Origin: an uncultured Poribacteria bacterium
Lineage (GTDB): Bacteria > Poribacteria > WGA-4E > WGA-3G
Assembly: GCA_951813565.1 (NCBI GenBank)
Contig: OX638351.1
Location: 2,688,001 to 2,752,000, forward strand
DNA length: 64,000 nt
Reading direction: 5' to 3'
In this document: positions 1-64,000 of the stretch, piece after piece
How positions within the stretch are numbered: the stretch's first letter is position 1
Layout of the letters: each line of letters starts with the position of its first letter
The notes under the pieces: model-generated
Databases searched by the model: none
Told to the model about the DNA's origin: nothing
Seen by the model: only the letters and a program-made list of their open reading frames with translations
Program-made: the position numbers and the translations under genes

Positions 1-1
1 C

Positions 2-313
2 CAGATCGGCACCCCCGCTGTTGATGCTCTCATCGCTGCATTTAATGAAGCTGATACTACTGCGAAAGACATTGCCGCTTCTGCCCTCGGTAATATAGGT
101 GGAATACAGACACGCGACTTTTTGATTAATGCCTTAGAAACCACTGACGATCCAGCGATACAATTAACGTTGGTAGACGCAATCGCTAAAATTGGAGATG
201 AATCCGCACTCAGTGCCCTTGAGCGCCAACGCCAACGTTTTCAAGAAGATGATTCCGCCATCCGCATCTTTCTTGATGAGGTTTTTAGCAGCTTGACGGA
301 TCCCTCTCAGTAG
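2..313 (+). CDS. HEAT/PBS-lyase repeat protein, 3' part (5' truncated by window edge)
   Basis: Frame open from nt 2: QIGTPAVDALIAAF..AASALGNIGG..LINALE..LVDAIAKIGDESAL, a HEAT-like helical repeat pattern. Confidence 0.75.
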   Translation, partial: QIGTPAVDALIAAFNEADTTAKDIAASALGNIGGIQTRDFLINALETTDDPAIQLTLVDAIAKIGDESALSALERQRQRFQEDDSAIRIFLDEVFSSLTDPSQ

Positions 314-414
314 ACACCGTTTTCTTCTTTGAATACTACACAAAATTTGAAATGTAACTGACAAAAGTTACGGAATTTTTAAGAATACGCTACAAGCTGG
401 CATACACAAGATTA

Positions 415-1260
415 ATGAAAATTGGACTAATTTCCGACTTGCATGCGGAAGCAACCGAAGCCAATAGAGCGATTGTTCCATTTCTCATTGATGCGATCAT
501 ATCTGCTGAACTTGATGTTTTTGTCCTCGCAGGTGATGTAACCCCCAATTTATCTGAATTCTACGAAATACTCGGTGAATTTGACAAGGCTGAATTGCCT
601 TGTCAAAAATTGTTTGTTCCGGGTAATCACGATATTTGGGTCAGCAAGGATGCGAACATGACGAGTCAACAGAAATGCCGTGTGATTTCAGAAATTTGCC
701 AAGATCACAGGTTTTATCCACTTATTGATGCGCCATATATCGCTGAAAAAATAGGTTTCTGCGGCACCATAGGTTGGTACGATTATACGTTTGCTTCGGA
801 TGAATACGATTTTTCTGCTGAGCAATATGCTAAAAAACAGTTGATGGGAACAGTCTGGAATGATAAGCGGTATGCAAGGTGGTCAGATACGGACCAGAAA
901 GTCGCACACCGCTTTGAGGCTGAGCTTGATAAGCAGATCGCTTTCTTGAAGGATAGGGTGCAACGCATCATTGTCGTCACACATCATGTTCCGTTTCGGA
1001 AGTGTATTCACTACCGTGGGGAATTGCCTTGGGACTATTTTCGTGCGTTTTACGGAAGTGAAGGGCTTGGTATGTTATGTTTACAGGAACCGCTTGTTAC
1101 GCATGTCCTTTTTGGACATGTGCATTATGCTGTTAATCAACAGGTCGAGAACGTAAAAGCAATTTGTGCACCTATCGGTTATCTTCACAAACAACCGACT
1201 GAAGGCTTGCAGGCTTATGCTGAACGAAGTTTGACCTGTTTCACTTTAGCAACGGTTTAA
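415..1260 (+). CDS. Calcineurin-like metallophosphoesterase
   Basis: SDLH, AGD, PGNHD, THH and GHVH motifs. Confidence 0.9.
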   Translation: MKIGLISDLHAEATEANRAIVPFLIDAIISAELDVFVLAGDVTPNLSEFYEILGEFDKAELPCQKLFVPGNHDIWVSKDANMTSQQKCRVISEICQDHRFYPLIDAPYIAEKIGFCGTIGWYDYTFASDEYDFSAEQYAKKQLMGTVWNDKRYARWSDTDQKVAHRFEAELDKQIAFLKDRVQRIIVVTHHVPFRKCIHYRGELPWDYFRAFYGSEGLGMLCLQEPLVTHVLFGHVHYAVNQQVENVKAICAPIGYLHKQPTEGLQAYAERSLTCFTLATV

Positions 1261-1287
1261 AATATAAATAGAGTAGAGGAGAACAAT

Positions 1288-1647
1288 ATGGAAATTACGC
1301 TAACAAATAGTAACGAATTTGGTGCACTTGAATTTCCGTGGGGTGCAATTAAATGGTTGTGTAATGATCAGATTGATCCAGATGCTGAAATGACATTCGG
1401 TGTTGTTTACATTAATGCTGGTGAAGGTAACCCAACCCACTATCATCCGAATTGCGAGGAACTTATCTATGTGCTTTCAGGTGAATGCGACCATAAGTTA
1501 GGAGATGAAACAATTCCACTCAAGCAAGGGATGATGCTGCGCATTCCACGTAATGTCAAACACAACGCTATCAATACGGGTTGGCAACCGGTAACGATGA
1601 TTATCTGTTATTCAGATGCTGACAGACAAACAGTGTTTTGTGATTAA
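1288..1647 (+). CDS. Cupin domain protein
   Basis: HYHPNCEELIYVLSG and IPRNVKH cupin motifs; RBS GAGGAG. Confidence 0.9.
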   Translation: MEITLTNSNEFGALEFPWGAIKWLCNDQIDPDAEMTFGVVYINAGEGNPTHYHPNCEELIYVLSGECDHKLGDETIPLKQGMMLRIPRNVKHNAINTGWQPVTMIICYSDADRQTVFCD

Positions 1648-1699
1648 ACGGATGCAGAACATTAAACTTTTTAAAATCGGCAAACAGGAATTATGATCC

Positions 1700-2395
1700 A
1701 TGCCCAATGAATCCAAGTGCAAAGTCAAAATCTGCGGCACGACCTCAATCCACGATGCTTGTCTTGCTGCTGATGCTGGTGCGAATTACTCTGGCGTATT
1801 AGTTGAAGTTGCTTCTTCAGAACGATCGCTAACCACTACCCAAGCAGTAGAAATCGCCAATGGAAGCCCTATCCCGACAGTGTTGTTACTATACAATCGG
1901 ACAACGTCAGACATCCAAGAAAAAGTAAGACAAATTCAACCGTTTGCGGTGCAACTTCTTGGACAAGAGCCACCACAACACGTTGAAAAACTCAAACGTG
2001 TTGTAACATGTCAACTCTGGAAATCTGTCTATCTGCCTGCAGGCAGTCCAGAAAATGTGGACATGCAAGCAGTCCGAGCACAGATGCAAGCATACTGTGA
2101 TGCTGGCGCGGATTTTCTCCTATTTGATACTGTTGATACCAGCATTGATCCGCCTCGGTACGGTGGGACAGGAAAGACCTGTGATTGGCATGTAGCGGCT
2201 GAGTTAATTGCTGATAGTCCGCTACCTGTCTTTTTTGCAGGTGGAATTCGTCCTGATAACGTCAAAGATGCTATTGAGACAATTAAACCTCACGGTATTG
2301 ACCTCTGCTCTGGTGTAGAAGCGTCAAAGGGAGTTAAAGAGAAGCAGAAACTTGAACGACTTATGGAACAAGTCAAACTTGCAGAGGAAATGTAA
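1700..2395 (+). CDS. trpF: Phosphoribosylanthranilate isomerase
   Basis: KVKICG, YGGTGKT.DW, FAGGI.PDNV and IDLCSGVE motifs. Confidence 0.85.
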   Translation: MPNESKCKVKICGTTSIHDACLAADAGANYSGVLVEVASSERSLTTTQAVEIANGSPIPTVLLLYNRTTSDIQEKVRQIQPFAVQLLGQEPPQHVEKLKRVVTCQLWKSVYLPAGSPENVDMQAVRAQMQAYCDAGADFLLFDTVDTSIDPPRYGGTGKTCDWHVAAELIADSPLPVFFAGGIRPDNVKDAIETIKPHGIDLCSGVEASKGVKEKQKLERLMEQVKLAEEM

Positions 2396-2416
2396 CCTTA
2401 ATCTACAAACAGTGGT

Positions 2417-2441
2417 TCGGGTAGAGCAAGCGAAACCCGAC
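2417..2441. repeat. REP-like palindrome (TCGGGTAGAGC family)
   Basis: TCGGG..CCCGA hairpin; same family as the doublet at 13636-13711. Confidence 0.6.
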
Positions 2442-2516
2442 AAAACATTATAGTGAATAAGAACAGATAGAATTCTATAACAAAGAGAACAAGCACCTAT
2501 TGTTGTCCCAAAATAG

Positions 2517-2545
2517 TTGAAATCAGTTGTATAATAGGGTATACT
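2517..2545 (+). promoter_or_regulatory. Sigma70-type promoter of barrel paralog 1
   Basis: TTGAAA-N17-TATACT. Confidence 0.65.
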
Positions 2546-2621
2546 TGTTTCATACTGCAATGTGAAGTGCTCTCACTCTGGGCACATCTTATTACTTTGC
2601 ACAACCTAAGGAGACTTTTAT

Positions 2622-3350
2622 ATGAAGATCAAAGTACTTCAGTTAACCTTTATCTTTCTAATGATCTGTATAATTTCCGTTGCCGCCCCTTCCGCTGTCT
2701 TTGCAGACGCACATGAGACTGAAGGGGAAATGGCGCCTGAAGCCGAAATGGCAGAAGAAAAACCAGGTGTTTCAGGGTGGTTCCAAGTTGATGTTGATAG
2801 TTTAGGGACGTATTTCTTGATTGGTGCCAGCCATCCGATTGGCGGTGTCTCAATCGCTTCTAACATCTATGTCAATGATCATCTCGGCGAATTTGACCTC
2901 GGTGTCTCATTACCCGCAGTGAAAAGTGACAGTGTGTCACTTGATTTGGTCCCGATGCTCGGAGTTGGGTTTGACTACACTGGAGCGGATGGTCCCGATG
3001 CTCTATTTCCGCAATTTTTTGCTTTTCTGACCACACCTAAAATCTATTTTTTTCACTGGACCATTGGAACAGTTTCTACGATATTTGATGATACCGCTGT
3101 CAACGAACTCTACACCCGTAATTTTCTCACATATTCCATAAACGATACCATCGCTATTGGTCCGCAGGCTGAAGCAGTTTTCGTTTTTGCTGATGAGCTG
3201 GATAAACCTCTGAAACTAAATTTCGGTGGACGCATTAACATCGGCTACGGAACAGCTAATTTACTCGGTTTATACATCGGGTATGAAACAAAGAAAGAGG
3301 AAGGGGAAACTGGTCTTACGGGTAGAATGAATTTCACTCGTTTCTGGTAG
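2622..3350 (+). CDS. Putative outer-membrane beta-barrel protein, paralog 1
   Basis: Signal peptide ending AVFA, amphipathic beta-strand pattern, aromatic C-terminus (NFTRFW); paralog of 5154..5885. Confidence 0.7.
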   Translation: MKIKVLQLTFIFLMICIISVAAPSAVFADAHETEGEMAPEAEMAEEKPGVSGWFQVDVDSLGTYFLIGASHPIGGVSIASNIYVNDHLGEFDLGVSLPAVKSDSVSLDLVPMLGVGFDYTGADGPDALFPQFFAFLTTPKIYFFHWTIGTVSTIFDDTAVNELYTRNFLTYSINDTIAIGPQAEAVFVFADELDKPLKLNFGGRINIGYGTANLLGLYIGYETKKEEGETGLTGRMNFTRFW

Positions 3351-3368
3351 TACAAATTCGAAAATAAG

Positions 3369-3389
3369 GGCGCGGTTACAAGCCGCGCC
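3369..3389. terminator. Hairpin between convergent genes
   Basis: GGCGCGG-N7-CCGCGCC. Confidence 0.55.
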
Positions 3390-3393
3390 ACCT

Positions 3394-4815
3394 CTACTCC
3401 ACCAAATAAATATGAATTGTTCTATCTTTTGCCCGTGAGAACGCTGGTAACGTTTCTATCATGCGTCCTCGTTTGCGAATCCAATTACGAACAGTCATAT
3501 CCGCATCAAAGACGTTAAAACTCGCCACGTCTACGATAAACCATATTCGTTTACCATCTGAACTTTCCCATTCTTTCTCAAAAGATACTTTATCCTTTAC
3601 CAATTTGTCAACGTCAATCGATTCCGATGTTGGCATATAATACCTTGTCATTTCTGGTTCTGATAGTACCAATTGATCGGTTGGTTTGCGCTTAACTTTG
3701 ATAACTTCAAATGCCTCCCTCCATTTCGGTCTACCACCATTTTCAAATCGAAAGTAGAGATAATTTTGAGATAACAATACAACAATGAGCAGGCAAGGAA
3801 GCAGGGCCTTGAACAAGTTATATTTGTCCGCAGTTACTGCTTCCCAAAGATAAGTACATGCAACTGCGGCAAGGATAAAATAGGCAGGTGTTGTCCAAAA
3901 CAGATAATAGCCCGCTACATTCTGAAACTGAGACGCTATGAGGAGAAGCACCAACGGCACGCCAGCGAAACACATTAAAAATCGAGTAGCACGATCATGT
4001 GGATTTACGATAGCAGCAAAAAAAGCAGTAACGGCTATCGGAATGCTAACCCCTTGGACAAGTGTGAGAACAATATAGATAGGACTCCGTCCCCACTCAT
4101 TGTGTCCCCACCCGGAAGATACGTAGCCGCGAATCTGTGGGAGGGCAAGCATTAGGACAGGTAGAGCAAATGGTACAAAAAATAGAAGCAGATTTATCCA
4201 TCGCTTTCGGTTACGTTCTTCTAACAGCCGAAGTGTTGCATAGACCGCCAACGCAGGCACGATTGCTGCAGCAAGCAAGTGCGACAAGATAAGGCAAATA
4301 CAGGAAAAGAGCGCACATATTGTTAATAACGTTGAATCGTTTTCAAGGGAGCGATAGAAAAACCATGCTGTCAATGCAGCAAAAAGAAAAGTGAAGATAT
4401 ACGAACGCGCATTTTGCGACCAAAATAGATGCCAGCTTGACAAGGCAACAAATGCCGTTGCCAATAATCCTACTCTGCTATTGTATAAGGTCTGCCCCAA
4501 ACTAAAGATTATCGGAATTGATAGAATACCTGCAATACAAAAAATTAGACGGTTATCCCATTCCTCCCCTCCCTCAATCAAAAATGATAACTTCTCACTT
4601 ATAAAAACGGAAAACTTCGCTGCGATATAAGGTATTGGATTAATTGGAGAATTGGAAAGAGAAAATTCTTTGGCATCCAGTACTGTCAGAACTTCGTCAA
4701 TCCAGAAACTCCACTGTCCCAGAGACCAAAACCGAAGGAGTGCCCCGATACTGACTATACAGATAAGCAAAATATGCCTATTTTTTAGGCAGTTTTGTGA
4801 TGAAAATTTCAGCAT
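3394..4815 (-). CDS. GT-C fold (GT39/ArnT-like) membrane glycosyltransferase
   Basis: SFWIDE motif after first TM helix, SQNARSY motif, many TM helices. Confidence 0.85.
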   Translation of the reverse strand: MLKFSSQNCLKNRHILLICIVSIGALLRFWSLGQWSFWIDEVLTVLDAKEFSLSNSPINPIPYIAAKFSVFISEKLSFLIEGGEEWDNRLIFCIAGILSIPIIFSLGQTLYNSRVGLLATAFVALSSWHLFWSQNARSYIFTFLFAALTAWFFYRSLENDSTLLTICALFSCICLILSHLLAAAIVPALAVYATLRLLEERNRKRWINLLLFFVPFALPVLMLALPQIRGYVSSGWGHNEWGRSPIYIVLTLVQGVSIPIAVTAFFAAIVNPHDRATRFLMCFAGVPLVLLLIASQFQNVAGYYLFWTTPAYFILAAVACTYLWEAVTADKYNLFKALLPCLLIVVLLSQNYLYFRFENGGRPKWREAFEVIKVKRKPTDQLVLSEPEMTRYYMPTSESIDVDKLVKDKVSFEKEWESSDGKRIWFIVDVASFNVFDADMTVRNWIRKRGRMIETLPAFSRAKDRTIHIYLVE

Positions 4816-4983
4816 TTTTAGCAGAAAATGATCTCCTCAAACTATGTAAATTTACGGACTATTTACCGGCACTCTATCTAACTGTATGAAGGTTATTGTA
4901 AGGATGCGTCTAATGTTGGTCTTATGCCAATAAGGCATCAAACCTTCACATCAAATTACATAATGTTTGCATCATAACACAAT

Positions 4984-4999
4984 TGGCACGCATATTGCT
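4984..4999 (+). promoter_or_regulatory. Sigma54 (-24/-12) promoter
   Basis: TGGCACGCATATTGCT matches TGGCACG-N4-TTGCW; lies upstream of barrel paralog 2 and amt genes. Confidence 0.85.
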
Positions 5000-5153
5000 T
5001 TAACTGAGGCAGTGCAACTAAGCACAGATTCTATCACAAGTTGATGCCGCGTTCAATAAAAATTGGGCAAGTTGAGTTTCTCAAACTGGCACACAACTTA
5101 TTCTGGCACAACATAAGTAGTGCTTGAATTATTATTCTATTAAGGAGATTTTA

Positions 5154-5885
5154 ATGAAAATTAAAGCGTTTTGGTTACCCCAATTATTGGCAATAGTTTG
5201 TATCCTTGCAGTTGGTAGTGTCCCGATGGTTTACGGTGATGCTCACGAAGCGGGTGAAGAGATGGAAATGGAAATGGAAATGGAAGAAGAGTCAGGTGTT
5301 TCCGGTTGGTTCCGGACCGATACAGATAGTTTAGGAACACAAATCTGGGTTGGTGCAAGCCATCCGGTTGGAAGTATCTCTATAGACAGTGATATTTATG
5401 TCGTGGATACCTTCGGTGAGTTTGACCTCGGTCTCGGTATTCCAGTTGCAGACAGCGACAGTCTGTCACTCAGTTTTCTTCCCATGGTTGGTATTGGATT
5501 TGACTACGGCACAGCGAATGGTCCAACAACATTGATTGCACCGCAGTTGTTCACCTATCTTACCGCTGGTTCCATCTATTTTGAATCGTGGATCCAAGGT
5601 TTTTTCAATTCGCCTTTTGATGAAGAGGGGGCAGATTCGCTCTATACACGCGATTTTATTCTCTATTCTATCAATGATACCGTTGCTATCGGCCCACAAG
5701 TTGAAGCGACAATTGATTTAGGTGATGATGGCGGACTCGGAAGCCTCGTTGTTGGTGGACGCATCAATCTCGGCTACGGTGAAAATAACACGCTTGGACT
5801 CTTTGTCGGTTTTGAAACCCAGCTTGAAGAAGATTCGGAAGATACGGGAATAACGGGTAGAATGACGTTCGTCCGCAGTTGGTAA
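5154..5885 (+). CDS. Putative outer-membrane beta-barrel protein, paralog 2
   Basis: RBS AAGGAG before ATG 5154; signal peptide; EMEMEMEM tract from a GAAATG microsatellite; C-terminus TFVRSW. Confidence 0.7.
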   Translation: MKIKAFWLPQLLAIVCILAVGSVPMVYGDAHEAGEEMEMEMEMEEESGVSGWFRTDTDSLGTQIWVGASHPVGSISIDSDIYVVDTFGEFDLGLGIPVADSDSLSLSFLPMVGIGFDYGTANGPTTLIAPQLFTYLTAGSIYFESWIQGFFNSPFDEEGADSLYTRDFILYSINDTVAIGPQVEATIDLGDDGGLGSLVVGGRINLGYGENNTLGLFVGFETQLEEDSEDTGITGRMTFVRSW

Positions 5886-6066
5886 AGGATATATTTGTGA
5901 GGACAGTAGGTTTGCTGTCCTTTGCGTAGGTTAAAATCATCGCGAATCAGAAAAAGCGCTTGATTCGCGATGTATCCAAAATATTATTGAACACGACGAA
6001 ACGGATGTAAACTCTCAGTTCCCAGAGTTCTAAGAAGCAGTTTTATTGAAATATAGGAGATTTCAA

Positions 6067-7497
6067 ATGAAAAAAGTGGTTATAATAACGGTTCTGATCT
6101 TAACCTGCCTACTAAGCCTAAATGCTTTTGCCTTGAATGGAAATGTTGATGACTTGGAAGCTGAAGGTGAAAAGGTAATGGCTTACGAAGGCACTCCGTA
6201 TGAAAAAGAGATGGTTAAGATTCCAGCAGGAAAATATAGCGCAGACACGCTGTGGGTACTTGTCGCTGCATTCCTCGTTTTCTTTATGCAGGCTGGTTTC
6301 GCTATGGTGGAATCTGGATTCACACGTGCCAAAAATGCTGTCAACATTCTCATGAAAAACCTCATGGACTTCTCAATGGGTTCAATCGCTTATTGGGCAA
6401 TCGGTTTTGCCATTATGTTTGGTGCTGGTAATGCATTCATGGGAACAAGTGGTTGGTTCGTCCCAGCTGAATCCGGCGTGTTTAGTTCGTTAGAGTGGAG
6501 TTCTGTTCCAACACACGCGGCATGGCTCTTCCAACTTGTTTTTGCTGCAACGGCTGCGACTATTGTTTCCGGTGCTATGGCAGAACGAACACAGTTCAAA
6601 AGTTATCTGATTTATAGTGTTTTTATCACCGGTATCATCTATCCGATTGTTGGTCACTGGATTTGGGGTGGCGGTTGGTTATCAAGTCTGGGCATGTCCG
6701 ATTTTGCTGGCTCAACAGTCGTCCATTCAACAGGCGGTTGGCTTGCATTGACAGGAGCTATTGTCTTAGGACCGCGGCTCGGTAAATATGATAGCGAAGG
6801 CAAACCGAGACCTATTGCTGGTCATAACCTGCCACTTGCAGCACTTGGTGTCTTTATTTTATGGCTCGGTTGGTTCGGATTCAATCCTGGAAGTGAAATG
6901 GGCGCGAATGCAGGAGCTATTTCCAGCATCGCAGTAACTACGAACCTCGCAGCTGCTGCAGGTGCTATTACAGCTATGATTACTGCATGGATATTTCTTG
7001 GCAAACCTGATGCAGGCATGTCCCTTAACGGTGCGCTCGCTGGGTTGGTAACAATTACTGCTGGTTGCGCTTCCGTTAGTCCGACATCCGCTGCTATTAT
7101 GGGTGCACTCGGTGGTATCGTAGTTGTTTTGAGCGTGCTGTTGTTAGAACGTTTCCGAATTGACGATCCTGTCGGTGCTGTCTCTGTTCACGGTACGTGT
7201 GGTGCTTTAGGCACACTCCTACTTGGATTTTTCCATAGCAAGCAAGGCATTTTCTATGCACACACAGTACTTACAAAAAATCCTGATACCGTATATGGGT
7301 TCGGATTTCTCTGGGCACAATTCGTCGGTGTTATCGCTGTTCTGGTATGGTGTCTCGTTACTGGGTTTATTCTCTTCTATGCAATCAAAGCGGTTACTGG
7401 CTTGCGGGTTACACAAGAAGAAGAACAAGCAGGTCTTGACTATGAAGAACACGGTGCAAGTGCCTATCCGGACTTTAATGTTTCATCCATACGTTAG
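6067..7497 (+). CDS. amt: Ammonium transporter (LVFFMQAGF-type Amt)
   Basis: DFAGSTVVH, WFGFN, DDPVGAVSVHG; both pore His present; RBS AGGAG before ATG 6067. Confidence 0.95.
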   Translation: MKKVVIITVLILTCLLSLNAFALNGNVDDLEAEGEKVMAYEGTPYEKEMVKIPAGKYSADTLWVLVAAFLVFFMQAGFAMVESGFTRAKNAVNILMKNLMDFSMGSIAYWAIGFAIMFGAGNAFMGTSGWFVPAESGVFSSLEWSSVPTHAAWLFQLVFAATAATIVSGAMAERTQFKSYLIYSVFITGIIYPIVGHWIWGGGWLSSLGMSDFAGSTVVHSTGGWLALTGAIVLGPRLGKYDSEGKPRPIAGHNLPLAALGVFILWLGWFGFNPGSEMGANAGAISSIAVTTNLAAAAGAITAMITAWIFLGKPDAGMSLNGALAGLVTITAGCASVSPTSAAIMGALGGIVVVLSVLLLERFRIDDPVGAVSVHGTCGALGTLLLGFFHSKQGIFYAHTVLTKNPDTVYGFGFLWAQFVGVIAVLVWCLVTGFILFYAIKAVTGLRVTQEEEQAGLDYEEHGASAYPDFNVSSIR

Positions 7498-7545
7498 ACA
7501 TATTTTCAGATAACCTTCAATTGGAAGATTCAAGGTTACAAACTC

Positions 7546-7618
7546 AAAATAGGGTGCCCATAAGAAGTTTACTTATATCCCTGAGTTTTACTTCTTGGCT
7601 TATGGGCGTTCCTATTTT
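7546..7618 (+). terminator. Long hairpin between the amt genes
   Basis: AAAATAGG.GCCCATAAG ... CTTATGGGC..CCTATTTT inverted repeat. Confidence 0.6.
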
Positions 7619-7852
7619 ACTGTTTGTATGGCGTTATCTTGTTTTGCCGTTGATTGTAATCACTTGAAACCTTAATGTTATTCTGATAGAATGCTAAATC
7701 AATACTCGTAGAAGTTAGACCCTTTAAGAAGCGTTAGTAGGACGGATAATTTTTTTCTTCAAATTGAAATTGGAAGGTGGACAAGGTTGTCTACCTTTAT
7801 AGAAAATAACTGAACAAGTACCATCACTTGTTTAATACTAAGGAGGATACAG

Positions 7853-9265
7853 ATGCAACAAAGATGTGCATCGCATTGGACAAGGAAGCGTTTTAGTTAC
7901 GCATTAATTGGAACGCTCATACTATTTTTATTGATATCTGGTGTGTCAAGTCTAATTCTGACACAAGATGTGTTTGCAGACCAGCATGAGACAACTGAAG
8001 TGGAGGCAGAATCATCACTCAATTCCGGTGACACCGCTTGGATGCTAACTTCAACTGCACTCGTGCTGTTTATGACTATTCCGGGACTCGCGCTCTTCTA
8101 CGGGGGACTTGTGCGCGTACAGAATGTACTCTCTGTGCTCATGCAGTGTTTCGCATTGACAGGGATTATCACAATCTTATGGATTATTATTGGGTATAGT
8201 CTTGCTTTTAACACCGCTGGCATGGTGAAAGGGACAATTACATTCAACTCTTTTGTTGGAGGACTCGGTACATTTTTCTTGACAGGTATCGGCGTAGAGA
8301 GTTTATACGACGACAATATTCCCGAAACAGTTTTTGTTACCTTCCAGTTGACGTTTGCGATTATCACACCGGCACTGATAGCCGGGGCATTCGCTGAACG
8401 GATGAAGTTCTCTGCGATGTTGATTTTCTCTGCAATCTGGTCGTTAATTGTTTATGCTCCTATATGCCACATGGCATGGGCAAACGCCGGCGTTGGTGGT
8501 GCCTTATTTGGTGATATTATCGGTGCCCTTGATTTCGCTGGCGGAACCGTTGTGCATATTAACGCAGGGATCGCGGCATTAGTTGCTGCTATATTGGTTG
8601 GAAAACGACTCGGTTACCAGACAACAGCGATGCCACCACATAGTTTGACGCTAACTGTCGTCGGGGCATCAATGCTTTGGGTCGGCTGGTTCGGTTTCAA
8701 CGCCGGTAGTGCTGTTGCTGCTGATGGTACTGCAGGTATGGCGATGCTCGTGACGCAGATTTCGACTGCTACTGCTGCTGTCACATGGATGTTCATTGAA
8801 TGGGGCAAACACGGCAAACCGAGTGCCTTAGGTATTGTTACAGGTGCTGTTGGAGGATTAGTTGCAATTACACCTGCTTCAGGCACAGTTGGTCCGATTG
8901 GTGCGCTTGTTATCGGATTCGTCTCCGGTGCTGTCTGTTTCTGGGGTGCAACAAGTTTAAAAGCGAAACTCGGTTATGACGATTCGCTTGATGCGTTTGG
9001 TGTTCACGGAATCGGTGGAATTGTCGGTGCCTTGTTGACAGGTGTTTTTTCGGCTACAGTTTTAGGTGGTTCTGAAGATATAATGATTGGAAGTCAGCTC
9101 TGGGCACAGTTCCTTAGCATTGTTATCACTATTGTTTGGAGTGGTGTGCTTTCGTTCATAATCCTTAAAATCGTTGATGCAATAGTCGGTTTACGCGTTG
9201 AAGAGGACGATGAACGCATGGGTCTTGACCTCTCACAGCACAACGAACGTGGTTATAACCTCTAA
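7853..9265 (+). CDS. amtB: Ammonium transporter (AmtB type)
   Basis: LVLFMTIPGLALFYGG, DFAGGTVVHINAG, DDSLDAFGVHG, C-terminal GLDLSQHNERGY. Confidence 0.95.
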   Translation: MQQRCASHWTRKRFSYALIGTLILFLLISGVSSLILTQDVFADQHETTEVEAESSLNSGDTAWMLTSTALVLFMTIPGLALFYGGLVRVQNVLSVLMQCFALTGIITILWIIIGYSLAFNTAGMVKGTITFNSFVGGLGTFFLTGIGVESLYDDNIPETVFVTFQLTFAIITPALIAGAFAERMKFSAMLIFSAIWSLIVYAPICHMAWANAGVGGALFGDIIGALDFAGGTVVHINAGIAALVAAILVGKRLGYQTTAMPPHSLTLTVVGASMLWVGWFGFNAGSAVAADGTAGMAMLVTQISTATAAVTWMFIEWGKHGKPSALGIVTGAVGGLVAITPASGTVGPIGALVIGFVSGAVCFWGATSLKAKLGYDDSLDAFGVHGIGGIVGALLTGVFSATVLGGSEDIMIGSQLWAQFLSIVITIVWSGVLSFIILKIVDAIVGLRVEEDDERMGLDLSQHNERGYNL

Positions 9266-9289
9266 ACGAGGTAAAATTCCTAACAAGAA

Positions 9290-9314
9290 TAGGCGCGCTT
9301 ATAAAGCGCGCCTA
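9290..9314. terminator. Hairpin between convergent genes
   Basis: TAGGCGCGCTT-ATA-AAGCGCGCCTA perfect stem. Confidence 0.65.
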
Positions 9315-9364
9315 CAAATAGATAGAGGCAGGCGGGAAATTCTGTCTGTCCAATTTTTACCAGA

Positions 9365-11374
9365 TTATAACTCAGCTATCCTTCCTGCTATTTCCGCGTC
9401 TGACATAATTTCGTTTCTCACAAGCAGATGTTGTTCTGCCCCAATATTCTGATACACCTCTTCAATCCACGCGGTATTAAAAGCATCACCGGTGTTGTGG
9501 ATAATAAGATTTCGTGGTGCTACAAGTGTCCCCGCAGTACGGAAATCACCTACTTTGCGCAGACTTGGAATCGGTAAAGTTTTCAAATAAGCTTCATCGT
9601 TACCATTATCAAATTGTGCCGCATCCACGACGACGTTTTTGATATTCGTGAATCCCGCTGCAAGCAATGCCCATAAACCTGCTTCACCTATTCCGATTAA
9701 GCTGACTTCTGAAACATCACCTCTGGTTGAGAAATACAGCAACGTTGTCAAAATATCCTGCGCGCGTAATGCCGCAGTTGTGCGGTTGTAGGTGGTGAAA
9801 AAGTTTGTATTCTCCGACCTCTCATACTCACCATGTTCCCCTGTTCCAAACACATCAATAATGAGAACTTTACGATCAGAACTTACCAAATCAGTTATAA
9901 TTGGCAAAGGTTTACCCGTCTCCAAATCTATTAACTTTTCTTTCCCTTCAGGATGCACGATGACAACGACAGGGTCATGTCCTACAAGTGGTTCTGTCCG
10001 AAATAGAACGGCAGGAATAGCGTCTCCGATACCTTTTCTACCAATAACAACGTGCTGCGCAGAATAGTGTGTCTGATAGGTTGTTGGAAAAGCACCTTCT
10101 GGCTCAACAAGGGTTACCTCACTGCTGTTAGGTAAGTGCAATCCAAGTGAATGTTGCAAGGCACTACTCATCTCCTCCGTAAACTTCTGATGCTCAGCTT
10201 CATTTGTCGGTTTACGTTTTTCAATCGTATCTTGGGAATGTTTTACCCAAGCGGGCAGAATTTCGTCCTGTTTCAGTGCATGTGCAGGCATATCACGATC
10301 AGAAAAAACTAACAATGCTTCATCCGATTCGACCTCATAAGACACCTCTTTGAACGCAGACGTATCCGCTGCCCCCAAAAGCCATTTTGCAAACCATGCA
10401 TATACTGCCTCGCGGCTCTCCTTATTGTAGTTATGTTCAGCATCTACCTGAACCTGATGCACTTTGTCTGCTGCATCAAAGTGAGCATAGATGCTTCGGA
10501 TAGCGGGATATTCAACCGTTGGTGTTTTCACTGTCCAATCACCCGTGCATGAAACAAGCAGAAGTGGACGCGGTGCCATCAACGCCCCAATTTCAAGGTT
10601 GCTTGCTTCCAACCGCAAATTCGGTGCGTTTTCGCATAGACAACCGCCCTGCATCGTTGCAGAAATCATATTGACAGGCGCGGAAACCTTGATACGTTCG
10701 TCAACTGCTGTCAAAATAAAGGTTTGCGTTCCACCACCCGACGCACCTGTGCAACCGATGCGTTCTTTATCAACATCTGGTAGGTTTTGCAAGAAATCAA
10801 TGGCACGAATGCCGTTTTGAAGTTGGAGTCCCATCGCGCTCAAACCCCAAAGACCTTCTCGCGCACCACCAAAACGGTGTTCTATCTGTTTGCCACTATC
10901 ATTGTAGCCTATCATATCATAGGCAAAGATAACGTAACCCTGTTTAGCGAAATTGATACAACGGGCAGGAATCGAACCACGTTCTATATCTTCTAACCTG
11001 CCATGTTCCCAATGCCCATGAGGACTTACAATACCCGGAAACGGACCAGTTTTCCCTTTTGGACGGTAGAGATTTCCCGTAGTAAAGAAGCCGGGAAAAG
11101 GTTCAAAATGGACCTTTTCTACGGTGTAATCTTCATGTTCAATTTTTCCAAAGATTTGCGCGTTGAGTGGAGTCGGTTCTTGCGTTGGGAGCAAACCGTT
11201 TGCAACACGAATCTGTTGGCGTAATGCGGCAGCTTTTTCAGTCCATTCTGCTTTGGTGTAGTTTGGAAAAGTGTACGGTGTGTTGAGGTCGCGTGAAGCA
11301 GCACCCCGTGCATCGTTAACTGTTTGTGATGATTCAGTAAATACATGAGCAAGTTCGTGGTGTTGTTCAGCCAT
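9365..11374 (-). CDS. Two-domain alpha/beta hydrolase (acetyl xylan esterase-like)
   Basis: PHGH, GASGGG nucleophile elbow, APRPLL, HNY; degenerate second hydrolase domain. Confidence 0.8.
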   Translation of the reverse strand: MAEQHHELAHVFTESSQTVNDARGAASRDLNTPYTFPNYTKAEWTEKAAALRQQIRVANGLLPTQEPTPLNAQIFGKIEHEDYTVEKVHFEPFPGFFTTGNLYRPKGKTGPFPGIVSPHGHWEHGRLEDIERGSIPARCINFAKQGYVIFAYDMIGYNDSGKQIEHRFGGAREGLWGLSAMGLQLQNGIRAIDFLQNLPDVDKERIGCTGASGGGTQTFILTAVDERIKVSAPVNMISATMQGGCLCENAPNLRLEASNLEIGALMAPRPLLLVSCTGDWTVKTPTVEYPAIRSIYAHFDAADKVHQVQVDAEHNYNKESREAVYAWFAKWLLGAADTSAFKEVSYEVESDEALLVFSDRDMPAHALKQDEILPAWVKHSQDTIEKRKPTNEAEHQKFTEEMSSALQHSLGLHLPNSSEVTLVEPEGAFPTTYQTHYSAQHVVIGRKGIGDAIPAVLFRTEPLVGHDPVVVIVHPEGKEKLIDLETGKPLPIITDLVSSDRKVLIIDVFGTGEHGEYERSENTNFFTTYNRTTAALRAQDILTTLLYFSTRGDVSEVSLIGIGEAGLWALLAAGFTNIKNVVVDAAQFDNGNDEAYLKTLPIPSLRKVGDFRTAGTLVAPRNLIIHNTGDAFNTAWIEEVYQNIGAEQHLLVRNEIMSDAEIAGRIAEL

Positions 11375-12059
11375 TATTTATTGCCTCCAAGTGCTTCGCA
11401 ACGATAAACTTCAAAAGTCGGACGATATGTTCCGCATCCCATATTCCGTTGTATACTGGTGAAAATTCAAGTGTGAAGGTTGGTTTTTCGGTTTCAATGT
11501 CGCTGACGGCACCGCGAACGAACGCCCAGCTGTCATTGACGGTGTAACATCCAAAAATTTCTTGTTCTGTTACGGAATCAGGGTTGACGGCTGTTTCACT
11601 GCTTTTTTGCCAAGTGAGCCACGCAGCGGCGAGCATTTCCCCGTAGAGTTGGAATTGGGGTTCGGGTGCCTGAATGCCGCGTTTTGCCCCGTGTACGATA
11701 AGATAAGGTGGACGTATCTGCCCGCCGAGCGCGGGGGCGAGTGCACCATCTGCTTCACCTTCCAATTTAAACGTAGGGTAGATAGCTTTGAGCGGTACGC
11801 TGCTCCATGCTTGAATATGTTCCCGTTCTGCAAGCATCAACATTGGATAAATCGCGCGTGCCCAGAGCGTCGTCTCGTTCATGACGACCAGATGACGACG
11901 GTACAGGGTCGATTTGATATCTTCAAGCCGTCTGCACTCCTCTGCAGTGAGGGCTATTTGCATTTTCTCCCATTTTTCTGGAGAAATATACTTTTCGTTC
12001 AATGTTACAAGTGTCTTAAGTATTTCTTCTGTAAGTTGCGAGAATATATATGTGTCCAT
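11367..12059 (-). CDS. Hypothetical protein (possibly PD-(D/E)XK-like)
   Basis: 230-aa ORF overlapping the next gene start; G.ADG..K..QLYGEML pattern. Confidence 0.6.
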   Translation of the reverse strand: MDTYIFSQLTEEILKTLVTLNEKYISPEKWEKMQIALTAEECRRLEDIKSTLYRRHLVVMNETTLWARAIYPMLMLAEREHIQAWSSVPLKAIYPTFKLEGEADGALAPALGGQIRPPYLIVHGAKRGIQAPEPQFQLYGEMLAAAWLTWQKSSETAVNPDSVTEQEIFGCYTVNDSWAFVRGAVSDIETEKPTFTLEFSPVYNGIWDAEHIVRLLKFIVAKHLEAINNG

Positions 12060-12237
12060 CGTTCAAAACCTATATTGCATTAGTTTGTAGGTCAAGGAGA
12101 ACTTTGCGATATCCGCTAAATCATGCCGAATCCTGGGAATGCTACATTGCATTTTCTTTAATACGCGCACGCTGCGGATTTCGCTGTGCTCAACCCGACC
12201 TAAAAGCTGTTTATACTAAAAACAGTGTGAAAGCACA

Positions 12238-12795
12238 TCAGGGAACTACTTTTCCATCCTTATAGATTTTTCGGGAAACCTCTTGTCCGTTTTCGTCCCA
12301 TTCGATCCACAGACCTTCCTGTTCATTGTTTTTATAGGTGCCTTCCTGCTCTTTCTGACCATTGTCATGCCACAAGGTCGACAGACCCTCTCGCTTTCCG
12401 TTTTTTATGGTACCTTTCTTCCTAATTTGCCCATGGTCACTGTGCCACTCAATATAAATTCCGTTCACTTTACCATGTTGAACCTGAATAAGAATCGGAC
12501 CATCAAAAAGCTCTGTTTTTACCCACCCGGTATAAGGTTGTTCCTGATTAGGCGCATAACCTAACTCTTCTCCTGACGGTGATTTTCGAGTTTGTAGGTT
12601 ATCTGCGTCTATAGCTTCAGCGAGAATTTTCTCGCGAACTTTCGGATCATCCCAGTTCGGCTCCCCGCTGCAACCGACAAGTAACGTGAGTGCTAAACAA
12701 AAGGTTATGACCAATTTCATCACTTTCCATACACTATGCATATTTATCACAGACTCTGCGGTCTGCCTTTTTTCTATGATATATTGATTAACCAT
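12238..12795 (-). CDS. MORN-variant repeat (YwqK-like) lipoprotein
   Basis: Lipobox LVGC; repeats G...WHDNGQ...G.YKNG; RBS GGAGGAG before 12795 (alternative start 12720). Confidence 0.75.
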   Translation of the reverse strand: MVNQYIIEKRQTAESVINMHSVWKVMKLVITFCLALTLLVGCSGEPNWDDPKVREKILAEAIDADNLQTRKSPSGEELGYAPNQEQPYTGWVKTELFDGPILIQVQHGKVNGIYIEWHSDHGQIRKKGTIKNGKREGLSTLWHDNGQKEQEGTYKNNEQEGLWIEWDENGQEVSRKIYKDGKVVP

Positions 12796-12853
12796 TCTTC
12801 TCCTCCATGAGTAAGGGTATTGCCTGACACGGCAAGCAATACCCTCCAAGATT

Positions 12854-13516
12854 TTATGAATTTGAAGTTGTTTCCTCAGTCGAATCTGAGGTAACTTCCT
12901 CAGTTGATAAAGTCGTTTCAATCTTCCTGAGATTGGTTGCCATATCTACAAATAGATTGATTAACTCCGCTATGAAATAGTGGGTAATCAATAATATTGC
13001 CCCACTGAGAACAGACGTAACTAACGAGATCACTCCTATGATAAAACTGACATTCATCCATTGGTCGCTCAGGAAAAATGCCAGAATACCAGGAAATCCA
13101 GAACCGAAAATTGAAGACACTAATCCTTGAATACCTATTCCAACGAGTGAGAGGAATCCTACTTCGCCAAACAATCGAATTAGGATCACTGCAATTGGTA
13201 TCAAAGTGAGATGTGACTCCTCGCCAAGCGCGCGGATTTTATTGGCTCTGTTCCAAAACAACATGGTGAGGACTGCCCCAACAATAAGGTTGATGCAAAG
13301 CACCAAAATTGATCCAATTACGGCAAGTGTCTGAGGGCCTGTTCCCATAAAGTTTCTCGCAGCTATTGAACCAATCAAGATCATAATACCCCATACAATC
13401 GCACCAATCAAAGTAAGCAAGCCCAGAATCTTGAGAAGAATTGATACCCACTTCCGAAATTGGCTTCCGGATTCAAACGAAGCAATCCAATTTACAATAC
13501 TACGTAAAAAGTTCAT
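12854..13516 (-). CDS. Multi-pass membrane hypothetical protein
   Basis: 4-5 hydrophobic segments; RBS AGGGGG before ATG 13516. Confidence 0.7.
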   Translation of the reverse strand: MNFLRSIVNWIASFESGSQFRKWVSILLKILGLLTLIGAIVWGIMILIGSIAARNFMGTGPQTLAVIGSILVLCINLIVGAVLTMLFWNRANKIRALGEESHLTLIPIAVILIRLFGEVGFLSLVGIGIQGLVSSIFGSGFPGILAFFLSDQWMNVSFIIGVISLVTSVLSGAILLITHYFIAELINLFVDMATNLRKIETTLSTEEVTSDSTEETTSNS

Positions 13517-13580
13517 AAAGTACCCCCTAAAGATGTCAAGGTTTTGTGTGGAATAGTATATCAAATTTCAAGATTATTCT

Positions 13581-13779
13581 CAATTAATTTAGTTTTATGA
13601 ATTGCCAGTTGACAAGTATTACTGAAAGTTTATATCGTCCGTCGGGTAGAGCGTTTTCGAAACCCGATACGTTTAGTCATTGTCGGGTGTTGCAAGCTCT
13701 ACCCGACGGACAATGCTATTATAGAATATTAACATTTGTGATAAAATGTGCCCGAAAAACCGAAAGCTAAATAACCTTG
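13581..13779. mobile_element. MITE-like shell (CAGGG-end family) carrying a REP doublet
   Basis: Both arms are homologous in inverted orientation to 33054..33276; flanked by TATTCT direct repeat; internal GTCGGGTAGAGC/GCTCTACCCGAC doublet at 13636-13711. Confidence 0.6.
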
Positions 13780-13787
13780 TATTCTCA

Positions 13788-14333
13788 GGGTGTATAAATA
13801 TTTTGTCACCAGGACTTACGCAAAATGAGCAGAAAAAGGAAATATTGGACTTAAAAAGCCGTAATTTCGGTATTTTATCTCCCCATACGCTATCGCTATG
13901 GGGGCCCGCCCCCTAAATCCCCCTTATCAGAGGACTTTAAGAAAAGGTGCGTAAGTCCTGGTCACTTACTTATTCACGGATTACGCGGATTCTGTAGGAA
14001 CGACCTCGAATTAACGCCAAATGTGCTTGGCAGCATACGCGTATGGTATGCTGCATTCAGTGGGTCGCGACCTGGAGGTCGCTCCTACAAAAAGAAATCG
14101 GGCGGACAAAGCCCTCCAACAAGAGATAATCCAGCATTTTTTCTTAAGTTTACACCCGCAGCATGCCATACGGGAATGCCATAAGGCATTCATATCCGGT
14201 GAATGACTAAAGACGAATGCGCCAAATCAACGGTATGAATGCCCTTTGGCATTCCCCGGGACCCCGCCCTACAGTGGAAAACGCCGCGTAATCATTGCAA
14301 ATTGAACCTATGTAACCAAATATTTACACACCC
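13788..14333. mobile_element. Composite of GGGTGT(G/A)TAAA-ended MITE parts with nested elements
   Basis: Starts GGGTGTATAAATATTT, ends AAATATTTACACACCC; the 3' ~70 bp match the 16634..16728 element; no TSD found. Confidence 0.6.
13810..13960. mobile_element. MITE with CAGGACTTACGCA terminal inverted repeats
   Basis: 13-bp perfect TIR; 5-bp direct repeat GTCAC at 13805-13809 and 13961-13965. Confidence 0.85.
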
Positions 14334-14369
14334 CCATACCGTTTACGTATACGGTAAAAACGACAAATC

Positions 14370-16574
14370 CTAATTCATATAATGGTCGCAAGGTTCATCT
14401 AATTCGGCAAGGATTTTTGTTCCAACTTTAAGATACCTCGCATTAAGCATCACGAATTTGTATCCACGCAAAAACAGATATTCTCCTTCAAATTCAATAT
14501 TTTCGTCTGTCTCAGAAGTTGACATCGCTGCGAAACCATCATCAGAGATTAGATATGTATCAGTTACGCCATTAGATTGGACAGTGAAACCTGTAGCCAA
14601 TACATCTGGATCAGCATTGACAGAAACGGCATTAGTCGTGGGACGTTGTTCCATGTTGGGTTTCATTGGAAACAGAATTATATTCAAAACTACAGGCAAT
14701 TCACGCTGGAAGTGATAAGTAAGCCGATTACCATTCAACTTAACGTGAAGGTTAGTCGCATCAACTGCACCGATAAATATATTACTATGCCCAGGTTCTC
14801 GCGTCAATGCCTGCCCAATATCTGGCACAATATATGGCGTAGTAAATTGTTCACGGCATGTGTTAAGGTGAAAAACCTGTTCCAGCAGATGTTCTCCGAC
14901 ACCGAGAACGACATCATGCAAAACAAAGTATTCGCCTTTAACATGAAAAATGGATCGTTTATGCTGATAATCAGATGTTTTATACCATCCCTCCACGAAA
15001 TCAAATACATAAGTCGTTATCCATCGTGTATCAGGATCTGGCACAATTGCCGGTTCAGTCGGTTGTCTTTTTCTATCAATCAGAATCACGTTGTGTCTTT
15101 CGCTTACCGTGCGGGAAGAATCGCCATATCTATTTCCATGGTCGTGTGTAATCAGTTGTCGTCCATGTGCGTACAACACAAAGCTCAACTTATCTTCATA
15201 CCCCGGTTTTCCCAACGGACCGCTATCAAAAAGTAGATATTGTGCGTCAGATTCCCAACTATCTCTCATTACATAGTAGCCAGTATAGGGTAGCGCGTAG
15301 GATAATGTCTGCGGTTCACTATCTCTCTGATTAAAATTATTGATATTACACAGTTCAACAACATCTAAGTTATCAGGAACATTAGCACCGAAAGGTGGGA
15401 AAGACAGATCGGGTTGGCTAATATAGATACAGGCTTCTAACTGCTTCTCTAACAACGCTTTCATATCTTCAGCACACTCAAAATGGCAGGAGTGCTTGAC
15501 TCTGTCATAAGTATGCAAAAATCTGGCAAAATCTGTAATTGCTTCTGTTTGGGAATGCAGCGAGGTATCTTTGTGAAAACCATCTGGGTAGAAGAACGTA
15601 TCAACTATCCATTTGTAGCGACGAGATGCCAACTTGAGAAGTTGGTCACTACGCCGAAATTCTGGGAAGAGGAGTGCTGCAATACCGATTTGCGTAGTTG
15701 CAGAAATTGAGGGTGTTGGATAAATGGACAATTTCAGCAAACATTCAAGGGACACTTTGGCAGTACTAAAGGTATCTGTTCTCTCTAAGTGTGAAATATC
15801 CTTAAAATTCTTTGAGTACTCCTTGCGATAGATTGTATATTCGGACATTGCAGCCGCTATGTTACCCGCTAATACATTATATTTAACACCTTCCAACCCG
15901 CCAAACTCCAAGTTCAGATAATGGAAGAACGTCTTATCACTTAACGGAAACTTTAGCCTGTTATTAGCAGTAAAATTGCAGTTCAGAACCGTGTTATAGC
16001 ATTCAATTGCGGGATCCAGAATTGGAAGGTTTAGTTTATTGGCAAGGGTCAATGCTGCTTCAATTGGATGAATAACATGGGAATCGGCAGATTTTGGGAC
16101 AACTTCAGCGAGATTCGCAGCAATCCGTCCAAATCCTGCGAGGTGCCATAGTTCGGATTGTGGCAACATTGCACAAACGCTACCTGCTAATGCCAACGCA
16201 CTCCCCGCTGCCAATTTTTCACGTGCTGTAGGAGCTTCCGGATATGTATAGAGATACTCTACATGTTCTAAAAGTATTTGGGTAAACGTTTCCCATTCTG
16301 CTTTGTCAAGGGTTTCATGCGCTGCAATAGCAATCGCTTCAATTACACGTGCTGCTACCGATTCAAGTCGCCATGCGGGATGTTGTTCAGCAAATTCAAT
16401 TGGTGTGGGATTTGATTCCGCAAAGGTAAGGAGTTCTTCAAAATCGGCAATTGGCTCAAAGTGGTCAATTACCGGTAACTTTCGTTTTGCGAGTTCTGAT
16501 GCTAACAATTCAACATGTTTGGGTTGAACCGTCGTATATCCGCCTAACGGCATAAATACCACTCTTGATTTCAT
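14370..16574 (-). CDS. Heparinase II/III family protein
   Basis: PDGFH, GYYVMRDSW, LFDSGP, DKLSF.LYAHGR, HNVILID motifs. Confidence 0.8.
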   Translation of the reverse strand: MKSRVVFMPLGGYTTVQPKHVELLASELAKRKLPVIDHFEPIADFEELLTFAESNPTPIEFAEQHPAWRLESVAARVIEAIAIAAHETLDKAEWETFTQILLEHVEYLYTYPEAPTAREKLAAGSALALAGSVCAMLPQSELWHLAGFGRIAANLAEVVPKSADSHVIHPIEAALTLANKLNLPILDPAIECYNTVLNCNFTANNRLKFPLSDKTFFHYLNLEFGGLEGVKYNVLAGNIAAAMSEYTIYRKEYSKNFKDISHLERTDTFSTAKVSLECLLKLSIYPTPSISATTQIGIAALLFPEFRRSDQLLKLASRRYKWIVDTFFYPDGFHKDTSLHSQTEAITDFARFLHTYDRVKHSCHFECAEDMKALLEKQLEACIYISQPDLSFPPFGANVPDNLDVVELCNINNFNQRDSEPQTLSYALPYTGYYVMRDSWESDAQYLLFDSGPLGKPGYEDKLSFVLYAHGRQLITHDHGNRYGDSSRTVSERHNVILIDRKRQPTEPAIVPDPDTRWITTYVFDFVEGWYKTSDYQHKRSIFHVKGEYFVLHDVVLGVGEHLLEQVFHLNTCREQFTTPYIVPDIGQALTREPGHSNIFIGAVDATNLHVKLNGNRLTYHFQRELPVVLNIILFPMKPNMEQRPTTNAVSVNADPDVLATGFTVQSNGVTDTYLISDDGFAAMSTSETDENIEFEGEYLFLRGYKFVMLNARYLKVGTKILAELDEPCDHYMN

Positions 16575-16633
16575 TTATCGTATGTGGTATAATAACAGCA
16601 TTTATAAGTTTTGTCAAAGGTGCTTTAGGGAAT

Positions 16634-16728
16634 GGGTGTGTAAAGTTTTTGTAGAAATCCGCCCTACAGTGGAAAACGCCGCGTAATCATTGCAAATTGA
16701 ACCTATGTAACCAAATATTTACACACCC
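16634..16728. mobile_element. 95-bp MITE, GGGTGTGTAAA TIR family
   Basis: GGGTGTGTAAA/TTTACACACCC ends; 9-bp TSD TTAGGGAAT at 16625-16633 and 16729-16737. Confidence 0.9.
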
Positions 16729-16819
16729 TTAGGGAATTGCATTATCCTGACCGTTAGAATACTTAGCAAGCAAAGTAGTTTATACAACACATTGACATTT
16801 TTAGATGAGGAGTCCTTTT

Positions 16820-17191
16820 ATGGCATTTACATTTCATCATATACATCTCAGATGTGAAGACCTTGACGGTGCAATCGAATATTATGAAAAGATGTTTGAC
16901 GGAAAGGTTACCGATACCGTTGAAGTCAGAGGATTAAAAATTGTGCGAATGGAAATCGGTGGTGAACGAATCTTTCTCTCACCCAAATTTGGCGATATAG
17001 ATGTTGAACCGACGAGCGGCAATCCCCGATGGGGTGTCTATCAACTGGCTTTCACGGTAGAAGACCTTGACGCTGCCGTTGCCGAATTACAAGAAAAAGG
17101 CGCAGAACTTGAAGACCTAAAACCTTCCGGACTCATGATGGCATTTTTCAAGGGGCCAGATAACGTTCAGATTGAACTCATTGAGGCTTAG
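16820..17191 (+). CDS. VOC/glyoxalase family protein
   Basis: FHHIHL, LAFTVEDL, FFKGPDNVQIELIE; RBS GAGGAG. Confidence 0.9.
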   Translation: MAFTFHHIHLRCEDLDGAIEYYEKMFDGKVTDTVEVRGLKIVRMEIGGERIFLSPKFGDIDVEPTSGNPRWGVYQLAFTVEDLDAAVAELQEKGAELEDLKPSGLMMAFFKGPDNVQIELIEA

Positions 17192-17248
17192 GTAACTCTT
17201 GGTGGATAATGCACATCCTTGTTCCTAATTCCAACAGTGAGATCTCCT

Positions 17249-17929
17249 ATGAAATATAGCGAACTTTTCCATACAATTCAGGGAGAAGGGCAGCTCATAG
17301 GGGTTCCATCTGTTTTCTTTCGAACGAGTTACTGCAATCTCAGGTGTATTTGGTGCGACACACCATACACATCTTGGCAACCTGAAAACAGAAGTATTAC
17401 AGTTGCCGAAAGCGTTGCAGCAATTACACAATTCGGATGTAAGCATGTCGTCATCACTGGCGGTGAACCGTTCATTCAAACCAAGGAATTGATAGCCCTT
17501 TGTCGCGAGTTAGATCAACAAGGACACCATATCACAATTGAAACAAATGCAACGCTTTTCGCAGAAGTTGCTGCACACCTAATTTCGATGAGTCCAAAGT
17601 TGCACAATTCCAATCCCTCCTCAGATAATCGTTTTTATAAACGACACGAACGAGGACGGATCTGCCCCGATGTTATCCGTAAGTTTTTAGACACTTATCC
17701 GTGTCAAGTAAAGTTTGTCGTAGATACACCGGATGACCTTTCAGAAATTCAAACCTTGCAAGCAGATATTGGTATTCCGTCTGAAACAATCATGTTGATG
17801 CCTCAAGGCAAAAAGCCACAGGTGCTAAATCAGAAGCAGGAATGGTTAGTTGAACTTTGCAAAGAAAATGGGTATCGCTATTCACCGCGCGTGCATGTTG
17901 ATATCTGGGGTGAAAAACGTGGTGTATAG
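17249..17929 (+). CDS. queE: 7-carboxy-7-deazaguanine synthase (radical SAM)
   Basis: ELFHTIQGEG, CNLRCIWCDT, TGGEP, ETN, SPK, SPRVHVDIWG. Confidence 0.88.
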   Translation: MKYSELFHTIQGEGQLIGVPSVFFRTSYCNLRCIWCDTPYTSWQPENRSITVAESVAAITQFGCKHVVITGGEPFIQTKELIALCRELDQQGHHITIETNATLFAEVAAHLISMSPKLHNSNPSSDNRFYKRHERGRICPDVIRKFLDTYPCQVKFVVDTPDDLSEIQTLQADIGIPSETIMLMPQGKKPQVLNQKQEWLVELCKENGYRYSPRVHVDIWGEKRGV

Positions 17930-17932
17930 CAC

Positions 17933-19051
17933 ATGAAATATGATATTCTACTTAAGAGCGGAACTGTCATTGACCCTGCACAAGGATTGAATGCGTTTCG
18001 TGATGTTGCGATTAAAGATGGAATTATTACCGCAATTGACCAAGATATTCCAAAAACCGAGGCTAAACAGACTATCTCTGTCAAAAATCGATACATTACA
18101 CCAGGGTTAATTGACATCCATACGCATGTATATTATGGTGTCACAACGTGGGGTATCAAAGCAGACAACGTATGTTCCACTTCAGGCACAACAACTTTTG
18201 TTGATGCTGGTAGTGCCAGTTGGGCAACCTTCCCAGGCTTCCGTGAATTCATCGCGGAACCTGCGCAAACGAACATATTAAACTACATCCACATTTCTGG
18301 TATTGGGCTTGTCTACGGTCCTGTCGGAGAGATGCATGACCTCGCCTATGCCGATCCAGATCGCGTTGCTGATACGTTAAAAGCTAATCGGGACATCACC
18401 GTCGGTGTGAAAGTGCGACAAGGCAAAATGCAGGTAGGTGATAACGGCGTAGAACCACTAAAACTTGCTATCCAAGCAGCCGAGCAGGCTGGAACGCCTA
18501 TGATGTGTCACATCGGTCAAGGTGTTCCGCTTCCAGATGTTTTAGAATTGATGCGACCGGGTGATGTAATTACGCACTGCTTTCAAGGAAATGGCGATAA
18601 CATCGTTGACGAAAAAGGCAAGGTAATTCCAGAAGCCTGGCAGGCACAGCAGGATGGTGTGATCTTTGATGTTGGACACGGTGCAGGAAGTTTCCATTAT
18701 GAAATCGCACAACGTGCTATGGAACAGGGTTTTATTTCTGATGTTATCAGCACCGACCTACATACGGGCAATATCAATGGCCCCGTTTATGACTTGCCAT
18801 CGACATTATCAAAACTGATGCATCTTGGACTTTCATTTGAGGAAGTGATTGAAAAAGCAACCTTCAATGCTGCCAAAGCCATCAAACGCGAAAAACAACT
18901 CGGCAATCTGAAAATTGGGACAATAGCGGATGTTGCTGTTTTGGAACAGATTGATGGCGAATTTGAATTCTATGATGCACACGACACAAAATTTACCGGC
19001 ACTCAGAAAATCAATGCCGTTTTAACGATTCGTGAAGGAAAAATTCTATAG
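17933..19051 (+). CDS. Amidohydrolase/deacetylase family metallohydrolase (dihydroorotase-like)
   Basis: PGLIDIHTH, VDAGS, THC, DVGHG, ISTDLH. Confidence 0.85.
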   Translation: MKYDILLKSGTVIDPAQGLNAFRDVAIKDGIITAIDQDIPKTEAKQTISVKNRYITPGLIDIHTHVYYGVTTWGIKADNVCSTSGTTTFVDAGSASWATFPGFREFIAEPAQTNILNYIHISGIGLVYGPVGEMHDLAYADPDRVADTLKANRDITVGVKVRQGKMQVGDNGVEPLKLAIQAAEQAGTPMMCHIGQGVPLPDVLELMRPGDVITHCFQGNGDNIVDEKGKVIPEAWQAQQDGVIFDVGHGAGSFHYEIAQRAMEQGFISDVISTDLHTGNINGPVYDLPSTLSKLMHLGLSFEEVIEKATFNAAKAIKREKQLGNLKIGTIADVAVLEQIDGEFEFYDAHDTKFTGTQKINAVLTIREGKIL

Positions 19052-19462
19052 ATGTCACTCATAGCACAGAAGATTAGCGGTTGTTACCGACGTGTTCTTA
19101 TTTTTTTCTTTGTAATTCTCATTGCAGGTATAGGTATCGGATTATTTGTTTACAACCGAGTCGGAGGTGCTGAAGGCATGCGGTACTGGATGGCAATACG
19201 CGCCTTAAACGGCACTGAAAAACTTCTCATAGCAAACCGCCCAGACGGTGTGCCACAAGAAACAGTAGAGGAACAATTTGACAATGTTCGTGATGCTATT
19301 CACAATCGGCAAATTGACCTAAAACCTCTTTATGAGTTACTCAATTCATATCAAACAAAATTTCACAACCCTGGATTATCAACAGAAAAAATTAAGCCGT
19401 CAACCCCTGAAGTAGAGGCGTTTCTGACAGAACTTAGAAAGACAATTTTCCTTGATGAGTAG
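19052..19462 (+). CDS. Membrane-anchored hypothetical protein
   Basis: N-terminal TM helix; start abuts the upstream stop codon. Confidence 0.65.
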   Translation: MSLIAQKISGCYRRVLIFFFVILIAGIGIGLFVYNRVGGAEGMRYWMAIRALNGTEKLLIANRPDGVPQETVEEQFDNVRDAIHNRQIDLKPLYELLNSYQTKFHNPGLSTEKIKPSTPEVEAFLTELRKTIFLDE

Positions 19463-19471
19463 GTTTCCATT

Positions 19472-20566
19472 CTACGAAATATCCGCGTGAAATCCGCCAA
19501 TCATTTCACGGATCTGCGTAGTATAGACATCATCACTCAAATCAGTATCAACAATCAGTGAAATCGCCCGTTGAAACCTCAACCGTGCATCTCCCCAAGC
19601 TTCCAATAGAATCTGACTTTCAGACGTTTCTGGTCTTGCAACCGCGTGTAAAATGCGATGCAGAATTGAGAGATAAAAAAGTAGTTGATGTGCATCAACA
19701 CGCGCAGCAACATCAGCAGTGGAACATTTTTCGCGATGTTGGACTACCCATTCTGCGTAGACATCAACCAATTCACGGTTCAATAAAGAAACAAAGTTTG
19801 CCTCTTCCTGGGACGCGCCAATACTATTAAAAAATTGCACTAACCTTCGTTCCTGCCAATCCCAACCAACACTCGCAAAATCAATGAAATATGGGAGTTC
19901 CCTGTCAAACACAATATTACGTGCTTGGTAATCAAGACCACCCAGAGTCGGCTGTGCTTCAAGCAGCCGATTTGAAAGAGAATCCCATGCTGTGTCAAGC
20001 TGCGCTACTTGTGGTGCGGTGAGCGGTATCTTACTCAGATGTTGCAGATAACTGACTGTTTTCCTGCCTTGTTTAAGTAGGTGTCGTAAGGTCTGCATGA
20101 GTTCAAAACGGAATACATAAGGTCTGAATTGTGTCTCGTTTTTTCTAAAGACTTCCTCAATATGACAGAATACAGAAAGGACAGTGTATAGATCAGGCAT
20201 GAGATTTGACACTGATTCAAGCTGTGCTAAAGAATCAAGTGTCTGCTCCCCACGCCATTCCAGTAACAACGCATGATGCTGTTCAGATTCCCAAATAATT
20301 CGCGGTACGAGACACCCACCCTTATAGAGTGTCGACAATGTGAACTGCTCAATCTGAAATGGTGTGAAACCCGATTTGGTAACTGGGGCGGTAATCTCGT
20401 GCTGTTTGAGTAGATAATTCTTCCTTCTGATTCTCAGGCGGCAGACGTTCTGCTTTTGTCGTTTACCGTGGTGAATCGATTGAACTGCAATCGCAGCTAA
20501 ATTGATTTGGAAATGTGCTGCTATTTGCTTAAGTAATTCTTGCATTTTGGACTCCAGATTTTGCAA
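19472..20566 (-). CDS. APH/choline kinase-like phosphotransferase
   Basis: LLKQ, LDYQARNI, IDF motifs; start uncertain (ATG 20545 possible). Confidence 0.65.
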   Translation of the reverse strand: MQNLESKMQELLKQIAAHFQINLAAIAVQSIHHGKRQKQNVCRLRIRRKNYLLKQHEITAPVTKSGFTPFQIEQFTLSTLYKGGCLVPRIIWESEQHHALLLEWRGEQTLDSLAQLESVSNLMPDLYTVLSVFCHIEEVFRKNETQFRPYVFRFELMQTLRHLLKQGRKTVSYLQHLSKIPLTAPQVAQLDTAWDSLSNRLLEAQPTLGGLDYQARNIVFDRELPYFIDFASVGWDWQERRLVQFFNSIGASQEEANFVSLLNRELVDVYAEWVVQHREKCSTADVAARVDAHQLLFYLSILHRILHAVARPETSESQILLEAWGDARLRFQRAISLIVDTDLSDDVYTTQIREMIGGFHADIS

Positions 20567-20661
20567 AATAGACGTTGTAGCAGTATTTAGGTTGAGAGTA
20601 GATTTGGAACGTCTCTAACAAAATTCACACCACGCAAATAGTTGCTAACGAAAGAAAAATG

Positions 20662-20690
20662 TTGCATGCCTGCTACAAACGTGGTATAAT
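20662..20690 (+). promoter_or_regulatory. Sigma70 promoter of the rpsB operon
   Basis: TTGCAT-N17-TATAAT with extended -10 TG. Confidence 0.75.
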
Positions 20691-20733
20691 TATTAAAATT
20701 TGATCACATGTATAAAATGGTATTACCAGAGAT

Positions 20734-20813
20734 ACACACCTCCAGATTTGCACGGCGGGTTCTCTCATTATGAGAGTCTGATGCAAATATGAAGGGGGTG
20801 GAAGTATAAACCC
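20734..20813 (+). promoter_or_regulatory. rpsB leader, probable S2 autoregulatory RNA structure
   Basis: ACACACC..GGGGGTG outer stem, ATTTGCA/TGCAAAT and CTCTCAT/ATGAGAG inner stems directly 5' of rpsB. Confidence 0.65.
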
Positions 20814-20855
20814 AATGAGGAGTCTTGCGGCTCCAGTAAACCCAGGAGGTTATTT

Positions 20856-21752
20856 TTGGCAGTTACAATGAAAGAACTCCTTGAATGCGGCGTTCACTTT
20901 GGTCACCAAACCAGACGCTGGAACCCGAAGATGGCAGAGTACATCTTCGCTGAACGGAACGGAATTTATATAATTGATTTACAGAAGACGTTGAGAATGC
21001 TTGAAACCGCGGTGGAATTTGTCCAAGGCGTTGCTGCAAGCGGCGGCACAGCACTTTTTGTAGGAACAAAACGACAATCTCAAGAAGCTGTTTTAGAGGA
21101 AGCAGTTCGATGTAGCATGTATTATGTCAATCACCGCTGGCTCGGCGGCATGTTGACAAACTTCCAAACAATCCGTCAAAGCATTAGCAGACTTGAAGAA
21201 CTTGACGCTGAAGAAACAAGTGGTGAATTTGAAAAACGTCCGAAAAAAGAGGTTATCCGGCTGATGCGAGAAAAAGGGAAATTGGCGAATAACCTCACTG
21301 GCATCAAAGATATGTCTATCCTCCCCGAAGTCGTTATTGTCACGGATACCCGAAAAGAACACACTGCTATTGCGGAAGCAAATAAACTCGGCATTCCGAT
21401 AATTGCAATAGTAGATACGAACTGTGATCCTGATCCGATTGATTTACCGATCCCAGGCAATGATGATGCTATCCGTTCAATTCGGTTAATTTGTGCTGTT
21501 TTAGCAGAGGCAGTAATTGAGGGCCGTGGCGATGCGTTAGAAGGCGAACAGACTGAAGAAGAAAAAATGCAGTCTGAAGAAAATCAGATTGATAAAGTTG
21601 CTGAAGCTGAACGACATGAGGAGCAAACAGCACAGATTTTAGATGCAGAGCAGCTTTCTGCTGAACCTGAAGCAATTGGTGATGGAGAACAACGGCAACC
21701 GCGTCAACCGCGTCCAAAAAGAAGAATAGGACGACCACGAAGGACCTCATAG
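20856..21752 (+). CDS. rpsB: 30S ribosomal protein S2
   Basis: [34 protein letters not shown] start after AGGAGG. Confidence 0.98.
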
Positions 21753-21878
21753 TAGTTTCATACTCAGAAATTTTCAGAATGGTAGTTACAAACAACTAAA
21801 TACGAAACTATAGGTCTTTAACTTTAGTGTTCAAAATATGGTGGTTGAAAAACCATTTGAATCTAAACCGGAGGAAAT

Positions 21879-22472
21879 ATGGCAATTACAGCAAAAATGG
21901 TCAGTGAACTACGTTCACGTACTGGTGCCGGAATTATGGACTGCAAAAAAGCGTTAGCAGAAACGGATGGAGATATAGACGCTGCGATTAAGAAATTGCG
22001 CGAGCAAGGCTTGCGCGCTTCTGAAATCAAAGGTGGTCGTGCAACTGAAGAAGGGCTTGTTATCTCTTACATCCATCCAGGGAACCGCATTGGGACTTTA
22101 GTTGAATTAAATTGCGAAACCGACTTCGTTGCTCGGACAGAGCAGTTTCAAAAATTAGCAACTGAGATCGCAATGCAAGTCGCCGCTGCAAAACCCCGAT
22201 ATGTCAGCGAAGATGATGTTCCCGCCGGTGAACTTGATGCTGAAAAAGCAATTTTGAAAACGCAGGCACTACAAGAGGGTAAACCTGACCATATTGTTGA
22301 TAAAATTGTTGAAGGACGGCTTTCTAAATTTTACTCGGAAGCGTGTCTACTAAAACAACCGTACATTCGCGATGCCGATAAAACTATTGAGGATCTTGTC
22401 AAAGATGCGATCGCGCAACTCGGTGAAAACATCGTTGTAAAACGTTTTGTGCTCTACGTCCTCGGACAGTAA
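21879..22472 (+). CDS. tsf: Elongation factor Ts (short form)
   Basis: LRSRTGAGIMDCKKAL, NCETDFVA. Confidence 0.98.
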   Translation: MAITAKMVSELRSRTGAGIMDCKKALAETDGDIDAAIKKLREQGLRASEIKGGRATEEGLVISYIHPGNRIGTLVELNCETDFVARTEQFQKLATEIAMQVAAAKPRYVSEDDVPAGELDAEKAILKTQALQEGKPDHIVDKIVEGRLSKFYSEACLLKQPYIRDADKTIEDLVKDAIAQLGENIVVKRFVLYVLGQ

Positions 22473-22535
22473 AACCATTACAGACAAGACACCTTACATC
22501 GGAATCAGCGAAACAGAAAGGAAAAGGGAATTCAG

Positions 22536-23123
22536 ATGCAAGAAGTACTGAAAAATGCTGAATCACGAATGAAGAAAACGGTCGAGTCGACAGCAACAAA
22601 GTTGTCACATGTCCAAACAGGTCGTGCTACTACGGCGTTGTTAGACCAAGTTACGATCAATTACTACGGTAGTAAAACCCCATTAAATCAGGTCGGGACA
22701 ATTACCACACCGGAACCACATCAGCTCGTTATTCAGCCTTGGGATAAAACGTTAATTACAGAAATAGAAAAAGCAATCGCACATTCTGATTTAGGACTTG
22801 CCACAAGCAACGATGGTAGCATTGTTCGAGTCCAAGTGCCAGAATTGACAACCGAAAGACGCGTTGAACTCACGAAATTAGTAAAAAAATTAGCTGAAGA
22901 AGGCAGAGTCGCTATTCGGAATATACGCCGCGATGCAAACGATGCCATTCGCAAACTTGAAGGCGGTGATGCGGGTTCAGGCAGCCGAAGAAGCAAAGGC
23001 AGAGGCGGTGATAAAAAAGGTGGACGCAGTGATGCTGACCCGATCCAGAAGTTAACCGATATCTACGTTAACCAAATTAACGATTTAGCTGATGCAAAAG
23101 AATCTGAACTGTTAGAGAACTAA
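22536..23123 (+). CDS. frr: Ribosome recycling factor
   Basis: TGRA, YYGSKTPLNQV, IQPWD, RNIRRDAN, IQKLTD. Confidence 0.95.
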   Translation: MQEVLKNAESRMKKTVESTATKLSHVQTGRATTALLDQVTINYYGSKTPLNQVGTITTPEPHQLVIQPWDKTLITEIEKAIAHSDLGLATSNDGSIVRVQVPELTTERRVELTKLVKKLAEEGRVAIRNIRRDANDAIRKLEGGDAGSGSRRSKGRGGDKKGGRSDADPIQKLTDIYVNQINDLADAKESELLEN

Positions 23124-23125
23124 TT

Positions 23126-23959
23126 ATGTTTTGGCGGCGAACTCTGAGCGTTGTTGTACTGGTTCCGCTTATCCTGCTGCTTATCTATTTGGGAAGTTGG
23201 TTTTATCTGCTCCTCATCACCGCCGCGGTTCTAATGATGCAAGTTGAGTACTGTAGGTTAGCGGGTAATTTCGGGGGGAAGTTGAATCCTATTATCCCTA
23301 CGATTTTAACGGTGGCATTCTGTTTGTTCGCGTTTTTCCTACCTACACCGATAGAAAATGCAAACACCTCGCTCTTAATGTTCAGTTTCTTTATCGTTGT
23401 GTTTATCTATGCTTTTGCATCAAGCATATACCGAGGAAAAGTTGCAGGCGAGTTACTTGCCGTCACTTTAAAACTTACAGGTATCCTTACAATTGGATGG
23501 GCATTCGGTTACCACTGTATCTTGTTAAGAAAAGCAGATGCTGTGGGCATGCAGCTTATTTTCTTGCTAATTGGAACAATTTGGTGTAGTGATACTGGTG
23601 CTTATCTAATCGGTAGAGCTGTCGGCAAACATAAACTCAGCACACCAATCAGTCCTCGTAAAACAGTTGAAGGCACTATTGCAGGTTTAGTCGTGGGAAC
23701 CTTGATCAGCATAGGATTTGGTGCGATCTTCTTATCTGAAACCCTTTCATTGGCAAACGCAGCTTTTATAGGATTACTATTGAGTATTTTGGGACAACTT
23801 GGTGATTTGAGCGTATCGCTGATGAAACGCACCGCTGGCGTCAAAGACTCCGGCGATTTCATACCTGGACACGGTGGCTTTCTTGATAGGTGTGATAGCT
23901 TAATTTTTAGCGCACCTATCCTTTATTATTATCTCGCATTAACGGGGACTCTTACATAA
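23126..23959 (+). CDS. cdsA: Phosphatidate cytidylyltransferase
   Basis: DTGAY, ISPRKTVEG, KDSG.IPGHGGFLDR.D. Confidence 0.95.
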   Translation: MFWRRTLSVVVLVPLILLLIYLGSWFYLLLITAAVLMMQVEYCRLAGNFGGKLNPIIPTILTVAFCLFAFFLPTPIENANTSLLMFSFFIVVFIYAFASSIYRGKVAGELLAVTLKLTGILTIGWAFGYHCILLRKADAVGMQLIFLLIGTIWCSDTGAYLIGRAVGKHKLSTPISPRKTVEGTIAGLVVGTLISIGFGAIFLSETLSLANAAFIGLLLSILGQLGDLSVSLMKRTAGVKDSGDFIPGHGGFLDRCDSLIFSAPILYYYLALTGTLT

Positions 23960-24088
23960 GTCCGCTCAAAGCAGATTTTGTTTGCTTGTCTCACCCATCT
24001 TCACAGTAAAGGTCGGCAACACGGACAAAAATGTGGATCCCCAATAAAAAAGGCGTGTGCTACGGCACTGCCACCACAGTCAATACAT

Positions 24089-25255
24089 ATGAAGCACATC
24101 GCCATTTTGGGTAGTACCGGTTCTATTGGGAAAAATGCACTTAATGTTGTTGAAACACATCGCGAAGAATTTAAGGTTGTCGCGCTCGCCGCAAACAAGG
24201 ATGTTGACACACTTGAACACCAAATCCGCCAGTTTCATCCAAGGTTAGCAGCGCTTAATGAACCAGATGCAGCTGCTCGTCTTCGTGAACGTCTTCATGA
24301 TCTCAACAGCACTGAAATCCTTTCTGGCACTGAAGGGATTCAAGCCGTAGCAACTATTCAAGAAGCGGACCAGGTCTTGGACGGAATGGGTGGAAGCGCA
24401 GGTTTGTTACCCACACTATCTGCCATCAACGCGGGGAAAGACATTGCCTTTGTGAACAAAGAGGTGATGGTGATGTGTGGTCCCATAGTGATGGACGCAG
24501 TTCAAAAAAACAGGGTGAACTTAATACCTATAGATGGCGAAATGAGTGCCATCTTTCAATGTTTAGAAGGAGCACGAGACAGGCAAGTTGACATTCATCG
24601 GTTGATATTAACTGCTTCAGGTGGACCGTTTCGTGATACGCCAAAAGATAAACTTTACACAGTAACACTGCAACAGGCGCTTCGTCATCCCAATTGGGAT
24701 ATGGGAGCGAAAATTACGATTGATTCTGCTACCATGATGAACAAGGGACTGGAAGTTATTGAAGCCAAGTGGTTGTTTGATATTGAACTTGATAAAATTG
24801 ACATTGTTATCCACCGAGAAAGTATCGTTCATTCTATGGTTGAATGGACAGACGGCTCAACACTTGCCCAATTGGGCCCTACGGATATGCGAATTATGAT
24901 TCAATACGCTTTAACATACCCGAACAGGTTTTCAACACCGGTACCACGGTTAGACTTATGTGAATCTCGGACGCTGCATTTTGAACCGGTTGATAAAGAT
25001 AAGTTTCCATGTATCTCACTTGCCTACACGGCTGCAGAAGTAGGCGGCACACTTCCTGTGGTATTGAGCAGTGCGGATGAAGTTGTGGTAGACGCTTTTC
25101 TTGAGGAACGGATCGGATTTATGGAAATTCCTGCTATTTTAGAATGTGTTATGGACAAACATGTTGTGATTGCTGATCCTTCACTTGAGGACGTTCTTGA
25201 AGTTGACCAATGGGCAAAATCCACTACCCGTTCAGTCATAAAAGACAAAAGATAA
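24089..25255 (+). CDS. dxr: 1-deoxy-D-xylulose-5-phosphate reductoisomerase
   Basis: ILGSTGSIG, TASGGPF, HPNWDMGAKITIDSATMMNKGLE. Confidence 0.97.
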   Translation: MKHIAILGSTGSIGKNALNVVETHREEFKVVALAANKDVDTLEHQIRQFHPRLAALNEPDAAARLRERLHDLNSTEILSGTEGIQAVATIQEADQVLDGMGGSAGLLPTLSAINAGKDIAFVNKEVMVMCGPIVMDAVQKNRVNLIPIDGEMSAIFQCLEGARDRQVDIHRLILTASGGPFRDTPKDKLYTVTLQQALRHPNWDMGAKITIDSATMMNKGLEVIEAKWLFDIELDKIDIVIHRESIVHSMVEWTDGSTLAQLGPTDMRIMIQYALTYPNRFSTPVPRLDLCESRTLHFEPVDKDKFPCISLAYTAAEVGGTLPVVLSSADEVVVDAFLEERIGFMEIPAILECVMDKHVVIADPSLEDVLEVDQWAKSTTRSVIKDKR

Positions 25256-25317
25256 ATCACATTGTTTCAAATACTGAAATAAATACCAAATTTTGCAATC
25301 ATAAATAGGAGATAATA

Positions 25318-27000
25318 ATGGAATTTTTTGAACCAATTCTCGCAATTATTCCGGGCATCAAAGCAGTACTTCTTGCAATTATTGCGCTCGGTTTTCTTAT
25401 TTTTATTCATGAACTCGGACACTTTCTCGCTGCAAAACGGGCGGGGATTAAGGTAAACACTTTCTCGATCGGTTTTGGTCCAAGAATTGTTGGGTTTAAA
25501 CGAGGAGAAACAGAATATAAAATCTCTTGGTTGCCGTTTGGTGGGTATGTACAAATGGAAGGTGAAAATCCAAGTGAACAGACAGGTGCTGAAGGCGAAT
25601 TCGCAAGTGCTTCGCTCGGTAAGCGTGCATTTGTTGTTATCGCCGGTCCTGCTGTGAATCTTTTGTTTGGTTTATTGGCATATTGGTTTGTCTTCGGTGT
25701 TGGTCTTAACGCTGATGCTGTCAGGTTTTACAACGTATTTACGGGGCAATCTATTGACAAAACTCAAGAGGGTGTTCAGATAGGTTGGTTCGCTGATGAT
25801 GGTCCCGCTGCTGTCGGAGGTGTGATGTCTGGAGACACAATTGTTTCAGTAAATGGGTACCGAATTTCAAATTGGGCAACTTTCAGCCAGGAAATTCAAC
25901 TTAACCCTGAAAAGGAATTGGAACTTGTTGTGCAACGAGATGGAAATCTGAAAACCCTCATTGTAGTGCCTGAAGCAGTATCTAATCCAAGAGGTGAATA
26001 CGGCAGGCTTAATGTGCTGAAACAAGACGATGTCATCGTGGCAGAAATTGATGAGGGAAGTTTGGCTGCGCAAGAAGGCATCAAAGTAGGGGATCAAATT
26101 GATACCATCAACGGAGAGAAAATATATAGCGTTCCATATTTTGTACCAGGAATTTGGCAACCTGAATCTGATTGGCTTATAAAAAAATACCAAACTATTT
26201 ATGAAAATATTAATCAGAATAGAGATTCACTTAATCTTGGGATTCGACGTGGTGATGATACACTTTCCTTTCAACTTCCTGTGCAATTGCAAATGAAGGT
26301 AGATGTTGAGAAAAATAGCACCGCACAAAAGGCGGGTATAAAAACGGGGGATATCCTTGCCACTTTTAATGGAAAAGTGGTTGATAGTAAATCCCTTCAT
26401 TCTGAACTAAAAGCAATAGGGGATAATTCGGTAACGCTTGGATTAATACGAGAGGGAGTTGAAAAAACAGTAACGCTTTCGCCTGCAGACGTTACAAAAC
26501 CTGACGTAGAAGGAACTTTTTACGGGTTAAAATGGAACCCCTCTCTGAGTGGTATGATACTAAATGCCCCAGAAATACCGACGCAAAAGTATAACTTATT
26601 CTCTGCATTTGGAAAAGGACTTGAAACCACTTGGCTTACGTGTACAGCTATCACTCGAATCCTAAAACGGTTACTCAACGGAGAAGTGTCACCGAATCAA
26701 CTTTCGGGACCGATCGGTATTGTACATATTACTAGTGAGACAGCAAAGGTCGGCTTAACCAGTGTTCTGTTTTTCATTGGGTTTATCAGTATTAATCTCG
26801 CTATCGTTAATTTACTACCAATTCCAATTGCTGATGGTGGACATCTCCTCTTTTTTGCTATGGAGAAAATCCGTGGACGACCTGTACCACGGAAAGCGCA
26901 GGAAATCATTCAACAAGTCAGCTTTATCCTTCTCATTGCATTTTTTCTATATATCACCTGGTTTGATAGCTTAACCTTGTTTCATGGCCTGCGCAACTGA
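25318..27000 (+). CDS. rseP: RIP metalloprotease RseP with several PDZ domains
   Basis: HELGH, PFGGYV, AGP..N, SGPIGI, NLLPIP..DGG. Confidence 0.93.
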   Translation: MEFFEPILAIIPGIKAVLLAIIALGFLIFIHELGHFLAAKRAGIKVNTFSIGFGPRIVGFKRGETEYKISWLPFGGYVQMEGENPSEQTGAEGEFASASLGKRAFVVIAGPAVNLLFGLLAYWFVFGVGLNADAVRFYNVFTGQSIDKTQEGVQIGWFADDGPAAVGGVMSGDTIVSVNGYRISNWATFSQEIQLNPEKELELVVQRDGNLKTLIVVPEAVSNPRGEYGRLNVLKQDDVIVAEIDEGSLAAQEGIKVGDQIDTINGEKIYSVPYFVPGIWQPESDWLIKKYQTIYENINQNRDSLNLGIRRGDDTLSFQLPVQLQMKVDVEKNSTAQKAGIKTGDILATFNGKVVDSKSLHSELKAIGDNSVTLGLIREGVEKTVTLSPADVTKPDVEGTFYGLKWNPSLSGMILNAPEIPTQKYNLFSAFGKGLETTWLTCTAITRILKRLLNGEVSPNQLSGPIGIVHITSETAKVGLTSVLFFIGFISINLAIVNLLPIPIADGGHLLFFAMEKIRGRPVPRKAQEIIQQVSFILLIAFFLYITWFDSLTLFHGLRN

Positions 27001-27019
27001 TAGACGTATAAGGGAAAAA

Positions 27020-27724
27020 ATGGATAGAGATCACCTCAGAGAAGAATATCTACAACTTGTTGCAACTGTGAGGGAACACGTGGCAGAACAACTTCAACTC
27101 GGTTTGTTTGAAACAGAAAAAAATGAAACTGAACCAGAATCTAAATTCGCTGGCTTAGACTTATCTGCCTTAGATGCGGATGCGCGAGGTTGTACCAAAT
27201 GTGGATTACATGAAGGACGAAATACCGTCGTTTTTGGCGTAGGAAACCCGGATGCTGATCTGATGTTTATCGGCGAAGCACCCGGTGCCGATGAAGACAA
27301 GCAAGGTGAACCTTTTGTCGGCAGAGCGGGGCAATTGCTCACAAAAATCATTGAGGCGATGAAATTAGCTCGTAATGATGTCTACATTGCTAACGTTCTT
27401 AAATGTCGTCCCCCTGGCAACAGAAACCCCAAACCAGATGAGGTTGAAACATGCAGCCCCTACCTAATACGACAAATAGAGCTAATTCAACCAAAGGTCA
27501 TTGTAGCGCTTGGTAGTTTTGCAGCTAAGATGTTGCTTGATACGAAAACAGGGATTACGGCACTCCGCGGGCAATTCCATGAGTATGCTCTCGCCCAACA
27601 GAGCGATAGTCCACCTGTCATTATGCCGACCTATCATCCAGCATACTTGCTCCGAAATCCAAACGCGAAGCGCGAAGTTTGGGAAGATATGCAACAGGTG
27701 ATGGAACTTTTAAATAAAAATTGA
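27020..27724 (+). CDS. Uracil-DNA glycosylase, family 4
   Basis: [25 protein letters not shown]. Confidence 0.93.
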
Positions 27725-27748
27725 TATGTCCTCTGACACGTAAACCAA

Positions 27749-30253
27749 ATGAGTTACGCCAACGTCGCTTTTCCTATATCAGTCAACCAACTTTTTACTT
27801 ATTCCGTTCCGCAACATCTGGATGCGGTTGTGCAGCCGGGTGTCCGTGTATTAGCCTCTTTCCACCAGAGTAATCAGGAAGGGGTTGTTGTTGAACGTGT
27901 AGATGAAACCGATGTGGAATCTGAAAAACTCAAGAAAATCTCAGATTGTCTTGATGCGGAACCAACATATTCCGAAGAACTACTCGAACTCACCAAATGG
28001 ATGGCAGACTACTACCTATCATCGTGGGGAAACGCGCTTTTTTGTGCTGTTCCAGGAGTTGTGCGAAACCAAAAACAACAACTTATACAACTGCGGTCTG
28101 AATATATTGCCCCCACAGGAAAAGTCCAAAAACAGATAGTTACACTTTTGGAAACGGAAGGCGCTCTCTCTCCACATCAACTTGCACATCATATTAACAG
28201 GAGTCCCGCAAAACTCCGCCCTCAAATTACAGCACTTCAAAAAAATGGTGTTGTTGATGTTAAAGTTACCCACAAACCAAAAGCGACTGCTCAGTTTACC
28301 AATGTTACCTCTTTAGCGTTACCACCTGCTGATATTGCGGCTGAGATTGCTGCATTAACATCCGGCGAAGATGGGTATGGAAGCTCAACTCATCAGGACG
28401 CCAAACGTATCCCACATGCAGCTGCTGTTAAACATGCTGAAATCCTACAAATCTTGCTGGACGAAGATATACCAGTAGCCACATCTCAATTGACAAAACG
28501 GGTAAAGACAAGCGATTCACTCCTTCGTACACTTGAAAGGCGTGGATTCATTAAAATTACGCGCGCCGCAGCAGTACGCAACCCATTGAGTGCCCAACCT
28601 GTCCCGCCTACTCAACCACTCCCTTTAAATCCAGCACAATCTGCTGCATTCAGAGAACTTCAATCCGAAAACCGTTCAAATCAGACTTTCTTACTTCACG
28701 GCGTAACGGGTAGTGGCAAAACCGAAGTATATATGCAGGCAATGGCACAAATACTTGACAGTGGCAAATCGGTTATCGTCCTTGTACCAGAGATTTCTCT
28801 TACACCGCAAACCGCATCACGGTTCATCGGACGTTTCGGAGACCGTGTGGCTGTGCTTCACAGTCGTCTCAGCGACGGCGAACGTTTTGACCAGTGGCAC
28901 CGCATCCAAAAAGGGGATGCTGATATTGTCATTGGACCCCGTTCTGCTGTTTTCGCACCGGTCAAGGAACTCGGTTTACTGATTATTGATGAAGAACATT
29001 CAGATTCCTACAAATCAGATACAGCACCACGTTACCATGCCAGAGAAGTAGCGCAAAAACGTACCGAACTTGCCAACTGTCCATTAATACTCGGCAGTGC
29101 AACGCCTTCTCTTGAAAGTTTTTTTCATGCACAGAAAGGCACATACAAACTCCTTAGCCTTCCTTCCCGTATCTTGGACCGAAAAATGCCTGAAGTTCAC
29201 ATCATTGATATGCGAAATGAGTTAAAAAAAGGGAATCGCACAATCTTTTCCGAACGTCTTAGAAGTGCAATTGCTGACCGACTCAAAAAACGTGAGCAAA
29301 TTATCCTATTTCTTAATAGGCGCGGGCATTCAAAATATGTTTTCTGTCGGACTTGTGGTTATGCAGAAAAGTGTGAAAACTGCTCCATTTCATTGACATT
29401 CCACTTCGAAACAAAAAAGTTGGTTTGTCATCATTGCGGTCATAAACGCGATACGCACCCCACATGCCCAGATTGTGGCAGCCCTGCAATTGACTATTTC
29501 GGACGTAGAGGGTTCGGCACTGAAACCGTAGAACGAGAAGTACAAAAAGCGTTTCCAACAGCAAACATCAAGAGATTTGATGCTGATTCTACGGCAAAGA
29601 AAAACGCACATCAGCATATTTTAGAGGATTTCCAACATCAGAAAATTGATATATTAATAGGCACTCAGATGGTGGCAAAAGGCTTAGATTTTCCAAACGT
29701 GACGCTTGTTGGCGTCATTGTAGCGGACACAGCCTTAAATCTACCCGATTTCCGAGCGGGGGAACATACATTTAGTTTGCTCACGCAAGTTGCTGGACGT
29801 TCGGGCCGTGCCGAAGTCGCAGGTGAGGTTATTATACAAACCTATATGCCAGATCACTATTGCATTTCAGCCGCACAGACGCACGACTATGTCGGTTTTT
29901 ATGAACAAGAGGTTGAAGCACGAAGTGTCTTTGAGTATCCGCCTTTTTCACACGTCGCCACGCTTTTACTACGAGGCAAAAATGAGAATGAAGTAATTGA
30001 TGCTGCGAACACTGTGAGTGGTCATCTAAAAATCTGGCAAACCGACGAGTTTCCAGAGGTAATAATTTTAGGACCTGCCCCCGCACCACTCTCAAAAATT
30101 GATGGAAAGTTTAGGTGGCGTTTCCTACTCCGAAGTAAGAATGTGGAAAAAATCTCTCAACTCCTTCAATGCTTAAATGATGATCTGCCACCAGCAATAA
30201 AATCAAACGCTGTTGAATGTGTTATAGATATTGATCCAACCAATACGTTGTAA
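27749..30253 (+). CDS. priA: Primosomal protein N'
   Basis: GVTGSGKTEVY, DEEH, four CxxC, KGLDFPNV, QVAGRSGR. Confidence 0.97.
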   Translation: MSYANVAFPISVNQLFTYSVPQHLDAVVQPGVRVLASFHQSNQEGVVVERVDETDVESEKLKKISDCLDAEPTYSEELLELTKWMADYYLSSWGNALFCAVPGVVRNQKQQLIQLRSEYIAPTGKVQKQIVTLLETEGALSPHQLAHHINRSPAKLRPQITALQKNGVVDVKVTHKPKATAQFTNVTSLALPPADIAAEIAALTSGEDGYGSSTHQDAKRIPHAAAVKHAEILQILLDEDIPVATSQLTKRVKTSDSLLRTLERRGFIKITRAAAVRNPLSAQPVPPTQPLPLNPAQSAAFRELQSENRSNQTFLLHGVTGSGKTEVYMQAMAQILDSGKSVIVLVPEISLTPQTASRFIGRFGDRVAVLHSRLSDGERFDQWHRIQKGDADIVIGPRSAVFAPVKELGLLIIDEEHSDSYKSDTAPRYHAREVAQKRTELANCPLILGSATPSLESFFHAQKGTYKLLSLPSRILDRKMPEVHIIDMRNELKKGNRTIFSERLRSAIADRLKKREQIILFLNRRGHSKYVFCRTCGYAEKCENCSISLTFHFETKKLVCHHCGHKRDTHPTCPDCGSPAIDYFGRRGFGTETVEREVQKAFPTANIKRFDADSTAKKNAHQHILEDFQHQKIDILIGTQMVAKGLDFPNVTLVGVIVADTALNLPDFRAGEHTFSLLTQVAGRSGRAEVAGEVIIQTYMPDHYCISAAQTHDYVGFYEQEVEARSVFEYPPFSHVATLLLRGKNENEVIDAANTVSGHLKIWQTDEFPEVIILGPAPAPLSKIDGKFRWRFLLRSKNVEKISQLLQCLNDDLPPAIKSNAVECVIDIDPTNTL

Positions 30254-30326
30254 TACTAAATTAACTTGGTGTATAGGGAAATCACGCAGAATCACCCTAC
30301 ACTTATTTTAAAGGAATTAATCATAT

Positions 30327-31283
30327 ATGGGTAACCGGATATTTGAAAAACTTGCTGATACAGAACTACTTGGGAAAAGTCCTATTCTTGTTTTTGCTGC
30401 TGATCCACTTGCATCCGCAGGCATTAAAGGACTGGGACAAGTCCAACATCCAAAACCGCACTATCGCACCCACGCGGAGTTTTTACAACTGCAACGTGAC
30501 CTCGCCGCAGATGGGCAGCTTGATGGGTTATTAATGACACCTGCAGATGCAGAGACATTGGCACTTGATGAAAACCTTTTTGAAAGCACTCCCATCACAC
30601 CTATTGTCCGAATGAATTCGGAAACCGCTATTTGGAACCCGCGTTTTGGTGTTTACACTTCGCGACCATCAATGCCTTTTCAAACAGTTTTCCCAGAAGA
30701 TATGCAGCGGTATTGTGAAAATCTTATCGGTCCGGCATTGGATTGCCGAGTCAGTCTCGGGTTATATTCAATCACCCTCAATAATGATCCGATTGTTGAT
30801 GAGCGGATGCTACAGGCGTATGTGCAATTTGCCCATGTTGTTGGTGAAATCGAAGGGTTTGATCATCTATTAGAGGTTTTTCTACCAAATGTTAAATTAC
30901 CGGGAATGGATGAAGAAAAACGTGGTATGTACGTTGCCGATTCAATTGTTCGCACGATGAGTTATCTTCGCAAACACCAACGACCTCGGTTTATCAAAAC
31001 TGCCTACACAACGGTTGACGTCTGGACTGAGTTATGTCAGTTTGATACGACTCTTGTAATTGGAGCTTTAGGTGGACCACGGCAGAATGCACGCAGTACC
31101 TTTGCCCTTGCACATAACGTTGTGCAGAACGGTGGGCGCGCCATCTTATTTGGTCGCACTATCTTCGGTGAAGATGATCCCATCAGTTTTGTGCAGTGCC
31201 TTCGCTGTGTGCTTGATGGAGAGTTTGATCCGCAGACTGCCCATGCTGAGTATCAGAAACACCTCCGAACTCAGGCACAGTAA
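30327..31283 (+). CDS. Class I aldolase-like (DhnA/Cgl0159-like) TIM-barrel protein
   Basis: FAAD, DGLL, FIK (putative Schiff-base Lys), LGG, GGRAILFGR. Confidence 0.55.
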   Translation: MGNRIFEKLADTELLGKSPILVFAADPLASAGIKGLGQVQHPKPHYRTHAEFLQLQRDLAADGQLDGLLMTPADAETLALDENLFESTPITPIVRMNSETAIWNPRFGVYTSRPSMPFQTVFPEDMQRYCENLIGPALDCRVSLGLYSITLNNDPIVDERMLQAYVQFAHVVGEIEGFDHLLEVFLPNVKLPGMDEEKRGMYVADSIVRTMSYLRKHQRPRFIKTAYTTVDVWTELCQFDTTLVIGALGGPRQNARSTFALAHNVVQNGGRAILFGRTIFGEDDPISFVQCLRCVLDGEFDPQTAHAEYQKHLRTQAQ

Positions 31284-31380
31284 TATAAAACAATTATCTG
31301 GCATAGGGCGGGTCCTGGGACGATTACTAATCGTTCCATTGTTGGCACCCGCCTATTTTTTTCGTCACACAGGTTTCCAC

Positions 31381-32637
31381 ATGTCACAGCAACCTTCCAA
31401 AAAACTGAGAATCCTCCTACTCCTTCCGACACGTACCTACCGCGCAACCGATTTCCTTAACGCCGCGCTCAAGCTTGATGTAGAGGTTGCTGTTGCATCG
31501 GAAAAGCCCGCTACGACAGCAGAACTTTCCCCACGCGACACTTTGATGCTTGACTTTCGCAACCCAACAGTCGCAACACAAACAATCGTTGAATTTGCTG
31601 AGACACACCCTATTGCAGCTGTTATTGGTGTTGATGATGATACAACTATGCTCGCGACAACTGCCTCCACAGCGCTTGGGCTTCCGCACAACCCAATTTC
31701 ATCTGCAAAAGCCACACGCGATAAATACCTCTTACGACAGGCACTTGAGAAAAACGGTGTGCCTGTGCCGAACTACAGACGTTTTTCGATTCAAGACGAT
31801 GTCAAGAAAATTAGCACACAGATTAATTTTCCGTGTGTCATCAAACCGCTGTCACTCTCAGCGAGCCGTGGCGTAATCCGAGCAGACAATCCAACTGAAT
31901 TTACAGAGGCTTTCCATCGTATCACTACACTTCTCAACAGAGTAAAAGAATCCAGAAATATAAACAACGATTCTTTCCAATATCTCTTGGTTGAAGACTA
32001 CATACCGGGCATAGAAGTAGCATTGGAAGGTATCCTCTTAAAAGGAGAACTCAAGACGCTTGCTCTCTTTGACAAACCCGATCCGCTTGAAGGTCCCTTT
32101 TTTGAAGAAACACTTTACATCACACCATCCCGCTTGTCAAAAGAGATTCAAGATGAATTGCATATTGCAACAGCAGAGACTTCTGATGCATTAGGACTTC
32201 AACACGGGCCTGTGCATGCGGAATTGCGATACAATGAACAAGGCGCACATCTGATTGAAATTGCTGCGCGGACAATCGGCGGACTCTGTTCCCGAACCTT
32301 GCGATTTGGCACTGGAATATCCCTGGAGGAACTGGTTATCAGGCACGCAATTGGACAACCCGTGCAGATTTTCTCTCGCGAGAAACAAGCAGCTGGTGTG
32401 ATGATGATTCCCGTTCCGAAAATGGGTATTTTAGGTGAAGTACGCGGTAGAAAGAAGGCGCGTAATGTTAACGGCATTGAGGAGGTTAACATCACAATTC
32501 CTATCGGAGAAGAGATTGTGCCGTTGCCAGAAGGTGATAAATACCTCGGTTTCATTTTCGCCCGCGCCGAGACACCAGAAGCGGTAGAGGCAACATTACG
32601 TGAGGCGCATCGGTTTTTGGAATTTGTTATACTGTAG
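31381..32637 (+). CDS. ATP-grasp domain protein
   Basis: RDK, FPCVIKP, ASRGV, VEDYIPG.E, HAE, IEIAARTIGG. Confidence 0.88.
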   Translation: MSQQPSKKLRILLLLPTRTYRATDFLNAALKLDVEVAVASEKPATTAELSPRDTLMLDFRNPTVATQTIVEFAETHPIAAVIGVDDDTTMLATTASTALGLPHNPISSAKATRDKYLLRQALEKNGVPVPNYRRFSIQDDVKKISTQINFPCVIKPLSLSASRGVIRADNPTEFTEAFHRITTLLNRVKESRNINNDSFQYLLVEDYIPGIEVALEGILLKGELKTLALFDKPDPLEGPFFEETLYITPSRLSKEIQDELHIATAETSDALGLQHGPVHAELRYNEQGAHLIEIAARTIGGLCSRTLRFGTGISLEELVIRHAIGQPVQIFSREKQAAGVMMIPVPKMGILGEVRGRKKARNVNGIEEVNITIPIGEEIVPLPEGDKYLGFIFARAETPEAVEATLREAHRFLEFVIL

Positions 32638-32683
32638 TTGGTAATGCCAAATAATATTTAATTCACCAATAAACTTAACAAAC

Positions 32684-32866
32684 GGGTGTGTAAAGTTTTT
32701 GTAGAAACCCTGATGTTAAGGGGCGTGTGTCCAGTTTTTATTGAAGATTGCCTGACATTAGGGAACCGTGGACATCGTAGGGGCGAGGTTTCCTCGCCCG
32801 CGTAAAACTACTGTAGGGGCGGGGAGACCCCGCCCCTACAGACAGCAACCAAAACTTTACACACCA
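32684..32866. mobile_element. GGGTGTGTAAA-family MITE carrying GTAGGGGCG REPs
   Basis: Family TIRs; internal GTAGGGGCG...CGCCCCTAC palindromes; no matching TSD. Confidence 0.7.
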
Positions 32867-32875
32867 AATGACTCA

Positions 32876-33046
32876 GGGTGTGTAAAGTTTTTGGCACAGA
32901 GGCACAAACTTTTGTTCTCTTTAGTCCCGTAGGGACTGAATGGCATATTTCAAATAATAAAGTGCCTAAAGACAACACCTAAGTGGGAACAGTAACACAC
33001 ACCCACAATAACAGTGGGTTTATTTTGCCAAAAACTTTACACACCA
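32876..33046. mobile_element. GGGTGTGTAAA-family MITE
   Basis: TIR GGTGTGTAAAGTTTTTGGCA / TGCCAAAAACTTTACACACC; 9-bp TSD AATGACTCA at 32867-32875 and 33047-33055. Confidence 0.85.
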
Positions 33047-33053
33047 AATGACT

Positions 33054-33276
33054 CAGGGCAATTTAGTTTTCGGTTTTTCGGACGAATTTTTAACACTTGC
33101 TATATACCCCAGAAGGGTAGGTGCGGTTTCCTAACCGCACCGATTTTGGATCAAAAACCTTCATAGTGACTTGCTCTGGAAGATGCGGTGCGGTTAGGAA
33201 ACCGCACCTACCGCCCTTGGTTATTAACTTTGAGTAAACCGAAATAACGGAAAACTCTTAAAACTAAATAACCCTG
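33054..33276. mobile_element. MITE-like shell with CAGGG..ATTTAGTTTT ends carrying a REP doublet
   Basis: CAGGGCAATTTAGTTTT / AAAACTAAATAACCCTG; internal GGTAGGTGCGGTTTCCTAACCGCACC inverted pair at 33116-33213. Confidence 0.75.
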
Positions 33277-33425
33277 CCAATGACTCCATTACCCTTGACA
33301 TCTGAGGAAAATTAGTATAAGCTTAACGTGAGTTCGGTTTAAGAATGCTGACAGTAAACGGACGCAAATATAACTATCAATTGTTCTAACCCCCTGTAAT
33401 TCTTGGAAATAAAGGAGGGACGATT

Positions 33426-34184
33426 GTGGCTGATAAAGAAGTTATTGAAGAAACTGGATCTGATATTTCCACATCTCGTATACGATATGCGCCGACGAAT
33501 GGGGCAATTATCTATCCTGAATCAGATGGGAAACCTATGGCAGAAACAGAACTGCACCGAGATGCGCTTATAAATGCGCTGATAATCCTTATTGAGGCTT
33601 TTAAAGATAAACCTGATGTGTGCGTTTCAGGAAATATGATGATGTACTATGTTGAAGGAGACCCTAAGAAGTCAATTTCACCTGATGTATTTGTTTCTTT
33701 TGGTATAGGTAAAAAGCTACGTCGCACATATCGCGTTTGGGAAGAGGGTAAACCCCCAGACTTTGTGTTGGAATTTTCAAGTGAGAAAACTCATAGAACA
33801 GACCAAAATGAAAAGAAACTACTGTATGCCTCAATAGGTGTGCAAGAATACTTTCTGTATGATCCCGAAAGGCAGTATTTACCGACACCCCTCATGGGTT
33901 TTCGTCTCGTTGATGGGGAGTATGTTCCAATACCGGCGGGGACTGATGGAAGTGTTATGTCTGTAACATTGAATTTAGAACTGCGTTTAAGAGGGAATAT
34001 TCTCGGTTTTTACGATAAGGTTTCGGCAAAGTGGTTAGAAACTCCAGCAGATACAGCGGCTGCAAGAGCGGACCAAGAAGCTGCAAGAGCGGACCAAGAA
34101 ACCGAGATTAGAAAGCTGGCTGAAGCAGAAGCAGCGCGACTCCGAGAGGAACTTGAACGTTTGAAAGCACAAAGCGCGTCGTAG
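33426..34184 (+). CDS. Uma2 family putative endonuclease
   Basis: YPESDGKPMAET, SPDVFV, PDFVLEF.S, EYFLYDP; coiled-coil tail with 21-bp tandem repeat at 34059-34100. Confidence 0.9.
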   Translation: MADKEVIEETGSDISTSRIRYAPTNGAIIYPESDGKPMAETELHRDALINALIILIEAFKDKPDVCVSGNMMMYYVEGDPKKSISPDVFVSFGIGKKLRRTYRVWEEGKPPDFVLEFSSEKTHRTDQNEKKLLYASIGVQEYFLYDPERQYLPTPLMGFRLVDGEYVPIPAGTDGSVMSVTLNLELRLRGNILGFYDKVSAKWLETPADTAAARADQEAARADQETEIRKLAEAEAARLREELERLKAQSAS

Positions 34185-34229
34185 CATACGAACACTCAAA
34201 ATAGCCTCGCTCTATAGCAATAATGCGTT

Positions 34230-35231
34230 TTACCGGTTTCCGGTCACACCAACCGCCTTCCGCACCTTTCGCAGAATTGGCACAGCGATATCGTGCGCTT
34301 TTTCCGCACCTTTCTCAAGCACTTTATCCAATTCATCACGACTTTCCATAAGCCCATCATACTGCTCACGTTGTGCGGAAAAGGTTGTCTCTAACAACTC
34401 ATTCAGTTCATTTTTCATATCGCCATACGCGAGTCCGCCATCAAGATAGAGTTGCCGCTTCGCTTCAACAGCATCCGCATCTGCAAAATGACGATAGATG
34501 GCAAAGACATTACATTCATCGGGGTCTTTCGGTTCTTCAGGGCGTTTGGAATCGGTCACGATACGCATAACCTGTTTACGAACTTGATTTGACGGCGCAA
34601 AAAGTGGGATGACATTGTTATAACTTTTGCTCATTTTCCTACCATCAAGTCCAGTGATAGTCATTACCTCTTTCCGAATTACTGCCTCTGGAACAACCAA
34701 GACTTCCCGATAATTCTTATTAAAAGTGAGTGCCACATCGCGTGTAATTTCGAGGTGCTGTTGTTGGTCAAGTCCTACGGGAACAACATGTGTGCCGAAT
34801 AGCAAGATATCTGCCGCCATCAAAACAGGATATGTAAACAGCCCAGCGTTGATGTTTTTGTCCTCTTCACGACCTGCCTCAACATTGTCGTCAACAATTG
34901 CTTTGTAGGCATGCGCGCGGTTGAGCAACCCCTTTGATGTGAAACAGGCTAATACCCATGCCAATTCAAACACCTCTGGAATATCCGATTGACGATAAAA
35001 AATGACATCATCTGGGTTCAATCCCAATGCTAACCATGTCGCTGTCACCTGATATGTCAAATCCTCTAATTCTTTTTTCTTTTTAACTGTGGTAAGTGCG
35101 TGGTAATCGGCAATAAAATAGAGCGCCTGATAATCTTGCGCGAGTTCCAGTGCAGGTTTGATCATACCGAGATAGTTGCCAATGTGCGGCTGTCCTGTCG
35201 GTTTTATTCCTGTTAAAGCGATCTGTTTCAA
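34230..35231 (-). CDS. trpS: Tryptophanyl-tRNA synthetase
   Basis: HIGNYLG, YPVLMAADIL, KMSKS. Confidence 0.97.
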   Translation of the reverse strand: MKQIALTGIKPTGQPHIGNYLGMIKPALELAQDYQALYFIADYHALTTVKKKKELEDLTYQVTATWLALGLNPDDVIFYRQSDIPEVFELAWVLACFTSKGLLNRAHAYKAIVDDNVEAGREEDKNINAGLFTYPVLMAADILLFGTHVVPVGLDQQQHLEITRDVALTFNKNYREVLVVPEAVIRKEVMTITGLDGRKMSKSYNNVIPLFAPSNQVRKQVMRIVTDSKRPEEPKDPDECNVFAIYRHFADADAVEAKRQLYLDGGLAYGDMKNELNELLETTFSAQREQYDGLMESRDELDKVLEKGAEKAHDIAVPILRKVRKAVGVTGNR

Positions 35232-35285
35232 TTCGGTTCTCCTTTGTTTGTTCTATTTCTATTATAACTTGCAGAAATGGGGATG

Positions 35286-36152
35286 TCAATCAAACCTATG
35301 CACCATAACAGTATCACCATTTTTTAATCCCAAACGTGCTTCGGCATTTCCTAAGTTAATGGCAATTTCCAGTAGCCCAAAACTCCCAATAATTGCCAGT
35401 GGTTCTCCAGCGTCTGATTCAGCGTAAGCACCATTCAGTTTTTTAAGACACGTATTACCTGCTATAATTTCAAATTTTGCAGACACCATTTGCTTATCAA
35501 GTTGTTCGACTGCATCCTCATTTGAAACAGACGATAGCAAGAAAGAGACAAGCGCGTTTTCCGAAATATTCGTTATTAAATTTCCAAAACTATCAACATT
35601 GATAATTTGTCCTGTCAATGTCCCATCTGAAATGCATATCCCAGGGACAGGGAACCGGACAAGGTCTCGAATCGGTGCCCCGATCTGTGCAAGCGGAACA
35701 CCAAGCGAAAGATGCGCAGCTACAGGCGCGAAAATATCTCTGCCGTGGAAAGTATTGCTAGCTTGCGGTAAAAGATAAGCTGGGTTTTCGATGTTCACTG
35801 CATCAGGTTTGCAGGTTTCTTCAGTTTCAATGTCTTGTAGTATATAACTCAATACGCCATTGTTAGGGCACACATAAAACGCGCCATCAGTTTTACAAAC
35901 CATTGCTTGTCGATCACTACCGACACCCGGATCTACTACAATGATATGAATTGTGCCTTTGGGGAAATAGCGATATGCAGCGCGAATTGCAAAAGCAGCT
36001 TCATGTATGTCTTGCGGTGGGATAGCATGTGTTATGTCAACAATCTGGACATTCGGATTAATGTTTAGGATAACACCCTTCATCACACCGACATACACAT
36101 CACTTGTGTCAAAATCGGTTGTTAGGGTGATAATAGGAGAGGATTTATCCAT
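35286..36152 (-). CDS. DUF62 SAM hydroxide adenosyltransferase (fluorinase/chlorinase superfamily)
   Basis: LTTDF, VVDPGVG, TFHGRDIF, VDSFGN. Confidence 0.9.
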   Translation of the reverse strand: MDKSSPIITLTTDFDTSDVYVGVMKGVILNINPNVQIVDITHAIPPQDIHEAAFAIRAAYRYFPKGTIHIIVVDPGVGSDRQAMVCKTDGAFYVCPNNGVLSYILQDIETEETCKPDAVNIENPAYLLPQASNTFHGRDIFAPVAAHLSLGVPLAQIGAPIRDLVRFPVPGICISDGTLTGQIINVDSFGNLITNISENALVSFLLSSVSNEDAVEQLDKQMVSAKFEIIAGNTCLKKLNGAYAESDAGEPLAIIGSFGLLEIAINLGNAEARLGLKNGDTVMVHRFD

Positions 36153-36169
36153 AGTCCGAAGTTTGCAGA

Positions 36170-36315
36170 TTAGGTATCCAATACCATGATTGGCACAGAT
36201 ATGTTTTCCTGCGCAGTCTCACTATTCTGGGCTAAGGTATCAAGTTGATCTAAAATTGCTGCCTCATAATACCTTTCACCGCATTGATGGCATACGCGTA
36301 CTGGTACATTCTTAA
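36170..36315 (-). pseudogene. YgiT-type zinc-finger (MqsA-like) gene, 3' half
   Basis: Reads KNVPVRVCHQCGERYYEA...MVLDT*; joins in frame with 37674..37764 once the IS is removed. Confidence 0.85.
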
Positions 36316-37673
36316 CACCTTCCCGTCAAATCCCCATGCTTCAGCTTGTGGGATGTAGACGGGCTCAGACCACTATTTACACAAAAAACCTTGTCTATCC
36401 TCATAGATATATGATATACTTACCGACCAATGAAAGCGTATAAATACGAGTTATCTCACCAATCTAATCTAATCCGACTTGGCAACCTGCTTGATGATCT
36501 ACATCAGGTGCATGTGCATGTTCTGAAGTTGCAAAGGCGTTATTATCGTCTATTTGGCAAATACATACCTGCGTATACAATGAACAAGCATATTGCGAAG
36601 TTGAAGAAACGGACAAAACCACATTGGAACCAACTACCGAGCCAAGTTATTCAAGATGTTGTGTTTCGTATTGATAAAGGCTACCAAAGGTTTTTTCAAA
36701 ACATAGAAGACCGTCAATCCGGTAAAACGACCAAAAGGATCGGTAAACCGCATATCAAACCACAACATAAATATAACTCCATGACATTCACACAAGCGGG
36801 CTATAAGATTGAAGGTAATCGTATCTATATCAGTTGTCTAAAAAAGTGGTTTACTTTTTGGAAACATTGCGATTGGACGGGTCAAATCAAAACCGTCACG
36901 ATCAAGCGTGATAATGTCGGGGATTATTATCTCATACTGACTTGTAATGCATCTGAACCGATAGCACATCTTCCCAAGACAGGTCATAGAGCAGGGATAG
37001 ATTTTGGTCTCAAAACATTTCTCACATTGTCAGATGGCACGCAGATAAAGTCTCCCGAGTTCTATAAGAACAGTCTCAAGGCTATCCGTTGTGCGCACAA
37101 GGGGTTATCTCGCAAGATATACTTATCTAATGGATGGTATAAAGCGAAACGCCACCTTTCTCGCGCGTATAAGAAGATAGCGAATCAACGAAGAGACTGG
37201 TTTTTCAAGGTAGCGTTGCGTCTCGTTCACAAATATGATTACATTGCGATTGAAACGCTTCATCTTGATGCGATGAAACGATTGTGGGGTCGTAAAGTCT
37301 CCGATATTGCCTTCGGTGAGTTTGCACTCATTCTTGAATGGACTTGCCAAAAATATGGGAAAGTGCTTGCCAAAACAGGTAAATGGCAACCCACAACCAA
37401 ACCGTGTCATCATTGCGGACACAACAACAACGATTTACAACTCACCGATAGGCACTGGACGTGCCAACAATGTCAGACGCATCACGATAGAGACATCAAC
37501 GCTGCTATCAATATATTGCAGGCTGGGGTACCCGTGTGATAATGCACGATAAAACCGTTCTGATACGGCATAAGAGCCTGCTGGTGGAGTGAAAGTAAGA
37601 CGCTGATTTCTTCGGAAACAGCGCAATCGCGATGAAACCGAAGCCCCTACCTTTAGGTAGTGGGTGGTATCAC
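36316..37673 (+). mobile_element. IS200/IS605-family element, TnpB only (IS1341-like)
   Basis: Left-end hairpin CCCGTC..GACGGG; right-end GAAGCCCCTACCTTTAGGTAG...TCAC; no TSD; removal restores host gene. Confidence 0.9.
36430..37539 (+). CDS. tnpB: RNA-guided endonuclease TnpB
   Basis: RuvC-I GIDFG, RuvC-II IAIETL, Zn finger CHHC/CQQC, RuvC-III DRDINAA. Confidence 0.95.
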   Translation: MKAYKYELSHQSNLIRLGNLLDDLHQVHVHVLKLQRRYYRLFGKYIPAYTMNKHIAKLKKRTKPHWNQLPSQVIQDVVFRIDKGYQRFFQNIEDRQSGKTTKRIGKPHIKPQHKYNSMTFTQAGYKIEGNRIYISCLKKWFTFWKHCDWTGQIKTVTIKRDNVGDYYLILTCNASEPIAHLPKTGHRAGIDFGLKTFLTLSDGTQIKSPEFYKNSLKAIRCAHKGLSRKIYLSNGWYKAKRHLSRAYKKIANQRRDWFFKVALRLVHKYDYIAIETLHLDAMKRLWGRKVSDIAFGEFALILEWTCQKYGKVLAKTGKWQPTTKPCHHCGHNNNDLQLTDRHWTCQQCQTHHDRDINAAINILQAGVPV

Positions 37674-37693
37674 TAATCACTAATTTATCTTCA
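37540..37693 (+). ncRNA. Predicted reRNA (omega RNA) 3' region with flank-derived guide
   Basis: Inferred from known TnpB biology; scaffold ends at TCAC 37673 and the guide would be TAATCACTAATTTATC...; 5' limit unknown. Confidence 0.55.
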
Positions 37694-37764
37694 TACCAGT
37701 GATTAACAGTAACGTTTCTCTCACGAATTTCACCATTGCAATATTCACATTCATGTGTTTTCAT
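37674..37764 (-). pseudogene. YgiT-type zinc-finger gene, 5' half
   Basis: MKTHECEYCNGEIRERNVTVNHWYEDKLVI, interrupted by the IS right end. Confidence 0.85.
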
Positions 37765-37773
37765 TTTCGCACA

Positions 37774-38574
37774 CTACAGATTTTCCTGCATCCACGCGAA
37801 GCTTTTCCGTTGACCCGTGCCATCATTTTCTCTGCCCTCATATTCACAACACCAGACCCCATCATAACCTGCTTCTCGCAAACAATTGATCGCCTTCTCA
37901 AGATCAATTTCGCCTTCACCGAGTGCTTCCCCACGGTAACTCCCGCGTGACCCCGTTCCATCTTTCAGATGCGTGTGTAATGTCCAAGGGGCAATAATTT
38001 CATAATATCTGCCGACTGTCTCTAAATCATGACCCGCCCAACGATAATTCATGGTGTCCATATTCGCACCGACATGTTTAGAACCGACACGTTCAAACAA
38101 TTCCACCTGCAAATCACCGTCATTGGTAACTAAACCATGGTTATCTACTGCTAAATAAACATCGTCCTTTTCAGCAAATTCAAGACAACGGGTTAAACAT
38201 CCTGCCATCGCTTCAACCCATCGGCTTTCTGGCACAGAATCCTTCATAGAGCCGCCTTCTGTCCGAAGAACTGAAGTGCCAACACGTTTTGCGAGTCCAG
38301 CGATGTGTTCCATCCGTTCAACTTGTGCCTGGATAGTTTCTTCCTCCAACACAACAAAATCGTTTCCTGCACCAAGTGCCGAGACCTGCAAACCGTAAGA
38401 CTCAACTTGTTCGCGCACTGCCTCAGCATTCTTTTCGGGATCAGCAGTATCCGATTTCCAAACATCACCGATAGAGAGTTCAACGTATCCAAATCCTGTT
38501 TCACTTGTGAATTTTAGAAAATCATCAAGCGATTTACCTGCATAGTTGTAATGAATAAGTCCAAGTTTTGACAT
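37774..38574 (-). CDS. Sugar phosphate isomerase/epimerase (xylose isomerase-like TIM barrel)
   Basis: GYVEL, NH, D..N, HTHLKDG, GEGEID, CEYE. Confidence 0.85.
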   Translation of the reverse strand: MSKLGLIHYNYAGKSLDDFLKFTSETGFGYVELSIGDVWKSDTADPEKNAEAVREQVESYGLQVSALGAGNDFVVLEEETIQAQVERMEHIAGLAKRVGTSVLRTEGGSMKDSVPESRWVEAMAGCLTRCLEFAEKDDVYLAVDNHGLVTNDGDLQVELFERVGSKHVGANMDTMNYRWAGHDLETVGRYYEIIAPWTLHTHLKDGTGSRGSYRGEALGEGEIDLEKAINCLREAGYDGVWCCEYEGRENDGTGQRKSFAWMQENL

Positions 38575-38678
38575 AATTCTTTTCGTCCTTTTCCAAAAAG
38601 ATTCTCTTGCATTTCTAAAGCGATTATGCTATAATACCTTCATAATAGATAAGTGTCAAGCAGTTTTTGCAAATGCTT

Positions 38679-38797
38679 AGAGCCATTCAGTTTTTGTGTT
38701 TTTTTTACATTTTGCGCATGGGCGCGAGCTGGAGTTTGCTCCTACAGGAAGAGGTTTTAGAGAGAAGGAAGAAATTATTGGAGAATTGAATGGCTCT
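38679..38797. mobile_element. MITE-like element with AGAGCCATTCA TIRs
   Basis: AGAGCCATTCA..TGAATGGCTCT; related ends at 47468 and 54750; holds a GCTCCTAC REP half. Confidence 0.65.
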
Positions 38798-38841
38798 GGC
38801 AATGCTGGAGAAAGCCATAGAGGAGAAGTTACAGGAAGATA

Positions 38842-40008
38842 ATGGAGAACTATAACCTTTTTACAGACCCTAAATTACCCACCATCTATGAAAAAGTCAA
38901 AGCGAAAAAGAGACTCTCTTTTGAGGAGGGAATCACGCTTTACGAAAGTCCTGATATTACAGGAGTCGGATTTATTGCGAACCAAAGCCGTGAACACCTA
39001 AACGGCAACGTCGTATATTATAACATCAACCAACATATAGATTATTCAAACGTGTGCATCCTTCATGCGCGGTGCCATTTTTGTGCCTTTGCCCGAAAAA
39101 ACATGCAAACAGAAGGCGCGTGGGAGATGAGTGTTGATGAGTTCTTAGACAAAGCGATGTATTCTATAGAGCACGGATGCACCGAAATTCATAGCGTGGG
39201 TGGTTTACACCCAAAACTCCCGTTTGACTACTATCTACAGATTATCCGTGGACTCAAAGAACGGATGCCTGATGTCCACCTCAAATTTTTTACGGCTGTT
39301 GAAGTCCATCATTTCTCACGTATCTTCAAAATGTCTATAGAGGATGTCTTAAAACAACTCCGTGAGGCTGGATTAGATTCGTTACCCGGTGGTGGTGCAG
39401 AAATTTTTGCTGAAGAAACGCGTGAAAAAATCTGTCCCGGCAAATTAAGTGCTGAGGGATGGCTTGAAATTCACGACATTGCGCATCGACTCGGTATACC
39501 TACGAACGCAACAATGCTCTATGGACATCTTGAAACAAATGAAGATAGGGTTGACCATCTCATTAGATTGCGAGAACAGCAGGATAAATCAGGCGGGTTC
39601 GTCACATTTATTCCGCTTGCATTCCACCCAGCAAACACACGCCTGGCTTATCTGCCTTCTACATCAGGCTTAACTGATTTGCGAAACATCGCAGTATCCC
39701 GTTTAATGTTGGACAACATGCCGCATATAAAAGTTTATTGGATTATGACAGGGTTAAAAACAGCACAAATCGCACTTAGTTTTGGTGCTGATGATATTGA
39801 TGGCACAGTGACAGAGGAAAAAATTACACACATGGCAGGAGCTGATACACCGGAGGCTGTTTCTGTAGATGCACTCACGCGCCTAATTGAAGAGGCAGGA
39901 TATATCCCAGTAGAACGCGATACACTTTACAATGAAATCATCCGAGAGGGGAATCAGTGGTACAGAAAAGTCGCACATCTCAATATGGGCTTGCAAGCGG
40001 CGCCCTAA
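38842..40008 (+). CDS. mqnE: Aminofutalosine synthase (radical SAM)
   Basis: EIHSVGGLHP, SLPGGGAEIF, NATMLYGH.E, FIPLAFHP, HIKVYW; adjacent to mqnA. Confidence 0.9.
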   Translation: MENYNLFTDPKLPTIYEKVKAKKRLSFEEGITLYESPDITGVGFIANQSREHLNGNVVYYNINQHIDYSNVCILHARCHFCAFARKNMQTEGAWEMSVDEFLDKAMYSIEHGCTEIHSVGGLHPKLPFDYYLQIIRGLKERMPDVHLKFFTAVEVHHFSRIFKMSIEDVLKQLREAGLDSLPGGGAEIFAEETREKICPGKLSAEGWLEIHDIAHRLGIPTNATMLYGHLETNEDRVDHLIRLREQQDKSGGFVTFIPLAFHPANTRLAYLPSTSGLTDLRNIAVSRLMLDNMPHIKVYWIMTGLKTAQIALSFGADDIDGTVTEEKITHMAGADTPEAVSVDALTRLIEEAGYIPVERDTLYNEIIREGNQWYRKVAHLNMGLQAAP

Positions 40009-40805
40009 AGGTCGGTGCAGTGTCATTTTTGAACACTAAACCACACATTTATCCACTTTTGAATGGTGAACTTCAAACAGAAGAAATTGATCTCAGCTTC
40101 GAAGTGCCAAGTCGTCTTGCGGTTCTTTTGAGTGATAACGAATTAGACATTGGTTTGATCCCAATTGTTGAATACTTTCGGGCAAATGATAGAGGTGAAG
40201 GTTACCGCATTCTCCCAAACATATCAATAGCATCGCGCGGTAGCGTCCTCAGCATTCAATTGTTCAGTCGCGTGCCGATTCAGGACATCCAACAAATTGC
40301 TTTAGATACAAGTTCCCGATCATCTGTAGCATTGCTGAAAATCTTACTCGCTGAAAAATACCAACTTTCTCCGACGTTCGTTCCTTGTGATCCGTCAATT
40401 GATCCTGCCACTGCAGAAACAGAGGCAGTGCTACTTATTGGGGATGCAGCACTTAAAAACCTCGGTGCCACAGAATATAGCATTGATCTCGGCACAGAAT
40501 GGCAAGAATTAACAGGGTTACCTTTTGTCTATGCTTGTTGGGTTGCGAGGGGAGAAGTGGAACTCGGTGATGCGCCGAACCTACTTTTAGAAGCGAAAAA
40601 TCAAGGTATTACACAAATACCTGAAATTGCACGGATTGAAGCACCAAAACTTGATTTGCCCGAAAACCTCTGTAAAGACTATTTACAACATCACATCCAC
40701 TATGACTTGGCAGAATCGGAAGTCGCGGGGCTTGAACGTTTTTATAAACTTGCTGTAAAAAACAAGCTTGTTGAATCAGAGCAAACCTTATGCTTTGAAA
40801 CTTAA
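39957..40805 (+). CDS. mqnA: Chorismate dehydratase (futalosine pathway)
   Basis: VSFLNTKP, SRSSVAL, LLIGDAAL, DLG.EW..TGLPFVYA.W. Confidence 0.9.
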   Translation: MVQKSRTSQYGLASGALKVGAVSFLNTKPHIYPLLNGELQTEEIDLSFEVPSRLAVLLSDNELDIGLIPIVEYFRANDRGEGYRILPNISIASRGSVLSIQLFSRVPIQDIQQIALDTSSRSSVALLKILLAEKYQLSPTFVPCDPSIDPATAETEAVLLIGDAALKNLGATEYSIDLGTEWQELTGLPFVYACWVARGEVELGDAPNLLLEAKNQGITQIPEIARIEAPKLDLPENLCKDYLQHHIHYDLAESEVAGLERFYKLAVKNKLVESEQTLCFET

Positions 40806-40841
40806 ATAATCTGACAACTAAAACCGAAAACAGGTTAAAAA

Positions 40842-41351
40842 ATGAATTCCGTTGAAGAACCTACCACTGCTGACGAAATTACACAAAAGTTTGAAGATTT
40901 TCTTAAAAGTTCCGGACTCCGTCTGACTCAAACACGGATGGATGTCTTGGACCAAGTCTTTGCCTACCCAGGACATTTCCAAATCGAAGACCTCTTGGTT
41001 CAGATGCGTCAAAATGGTTATAATGTTTCGCGTCCAACTATCTACCGGACTCTGCCGCTGCTTGTTAGAAGCGGGCTGCTAACGGAATTCATTGACGCAC
41101 ACAAAAACACCCGATACGAAAGCATCCATTCGCTCAAAGAGCATGCCCATCTTATCTGTCTGCGGTGTGGTCAGATCGTTGAATTTAAAGAGCCGCAAAT
41201 CGATGCTTTGCAGAAATCTGTGTGTGATGCGCACCAATTTAAACCAGTGCGCTTCCGGAACGAGATAATTGGCTACTGTTCTGAATGTCAGGCAGAATTA
41301 GAACCAACTACCTCAACTGAGTTAGAACCTTCAATTCCTACCGATTCTTGA
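40842..41351 (+). CDS. Fur family transcriptional regulator
   Basis: LRLTQTR, SRPTIYRTL, HAHLICLRCG, GYCSEC. Confidence 0.92.
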   Translation: MNSVEEPTTADEITQKFEDFLKSSGLRLTQTRMDVLDQVFAYPGHFQIEDLLVQMRQNGYNVSRPTIYRTLPLLVRSGLLTEFIDAHKNTRYESIHSLKEHAHLICLRCGQIVEFKEPQIDALQKSVCDAHQFKPVRFRNEIIGYCSECQAELEPTTSTELEPSIPTDS

Positions 41352-42036
41352 GATTACCCCAAGTTGTTGTCAGCAATCCTTTCGGATTAACAGGCAAAGT
41401 TGCGACTTCAGCGTTTTCATAGTCCTCATTGGTCGGTTCATACTCTAAATCGCTTGACCAGAGAAAAACATCATATTGAACCAGATTGGAACTTTGACGG
41501 GTGTATATAATCATGACGTTTTCACCGTCACGCAATTTATTGACGGTGCCGCCATCCGCACCGAAAATGCCGGTTCGTACCCATGCCCACTCAGGCGTAT
41601 TTTCTTCAAAAATGATTTCCACATCTTTTTGAAAGTGGCCAGGTTTTTCCTTGGGGATTTCATCGCCATCGTCACCCAGAACCCACAACCAATCCGAATG
41701 GTTATTCGGATTGATGACACGTCCGATAAACCGCCAATCCCCCGCTTCTCCACCAGCAAGACTGATGTCAAAATTGTAACGGAGCCATCCATCTCCACCT
41801 GAGTTGGTGACAATATCACCGTAGGCACCATCAGTGGGCTCTTTTGCGCCTTCACCTTTACCTAATTTGTAAACTTCATTTTCATCGCGTTCATCAAAAA
41901 GTTCAGCTTCAAACCAAATTTGTTTGCCATTTCCATATTCGGAAACCTTAACCTCTTCTACGGCAAACACTGTTACAACAGCCATTAGCACAAAACTGAA
42001 GAGTAAACCAAGTATCAACTGACATTTCGTAATCAT
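41338..42036 (-). CDS. Secreted protein with C-terminal LTTTWGNLK motif
   Basis: RBS GGAGG before ATG 42036; signal peptide; WFEAE beta-sandwich-like start; C-terminal VNPKGLLTTTWGNLK. Confidence 0.75.
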   Translation of the reverse strand: MITKCQLILGLLFSFVLMAVVTVFAVEEVKVSEYGNGKQIWFEAELFDERDENEVYKLGKGEGAKEPTDGAYGDIVTNSGGDGWLRYNFDISLAGGEAGDWRFIGRVINPNNHSDWLWVLGDDGDEIPKEKPGHFQKDVEIIFEENTPEWAWVRTGIFGADGGTVNKLRDGENVMIIYTRQSSNLVQYDVFLWSSDLEYEPTNEDYENAEVATLPVNPKGLLTTTWGNLKNR

Positions 42037-42236
42037 TAGATTACCTCCATAAAACCCAAGAATAACAGAAATTAATTCTCGGAATTTATTTTTGACATAG
42101 TGTCTAAACTTATTACAGCGGGTAGACTGAGTTCCGAACAACTGCAACTTCAATATTTTCAGTTTAACAAAATGATGAAAAAGTTGCAACTATTTTATAA
42201 GGTGTGAGTTTTGTTATTAACTACGCCTTATAAGAA

Positions 42237-45200
42237 TTACTTCAAAATCAACATCCTCCGCGTTGCCATGAAATCGCCTGCAGTTAACGTATAGAAATAA
42301 ATACTGCTTGCCACAGACTCCCCCACACTGTTTCTGCCATCCCAATGCGCCGCACGGCTACGACTTTGATATATTCCTGCTGCCTGATGTCCTAACGCCA
42401 ATGTCCGAACAACCGCACCATTTGTAGCATAGATTGTCAAGGTGACATCCGCAGGTTTTGCCAGCTGATACGGTATCCATGTCTCAGGATTGAACGGATT
42501 CGGATAGTTCGCAAGGAGTGCTGTTTTTTCAGGAAGTAGCGATGCTAATAGCCGTTCGAGATTCTCTATCCCTTGTCGGAAAGCAATAGAACCATCGTTT
42601 TCAACCTGTGCTTGATCTATCCATGTTTGGACCATTATAGGCATGAGTTCCTTGTTGTCTGTTGCAAGTATCGGAGACGCAGCAGTGGAATCCGCTGAAT
42701 CACCAAAGTGTTGCGCGACAAGAATAAGGTCTTGAATGTTGATAACGCCATCACGATTTACATCTGTCCGCAAGTTAGCAGGTGCACCTGAACCAAAATC
42801 CTTCGCTACAAGAACAAGGTCTTGAATACTCACCCGTCCATCCTGATTCACATCCCAAGCAGGATAATCTCCTACAGTAATAGTAATATTTGGTGGAACA
42901 GTAGGAATGATCGCACCACTGATAGAACTGAACTCAAAATTTTCCAGTGTAACTTGTGTTTCGCCGCCTGCTTTTGCTTTGAATGTTACTGACATCAGCA
43001 TGCCTGTGCCGCTGACACCACTTTCAGCTATCCGCGCCGAATACAGACCTGTGATTTTGCCTGCTGTGTGATCAATCGTGCCAGCTTGGAAGAAGGTGTT
43101 TCCACCATCTGTCTTCAGGAAATCACCTTCGGTAACTTCAACAGCTTCAAGCACATTCGGGTCAAACGCAATTTCCGCTTGCCATCCCGCTAAATCAGTG
43201 ATGTTTTCTGCGTTAAAGTTTAGAGTAAACGTATCGCCAGCGAGAAGGTTTGCTGTCTCCATTGTAGAGAATGTGGGACGTGAAACCGTATCTGGATGTA
43301 TTACCGTATACTCTGTGCCATCTTCAAATCCGAAAAAGAGTGACCATAGATCATTATGTGCCTTCAACTCGTCAAGCCTTACCAACAACACATTTATCCC
43401 TTTTTGTAACGTGACAGAAAAAAATGTTCGGTAACCAACATTGTGTGCTCCAAAGGCATAGTCTGTATAATCTTGATGCACTAACTTGCCATTAAGATAT
43501 ACTTTCTGCCCCACACTGGCACCTATAAATATTTTCGTCTGTTGTATTCTCGGAGAATGCAAAGTCATAGAACCGTAGACAACAAACGTCTGTTCGTAGA
43601 TATTGGGTGCAATAGCGTCTTGAGAATCTAATAATCTTCTAAGATTCGTCTTATTGCCCTTGGAGTCATTCGGATGGTAAGGCTCAAGCATCCCGACTGA
43701 CCACGCATTGTTTCCTATCACAGTACCCTCTGAAGCACTGATAGTAGCAACCTGTTGTTCTGCAGATTTATTGTTGGATGCTTTTGCTAAATAATCGACA
43801 TCTTTGTCTACTTTTACAGGCAAAGTCAGCCATAGCCAAGGTCCCACAATATTTGGACCGCCTTGTGGAAAGGCGGGGTTACCAAACCAAGTGAATACTT
43901 CTATAGTCTCGCGTATGCCAGCCAAGGCGGAGAAATCGGAAATGTTATTCTCGTGAAGTTGTAAATTTTTCAAGTTACGCAGAGAGGCAAGGGGCGAGAC
44001 ATCTACGATTCGATTTTCATTGAGTATCAATGCTTCCAAATTAACCAATCCTGCTAACGGAGAAATATCCGAAATCTCTGTATTGGACAAGGCAAGATGC
44101 TTCAAGTCTGTTAATCCTGACAAGGGTGAGAAATCTATGATACTATCGGTATGAGTCAAACCCAACCAAGTGAGTTTTGTTAACCCCCTTAAAGGTGAAA
44201 GATCTTTTACCTTGCAGTCATATAATCGCAGTCTTGTTAAGTCTGTTAATCCTACAAGGGGTGACAAATCCGTTATATCAGAATGTACGGTGTCTAACTT
44301 TTTCAGTTTTGTAAGTCCTGCCAAGGGAGCAAGACTTGATATACGGGTCTCCGAAGCATTTATCACTTCAAGATTGTGTAAGGATGCAAGTGGCAAAAGG
44401 TTAGATACTTGTGTATCGTTAAAATATACCTCACGCATTTTTGCTAATCTTGTGAGAGGTGAGAGATCCGATATTGGATTATGATTAATACTTAATTCCA
44501 TCAGATTCGTTGCATACTCAATACCTGTTAAATCTTTAATATCCTTGTTGCTTACTCTTAGAGTTGTCAAAGATGTTATCTCTGCAAGCGTAATCGGAAC
44601 AGTAGCATCCTCTTTGCCAAGTACCTCTGTAATTGCTGCGCGTAGATTCACATCAGGAATAATTACATCAAAAAGTATCTTTGTATTTTCAAAGAGTTCA
44701 TCTAAAGGTGAGAAATCAGTTATCGGGTTGTGGGTAAGTTTAAGCCATTCCAATTGGGTTAAAGCTGCTAACGGGGACACATTTGATATATTGTTACCTT
44801 CAAGGTTTAGACGTATTAAACCTGTTAATTCTGCCAACGGTGTAATATCTGAAATACTGTTTTTGACAAGATACAGTTCGGTCAACTCTGGTTTCTCTGC
44901 TAAAAATGAGAGGTCTGTTATGTTCGCGCCGCAAATATCGACCTTTTTTAGTTTCGTAAATTTTGCCAAAGGCGAGAAATCTGATATAGGATTGCCCCAA
45001 GTGGTAATGCTTTCCAAATTAATTAAATTTGCCAAGTGTGACACGTCAGTAACATTATTAGTATCGAATTTTAGATACTTCAGATTGATCAAACTTGCTA
45101 AAGGTGCTAAGCCAGAAGATAGCTGTAGATTGTGAATGGTTAAATTTTCCATCTTCGTTAACCCTGCAAGTGGTAATAAGTCTATAAGTCCTAAATTATA

Positions 45201-47360
45201 CCACCTTTGATCTGCCAAATTTAATTCTGTTAGTTCAGTTAATCCTGCAAGTGGCGACAAGTCAGATACTGGACAATCCCATAATCTCAGAGATCCTAAC
45301 TTTTTCAAATTTTTAAATGGCGATAGATCAGATACTAAATTACCTTCCAAATTGATCTCTCGTAAGTTTTTTAATCCTGATAGTGGCGATAGATCAGACA
45401 CGGCATTATTCTTAAGATTTATACTCTCCAGTTTTATTAACTCCTGCAGAGGCAATAAATCGAAAATTTGGTTGTCCGAAGCTGCAAGACTTTGCAGATT
45501 TGTTGCAAACTGAAGACCTGTTAAATCTTGGATACCCTTATCCACTATTTTAAGCAATTTTAATTTCGCCATATCTTCTACGGTAATCACATCTCCCGGT
45601 GCTTTGCCGTGTCTTAACTCAAGTCTCTGATCAATAGCAGTGCGTAGGTTCACATCAGGTATGTGGACACCAGCACCAGGAATACGTTCCGGACGTTCCA
45701 CTATAGGGGGCAGGACGGTATTAGGAGAATCCAACGCAGCAACCACATCGTGAAAAGCCGATGTCCATGCGTCTCTTTTGATGACACCGTTTTCTAATAC
45801 TAGTGCTCCTAATAAGTTTTGTAAACTTACATTATTACTAATTTTCTCAAGGAACGTTCCTGTTTCTAACCCAACTGCAGCAGCAGCGTGTGCCGCACTG
45901 AGAGGTGCTTGAAACGCCTCGTGCAATCGTTGGACCGGTTCAATCCCACCAAACACCCCACCTGTTTCTTCAAGTGCTACACGAAAACGTTTCATATCTT
46001 CCGCTACAAGATCATCCATTACCGACTTTACAACATACAAGTCTAACGCTTGCTCTTTGTTAAAAGGTGGGTTATCAGCTTGTTCAACAACAGCACGCAC
46101 CTCGTCTTCAAACGTCTGCATTCCTTTTGTGTGGCACCCGATGCAGGAAAGCCCAGTGCGCACTGTCGGATCACTTGCTGCCGGGTTAGATACGATGCTG
46201 ATTGGTGCCGCATCAAGGCGAATGCCTTCCCTATCTACAATAAGATATGCCTGTAAACCATTCGGTAAATTGAAGATAATTTCGCCACCATCTTGTGAGA
46301 AATCAAGCGGATGTGTAAGGATACTCTGAGACTCTGAACTCCCCGCAAAGTCGTAACTTTTCCAATACGCTCCATACCGAGACTTGTGACGTTCAAGAAC
46401 ACGATTGTGGCGTGATACACGGGAATTATTGAAACCCGCGCGCCAAACGCGTTTCCCTGGTGCATTTTGGAGGTTTTCAGCAACGAATACCTCAAGTGCT
46501 GCTTCTAATTCACGGTCTGTTTGTGGAAGTGCGAGAATATCGTGGTAAAGCGGTGGCAATGAGGCAGTTGCGAGAAACCAATCCACATTGATAAATGGCA
46601 CTTCGCAGTTCATCTCTTGCTGTAAAGTTGTGAGTTTTTCGCGGAGATGTGCTTGTGTCGGGGCATCAAACGTCATTTTGTAGGGATATGCCTGTTCAAT
46701 CTGTGTCCATGCATCGTTTCGCACATCCCACTCGTAATCACGAAGGTCAATGTAGAAAAGCGTTTGTTCCACATCAATAGGCTGCGGTTTAACAACTTCG
46801 CGTCCCCAAGAGAGGCTATTGATCAGTTTTGAGAGGGCGCGCCGATAGGCGTTGAGCGCTTCAGTTGTCTCACCTGCGTTATAGAGATGTGTCAGCGTAA
46901 AATAACGTGCAAACGATTTGTCACGCACGGAAAGAGAATTGACGTGGTTTTCAATCGTTTCAAGCATCGCATCGGTTGTAATGAAGTCAGGTTTTGGTCT
47001 GGGAACAGCGTCCCAATCGGGAGCGCCTGCAGCAATCCATTGGCGAATTGTCTCAATCGCTTCGGGGTCAAGTGGCGGTTGTCCTTGTGGCATCCGTTTG
47101 GCAATGTTCGTTTCAATGAGCCGTTGATAGAACACGGAATCACCTGGGTTTCCAGGGATGACTGTGCCACCTTCAATAAGTGCTTTGTGTTCAATGATGA
47201 GTGATTCCCGGTAGGAGCCGTTTTCACCGTGGCATATTAGGCAGGATTGCTCAAAGATCGCATAAGCTTCTTGTGCCAGATTCTGCTGTGCATTAACACT
47301 ACCAACTAATATAAACATCAATATACAACTGATTTTTACGATATTTTGCTGAAACCTCAA
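42237..47360 (-). CDS. Large secreted diheme cytochrome c / LRR / cohesin / dockerin / FlgD-Ig-like protein
   Basis: CLICH and CIGCH; two IPDVNLR-capped internalin LRR blocks; cohesin-like domain; DVNxDG dockerin pair; NYPNPFNPETWI tail. Confidence 0.9.
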   Translation of the reverse strand: MRFQQNIVKISCILMFILVGSVNAQQNLAQEAYAIFEQSCLICHGENGSYRESLIIEHKALIEGGTVIPGNPGDSVFYQRLIETNIAKRMPQGQPPLDPEAIETIRQWIAAGAPDWDAVPRPKPDFITTDAMLETIENHVNSLSVRDKSFARYFTLTHLYNAGETTEALNAYRRALSKLINSLSWGREVVKPQPIDVEQTLFYIDLRDYEWDVRNDAWTQIEQAYPYKMTFDAPTQAHLREKLTTLQQEMNCEVPFINVDWFLATASLPPLYHDILALPQTDRELEAALEVFVAENLQNAPGKRVWRAGFNNSRVSRHNRVLERHKSRYGAYWKSYDFAGSSESQSILTHPLDFSQDGGEIIFNLPNGLQAYLIVDREGIRLDAAPISIVSNPAASDPTVRTGLSCIGCHTKGMQTFEDEVRAVVEQADNPPFNKEQALDLYVVKSVMDDLVAEDMKRFRVALEETGGVFGGIEPVQRLHEAFQAPLSAAHAAAAVGLETGTFLEKISNNVSLQNLLGALVLENGVIKRDAWTSAFHDVVAALDSPNTVLPPIVERPERIPGAGVHIPDVNLRTAIDQRLELRHGKAPGDVITVEDMAKLKLLKIVDKGIQDLTGLQFATNLQSLAASDNQIFDLLPLQELIKLESINLKNNAVSDLSPLSGLKNLREINLEGNLVSDLSPFKNLKKLGSLRLWDCPVSDLSPLAGLTELTELNLADQRWYNLGLIDLLPLAGLTKMENLTIHNLQLSSGLAPLASLINLKYLKFDTNNVTDVSHLANLINLESITTWGNPISDFSPLAKFTKLKKVDICGANITDLSFLAEKPELTELYLVKNSISDITPLAELTGLIRLNLEGNNISNVSPLAALTQLEWLKLTHNPITDFSPLDELFENTKILFDVIIPDVNLRAAITEVLGKEDATVPITLAEITSLTTLRVSNKDIKDLTGIEYATNLMELSINHNPISDLSPLTRLAKMREVYFNDTQVSNLLPLASLHNLEVINASETRISSLAPLAGLTKLKKLDTVHSDITDLSPLVGLTDLTRLRLYDCKVKDLSPLRGLTKLTWLGLTHTDSIIDFSPLSGLTDLKHLALSNTEISDISPLAGLVNLEALILNENRIVDVSPLASLRNLKNLQLHENNISDFSALAGIRETIEVFTWFGNPAFPQGGPNIVGPWLWLTLPVKVDKDVDYLAKASNNKSAEQQVATISASEGTVIGNNAWSVGMLEPYHPNDSKGNKTNLRRLLDSQDAIAPNIYEQTFVVYGSMTLHSPRIQQTKIFIGASVGQKVYLNGKLVHQDYTDYAFGAHNVGYRTFFSVTLQKGINVLLVRLDELKAHNDLWSLFFGFEDGTEYTVIHPDTVSRPTFSTMETANLLAGDTFTLNFNAENITDLAGWQAEIAFDPNVLEAVEVTEGDFLKTDGGNTFFQAGTIDHTAGKITGLYSARIAESGVSGTGMLMSVTFKAKAGGETQVTLENFEFSSISGAIIPTVPPNITITVGDYPAWDVNQDGRVSIQDLVLVAKDFGSGAPANLRTDVNRDGVINIQDLILVAQHFGDSADSTAASPILATDNKELMPIMVQTWIDQAQVENDGSIAFRQGIENLERLLASLLPEKTALLANYPNPFNPETWIPYQLAKPADVTLTIYATNGAVVRTLALGHQAAGIYQSRSRAAHWDGRNSVGESVASSIYFYTLTAGDFMATRRMLILK

Positions 47361-47467
47361 TTTATTTCTCCTCTCCGTGACGTATTCTGATTTGCTGTTG
47401 GTTAAAAGCGATACTTATAGTATATTCAACCTTAAGGTTTTTGTCAACTATTCCTTAAGGTGTATAC

Positions 47468-47647
47468 AGAGCCATTCAATTCTGCAGTAATTCTGCTTTT
47501 CTCTAAAACCTCTTTCTGTAGGAGCAGTCTCCTGGTCGCGACCTTTCGTCCGATGTCGCGACCAGGAGACCGCTCCTACAAGAAGAAAATCGGGCGGACA
47601 AGGTTTCCCTCCCACAAGAGGATATATCCTTAAATTGACACCTATGA
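47468..47647. repeat. Composite of MITE ends and a GTAGGAGC REP doublet
   Basis: CAGAGCCATTCA end, GTAGGAGC..GCTCCTAC at 47518-47579, and a CTTAAATTGAC end shared with ~63828. Confidence 0.65.
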
Positions 47648-47735
47648 GGTTTCGTAAACTCTACCCAATCGACGATACTTTATGGCAGGGATAAATAGGA
47701 AATAGCGAGCCTATAAGCAGCTCTACTCCTAATAT

Positions 47736-48701
47736 TTATGTGTCCCGCTCTGAGATAAATCTTTCAATTTCTTGAGCCATTGGCAGCGCAGGAATTACGC
47801 CGATCTTCTGGGTTGCCAATGCTCCCGCTGCATTTGCATACCGCATGATGCTATCAAGACGATCTTTTTCAAGCGATGCTAAGTCAGCATGCGTCATTAG
47901 TTGCGTGAGCATAGCAGCGACAAATGCATCACCTGCACCGAGCGTATCCACTACTTCAACGGCAAAACCTTCAACATATCCTTCAGCGTTACCGTTTGTG
48001 TAATAACATCCACGCTCTCCTAACGTAACAACAAGCAATTTCACACCGAGTCCGAGAATTCGTTCAATACCTTGCTTCAATTTGACATCTCCTGTAACAA
48101 ACTCCCACTCTTCCTCTGATATCTTGACGACATCTGCATAGGGCATCACCTCCCATATCCAATGCTTTGCATCGTTAGCGTTGTCCCATAGCATCAAACG
48201 CAAATTTGGGTCATAAGAGATGGACGCGCCTGCGGATTTTGCAGATTGAATTGCTTTGAGTGTTGCTTCACGGGTCGGTGAATGACTGAGGCTAACAGAA
48301 CCGTAATGAAACAGTTCCGCAGATTGGATGTAGTCCACATCAATTTCATCCGGTGACAGTTGAATGTCGGCACCGGGATGCCGATAAAAAGTAATATCTT
48401 TCATGCCGTCAGAGCGTGTGGCAACGAAGGCTAATGTGGTACGAGAAGTCTCTCCTGCGATGAGATAAGTCGTATCAACGTTGTTCTGTTGAAGCGTTTC
48501 AGTCAGGAAACCACCGAACGGATCAGCACCGACTTTGCCGATAAACCCTGCATCCACACCGAGTTTGGCTAACCCGACAGCGACGTTAGCAGGCGCACCG
48601 CCAGGGGCTTTGACAAATCCCGGTGCTTCGGCAAGAGTTACATCGGGGGTTGTGGAAACAAAATCGATGAGAAGTTCCCCTATACATAGAGCTTTTGGCA
48701 T
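47736..48701 (-). CDS. PfkB family carbohydrate kinase (fructokinase-like)
   Basis: GGAPANVA, YDPNLR, DTLGAGDAF. Confidence 0.92.
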   Translation of the reverse strand: MPKALCIGELLIDFVSTTPDVTLAEAPGFVKAPGGAPANVAVGLAKLGVDAGFIGKVGADPFGGFLTETLQQNNVDTTYLIAGETSRTTLAFVATRSDGMKDITFYRHPGADIQLSPDEIDVDYIQSAELFHYGSVSLSHSPTREATLKAIQSAKSAGASISYDPNLRLMLWDNANDAKHWIWEVMPYADVVKISEEEWEFVTGDVKLKQGIERILGLGVKLLVVTLGERGCYYTNGNAEGYVEGFAVEVVDTLGAGDAFVAAMLTQLMTHADLASLEKDRLDSIMRYANAAGALATQKIGVIPALPMAQEIERFISERDT

Positions 48702-48722
48702 AAATTGTAATTCCTTAAGGCA

Positions 48723-48765
48723 CTTAAGTTTCTGTAGGCAAACATTTATCAATGAGAATTTGCAT
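48723..48765 (-). pseudogene. Stub of a DUF5615/PIN-like toxin gene
   Basis: MQILIDKCLP then, after a 1-nt shift, QKLK; overlaps the DUF433 stop as such toxins usually do. Confidence 0.55.
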
Positions 48766-49000
48766 AGGCATGTGTTAGGAGCATTTCTTTGGCAAGTTCC
48801 AAGACCTTGACTGCTTGATCACGGTTGACAGACGGAAAATCCTTCAAAAAATCATCAAGCGTTTCTCCACTCTCTAAATAGTCAATCAGATTTTTTATGG
48901 GAACACGGGTGTTTTTAAACACCGGAGTACCACTCATAATCTCGGCATCACATGTAATGAGATTGTCAACTGTCATGGTCGTTTGTTCATCAAATTTCAT
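48749..49000 (-). CDS. DUF433 antitoxin-like protein
   Basis: IMSGTPVFKNTRVP..YLESG..DFPSV; RBS AGGAG before ATG 49000. Confidence 0.88.
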   Translation of the reverse strand: MKFDEQTTMTVDNLITCDAEIMSGTPVFKNTRVPIKNLIDYLESGETLDDFLKDFPSVNRDQAVKVLELAKEMLLTHAYANSH

Positions 49001-49038
49001 GAGTAAATTTCTCCTGTGAATGCAGTGCCTATATACTT

Positions 49039-49299
49039 GAGGGGTGTGCATAAATAATTCCGATGTTAAATATGCGCTTAAAGGTAGTCCGCACAGGCCG
49101 TGGGTTTCCGTCCACAAGTTCAAAGAGGCGCAGCATGCCACACGGGGAATGCCATAAGGCATTCGGACCGTTGATTTGGCGCATGCTGCGTTGATTTGGC
49201 AATGAATTGCGCGACTACAAACGCATTTCTATAAATCAAGCGGCACCTGGCGTCTGTTCCTGTCTGTGTTGATGCGCCAAATATTTATGCACACCCCTC
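49039..49299. mobile_element. MITE with GAGGGGTGTGCATAAATA TIRs
   Basis: 18-bp perfect TIR; flanks ATATACTT / ATATACTC (8-bp near-duplication). Confidence 0.85.
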
Positions 49300-49384
49300 A
49301 TATACTCAAGGATACTCTATAATTTTGTGGATATCAAGGTTAAGTAGCGCACTTAGAAAGAGAATTATTCTATTCACCCTCATA

Positions 49385-50470
49385 TCAAAATGTGGTTCGC
49401 AAGGTTTGTGCTTGCCCTGTTTCAGCGGAGCGGTATCCCGCATCAAAAATTTCTATCACATGCCGTGCATGCTCCGCAGTAACGATGGTAGGTTTGTCCT
49501 CACGTATCCAGTCAACAAGCTGCATAATATCTTCAAAAACGTGCGCTTCCTGTATGCTGCGATGTGCCCCCACGACGTGTGGTAATTCCCTTTTCGGTGC
49601 ATCAATCGGTTTGCCGTTAATGGTGCTGCCCTCAATTACACCTGCTGTACCGTTAATCGCTAATCCGCCTTTGATTGCGTGTCCAGCTGCTGCGCCATAG
49701 ATAAAGCCAAAGAAGGCATCACCGAAGTCAAGCAGAATAAAGGTGTTATCATCCATGTCGCACGGAAGCATCTCGCCTCGGAATTCGCGTTCTTTGACAC
49801 GCACACCAGAGAAAGCAGTCACTCGTTTCACAGGACCGAGAATGCCGGTCATTGTATGCAATCCGTAAACGGTCATGTCGTAGAGGGGACCTCCGCCCGG
49901 TTTGCGAAAGTACCACGCAGGGTTGATATTGGATAGGACATCGTCACCGTGCCGAACAGATTCACCTTCGTGGTATCTGCCAAAAGAGGATCCAGTGGCA
50001 GCCCATGTCAGTGTTCCGATTGCGCCATCGTTAATCAGTCTGCGAATCTCTTGGTGTATCGGACGCAGCATCTGTCCGGGAGAAGCGACTAATTTGACTC
50101 CCTTGCGCTTTGCCGATTCAATCAGGTCATCAGCCTCATCAACGGTAGTTGTCATCGTTTTGTTAAAATGCGCGTGGAGACCGTGTTCAATAGCGAGTTT
50201 TCCCTGCTCATAATGCAGACCTATGGGTGATGCGATGCTGACAGCATCAACGTGTTCGTCTGCTAAAAGTTCCTCAAAAGTTTCATAAGCATGCGGCACG
50301 TTGAATTTTTCGGATGCGGCTTGTGCTCTGCCGGGGACAGGGTCGCAGACAGCGGTCACCTGTAATCTATCTTGGACATCGTCTTGTGTGAGATGCGGCA
50401 GGATGCCGCGCACAGAGATACTACCGACACCGACGACTCCGATGCGCACCCTGTCATTAGTTGCCATCAT
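49385..50470 (-). CDS. Gfo/Idh/MocA oxidoreductase
   Basis: IGVVGVGSI, AVSIASP..LH, GGGPLYDM.VY. Confidence 0.9.
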   Translation of the reverse strand: MMATNDRVRIGVVGVGSISVRGILPHLTQDDVQDRLQVTAVCDPVPGRAQAASEKFNVPHAYETFEELLADEHVDAVSIASPIGLHYEQGKLAIEHGLHAHFNKTMTTTVDEADDLIESAKRKGVKLVASPGQMLRPIHQEIRRLINDGAIGTLTWAATGSSFGRYHEGESVRHGDDVLSNINPAWYFRKPGGGPLYDMTVYGLHTMTGILGPVKRVTAFSGVRVKEREFRGEMLPCDMDDNTFILLDFGDAFFGFIYGAAAGHAIKGGLAINGTAGVIEGSTINGKPIDAPKRELPHVVGAHRSIQEAHVFEDIMQLVDWIREDKPTIVTAEHARHVIEIFDAGYRSAETGQAQTLRTTF

Positions 50471-50560
50471 ATTTCCTCCAAAGAAAACAAATTTTAGTTC
50501 AGCATATAATTATCCATACATTTTGTTCGCGTAGCATTTTCAAATATATTACTTGAATGT

Positions 50561-50593
50561 AAGAGGCGCAATGAATTGCGCGACTACAAACGC
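50561..50593. repeat. REP (GTAGTCGCGCAATTCATTGCGC family), uninterrupted copy
   Basis: Matches the flanks of the interrupted copy at 49123-49224. Confidence 0.75.
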
Positions 50594-50636
50594 CGTAACT
50601 TCAATAATAGCGTCTACTTATTATGCTTTACTAATA

Positions 50637-51521
50637 TTATTCCCTCCACGATGTTTCGTGTTGCCACCCGACAGCGTTTTTGAGTTTGTCGCAATTGATA
50701 AATGATTGATGTCCTTTTAGCATTCGGACTTTTGGGAGAAATTCCGGCTTAAAACGTTCAACCAATTCAAGGGAAGTTTCTAAAGCAGAAGTGTCATCTG
50801 CGTTGAGAAAATATACATCATGTGGCGGAAGTGTATCTGCTTTTTCCATGATCAAACGGTGCGCACTTGCGACGTCTTCGCTTCCGACCCAACACCAGAG
50901 CCATGGAGTCCAACCTGTTGTCGGTTTTGCATTTTCTGCCATCTGCTTTCTGCGTTCTTCTGGTGTGATACCGGCAGGGCGGGTGATATAGGTTCGGATA
51001 CCGTAAGCACGGGTATAACTCGCTAATAGGTCTTCACCGCAACGTTTAGAGAAACTGTAGGAATCTTCTGGATAGCACGGATGTTCTTCGTCTAAAGGCA
51101 GATAGTCAATCGGCATGTGTGTTTTGCTGATGCGGAACCCGTGCCCTAATGCGCAATTACTGCCGGACATCACCACCGTTTGAACATCAGCTTCAATTGC
51201 GGCTTGCATCAGATAGTAAGTGCCGAGCATATTCGTTTTGAAAGTTGCGTCAAAGGGGATGCCTTTCTCTGCAGCACCGGCACGCATATCTGGATGATCG
51301 ACGGGACCAGGCTGCGCGCCGAGGTGTTGGATTGCGTCTACGCCATCAACAGCGCGTTGACAGTCTTCAAAATTGTTTAGATCGCCTTGGACAAATGGCA
51401 GCTTAGAAAATTCATCGGGCGGTCGTCTGCGGGACATTAGGACAAGTGTATGGCGTTCTGCTAATTCTCGAATGACATACGTACCGAGTCTACCGCTTGC
51501 ACCAGTTATCAATACTTTCAT
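50637..51521 (-). CDS. NAD-dependent epimerase/dehydratase
   Basis: TGASGRLG, YSFSK. Confidence 0.9.
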   Translation of the reverse strand: MKVLITGASGRLGTYVIRELAERHTLVLMSRRRPPDEFSKLPFVQGDLNNFEDCQRAVDGVDAIQHLGAQPGPVDHPDMRAGAAEKGIPFDATFKTNMLGTYYLMQAAIEADVQTVVMSGSNCALGHGFRISKTHMPIDYLPLDEEHPCYPEDSYSFSKRCGEDLLASYTRAYGIRTYITRPAGITPEERRKQMAENAKPTTGWTPWLWCWVGSEDVASAHRLIMEKADTLPPHDVYFLNADDTSALETSLELVERFKPEFLPKVRMLKGHQSFINCDKLKNAVGWQHETSWRE

Positions 51522-51651
51522 GAAAATCCTTTCACATCAATTCAACGATGGTTAAATGGAAGAATTCAGTTGACAGGTGTTAGTGTGTTGTCTATTATTG
51601 TTATGGTATTATAGCACTACTAAAGATTTTGTCAAGTGAACCGTATCTGTA

Positions 51652-51766
51652 GGGTGTGTAAAGTTTTTGTAGAAATCCGCACAACTCCTATTGTAGGGGC
51701 GGGACCCCGCCCTACAGTGGAAAACGCCGCGTAATCATCGCAATGTAACCAAATATTTACACACCC
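51652..51766. mobile_element. GGGTGTGTAAA-family MITE
   Basis: Family TIRs; 9-bp TSD GTATCTGTA at 51643-51651 and 51767-51775. Confidence 0.9.
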
Positions 51767-51789
51767 GTATCTGTAGAGGAGAAGTCTTA

Positions 51790-52824
51790 ATGTATAACGC
51801 AGAAAAACATTTTGGAAACTTATACGCTATTGTGCCGCGGAAATATGAATTTCAGGAAACGACACGAGAAGGATTGGTAGCATGGCAAGCCAATTTTCGT
51901 CCGGAATTGCGGGAAGTACTCGGTTTAGACAACATGGAATCTGACCTTGCTGGTTATGTCCCGAAAGCGGAACAACTGGAAGTTTTGGATATGGACAACC
52001 ATATTCGCGAGAGTTGGTATTTGTGGGTAGAACCGACAGTGCCGCTGCCGTTCTATCTGATCCGCCCGAAAACAATTGAAGGGAAAGTCCCACTAATCCT
52101 TGCACCGCATGGTCATAACCATCCGCATATTTACGCTGGTATTGCTCATTCTGAAAAAGAGGAGAAGGAGATGGTGGAAGGTGAACGTGACATTGCTCGG
52201 CAAGCAGCAGTGGAGGAAGGATATATTGCTATTGCACCAACAACACGCGCGTTTGGTGAAACACGCACCGAAGCGGATAAGCAGAACAATAGCACACATT
52301 CATGCCGACATCAGTTAGTTCATAGCATACTTGTTGGCAGAACCCCGATCGGTGAACGGGTGTGGGATATGTCGCGTCTCATTGATTGGGCAATAGCTAA
52401 TCTTCCGGTAGATGCTGAACGGATAGCGATTACTGGCAATTCTGGTGGTGGCACGGTGTCACTTTTCGCGGCGGCGTGTGAAACGCGCATTGCTGTGGCT
52501 GTGCCGAGCTGCTACTATTGCACGTTTGAAGGAAGCATCGGCACTATTCGACACTGTGAGTGCAACTATGTCCCTGGTGTGATGCGGTTAGGTGAGATGT
52601 ATGATGTTGCTGGGTTAATCGCGCCGCGTCCGTTTTGTGCAATTGCTGGACGGGATGATGGTATCTTTCCAATAGATCATGTAAAGTTCGCGTATGAACG
52701 ATTGAAGGAAATTTATACAGTCGCTGGTGTTGCGGATAGGTGTGAATTATTTATCGGTGATGGCGGACATCGCTATTACAAAGCAGGGGCTTGGCCGTTT
52801 GTGCGGCGATTTTTTGCGGAATAA
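51790..52824 (+). CDS. Alpha/beta hydrolase
   Basis: PHGH, GNSGGG, IAPRP, D..FP, GGH. Confidence 0.88.
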   Translation: MYNAEKHFGNLYAIVPRKYEFQETTREGLVAWQANFRPELREVLGLDNMESDLAGYVPKAEQLEVLDMDNHIRESWYLWVEPTVPLPFYLIRPKTIEGKVPLILAPHGHNHPHIYAGIAHSEKEEKEMVEGERDIARQAAVEEGYIAIAPTTRAFGETRTEADKQNNSTHSCRHQLVHSILVGRTPIGERVWDMSRLIDWAIANLPVDAERIAITGNSGGGTVSLFAAACETRIAVAVPSCYYCTFEGSIGTIRHCECNYVPGVMRLGEMYDVAGLIAPRPFCAIAGRDDGIFPIDHVKFAYERLKEIYTVAGVADRCELFIGDGGHRYYKAGAWPFVRRFFAE

Positions 52825-52825
52825 A

Positions 52826-54223
52826 CTAACGAGAGCCTTTTTTTATTGCCCACAACGTTTTCAAGATAATCTTTATATCCAGAGTAAGCGACCAGTTTTC
52901 AATATAGTAACGGTCATAGTTAACCCGATCTTCAAGAGAAGTATTGCCTCGTAAACCGTTGACCTGTGCCCAGCCAGTCATACCGGATTTGACGCGCTGT
53001 CGTGCCAGGTAATGTGGGACTGATTCTTGGAATGTCCCAATTAGTCCCGACATCTCTGGGCGCGGTCCCACGAGACTCATATCACCTTTAAGAACATTGA
53101 TAAATTGGGGTAATTCATCCAGACTCCAGCGTCTCAGAAACTTTCCGAGTGCAGTTTGCCGCGGATCGTCTGTTTTTGCCCACGTATGCCCAACGTTTTC
53201 TTCAGCATCAGCATGCATAGAGCGGAATTTATAGATTTTGAACCGCTTCCCTGCCCTACCGACGCGTTCTTGTCGGAAAATTGCTTTGCCGGGTGATGTT
53301 AGTCGAATAGTTGCCGCTATTATCAACATAAGAGGGCTTAATACTATCAATGCCAAAGAACTAAAAACGATGTCTACCAAACGCTTAACGATACCGCTTA
53401 CCCCTTGCATCGGTGTCTCGCGTAGTTGCAACATTGGTATACCGTCGAAAAACGTAACTGCTGTTCCACCACTGATAAATTCAGACAGCTCTGGTAGCAC
53501 ATTGATTTGAATGGGAACACCTTCACAAGCGTGCAGAATCTGTAGGATAGTGTCATTCGTTACCGTTGGAGATGCGATAAAAAGCATGTCAAGACGATGC
53601 ACTTGCACGAGTTCAAGAATGTCTTTACTATTGCCGAGATGTGGCATACGGTTTATCTCCGCATTTGCATCAATTATGCCTATTAATTTGTATCCACTAT
53701 TTGGTTTTTCATCTAAGGCATTGATGATTTTTTCGCCACGTTCGTCATAGCCTACGAGTGCTACACGACTCACGCCAACCCCTTGCGCTTGAACTGCTTG
53801 ACGGAAACGGTATAGGACAAGTCGTCCGAGGAACAACCAAACGAGGCTAAATCCTGTGGCAAGAAGCATTACCCACCGTGAATATGCATCGTGGTGAAAA
53901 ATAAAAAAGAGCACTGCTAACGTAGCAATAAGTGCGATAATTGAGGCTTTACAAAGCACCCAAAACGCTGAAAGCGTAGCATTACTTTCTGGACGGTAGA
54001 GTTTGAAACCTTTTAACGTCAATAACCAGATAATTGCTGTTACAGGAATTATCCGTAAGTAGTCGTCAAAGGGAGGTGTGCCTCCTTTGTGTAGTGCTAA
54101 CGCGTCAAGCCAACCTGATTCAAATCGCAGCCAATATGCTATGACAATTGCGGTGGCAATGAAACAGAGATCGCATAAAACTGTAAGTGCTATTAGCAGA
54201 TGATCAAGCGTTTTTTTGCTCAT
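52826..54223 (-). CDS. Undecaprenyl-phosphate glucose phosphotransferase (WcaJ-like)
   Basis: KRLVDI, KFRSM, SLDELPQ, MSLVGPRPE, GMTGWAQV. Confidence 0.92.
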   Translation of the reverse strand: MSKKTLDHLLIALTVLCDLCFIATAIVIAYWLRFESGWLDALALHKGGTPPFDDYLRIIPVTAIIWLLTLKGFKLYRPESNATLSAFWVLCKASIIALIATLAVLFFIFHHDAYSRWVMLLATGFSLVWLFLGRLVLYRFRQAVQAQGVGVSRVALVGYDERGEKIINALDEKPNSGYKLIGIIDANAEINRMPHLGNSKDILELVQVHRLDMLFIASPTVTNDTILQILHACEGVPIQINVLPELSEFISGGTAVTFFDGIPMLQLRETPMQGVSGIVKRLVDIVFSSLALIVLSPLMLIIAATIRLTSPGKAIFRQERVGRAGKRFKIYKFRSMHADAEENVGHTWAKTDDPRQTALGKFLRRWSLDELPQFINVLKGDMSLVGPRPEMSGLIGTFQESVPHYLARQRVKSGMTGWAQVNGLRGNTSLEDRVNYDRYYIENWSLTLDIKIILKTLWAIKKGSR

Positions 54224-54339
54224 GAGTGGCGTTTGCAGGCTTCCGTTGTTTGCTGTGCTAAACTTGCCTCTTATATGTCGTGGAATGCTTCATTATTATA
54301 CCGTGTTCTATTTTAGAAATCAACTTAAGACTTTGATCT

Positions 54340-54739
54340 GGGTGTGTAAATATTTGGTTACATAGGTTCAATTTGCAATAGACATTCTAATGATTTAATC
54401 TGCGTTGTGTTGTCAGAATCGCGGATTATCGCAGATTTATCGGATGACGCGGATTTTAAGAACTTTGTATCCGCACATTCAACGGACGCATGCACGCCTT
54501 CTGTTATTGACCGGACATTATGAAAACGACTTGTTGTTACCAGTATCCAATAATCCGTGCCATCTGCGTCATCCGATAAATCCGCGATTCAGAAAGTTGC
54601 GCGCGATGCCTCATCTGCCCAACGGACAAACATAAGATTTTTCCGCAGACCAATAACTCACAATTAAAACGTTATAATGTCTAATGATTACGCGGCGTTT
54701 CCACTGTAGGGCGGATTTCTACAAAAACTTTACACACCC
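54340..54739. mobile_element. GGGTGTGTAAA-family MITE (inverted) with nested insertion
   Basis: 9-bp TSD CTTTGATCT at 54331-54339 and 54740-54748; without the insert it is the reverse complement of 16634..16728. Confidence 0.9.
54380..54682. mobile_element. Nested MITE with AGACATT TIRs
   Basis: AGACATTCTAATGATTTAAT versus AGACATTATAACGTTTTAAT (17/20); 3-bp TSD AAT. Confidence 0.85.
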
Positions 54740-54981
54740 CTTTGATCTGGCAGAGACATTCAGTTTGATTTTCTGAGTGAAGTTTGGAAAAAATCAGGGT
54801 TACATACATAAAAATCGGGCGGACAAAGCCCTCCTACAAGAGAGGGAAAGGGTTGCTCCTACAAGGAGAGATATGATCGGAAGATTTTACCTATAAAGAA
54901 TTCGTGATTGGGTAGGAAACATTACTGATAAATTAATCACGATGTGCTATGCTATTTCTATATTTAAAAGGAGGGACAAAC

Positions 54982-56069
54982 ATGGCGAATAAAATAAAGG
55001 TGGGGATTGTTGGGGCGCATCGGGGAAGTTCTTATTTTCAACCGTTTAGCACGATAGCGGAAACCGATGTCACAGCGGTATGTGACATCAATGAGGCTAC
55101 ACTTCAAAACGTTGCAGAACGGTTTAATGTTCCACATCAATTTACAGATTATTCAGAAATGTTAGATGCGGTTGACCTTGTAGTACTTGCTACACCTGAG
55201 AACCTTCACGTTCCGCAGTCGATAGAAGCGTTGGAAGCAGGAAAACACGTCATCAGTGAGGTAACCGCTGCTGTCAAGTTAGAGGAATGTTATGACCTTG
55301 TTCGTGCGGTTCGGAAGTCGTCTGCTAAGTGGACAATGGCTGAAAACACCTGCTATTCTAAGCATAATGTGTTAATCCGCAATATGGTAGAGACAGGCAT
55401 GTTTGGTGATGTGTATTTCGGGGAAGGAGAGTATGTCCATAACATCAAATCACTTCATCACGATGCGGATGGCAACCCGACGTGGCGTTACTACTGGCAG
55501 GTAGGCATTAATCGATGCAATTATGCGACACACAGCCTCGGTCCAGTTCTGCAGTGGTTTGGTGAACGCGTCGTGAGTGTTTGTTGTCTCGGCACAGGGG
55601 TTAATACTGATCCTGAGCATGCGATGGAGGATACAGTGATGATGCTTTGTAAAACGGAAAGCGGTGGGTTAATCAAGATTCGGATTGATATGCTCTCGAA
55701 TCGTCCTGCAAATTCTTATTTTAGTCTGCAAGGGACGAAAGGGTGTTATGAGAGTTCACGTGGGTTGGGTGCTGCACCAAAGATTTGGTTGAGTGAGTTT
55801 GGCATAAGTGAGCAATGGCGACCGTTCTCTCAATTTGATGACTTGCTGCCTGAACGGTGGAAAAATCCGCCTGCTGAGGCGCAGAATGTTGGGGACCTTG
55901 GGGAATATTTTAAGGTGCGCGATTTGTTGATAGCATTCTCAACGATACACCGCCACCGATTGATGTTTATACATCTATGGATTTTACGGTGCCGGGGTTG
56001 GTTTCGGAACAATCTATTGCAAACGGCGGCGCACCGGTGGAAGTTCCAGATTTTCGGGAGGTTGATTAA
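54982..56069 (+). pseudogene. Gfo/Idh/MocA oxidoreductase, frameshifted near 55924
   Basis: Family C-terminus (FVDSILNDTPPPIDVY..TVPGLVS..EVPDFR*) lies in another frame; could be a sequencing error. Confidence 0.8.
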
Positions 56070-56257
56070 TCGGAAACAACCTTTGCCTCTTCTTCTACAG
56101 GCTTAAAGACAAGTCCGCAGCTGCTACATCGGTATCCACTTTCCGGTTTTGACTCTACAACAGGGAATAGCATACCACAACAAGTTGGACAAGGTTCATC
56201 AATTTCCATTTCTGCCTGCTCCATTTCGCCAGAACGGTTTTCAAATTCTACAAGCAT
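56066..56257 (-). CDS. Small Zn-ribbon protein
   Basis: CPTC and CSSC; co-oriented 3 nt after the rhodanese gene. Confidence 0.7.
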   Translation of the reverse strand: MLVEFENRSGEMEQAEMEIDEPCPTCCGMLFPVVESKPESGYRCSSCGLVFKPVEEEAKVVSD

Positions 56258-56260
56258 ATT

Positions 56261-56596
56261 TTAATATCTCCTTAGCGTTGGGTCAATTTCGACTGCCCAC
56301 TGGTCAATCCCACCAACAAGGTTTTTAGATTCGGTAAACCCATTTTGATGTAGATAGGCAGTAGCATAAAGACTACGTTGTCCATGATGGCAATAGACAA
56401 CAATTTCTTGGTCTGATGGGAGGTTGTCTATGTGATGCGGTAATGTGTTGAGTGGGACTAACAGCGCACCTTCAATATGCACGATGTCGTATTCATTTTG
56501 TTCACGGACGTCCAGTAACAACACAGACTCATTTTCGTCTAATTTCTGTTTTAGTTCTTGCGGTGAAATTTCGGGGAGTGAGGGTTTTGTCTGCAT
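56261..56596 (-). CDS. Rhodanese-like sulfurtransferase
   Basis: LLDVRE..E, VYCHHGQRS, GGIDQW. Confidence 0.9.
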   Translation of the reverse strand: MQTKPSLPEISPQELKQKLDENESVLLLDVREQNEYDIVHIEGALLVPLNTLPHHIDNLPSDQEIVVYCHHGQRSLYATAYLHQNGFTESKNLVGGIDQWAVEIDPTLRRY

Positions 56597-56991
56597 TATT
56601 CAGTTTCTTCCTCGTTTTGAATAGGTGGCAACGGTGCACATTCTGGACACGGACATGTCTCGCGCAGGATTTCAAATGGATAGATACCGGTATTATGTCC
56701 ATCGTCCCAACTGAATTGGAGCGCGTAACGACCAACTAACTGAATATCAAGCGGTTGAATATCGTCTGAAACTTCAATTAGCGTTATATCTCCATCGCCT
56801 TGTGGTGAAAAAAGAGAATGGACATCCTTACCTTCGTGCCGAATGATAGCACATTCAGCACACGGACACATCTGTCTGAGATAACGATACGGATACCAGC
56901 TGGCGTGTCCATCTTTCCATTCAATTTGGAAGGCATCATCATGTTTTTTGAGGGTTTTCGGACTTTTTTCAACTATTGTCATGTTCCTCAT
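56596..56991 (-). CDS. DUF971 (GBBH-like N-terminal) protein
   Basis: WKDGH, LRQMCPCAEC, VGRYAL, WDDGHNTGIY. Confidence 0.88.
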   Translation of the reverse strand: MRNMTIVEKSPKTLKKHDDAFQIEWKDGHASWYPYRYLRQMCPCAECAIIRHEGKDVHSLFSPQGDGDITLIEVSDDIQPLDIQLVGRYALQFSWDDGHNTGIYPFEILRETCPCPECAPLPPIQNEEETE

Positions 56992-57021
56992 CGTTCACAC
57001 AAATTGAGAGGTTCTGAAATA

Positions 57022-57137
57022 TTATAGTAAAATCCAATAATATGTTCACATTTCAATGAACAGCAATTCCCACACACATGCGCTGGCGAGGTTTCCTAAC
57101 CTCGCCAATGTAAAGGTAATTGTGAATTTTACTATAA
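57022..57137. mobile_element. TA-ended MITE-like element carrying a REP
   Basis: TTATAGTAAAAT..ATTTTACTATAA ends; internal TGGCGAGGTTTCCTAACCTCGCCA palindrome. Confidence 0.7.
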
Positions 57138-57166
57138 GTGTAAAACATAAACCTTGATGTGAATAC

Positions 57167-57535
57167 TTAGGAAAAACCTATAATATTTTCAGAAGCACTC
57201 CGAATTCTTTCTAAAACAGCATCTACTGTTTCTGTTGGCAAGGAACAGATATACTCCGCTCTTCTCGCTCGCCAATCCATAGTCCGAATTTGATCTGCAA
57301 GGATAACCCCATCAACTTCTAACCCTTCAGGAATCGTAATTGCAAACGGATTCCATTGTTCTCTTGCACTGCTCCGCGTAATCGGACAAAGAACGACTAA
57401 ACTGGTTTTATCGTTAAAATCTTTGGTAGTTAAAACAACAGCAGGTCGACGACCAGCCTGTTCATGTTCAGTTTGAGGATTGAAGCCAATCCATATCGCA
57501 TCTCCGCGTAATGGAACGTTTGTTAACCCTACCAT
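57167..57535 (-). CDS. mazF: MazF/PemK family toxin
   Basis: RGD.IW..FNP...HEQAGRRPAVVL, CPIT, DQIRTMDWRAR. Confidence 0.92.
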   Translation of the reverse strand: MVGLTNVPLRGDAIWIGFNPQTEHEQAGRRPAVVLTTKDFNDKTSLVVLCPITRSSAREQWNPFAITIPEGLEVDGVILADQIRTMDWRARRAEYICSLPTETVDAVLERIRSASENIIGFS

Positions 57536-57915
57536 ACTTCATTGCCCACAGGCGGGCCAGTGTCTATTTCATCATGTGAACTATTTTCTTTTACCTGATC
57601 TAATAGGTCTTTCAGTGTATAGTCGGGGCGTTTTATAGAATCGCTCCCTTTTTCTGCCCGCGGGGGACCGAATGGGACATCTTTTGCCTTCTTGCTGTTT
57701 GAGCCATCCTCTGGCATTTGTGCCAACAGATCTTCTAACGTACAGTCGGGGCGTTTTATAGAATCGCTCCCTTTTTCACGACGAGGTGGTCCAAACTCAC
57801 TTACTTCTTTCTCTGTTGGAGGCCGGTCTGTCTGTTCTCGGTTAACGGACTGCAAATAACAGAGATACGCTATTATGATCACGCATTCAGTGGAAGTAAA
57901 CATATTTTCTGACAT
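57529..57915 (-). CDS. MazE-like antitoxin with duplicated C-terminal segment
   Basis: Ends YTLKDLL..HDEIDTGPPVGNEVW and overlaps the toxin start; 41-aa internal duplication. Confidence 0.75.
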   Translation of the reverse strand: MSENMFTSTECVIIIAYLCYLQSVNREQTDRPPTEKEVSEFGPPRREKGSDSIKRPDCTLEDLLAQMPEDGSNSKKAKDVPFGPPRAEKGSDSIKRPDYTLKDLLDQVKENSSHDEIDTGPPVGNEVW

Positions 57916-57973
57916 GATCCTACTCCTTATGCGTGTATACTTGAAATGACAGGATTTATTAGTAGGAAATGTG

Positions 57974-58183
57974 CTATACGACTACCCCAATCCGGATATT
58001 TTCTGGCAATGAGCGTCCTAACTCTTGATAGAGTTCCATGACTGCTTTAAAAGCATCTTTGACGTTTTCTAATGATTCGTCTAACGAATCGCCCTCGGTA
58101 ACCAATTCAGGCAACAGCGGAGAAGTCACTGTATAGCCGCCTTCAGGTTGTGGTGTCAGAACAAGGGGTATTTTGTATTCCAT
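57974..58183 (-). CDS. HicB-like antitoxin
   Basis: EGGYTVTSPLLPELVTEGDSLDE..NVKDA. Confidence 0.85.
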   Translation of the reverse strand: MEYKIPLVLTPQPEGGYTVTSPLLPELVTEGDSLDESLENVKDAFKAVMELYQELGRSLPENIRIGVVV

Positions 58184-58201
58184 CAGGACCTCATAAACGT
58201 G

Positions 58202-58501
58202 TTAAAAGATGCCGAGTTCGTCCTTCGCTTCTTCGCTCATCAATTCGGGGGTCCAACGCGGTGTCCAGACGACATTCACGTTGACCTCTTCAACACCATC
58301 CATCTGTTGTGTAACGTGTTGTGTGCCGTTGACAATCTGTCCACCAGCTGGACATCCAGGACTTGTTAGAGTCATCGTTATATCCACAGTTGTGTCGTCA
58401 ATGTCAACGTCGTAGATAAGTCCCATATCAACGATGTTGATACCGATTTCGGGGTCAATTATTTCTTTGATAGATTCTAAAACAGATTCTTCTGATACCA
58501 T
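58202..58501 (-). CDS. sufT: DUF59 Fe-S cluster assembly factor (SufT/PaaD-like)
   Basis: DPEIGINIVDMGLIY, MTLTSPGCP, PRW. Confidence 0.88.
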   Translation of the reverse strand: MVSEESVLESIKEIIDPEIGINIVDMGLIYDVDIDDTTVDITMTLTSPGCPAGGQIVNGTQHVTQQMDGVEEVNVNVVWTPRWTPELMSEEAKDELGIF

Positions 58502-58551
58502 CTTTTTTCCTCCTATAGTGACTATGGTAATCCACTCTGATGAGGTAGTGG

Positions 58552-58863
58552 TTAATCAATGCTAACCAATATCTCATCGTCCTCAATTTTGACAGGAAAA
58601 CATTCAATGTCTTCAACAGCGGGCATGCAGAGTGCTTTTCCGGTTTTGACACAAAATCGTGCGCCGTGCCGTGGACATTCTATCGCATCCCCATCCAAAA
58701 AGCCTTCACCTAAAGGACCTCCATCATGTGTGCAAACATCTTCCATCGCGTAAAATTCGCCTTCCACGTTAAAGAGTAGCACAGGGACGAAATCTACTTC
58801 AACCAATTTTTTTGTGCCGGGTGGCACTTCACTTACTTTCGCTGTTTTGTAAAATTCTGCCAT
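58552..58863 (-). CDS. Rieske-type ferredoxin
   Basis: CTH and CPRH. Confidence 0.92.
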   Translation of the reverse strand: MAEFYKTAKVSEVPPGTKKLVEVDFVPVLLFNVEGEFYAMEDVCTHDGGPLGEGFLDGDAIECPRHGARFCVKTGKALCMPAVEDIECFPVKIEDDEILVSID

Positions 58864-58874
58864 TTGTTCCTTTC

Positions 58875-59264
58875 TTATTCATTTTCCTCGCCGGGCCAGC
58901 CTTTGATGCCGTAAGCACCCGCTTTTAAAACTTTGAGCGCCAATAAAGCGCATTTTACGCGGACGGGTCCTAACGGGATGCCGATCATATCCATAATGTC
59001 ATCTCTGGAAAGTTTTTTGACTTCCTCAAGGGATTTTCCTACAATCTCTTCAGTTAGCATAGAAGCGGTGGCTAAACTAATGGTACAGCCGTGTCCAGAA
59101 AAACGCACCTCTTTGATAGCGTCATCCTCAACAATCAGGTCAATCCGAATTTTGTCTCCACAGAGCGGATTATCCTCTTCGTGTGAGATATCTGGGTTTG
59201 GGAGTGTCCCATAGTTGCTGGGATTTTCGTAATGGTCCAATAGTTCTTCCTGATATATGTTCAT
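58875..59264 (-). CDS. sufU: SUF system NifU-family scaffold
   Basis: NPLCGD, GCTIS, RVKCA. Confidence 0.92.
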   Translation of the reverse strand: MNIYQEELLDHYENPSNYGTLPNPDISHEEDNPLCGDKIRIDLIVEDDAIKEVRFSGHGCTISLATASMLTEEIVGKSLEEVKKLSRDDIMDMIGIPLGPVRVKCALLALKVLKAGAYGIKGWPGEENE

Positions 59265-60520
59265 TTATTTCTCCGAGTCATGAGAGTCTGTGCTTTTTGC
59301 AGCCCTTCGTATAAACGATCTACATCTTCAAATGTGTTGTATAAGTAAAAACTGGCACGGGCAGTAGCGATAACATCCAATTTTTTCATCAGCGGTTGCG
59401 CGCAGTGATGCCCCGCACGGATTGCGACGTTATGCGTATCCAAAATGCCAGCGATGTCATGTGGATGGATGCCCTCCATATTAAAGGAGATGACACCTGC
59501 TTTCTGATGTGGTGCCGGTCCGTAAAGCGTGATGCCTTCAATTTCTTGTAGTTTATCATGTGCATATTTAAGCAGTTCCTGTTCATGCACATGAATTGAT
59601 GCTAATCCTGCTTGCGTAATATAATCTACGGCAGCACCGAGTCCGATTGCCTCAGCGATGCTTGGCGTGCCTGCCTCAAATTTTGCTGGCACATCTGCAT
59701 AGGTTGAAATATCGCGTTCAACAGAACGAATCATTGACCCGCCGCCGAGAAACGGTGGCATCTCCTCAAGTAGTTCCAATTTGCCGTATAGGACACCAAC
59801 ACCGGTCGGGCCACACATCTTATGTCCAGAAAATGCAAGAAAATCGCAATCTAACTGCTGCACGTCAACATGAAAGTGTGGAACAGATTGCGCTGCATCT
59901 ACAATAACCTTCGCACCTGCAGCGTGTGCTGCGTCAATAACAGACTGCATCGGGTTAATCGTGCCGAGAACGTTAGAGACATGCGTTATCGCAACCAACT
60001 TTGTTTTTTCGGAAAGCACATCGCGGAGCTGCGTAAAGTCAAGCAAGCCTTCATCGGTTATCTCAAGGAATCGGAGCGATGCGCCGGTGCGTTGTGCAAG
60101 CAGTTGCCACGGAACAAGGTTACTATGGTGCTCAAGATCAGTGAGAACGATCTCATCACCTTGTTGGATATTTAGACTTCCCCAACTGTATGCAACGAGG
60201 TTGATAGACTCTGTGGTATTCCGCGTAAAGACAATTTGGCTTGTCCGCGGTGCGTTAATCAACCGTGCGACTTTCTGTCGTGCTTTTTCGTATTGATCTG
60301 TCGCCTCCTCTGAAATCCGATAGATGCCGCGATGGATATTGGAACGATAGGTATCATAATACGCGTCCATTGCCTCAACAACAGGGCGCGGTGTTTGTGT
60401 TGACGCAGCACTGTCGAGAAATGCTAACGGCGGCGTGTCCGCAAAAATTGGAAAATCTTTGCGAATGGCTTGGAGATCAAGTGGACGAAAATCGGAGGTT
60501 TGCATTGTTTTTTGTGTCAT
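59261..60520 (-). CDS. sufS: Cysteine desulfurase
   Basis: LDSAAS, SGHKMCGPTG, RAGHHCAQP. Confidence 0.95.
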   Translation of the reverse strand: MTQKTMQTSDFRPLDLQAIRKDFPIFADTPPLAFLDSAASTQTPRPVVEAMDAYYDTYRSNIHRGIYRISEEATDQYEKARQKVARLINAPRTSQIVFTRNTTESINLVAYSWGSLNIQQGDEIVLTDLEHHSNLVPWQLLAQRTGASLRFLEITDEGLLDFTQLRDVLSEKTKLVAITHVSNVLGTINPMQSVIDAAHAAGAKVIVDAAQSVPHFHVDVQQLDCDFLAFSGHKMCGPTGVGVLYGKLELLEEMPPFLGGGSMIRSVERDISTYADVPAKFEAGTPSIAEAIGLGAAVDYITQAGLASIHVHEQELLKYAHDKLQEIEGITLYGPAPHQKAGVISFNMEGIHPHDIAGILDTHNVAIRAGHHCAQPLMKKLDVIATARASFYLYNTFEDVDRLYEGLQKAQTLMTRRNK

Positions 60521-60536
60521 ATCAGCTCCAACTGAT

Positions 60537-61313
60537 TTAATTGTCGTTTTGACGGTTCGCAAGTTGTGCACGGAGTCGTTCTATCTCCGCTTTTAATTCT
60601 TGTCGTTTCTGCACTTCTCCTTCGACCCGTGCCTCTGCCGCCTCTTTAAGATGTTGTTCTTCTATAGAAGTTGTAATCGGGGTGCCATCAGGCAGATATG
60701 GACGTAAAAGTCTCACGTGTGTCGTCTGGTCCTCCTTCCACCGAAACCATAGATTTAAAGCTTCACTGAACAAACCGCCTTCCGCATCTGGCACTATCTC
60801 AACGATGTCACCTGAAGGACTCCGCCTCCACCCACGAAACTCTGCGGACTTCTCCATCTCAGGTTGATGGATGAAATACTCTTGAACACCTATATCATTC
60901 AGATACAACGCAACTTTTTTATTTCGATCTTGATGTGCTGTTGAATCAGAGAGAAACTCAAAAACAGCAATGGGTGCAGCGCCCTCCGCCCACGTATAGA
61001 AACTGCGGCGTAACGGGTATTTATCAACACCAAACACGATGTGGATATCAGGGGCGACACATTTTGTTATGTCCCCTTCGCTATAATAGATAAAACTGTC
61101 AACGGCAATGTGAACCAGATCGTTGATTGCGAAATACCTTTTGAGTTGGTCGGATAACGTGGTTATCTGTTCAGCGTGAAAATCGGTTTCAGCCATCGGT
61201 TCGTCGTCTTCACCCGGATACCCTTCAATATAGACGGTCGTTTTGCCATTCGCCTTTGGGAAGACTGGCATATATTTTCTCTGTTTGATTTGAAAGTCCT
61301 TTACGGTATTCAT
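60537..61313 (-). CDS. Uma2 family putative endonuclease
   Basis: EPMAETDFH, APD, FEFLSDST, EYFI; coiled-coil tail. Confidence 0.85.
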   Translation of the reverse strand: MNTVKDFQIKQRKYMPVFPKANGKTTVYIEGYPGEDDEPMAETDFHAEQITTLSDQLKRYFAINDLVHIAVDSFIYYSEGDITKCVAPDIHIVFGVDKYPLRRSFYTWAEGAAPIAVFEFLSDSTAHQDRNKKVALYLNDIGVQEYFIHQPEMEKSAEFRGWRRSPSGDIVEIVPDAEGGLFSEALNLWFRWKEDQTTHVRLLRPYLPDGTPITTSIEEQHLKEAAEARVEGEVQKRQELKAEIERLRAQLANRQNDN

Positions 61314-61331
61314 GACTTTCTCCGTTGCGTA

Positions 61332-61400
61332 TTATACCGTGCTTTGGTCGCCCATTTCTCACATAACTTCAAGGTTGTCGCCGAAGTATAGGGTGTTCAT
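61332..61400 (-). pseudogene. Stub of an N4/N6 DNA methyltransferase gene
   Basis: MNTLYFGDNLEVM*EMGDQS; ATGA overlap with the upstream stop. Confidence 0.7.
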
Positions 61401-62041
61401 TGGATTGAACTCCCAAAATCTAAACTCTTTTGGAAAACTTCAAATGCGTTCGCTACTTTTTTCGCAATATCAGACGAAATCAGAAACCATTCGTTTCCTG
61501 GTGCATCCTGAATGTGCATATCCTTTTCTTTCAGAATAGAGTGTATAATTTGCTCTAAATTTCTGGGGTTTTCTGTGTACATAACAACTTCTGTTTTAGG
61601 TTCTTCTGGCATACCCGTCACCTGATCTTCTATTCTGCCCTGTGGATCACCGGTTTCAGTGTATCCGATCTTGCATGGCCACCTATCTTCACCTTTGAGT
61701 TCAGCCCGTTCTTTGTAAGCAGGATAATAGTAAACATAAACACACCCATTAGGATCAGGGGCTGGTTTTTTCTCGTTATCAATAATATCCCAGATACCAC
61801 TATTTTTGGGATAGTTCTCGTTATCGGCAAGGTTTTCTCTCTTGAGATTATTTAAGACATTTGTAACAGGATGGACTTTACTATTATATTTCAGTCCGCC
61901 CTTGTTTTCATGCACTTCATCAACCTTTTTAATAATATCTTGTTTCTTGACTCTATCTTGTCCTTTGAAAAACTCAAGGACAAGTTGTCGTGCCATTGGG
62001 GTATTCAAATGCTCTCCAACATGTTCATATTGGTTACTCAT
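61397..62041 (-). CDS. GIY-YIG (T5orf172-like) nuclease with N-terminal helical domain
   Basis: GCVYVY, KIGYT, R, LEQIIH, NEWF. Confidence 0.85.
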   Translation of the reverse strand: MSNQYEHVGEHLNTPMARQLVLEFFKGQDRVKKQDIIKKVDEVHENKGGLKYNSKVHPVTNVLNNLKRENLADNENYPKNSGIWDIIDNEKKPAPDPNGCVYVYYYPAYKERAELKGEDRWPCKIGYTETGDPQGRIEDQVTGMPEEPKTEVVMYTENPRNLEQIIHSILKEKDMHIQDAPGNEWFLISSDIAKKVANAFEVFQKSLDFGSSIQ

Positions 62042-62090
62042 AAAAATATCTCCTTAAAGTGTCGAGTGAACAAGTAGTACGTCTGCATCT

Positions 62091-62126
62091 GATTTGTAGG
62101 TTGTCGCCTAAGTAGAGTTTGTTCAT
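62091..62126 (-). pseudogene. Second DNA methyltransferase stub
   Basis: MNKLYLGDNLQI beginning 2 nt after the DUF2806 stop. Confidence 0.65.
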
Positions 62127-62128
62127 AC

Positions 62129-62956
62129 TTACCTTGATAAAGGAACTTTAATCCTAATTATTTTCTCGTCTTCTACACTGCATTTTGAACCGAACATACT
62201 ACTCCAATTCCTATGTTTCAGATATTCAAAAAAACCTTCAACCGGCTTATTTTCACATATTGATAATAACTCCTTACCAATACTTGTAAGTGCTATAGAA
62301 CCAAGACTCATGTTATCGTTGTCGTCCCCAGCATTCATATACTCTAATTTTTTATGAAAATAAAATATGGAAACTGATTCACCAGGGTTTAGACGCGGTT
62401 CCTGAGGTCTGGTTGTTCCTCTGCCTCCTCCCCAAAAAGTAGCACTTTCAATGACGTTAAGAGTGCAAAGATGTTCTAATACCTCTGAATTGATTCCATT
62501 CTGTGTGTAAATTTCATGACTTGGACGATCTATTAATGGAACCTGCTCGGAGTTTATATTACAAATAAAACCACAAAGAGATATAAACCATTCAGCATCC
62601 TGTTTTCCGAAATTTTCTAACGAGTTAACTGTTAATTGTGAAAAACTACCCGGCGTATCTGATTCTCTTGCCAAAATCCTTGACCATAAATCTTGCACAT
62701 CAGCATCAGACACTGTCTGGCACTTATCCAAAAAATTTAAAAACCATCCACTATCTACATTAAGCGAAATAGAACCTGATTGACGACTCTTGGTTCTTGC
62801 CCCTTCTATTATGCTGCACATATTCATAGCGTGAATCAAATCACGCTTTTCGTTCCATCTCCTTAATGTGCCTTCAGATAAAGCAGATACACCCTTCGAT
62901 AATTCTCGAATTGCTGTGTCAGCAACTTTTCCCCATCCCTCCAATTCATTCTGCAT
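62129..62956 (-). CDS. DUF2806 domain protein
   Basis: W..F.....VSD..Q.LWSRILARE...PGSFS..T. Confidence 0.8.
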   Translation of the reverse strand: MQNELEGWGKVADTAIRELSKGVSALSEGTLRRWNEKRDLIHAMNMCSIIEGARTKSRQSGSISLNVDSGWFLNFLDKCQTVSDADVQDLWSRILARESDTPGSFSQLTVNSLENFGKQDAEWFISLCGFICNINSEQVPLIDRPSHEIYTQNGINSEVLEHLCTLNVIESATFWGGGRGTTRPQEPRLNPGESVSIFYFHKKLEYMNAGDDNDNMSLGSIALTSIGKELLSICENKPVEGFFEYLKHRNWSSMFGSKCSVEDEKIIRIKVPLSR

Positions 62957-63061
62957 TATTACTATTCCTCCTTATTGGCAAGCGGGTCTAACGCCTTTAT
63001 GCAGTAAGTTTGTTGGATTTAGCAAACCCTACCTTACTTACAGACTATCGAATGCGCGGTT

Positions 63062-63433
63062 TCAACGTCTCTGCTGCTCAATAAAACCTATTTTTATATG
63101 TATTGTTTTATGGAGAAATATACGATTATATTCTTGGAACCCGCCTATCGCCATTCTACGACCCATAGACGCTGTTTCACTAGGAGGTTTTAACAATCTG
63201 ATATCCTTTTTATATTCATATCCAAGCAAATCTTTTATGTTATAGTAAATGTTCAAAGCAATTTCTTCAGCTTTGATGTTAGAAACAAGTCGTTGAAATT
63301 TCTGTGGGCTGCCTTCATAAGGCGGATATTCCACTGAAATTTCAAACCAAGGAGGATCTGTTTCTTCTTCAACAATAGCAATGTTGAAATTGCTTTCTGA
63401 ATTCATAGCAGTAATAAGATTTCCTACAGCCAA
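63062..63433 (-). CDS. Hypothetical protein
   Basis: AT-rich ORF co-oriented with neighbours; start uncertain. Confidence 0.4.
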   Translation of the reverse strand: MAVGNLITAMNSESNFNIAIVEEETDPPWFEISVEYPPYEGSPQKFQRLVSNIKAEEIALNIYYNIKDLLGYEYKKDIRLLKPPSETASMGRRMAIGGFQEYNRIFLHKTIHIKIGFIEQQRR

Positions 63434-63458
63434 TTCTAATTGTTTTATGATGGTAGCT

Positions 63459-63845
63459 GGGTGTGTAAAGTTTTTGTAGAAATCCGCACAACTCCTATTG
63501 TAGGGGCGGGTCTCCGGGGAATGCCAAAAGGCATTCGGACCCGGTGAATGACTAAATGTCGTTCATACCGTTGATTTCTTGATTTGGTGCCTGCCCGTTG
63601 CATGGCACGTCCTGCGCAGTGGCGGGGCACAGGGACCCCGCCCATAGGCGTCAATTTAAGCACACAATTACCAGATTGCCTCTTGTGGGAGGGCTTTATA
63701 AGCCCGATTTATATGTATTTATCGGGGTTGAAAACCCGACAAATGCCAAAAAGCGCATTTGGCGTTGATTTGGCAGCATGCCAAACGCGCATGCTGCGTT
63801 GATTCACTCCCACAAGAGGGTATATCCTTAAATTGACGCATAAGG
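63459..63845. mobile_element. Composite MITE/REP cluster
   Basis: GGGTGTGTAAA end matching 51652; sub-element 63641-63845 with GCGTCAATTTAAG/CTTAAATTGACGC TIRs; GTGGGAG REP doublet with hairpin micro-modules. Confidence 0.75.
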
Positions 63846-63937
63846 TACGTTTTCCTAACTGCTCCATAAATATGAATCAAGTTAATGTGGTATTATATAA
63901 AAATTAAAAACAGATTAGGTAATTTAGTAGAAAAGTC

Positions 63938-63965
63938 CGGTGCGGTTAGGAAATCGTACCTACCG
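63938..63965. repeat. REP (GTAGGTGCGG family), degenerate
   Basis: GGTGCGGTTAGGAAATCGTACCTACC resembles 33187-33213. Confidence 0.6.
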
Positions 63966-64000
63966 GGTTTAGGAAATTTAGAATTACCGAATTAAAATCT

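Follow-up and report, generated by a model that had tools for sequence, protein, structure and literature searches.

A gene for an exported protein that stands directly ahead of an ammonium transporter gene raises the question of what this protein contributes to nitrogen uptake. When nitrogen is limiting, the passage of ammonium across the outer membrane is commonly attributed to general porins, and the literature listings that we searched showed no characterized ammonium-specific outer membrane channel. The present case comes from the Poribacteria, a lineage of sponge symbionts, and concerns a 64,000-nt stretch (the window) of an uncultured Poribacteria bacterium (GCA_951813565.1, contig OX638351.1, positions 2,688,001 to 2,752,000, forward strand). 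By a modest degree we consider it probable that the protein in question, Por2, is a small outer membrane diffusion channel for ammonium and small cationic nitrogen solutes that would be made under nitrogen limitation.

The genome contains only two members of the barrel family (por1 and por2) and only two amt genes (amt1 and amt2). The first family member, por1 (2622 to 3350, plus strand, 242 amino acids [aa]), is located downstream of trpF and follows a sigma-70-like promoter (−35/−10) at 2517 to 2545 (plus strand; 10/12 matches). A GC-rich, terminator-like hairpin (3369 to 3389, no strand assigned) lies between por1 and the convergent gene for a membrane glycosyltransferase-like protein of the PMT_2 family (PF13231; 3394 to 4815, minus strand), a conserved neighbor that separates the two paralogs on the opposite strand and is divergent from por2. 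The sigma-54 −24/−12 motif at 4984 to 4998 (plus strand) precedes por2 (5154 to 5885, plus strand, 243 aa when started at the ATG behind an AAGGAG site), the first gene of the unit, which is followed by a spacer with two hairpins (5901 to 5972, plus strand; no T-tail terminator listed) and by amt1 (6067 to 7497, plus strand). The AmtB-like gene amt2 (7853 to 9265, plus strand) has an extended −10 sigma-70-like site 5' of it (7664 to 7692, plus strand) and a terminator-like hairpin 3' of it (9289 to 9315, no strand assigned).

The preliminary description of this locus had recognized two paralogous proteins with signal peptides and a terminal Trp. Both proteins end in Trp and share 49% identity over 245 columns (E = 1e-78), and inspection by eye supports the signal peptides, with a basic N-region, a hydrophobic stretch, and cleavage before DAHE. 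Their family is unnamed and has no sequence match in Pfam, NCBIfam, or the PDB (for the latter none at an E value of ≤10, with either a protein or a profile as the query). The proposed closed beta-barrel is borne out by structure prediction: the AF2 model of mature Por2 is a 12-stranded outer membrane barrel (pLDDT 94.1, pTM 0.85), and the host genome has seven Omp85 matches above the cutoff. The best structural matches of the model are VhGalP (Z 18.0, rmsd 3.1, 180 aligned) and KdgM (17.3), followed by the intimin barrel (16.4), NanC (16.4), COG4313 (16.2), and FapF (16.0). Por1 would be a barrel of the same kind, judging by its full-length identity to Por2.

Inward-facing positions, and with them the charge of the lumen, were derived from the alternation of residues along the strands, not from model coordinates. 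On this basis the Por2 lumen appears net acidic, with 11 Asp/Glu versus 4 Arg/Lys facing inward, and four conserved arginines point into the pore. Thirteen inward residues (R26, D28, D30, Q35, W37, D52, E61, D63, E116, W118, R138, E156, and R208 in mature numbering) are invariant in all 46 por2 orthologs and in 3/3 amt-linked members from outside the Poribacteria, and the mean inward charge, deduced from the same alternation, is −6.5 in the por2 orthologs and −8.0 in the amt-linked outside members.

The Por2 model resembles the small monomeric porins of the KdgM/NanC/VhGalP type (PF06178) in its 12 strands, its length of about 200 residues, and its short loops (Z 16.4 to 18.0). The Atlas feature score is 0.94, yet identity is 9 to 11%, and PF06178 matches 0/99 family members. 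KdgM and NanC have basic pores, in contrast to the presumably acidic one of Por2, and a sugar-acid gene context is absent from por2. Barrels of COG4313, FapF, intimin, and autotransporters score near KdgM (Z 14.6 to 16.4), and a 20-residue segment precedes strand 1 of Por2, so the barrel might be plugged by an acidic N-terminal tail and serve hydrophobic uptake, secretion, or anchoring rather than form an open pore for solutes. In COG4313 (Pput2725, TcpY, SphA) and FapF the N terminus occludes the lumen, and a hydrophobic cargo has been proposed (PMC4493636). The tail of Por2, however, is modeled with low confidence (pLDDT of about 60) and is unconserved across the family, where it ranges from nearly absent to about 100 Pro/Ala/Glu-rich residues; HMM searches gave no match to the COG4313/FapF type. 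Moreover, neither paralog has a passenger domain, the lumen would be highly polar, and the operon partners carry hydrophilic solutes, all of which makes a plugged barrel very improbable.

A close parallel in gene order among known systems is provided by the putative porins of the TorF family (PF09694 Gcw_chp/TIGR02001), from which the proteins had initially been set apart as not recognizably related. HMM searches agree with this distinction, since Por1 and Por2 gave 0 matches at an E value of ≤0.1 and the 99 members none at ≤0.01; PF09694 found no match in the host genome with a positive control that responded. The hhalign probability between the families is 0.2% (with seven sequences and an Neff of 3 on the TorF side), part-Gcw_chp clusters of the Atlas score 0.94 with few shared features, and TorF is absent from the fold-search matches listed, which leaves room for a shared fold. 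We take NlmA to be a TorF-family protein. In Herbaspirillum seropedicae, a gene for an exported protein leads the NtrC-dependent nlmA-glnK-amtB operon, and NlmA is placed "most probably in the periplasm" (PMC3023670). The por2-amt unit likewise begins with the gene for the exported protein, but it lacks glnK, and the PII genes stand with glnA. Like torF, the family heads a sigma-54 amt(-glnK) operon, in 46/46 genomes for por2 and with glnK at the outside locus L141, and it occupies two further TorF slots, i.e., after allophanate hydrolase (atzF; L107) and before ABC transporters (L034).

The nearest named Atlas clusters belong to DUF6733 (PF20507; 0.95 to 0.96), which is possibly a remote sister family. 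Its HMM matches 5/99 members weakly (best E value, 8.5e-4); the lack of a match to Por1 and Por2, and the 0 matches in 251 Myxococcota genomes, were each accompanied by a silent positive control. A profile of distant family members retrieved four proteins and did not reach DUF6733, which has no described function (0 papers in a literature search).

The position of por2 behind a sigma-54 promoter and ahead of amt, noted from the outset, proved to be a stable trait: the motif is found within 700 nt upstream, and amt directly downstream, in 46/46 genomes, which belong to one Poribacteria family and are kin, not independent events. Within 330 nt the motif occurs at 48/51 por2 loci (some genomes counted twice), while the entire genome contains 89 such motifs, which lie within 330 nt upstream of 20 out of 4,288 ORFs. 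It is absent from the usable por1 loci (0/31, after a single match at L052, a slicing artefact at the locus end, had been dropped), from the zinc-side loci (0/17), and from the TPP loci (0/2). The elements of sigma-54/Ntr control are present, i.e., a conserved −24/−12 motif, rpoN, eight enhancer-binding proteins, and the same motif before glnA, which is followed by two PII genes; another copy precedes nasT and the nitrate-assimilation cluster. Given its place directly ahead of amt and behind this conserved motif, por2 is likely made under nitrogen limitation. The motif also precedes genes that we take to be dnaK, clpB, groEL, and hsp20 and is therefore not proof of nitrogen control, and visual inspection of 110 nt of upstream sequence in the por2 leaders showed no conserved NtrC-type enhancer.

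The most conserved block of the por2 leader is a reverse-strand sigma-70 promoter, an extended −10 site (5028 to 5056, minus strand) that is directed at the PMT_2 gene, faces the sigma-54 site, and is present in 42/46 leaders. By eye, the leader also shows smaller hairpins in which some changes appear compensatory. A riboswitch or other structured RNA was rejected, as Rfam gave no match at the gathering threshold or at an E value of ≤5. ANTAR (NasT) control was also dismissed, since paired A..G-hexaloop hairpins are absent from the leader and the por2-amt1 spacer; the spacer after nasT, which served as the positive control, contains such a pair.

Both transporters score above the cutoffs of PF00909 and TIGR00836 and carry the two His-bearing motifs of what we take to be the twin-His pattern of Amt proteins. 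The closest subtype of Amt1 is TIGR03644, below its cutoff. The identification of the second transporter as AmtB stands as far as the Amt family (TIGR00836) is concerned, whereas AmtB itself is the nearest model, below its cutoff (PRK10666, 448 bits versus 657). A similar extended −10 site lies upstream of amt2 at 20/32 loci and a sigma-54 motif at 0/32; a separate sigma-70 promoter for amt2 is probable. In the families that we number 2 and 3, sigma-54 motif and amt follow each other without an intervening barrel gene (five genomes looked at), and the channel is hence dispensable for Amt. A family-4 genome has another kind of barrel, BBP2, after amt and behind a sigma-54 motif of its own.

The preliminary description had regarded por1 as the constitutive copy behind a sigma-70 promoter. 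The site itself exists, and similar ones were seen by eye 5' of about ten other por1 orthologs, but such matches as a class are at chance level in the region (19 found versus 15.0 expected). A common substrate of the two paralogs (ammonium or amines), passed by the por1 product constitutively and by that of por2 during starvation, would fit the location of por1 beside the por2-amt operon in many genomes, its sigma-70-like site without a sigma-54 motif, and its retention of D28, D30, E61, D63, R138, E156, and R208. In a published sponge metatranscriptome, the synteny-defined por1 ortholog reaches 845 FPKM (row 226 of 4,771), the por2 ortholog 689 FPKM (row 302), and the adjacent amt genes lower values of 417 and 362 FPKM (PMC5087111, supplement), so both orthologs rank in the top 5 to 6% of the genes, and the high value of the por1 ortholog is again in line with a same-substrate pair. 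Against it, a quick, unrooted tree places por1 on a long branch together with the single copies found on the zinc side in families 2 and 3 (SH-aLRT 100), and most of the 31 orthologs carry R26Q, Q35Y, W37L, D52N, E116F, and Q120I. Furthermore, por1 tracks trpF (26/32 loci) and stays with it at 6/8 loci where it is separated from amt. As the por1 clade has lost several pore residues kept by por2 and the amt-linked outside members, por1 is probably no constitutive twin, and the same-substrate pair appears decidedly unlikely. In our reading, por1 is a derived copy of the sigma-70 type with a pore predicted to be less acidic and remodeled, and probably with another or broader substrate.

The family comprises about 130 to 160 clusters at 50% identity and occurs almost throughout three Poribacteria families (108/111, 10/11, and 25/29); no homologs were found on plasmids. 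A survey of gene neighborhoods showed a strongly conserved linkage to amt for por2 and, independently, the order sigma-54 motif, barrel, amt, glnK at L141 outside the Poribacteria. The initial idea that the whole family is coupled to nitrogen had to be abandoned: other copies lie in a TPP-riboswitch operon, beside zinc-uptake genes, or in many unrelated contexts, and amt adjoins only 3 out of 30 non-Poribacteria loci, many of them on short contigs (L105, L106, L108, and L109, from a metagenome, and L089 were left out of this count as Poribacteria of the same family). At L094 amt is divergent, at L098 it lies 1.2 kb upstream, and at L107 the barrel gene follows allophanate hydrolase. Zinc regulation of the family-2/3 copy was considered and rejected: a Fur/Zur-like palindrome, scored against what we assume to be the consensus, occurs in 5/12 spacers, all from family 2. 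It lies close to the zinc cluster, at a distance of more than 400 nt from the barrel gene, and the latter has a sigma-70-like site to itself; the link is read as synteny.

These varied contexts, the near-universal occurrence in three families, and the high expression of both copies would also suit a general small porin without substrate preference, with por2 as the copy raised by nitrogen starvation for any small nutrient. The pore residues are identical with or without nitrogen neighbors: the acidic set is the family consensus in 26 outside members without a nitrogen neighbor as well (mean inward charge, −5.9) and is shared by two TPP-operon members; it therefore does not single out ammonium. 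However, a dense set of invariant charged and aromatic inward residues at 25 to 50% identity suggests a defined binding track, and the family has repeatedly been placed in single-substrate uptake units. The solved 12-stranded uptake channels are described as substrate specific, with acidic sugars as the cargo of the KdgM/NanC type (PMC4849052). A general porin thus appears possible but rather unlikely.

A bolder proposal, which we hold to be unlikely, makes Por2 a dedicated ammonium/amine channel with an Asp/Glu/Trp/Arg filter, the missing outer membrane partner of Amt. Recruitment to this position would have taken place in three barrel families that are unrelated to each other (the present one, TorF, and BBP2), and the face-to-face sigma-54/sigma-70 pair would switch sponge symbionts between the uptake of nitrogen and a surface glycosyltransferase. 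According to the favored reading of Por2 as a small diffusion channel, the sigma-54 motif would drive cotranscription of por2 and amt under Ntr control upon nitrogen limitation, ammonium and further small cationic nitrogen solutes would pass through the acid-lined pore into the periplasm, and the Amt proteins would then take these up. As first suggested, this uptake may serve the use of nitrogen from the host. The family as a whole would be a reusable small-solute channel, copies of which different lineages have placed in uptake units for ammonium, urea/allophanate, and thiamine precursors.

With this family, a group of barrels outside all Pfam and NCBIfam models has now been picked out, and an annotation is gained for two genes labeled "hypothetical" that are among the most highly expressed in a major lineage of sponge symbionts. 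Por2 with its conserved pore and Por1 with its remodeled pore constitute a natural control pair, and the family offers a small, highly expressed candidate, predicted to be well folded, for the passage of ammonium through the outer membrane.

The two predicted outer-membrane barrel genes, por1 (2622-3350) and por2 (5154-5885), flank an opposite-strand PMT_2-family gene; trpF lies upstream of por1, and the ammonium transporter genes amt1 (6067-7497) and amt2 (7853-9265) follow por2. The genome carries exactly two amt genes and exactly two members of the barrel family, which are 49% identical across their full length. Their signal peptides were called by eye, close homologs carry the name "hypothetical protein, Candidatus Poribacteria," and neither protein had a relevant match in Pfam or NCBIfam or any match among PDB sequences. 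Profile searches recovered 161 clusters at an E value of ≤0.001 (130 at ≤1e-10), and 99 sequences were aligned. The preliminary description had found the proteins not recognizably TorF (PF09694/TIGR02001), which is borne out by the TorF HMM (0/99 members matched) and a profile comparison (0.2%, with a thin TorF side of 7 TorF-like sequences). The sole named family leaving a faint trace is DUF6733 (HMM match to 5/99 members, best E value of 8.5e-4; 0.95-0.96 in Atlas), which may be a remote sister. In the open-access literature searched, neither a description of the barrel family nor an ammonium-specific outer-membrane channel was found.

The family was matched in 147 of 176 Poribacteria genomes, i.e., in 108/111 of the window's own family (mostly two copies), 10/11 and 25/29 of two others (mostly one copy), 2/7 of a fourth, and 1/17 beyond these. 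Outside the phylum it is sporadic (8/401 Myxococcota genomes, six candidates scored per genome). By whole-genome tblastn, the gene is broken around residue 140-160 in several relatives (G005, G007, G003, G016, G021, and G053), which assembly frameshifts probably explain.

The proposed closed beta-barrel agrees with the AlphaFold2 model of mature por2, which has 12 strands (pLDDT 94.1, pTM 0.85) and a low-confidence acidic N-terminal tail; Foldseek matched it to outer-membrane barrels at a TM of about 0.55. In a wide structure search VhGalP ranked first (Z 18.0, rmsd 3.1, 180 aligned), and Z scores of 17.3, 16.4, 16.4, 16.2, and 16.0 were obtained for KdgM, the intimin barrel, NanC, COG4313, and FapF. 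At identities of 7-12%, these matches to a model are read as a common 12-stranded architecture without family assignment. KdgM/NanC share this architecture but differ by sequence, and sequence-level kinship of por1/por2 to KdgM was not found (properties compared as given in PMC4849052 for KdgM/NanC and PMC4493636 for COG4313). Judged by strand alternation, 11 Asp/Glu and 4 Arg side chains of por2 would face inward. Omp85 proteins are encoded in the genome. That the barrel is plugged appears very improbable.

The proposed coupling of por2 to a sigma-54 promoter and amt was confirmed by a neighborhood survey. In 46/46 genomes fetched from the window's family (of 108 matching, plus the window's own), which as kin are tallied as one event, amt lies directly downstream of por2, and a sigma-54 motif lies upstream of por2 within 700 nt, against a genome-wide background of 20/4288 ORFs (within 330 nt). 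Six of these genomes lack amt1, and the amt2 type then directly follows por2. Within 330 nt, the motif was found at 0/31 usable por1, 0/17 family-2/3, and 0/2 family-4 loci; at amt2, a sigma-70-like site of its own was present in 20/32 loci and a sigma-54 motif in 0/32. The genome encodes RpoN and eight enhancer-binding proteins, and the same motif stands ahead of glnA, which is accompanied by two PII genes, and of an ANTAR response regulator heading a cluster that we take to serve nitrite/nitrate assimilation. In this unit (G000:C1:1702294-1708716), the sigma-54-led regulator comes first; ANTAR dual hairpins and a terminator-like hairpin come next, then nitrite reductase, nitrate transporter, and nitrate reductase-like genes. 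ANTAR control of por2 was rejected, since such hairpins, found downstream of nasT, are absent from the por2 leader. Chaperone genes are also preceded by the motif (intergenic at dnaK, clpB, groEL, and an hsp20 gene), and this pattern suggests that sigma-54 may drive heat-shock control in Poribacteria.

Conservation in the por2 leader is highest at an extended -10 sigma-70-like promoter on the opposite strand (5056-5028), aimed at the PMT_2 gene (42/46 genomes). The sigma-54 and sigma-70 motifs (4984-5056 in the window) stand face-to-face in these 42 genomes, so their transcripts would overlap; going by motif positions, PMT_2 transcription would pass through the sigma-54 box. Small leader hairpins at 5010-5140, without an Rfam match, vary among relatives by changes that look compensatory or G-U tolerant.

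Jahn et al. (2016; PMC5087111) mapped three sponge metatranscriptomes to a Poribacteria single-cell genome. In their supplementary table, a hypothetical gene of 738 nt that has two amt genes on one side and a PF13231 gene on the other, taken as por2 by synteny and length, has a mean FPKM of 689 (row 302 of 4771). The adjoining amt genes reach 417 and 362, a 729-nt gene after trpF (por1 by synteny) reaches 845 (row 226), and the values for PII (13366) and glutamine synthetase (3603) rank as very high. The PF13231 gene peaks (284) in the sponge with the lowest por2 (567) and is low (27 and 48) in those with por2 at 825 and 676, a hint of inverse expression at n=3, with por1 dipping in the same sample.

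The description of por1 as a sister copy of por2 stands with respect to paralogy, but in a quick tree a long branch (SH-aLRT 100) unites por1 with the copies of families 2 and 3, separate from por2, and its predicted pore residues are altered. R26, D28, D30, Q35, W37, D52, E61, D63, E116, W118, Q120, R138, E156, and R208 (mature por2 numbering) are invariant in por2 (46 sequences) and three amt-linked outside members; most of the 31 por1 sequences carry R26Q, Q35Y, W37L, D52N, E116F, and Q120I, and the 18 family-2/3 copies carry Q35H, W37L, D52N, Q103H, and E116K. trpF lies ≤3 genes upstream of por1 in 26/32 loci, also where por1 is unlinked from amt. Twin copies for one substrate are therefore unlikely despite the paralogy. 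The 26 outside members without nitrogen neighbors mostly retain the por2 residue set, which counts against specificity; a non-selective starvation porin is the less probable reading, but it carries appreciable weight.

Coupling to Amt did not hold across the whole family. In 16/17 family-2/3 loci (the remaining one is cut at the contig start), the barrel gene is divergent from a His-rich lipoprotein/MerC/ABC ATPase/FtsX/DUF3299 cluster, presumably of a zinc-uptake type; five family-2 spacers (L025, L027, L028, L032, and L036) contain a Fur/Zur-like palindrome adjoining it. In both family-4 loci (L034:6149-7840 and L038:6139-7826), the barrel gene lies inside a TPP-riboswitch operon, flanked by genes for an ABC permease and an NMT1/THI5 binding protein and ahead of thiO- and thiG-type genes; this barrel may be the channel that admits a thiamine precursor through the outer membrane. 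Five family 2-4 genomes have amt genes without an adjoining family member, two family-2 genomes lack the barrel gene but retain PMT_2, the sigma-54 motif, and amt, and in one family-4 genome a different, BBP2-family barrel with a second sigma-54 motif ahead of it occupies the slot after amt (L147:8346-9395).

Outside Poribacteria, amt occurred at 3/30 loci tested: L141, a possibly misbinned contig in a Sandaracinaceae bin, has a perfect sigma-54 motif, barrel, amt, and glnK in order; at L094 amt is divergent from the barrel gene; and at L098, which branches next to Poribacteria, it lies 1.2 kb upstream. One barrel gene is downstream of allophanate hydrolase (L107), and other loci, many on short contigs, adjoin pilB-pilT, speA, kinases, or other unrelated genes. 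The nitrogen link outside the window's family is thus mixed. Tandem duplicates adjoin pilT in Polyangiaceae (L084:2286-4219 and L100:993-3006), and at L082, L083, L086, and L087 the barrel gene is divergent from pilB-pilT; at three of these loci, pilT is followed by a BBP2-type porin gene. The most distant Myxococcota homologs (L137:3724-6848, L138, and L139:6015-9184) lie directly 3' of a gene whose 840-850 aa product bears a RoxA-like cytochrome c motif (3/3 scanned; L142 is similar by look only), possibly a porin-cytochrome pair. One member (L095:4142-4864) sits among short unknown genes (ThiF and DUF6847) on a contig resembling a mobile element or phage.

We somewhat favor por2 as an Ntr-induced, cation-favoring diffusion channel: induced via Ntr, it would pass cations preferentially, and the ammonium and small amines reaching the periplasm would raise the supply to Amt. 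It would work like the nlmA-glnK-amtB arrangement, described in PMC3023670, but with an unrelated barrel; TorF genes occupy slots like those of the barrel family, including after atzF. New here are the derived por1 clade with its altered predicted pore, the family members in TPP and presumed zinc contexts, a sigma54-barrel-amt-glnK operon outside Poribacteria, promoters that face each other, and the expression values.

Follow-up and report, generated by a model that had tools for sequence, protein, structure and literature searches.

A very small hairpin repeat with a fixed one-sided tail in Poribacteria, apparently mobile and nested in REPs, MITEs and itself

Introduction

Why should one copy of a REP palindrome hold 69 nucleotides that another copy of the same palindrome lacks? 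The question is raised by positions 49123-49224 of the window, the whole 64-kb stretch of Poribacteria DNA analysed here. The original prediction was that small hairpin modules had been inserted there into a REP and into each other, as minimal non-autonomous mobile units that target DNA hairpins and are plausibly moved by a Y1 transposase of the HUH type, either RAYT or the TnpA of IS200. The spread of very short non-coding hairpins, whether REPs, SDRs or mitochondrial GC clusters, is a long-open question. From what follows, the unit at this locus is real, and it is an apparently undescribed, very small mobile hairpin repeat.

A stack within a REP within a MITE

At and beside the locus are (positions are those of the window):

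49039-49299, no strand assigned: host MITE (about 260 bp) that ends in terminal inverted repeats, is bordered by a target duplication of 8 bp in which 7 of 8 bases agree, and has the REP and nested units as its cargo
49123-49224, minus strand (tag on the minus strand): GTAG-tagged REP, broken by a 69-nt stack at the GAGGC|GCAATG junction
49130-49143, plus strand: 5′ arm of unit A, the C at 49129 closing the hairpin with the G of the tail
49144-49178, plus strand: unit B, 35 nt, a bulged hairpin whose tail is GTTGATT-TG and which sits at a C|G step within the A loop
49179-49198, plus strand: 3′ arm of unit A with its GTTGATT-TG tail
50561-50593, minus strand: empty paralogous copy of the same REP
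49327-49339, no strand assigned: empty site of a sibling unit (hairpin, CATG end), with orthologues filled in the relatives G054, G046 and G044 and empty here and in G036

With 49130-49198 (69 nt) taken out, 49123-49224 equals 50561-50593 exactly, and the insert divides, as had been predicted, into a 34-nt unit A and a 35-nt unit B in its loop; the unit A with a plain loop expected near 63773 is there too, at 63773-63806. The allotment of a C to module B is less clear-cut, this base, which pairs with the tail's G, being readable either as target or as unit. The stack folds into one extended hairpin, with a z of -3.2 on one strand and -3.8 on the other, and an Rfam scan of 48900-50700 gave no matches at E up to 1. 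As regards 50561-50593 being the empty form, it is the same REP letter for letter, but it is a paralogue and not the empty allele of this locus; the series from empty through A, and A with B inside, to deeper nestings lies among copies of the host MITE.

At the same REP junction, that series of MITE copies comprises one empty copy and inserts of 34 nt (2 copies), 69 (13), 76-77 (2), 104-105 (3), 129 (4) and 153 (9); one strict pattern finds 16 full-length host-MITE copies in the genome. The MITE is absent from the orthologous locus in four of the five relatives examined (G054, G046, G044 and G036, the fifth being without an anchor) and, as it holds the REP together with the units, the stack at 49130-49198 came as MITE cargo and was not assembled at this site. 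Eight of ten MITE copies fetched from relatives were readable, and all eight are empty at the REP junction; the ten were picked for split BLAST hits, and so show that empties exist and not how frequent they are.

Ends that match those of the host MITE are found on a three-copy element encoding a DDE transposase (PF01609; its best NCBIfam match, IS982, is below cut-off), which is likely the autonomous partner of the MITE. The element is at L308:1-1221 (G000:C1:3747900-3749120), and its product, 333 aa, is weakly IS982-like and below all NCBIfam cut-offs. The hairpin unit itself has no terminal inverted repeats, as had been predicted, no target duplication and no coding capacity, whereas the host MITE at 49039-49299 has both terminal repeats and duplication. 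A second MITE family, with GGGTGTGTAAA ends, carries REPs and units at 16631-16730, 51650-51768, 54339-54741 and 63458-63895 of the window, and its ends match a 21-copy, 1.46-kb repeat. About 406 kb (7.5%) of the genome is covered by 15-mers present six or more times; IS families are numerous, and a tnpB-like gene is there in about 30 copies.

Abundance, independent sites and distribution

The commonest 9-mer of the 5.43-Mb genome is CGTTGATTT, with 817 occurrences on both strands against a mean of 41 and a median of 34. A detector of hairpin plus tail returned 479 simple, un-nested units (291 A, 188 B) from the genome and none from 1 Mb of shuffled sequence. The 479 fall into 178 site classes and a cross-genome sample of 133 B units has 104 distinct junctions, so that the expectation of a minimal unit recurring independently at many hairpin sites held good. 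The outcomes named beforehand as contrary did not appear: the units do not form one fixed block, empty and filled pairs are common, and of 31 long repeat families with multiple copies, each represented by a single member, just 1 contained a unit. A looser count gives 909 tails in 457 clusters, with only 20 of the 909 in long ORFs of a genome that is 80.6% coding. Orientation relative to neighbouring genes is without bias (108 vs 106) and not terminator-like, and replication strand is likewise without bias (433 of 909 tails), a count that carries no information as the GC skew is too weak to place the origin. Strongly one-sided strand counts of B tails, not seen in this genome, were met in G013 (48 vs 7), G047 (13 vs 1), G049 (18 vs 2) and G041 (18 vs 5), and may reflect either a genuine preference for one strand or units arrayed in tandem.

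A sibling unit has CATG as its end, the target providing ATT-like bases, and is there in 108 copies in the genome, nearly all within other units. Its site orthologous to 49327-49339, which is not in a repeat, is occupied in G054, G046 and G044, and unoccupied in this genome and G036.

That the 49130 stack is MITE cargo, and that a few hosts hold many copies, would suit a purely passive spread, in which the unit rarely moves itself and a few ancient insertions were amplified inside REPs or MITEs and shuffled by gene conversion. Equally compatible with it are the contigs of four sequencing runs over a 19.9-kb stretch with seven unit clusters, which broke at repeats and gave no clean within-species gain or loss. 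Passive spread is nonetheless hardly probable given the number of site classes and junctions, the lineage-specific stems and nestings, the sibling unit just described, and the presence of different unit types at one host site (the GAGGC|GCAATG junction of this REP is empty in 158 copies genome-wide and filled in 88, with several unit types as fillers).

The B tail pattern is present in all 37 genomes of the unit's own genus (36 with five or more matches), and 53 of 57 g5 genomes have it, 41 of them with at least five matches; elsewhere in the phylum sample it was met in 5 of 56 genomes, with one or two matches each. One genome of genus g6, G006, carries A and B units. The unit family spans two large Poribacteria genera. 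Searching with the B pattern yielded at least 122 loci and, among the 80 matches listed, 79 are from Candidatus Poribacteria and one is labelled uncultured. Viral contigs contained no real unit, a single tail-only match inside a gene being judged due to chance. Two sequencing runs containing the window are labelled sponge metagenome, the source being a sponge symbiont, and none of the listed runs with the window is an RNA run.

What is fixed in the unit and what varies

The unit opens with C and G, continues as a stem of 9-11 bp closed by a short loop, and ends in C, GTTGATT and about two variable bases. Its leading C pairs with the G of the tail, and B units have an additional 2-nt bulge at the foot. 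The shared tail that had been predicted is indeed one-sided and constant as far as GTTGATT is concerned, but the two bases that follow vary: in the 479 units they are TG 288 times, CA 78, TC 37, TA 23, CC 17, CG 13, CT 13 and other 10. The supposed common core of the modules, ATGCC..GCAT, is not invariant, relatives having different paired stems; because stems covary while the C-G of the hairpin foot and GTTGATT stay fixed, this core is a trait of a local subfamily.

Among 143 distinct A sequences, five of the seven variable stem positions have several Watson-Crick pair types, above all 500 shuffles (at one of them C-G 88, T-A 21 and A-T 9), a sixth exceeds the shuffles but shows no alternative pair type in its commonest forms, and the last fails to exceed them, the counts being inflated by related sequences. 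B stems covary likewise (42 sequences), and the inner stems of B units in G153 come in about nine different paired forms. Arm-to-arm conversion could be a part-source of the covariation. Free covariation of the stem isolates the recognised features as the hairpin foot plus seven bases. In minus-strand reading a 5′ tag (AATCAAC) leads into an imperfect or bulged stem, and a 5′ tag with such a stem is the layout that TnpA-REP requires (PMC3333891).

Deletion between two inverted units is the probable origin of a symmetric unit, with a tail on both sides, at L310:69-111 (G000:C1:1460148-1460190). In contigs of runs X4 and X6 the fit ends at the loop of this unit, leaving 14-20 letters unaligned, which hints weakly that other strains have a different allele there.

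Junctions, targets and nesting

Three further sites in the window illustrate the forms that insertion takes:

63516-63586, plus strand: unit B with a further B-type unit (63542-63578) at its own foot, one G replaced, in the loop of another GTAG REP
63738-63806, plus strand: two different A units in tandem inside a GTGG-tagged REP, at 63738-63772 (35 nt, TG end) and 63773-63806 (34 nt, CA end)
14158-14257, no strand assigned: rearranged stack, with plus-strand 5′ halves of several nested units joined to a whole minus-strand B unit (14223-14257)

A C directly precedes the unit in 411 of the 479, and the tail of another unit precedes 56 more; in this genome CC stands before that C in 97 of 169 site classes, and the second context across genomes is GG (24 of 104 junctions). 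Comparison with empty forms was made for 65 pooled junction classes, those with three or more occurrences of an empty form in the genome and fetched loci together, unmatched classes and tandem neighbours being excluded. Three lose nothing and 19 lose only C, a clean insertion at C|N, which makes 22 clean classes. The other 43 lose other target bases, mostly one or two, with 12 of the 43 being doubtful matches and with empty alleles being mostly paralogues, so that some apparent losses may be host variants. In this genome alone 21 of 42 classes are clean and 21 replaced. There is no target duplication in any junction class. The 5′ junction is exact and the 3′ junction variable, with small target losses, and one target can have several 3′ junctions, as with five forms at the foot of B across genomes and three at the GACACC|TATGGG host.

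Hairpins are the preferred hosts. Reconstructed empty sites (n=115) fold better than random intergenic CC sites (n=1500), at medians of -4.2 vs -2.5 kcal/mol, and are more often close to REP tags (62% vs 44%), both contrasts being ones that host amplification may inflate. The CC|TAC of inverted REPs is a recurring insertion site. C|T or C|A steps account for 17 of the 65 junction classes and GG|N for 13, with C|C, C|G and G|N being commoner.

Insertion at the unit's own 5′ junction generates tandem arrays, where every one of 89 inner units ends in TG. Adjacent units differ in 69 of the 89, which argues that the arrays are not simple slippage; an age gradient along them has opposite signs in G000 and G054. 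Insertion at the unit foot generates deep stacks in G153. One of its contig regions, L166 (G153:C3:1-1873), has very deep B-unit stacks in which runs of hairpin heads precede runs of remnant tails and the stem comes in many variants. Self-nesting and mixed tandem arrays are accompanied by secondary spread inside MITEs. Orthologous comparison over 800 kb of G054, at a median identity of 83% and with intergenic DNA mostly unalignable, gave one clean empty/filled pair.

The reading to which we incline, tentatively and at rather less than even confidence, is that the 34-35-nt non-coding unit spreads as a single strand through a trans-acting nicking-joining enzyme, likely of the HUH type, that leaves the 5′ end exact and the tail end imprecise. 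What we infer as likely is that a single-strand intermediate exists, that an enzyme acts, which class it belongs to and in which order the ends are joined. The candidate enzyme would recognise the hairpin foot and the tail, the 5′ end of the unit would be joined precisely, just past a CC or GG step in another folded hairpin, while completion at the tail, through pairing of 0-3 bases and repair synthesis by the host, would be imprecise. That last step would have a precedent in the 3′-OH-primed synthesis proposed for BIME amplification in PMC3333891. The same text has TnpA-REP cutting at C|T, including in inverted REPs and at sites such as GACC|TACA (PMC3333891), and the recurrence here of CC|TAC, a C|T site of this kind, argues for nicking and joining; one TnpA-REP enzyme cuts CA too (PMC8266576). 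Against it are the low share of C|T and C|A steps (17 of 65 classes), the GG|N junctions (13 of 65), which misfit TnpA-REP rules, and that the searches described below found no cognate enzyme gene. Known Y1 transposition is precise at both ends, which counts against an HUH enzyme, and 34 nt is too short for a double-strand circle or a DDE transpososome, which counts for a single strand.

An account without any dedicated enzyme is rather unlikely though deserving of real weight. A host polymerase stalled at a hairpin would switch template via 2-3-base pairing (CC/GG), copy the unit and return 0-4 bases downstream, with the tail being a host signal, for instance for primase or a nuclease, that would make free template abundant. 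Short matches at both junctions, small target losses and lack of duplication are what such copying would leave; hairpin hosts, and the failure of any candidate enzyme to track the unit, are also in keeping with it, as is the resemblance of flanking base changes to the co-conversion reported for yeast GC42 (PMC4478555). Plain copy-choice, however, leaves the exact 5′ end at the hairpin foot unexplained. Further, the tail is fixed across two genera, the unit is absent from sister genera with similar replication machinery, and neither Ku nor LigD was found in this genome.

Candidate movers

Ten Y1 matches are present in the genome, five of them IS200/605 TnpA, three RAYT-like and two others. Two of the RAYT-like genes, at C1:242008-242496 and C1:5070794-5071273, are intact and above the NCBIfam cut-off and the other has a stop: L009 (G000:C1:3549545-3550090) contains an in-frame TAG. 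Both intact RAYTs have a unit in the upstream REP. A check had been proposed for a RAYT or TnpA gene flanked by the same module; the RAYT genes turned out to be flanked by GTAG REPs, the hosts of units, and not by units. In two overlapping sets of 30 loci from the stronger-scoring RAYT-like clades, 2 loci of one set and 1 of the other have units close to the RAYT gene, and these units sit within GTAG REPs. The RAYT genes at L088-L117 and L311-L340 belong to several clades, and the GTAG REPs beside them are of many families, which differ even among genes of a single protein clade. Matches to this genome's own RAYT clade came from 14 of 27 genomes of the own genus, from 19 of 26 of g5 and from 2 of 3 of the unit-negative g2, and Y1 genes are present in unit-negative genera. 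The Y1/RAYT search gave no match in G016, G020 and G034 (3 of 27 own-genus genomes; 92-97% complete; 112-200 B tails), and the two end types of resident IS200/605 elements bear, by inspection, no resemblance to the unit.

Precise peel-and-paste by a resident RAYT or IS200/605 TnpA, through a 34-nt single-strand circle, draws on the two intact RAYTs, the stop-broken gene and the five TnpA, on the unit's hosts being RAYT-cognate REPs, on 22 of 65 junction classes being clean and on the recurrence of CC|TAC. It is improbable, since 3′ junctions are variable with target loss and C|G, C|C and G|N steps dominate. The original prediction of mobilisation by RAYT or IS200 TnpA is not supported, as no RAYT is unit-flanked, no Y1 was found in three unit-rich genomes and the IS200/605 ends are unlike the unit; overall, Y1 or RAYT proteins are no more than possible movers of the units.

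Target-primed reverse transcription typically gives one exact end and one variable end with extra bases, and the junctions here would in that respect suit retro-insertion of a small structured RNA, reverse-transcribed at a nick. The genome has a CRISPR-adjacent reverse transcriptase and a second one, and RNA-mediated copying was suspected for yeast GC42 (PMC4478555). Yet a reverse transcriptase was found in only 11 of 27 same-genus genomes and was not found in G038, G044, G030 and G046 (254-500 B tails), and, with the balanced gene orientation and lack of an Rfam match given above, this route is very unlikely; reverse transcriptase fits worse than Y1/RAYT as the mover. A stand-alone reverse transcriptase with a long insert, L013 (G000:C1:3990664-3992061), adjoins the CRISPR array at about 3992400-3993300.

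IS110 and MOB-P relaxase families, like Ku and the LigD polymerase, were not found in this genome. IS91 was not found there either, in a search whose control was also silent, and there is one tyrosine recombinase. The 42 genes with units on both sides include no obvious mobile-element protein and look ordinary by eye from their N-terminal sequences. Two further candidates were rejected. GTTRRRY is the integron recombination motif, and integron-type recombination was set aside with the tail being one base off it and the self-insertion junction not at G|TT. Insertion by Cas1-Cas2 was rejected by reasoning, from no repeat duplication and conserved sequence.

Significance

The unit is likely one of the smallest mobile DNAs. 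Its family provides an unusually rich natural record, with dozens of junction types and a nested series that orders events across about 80 genomes, and, because of this record of junctions, covariation and nesting, the mechanism is testable with short oligonucleotides. If an activity that inserts short oligonucleotides exists it would be a new DNA-writing reaction, and if no enzyme is needed the unit would be selfish DNA running on host replication alone. It is possible, though we doubt it, that this is a new class of bacterial mobile DNA: a 34-nt hairpin plus tail that would copy itself into single-stranded hairpins with one end exact, through an enzyme so far unrecognised or with nothing but the replication proteins of the host, and that would regenerate its targets (5′ junction, loop and foot) and so yield arrays and nested stacks.

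Relation to known systems

Search of the literature, with the SDR paper known second-hand, found no description of a 34-35-nt unit with a GTTGATT tail. The SDR1-8 of Nostocaceae, from Elhai et al. in 2008, are reportedly mobile repeats of very small size, non-coding and confined to a lineage, that insert preferentially at certain sites within other repeats. No enzyme is known for them, and they are said to differ in sequence from the Poribacteria unit, being also from a different phylum. SDR5 is treated in PMC5861425, and SDR work is cited in PMC3116915. Yeast mitochondrial GC42 is, like the unit, an approximately 40-nt palindromic mobile sequence with constrained structure, mutual merging and co-conversion of flanks (PMC4478555). 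GC clusters have short AG or ACT direct repeats resembling target duplications (PMC4478555), whereas the Poribacteria unit is a bacterial sequence that lacks them and carries a fixed tail.

Tagged REPs and REPINs share with the unit a short tag beside an imperfect hairpin, intergenic location and hundreds of copies (PMC3333891, PMC8266576, PMC3116915 and PMC3733652), and for CGTC REPs, as for the unit, no dedicated transposase has been found (PMC3733652). As a short imperfect palindrome that is extragenic and of high copy number, the unit is in these respects a tagged REP. Its tag, however, is GTTGATT (plus) or AATCAAC (minus) and not the GTAG or CGTC of tagged REPs, it moves singly where REPINs move as an inverted doublet, and it parasitises GTAG REPs without flanking RAYT genes. 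In a REPtron the cognate repeats flank the RAYT gene, which those of the unit do not.

IS200/IS605 and derivatives likewise have no terminal inverted repeats, no target duplication and a hairpin plus short motif; the non-autonomous derivatives are called PATEs. The unit differs in having one hairpin instead of left and right ends, a target biased to CC/GG instead of a fixed one of 4-5 nt, and an imprecise 3′ junction. MITEs of the DDE type have the terminal inverted repeats and target duplication that are absent from the unit. On the features tested, then, it resembles a tagged REP or an SDR, yet stands apart from GTAG/CGTC REPs, REPtrons, IS200/605 derivatives and MITEs alike.
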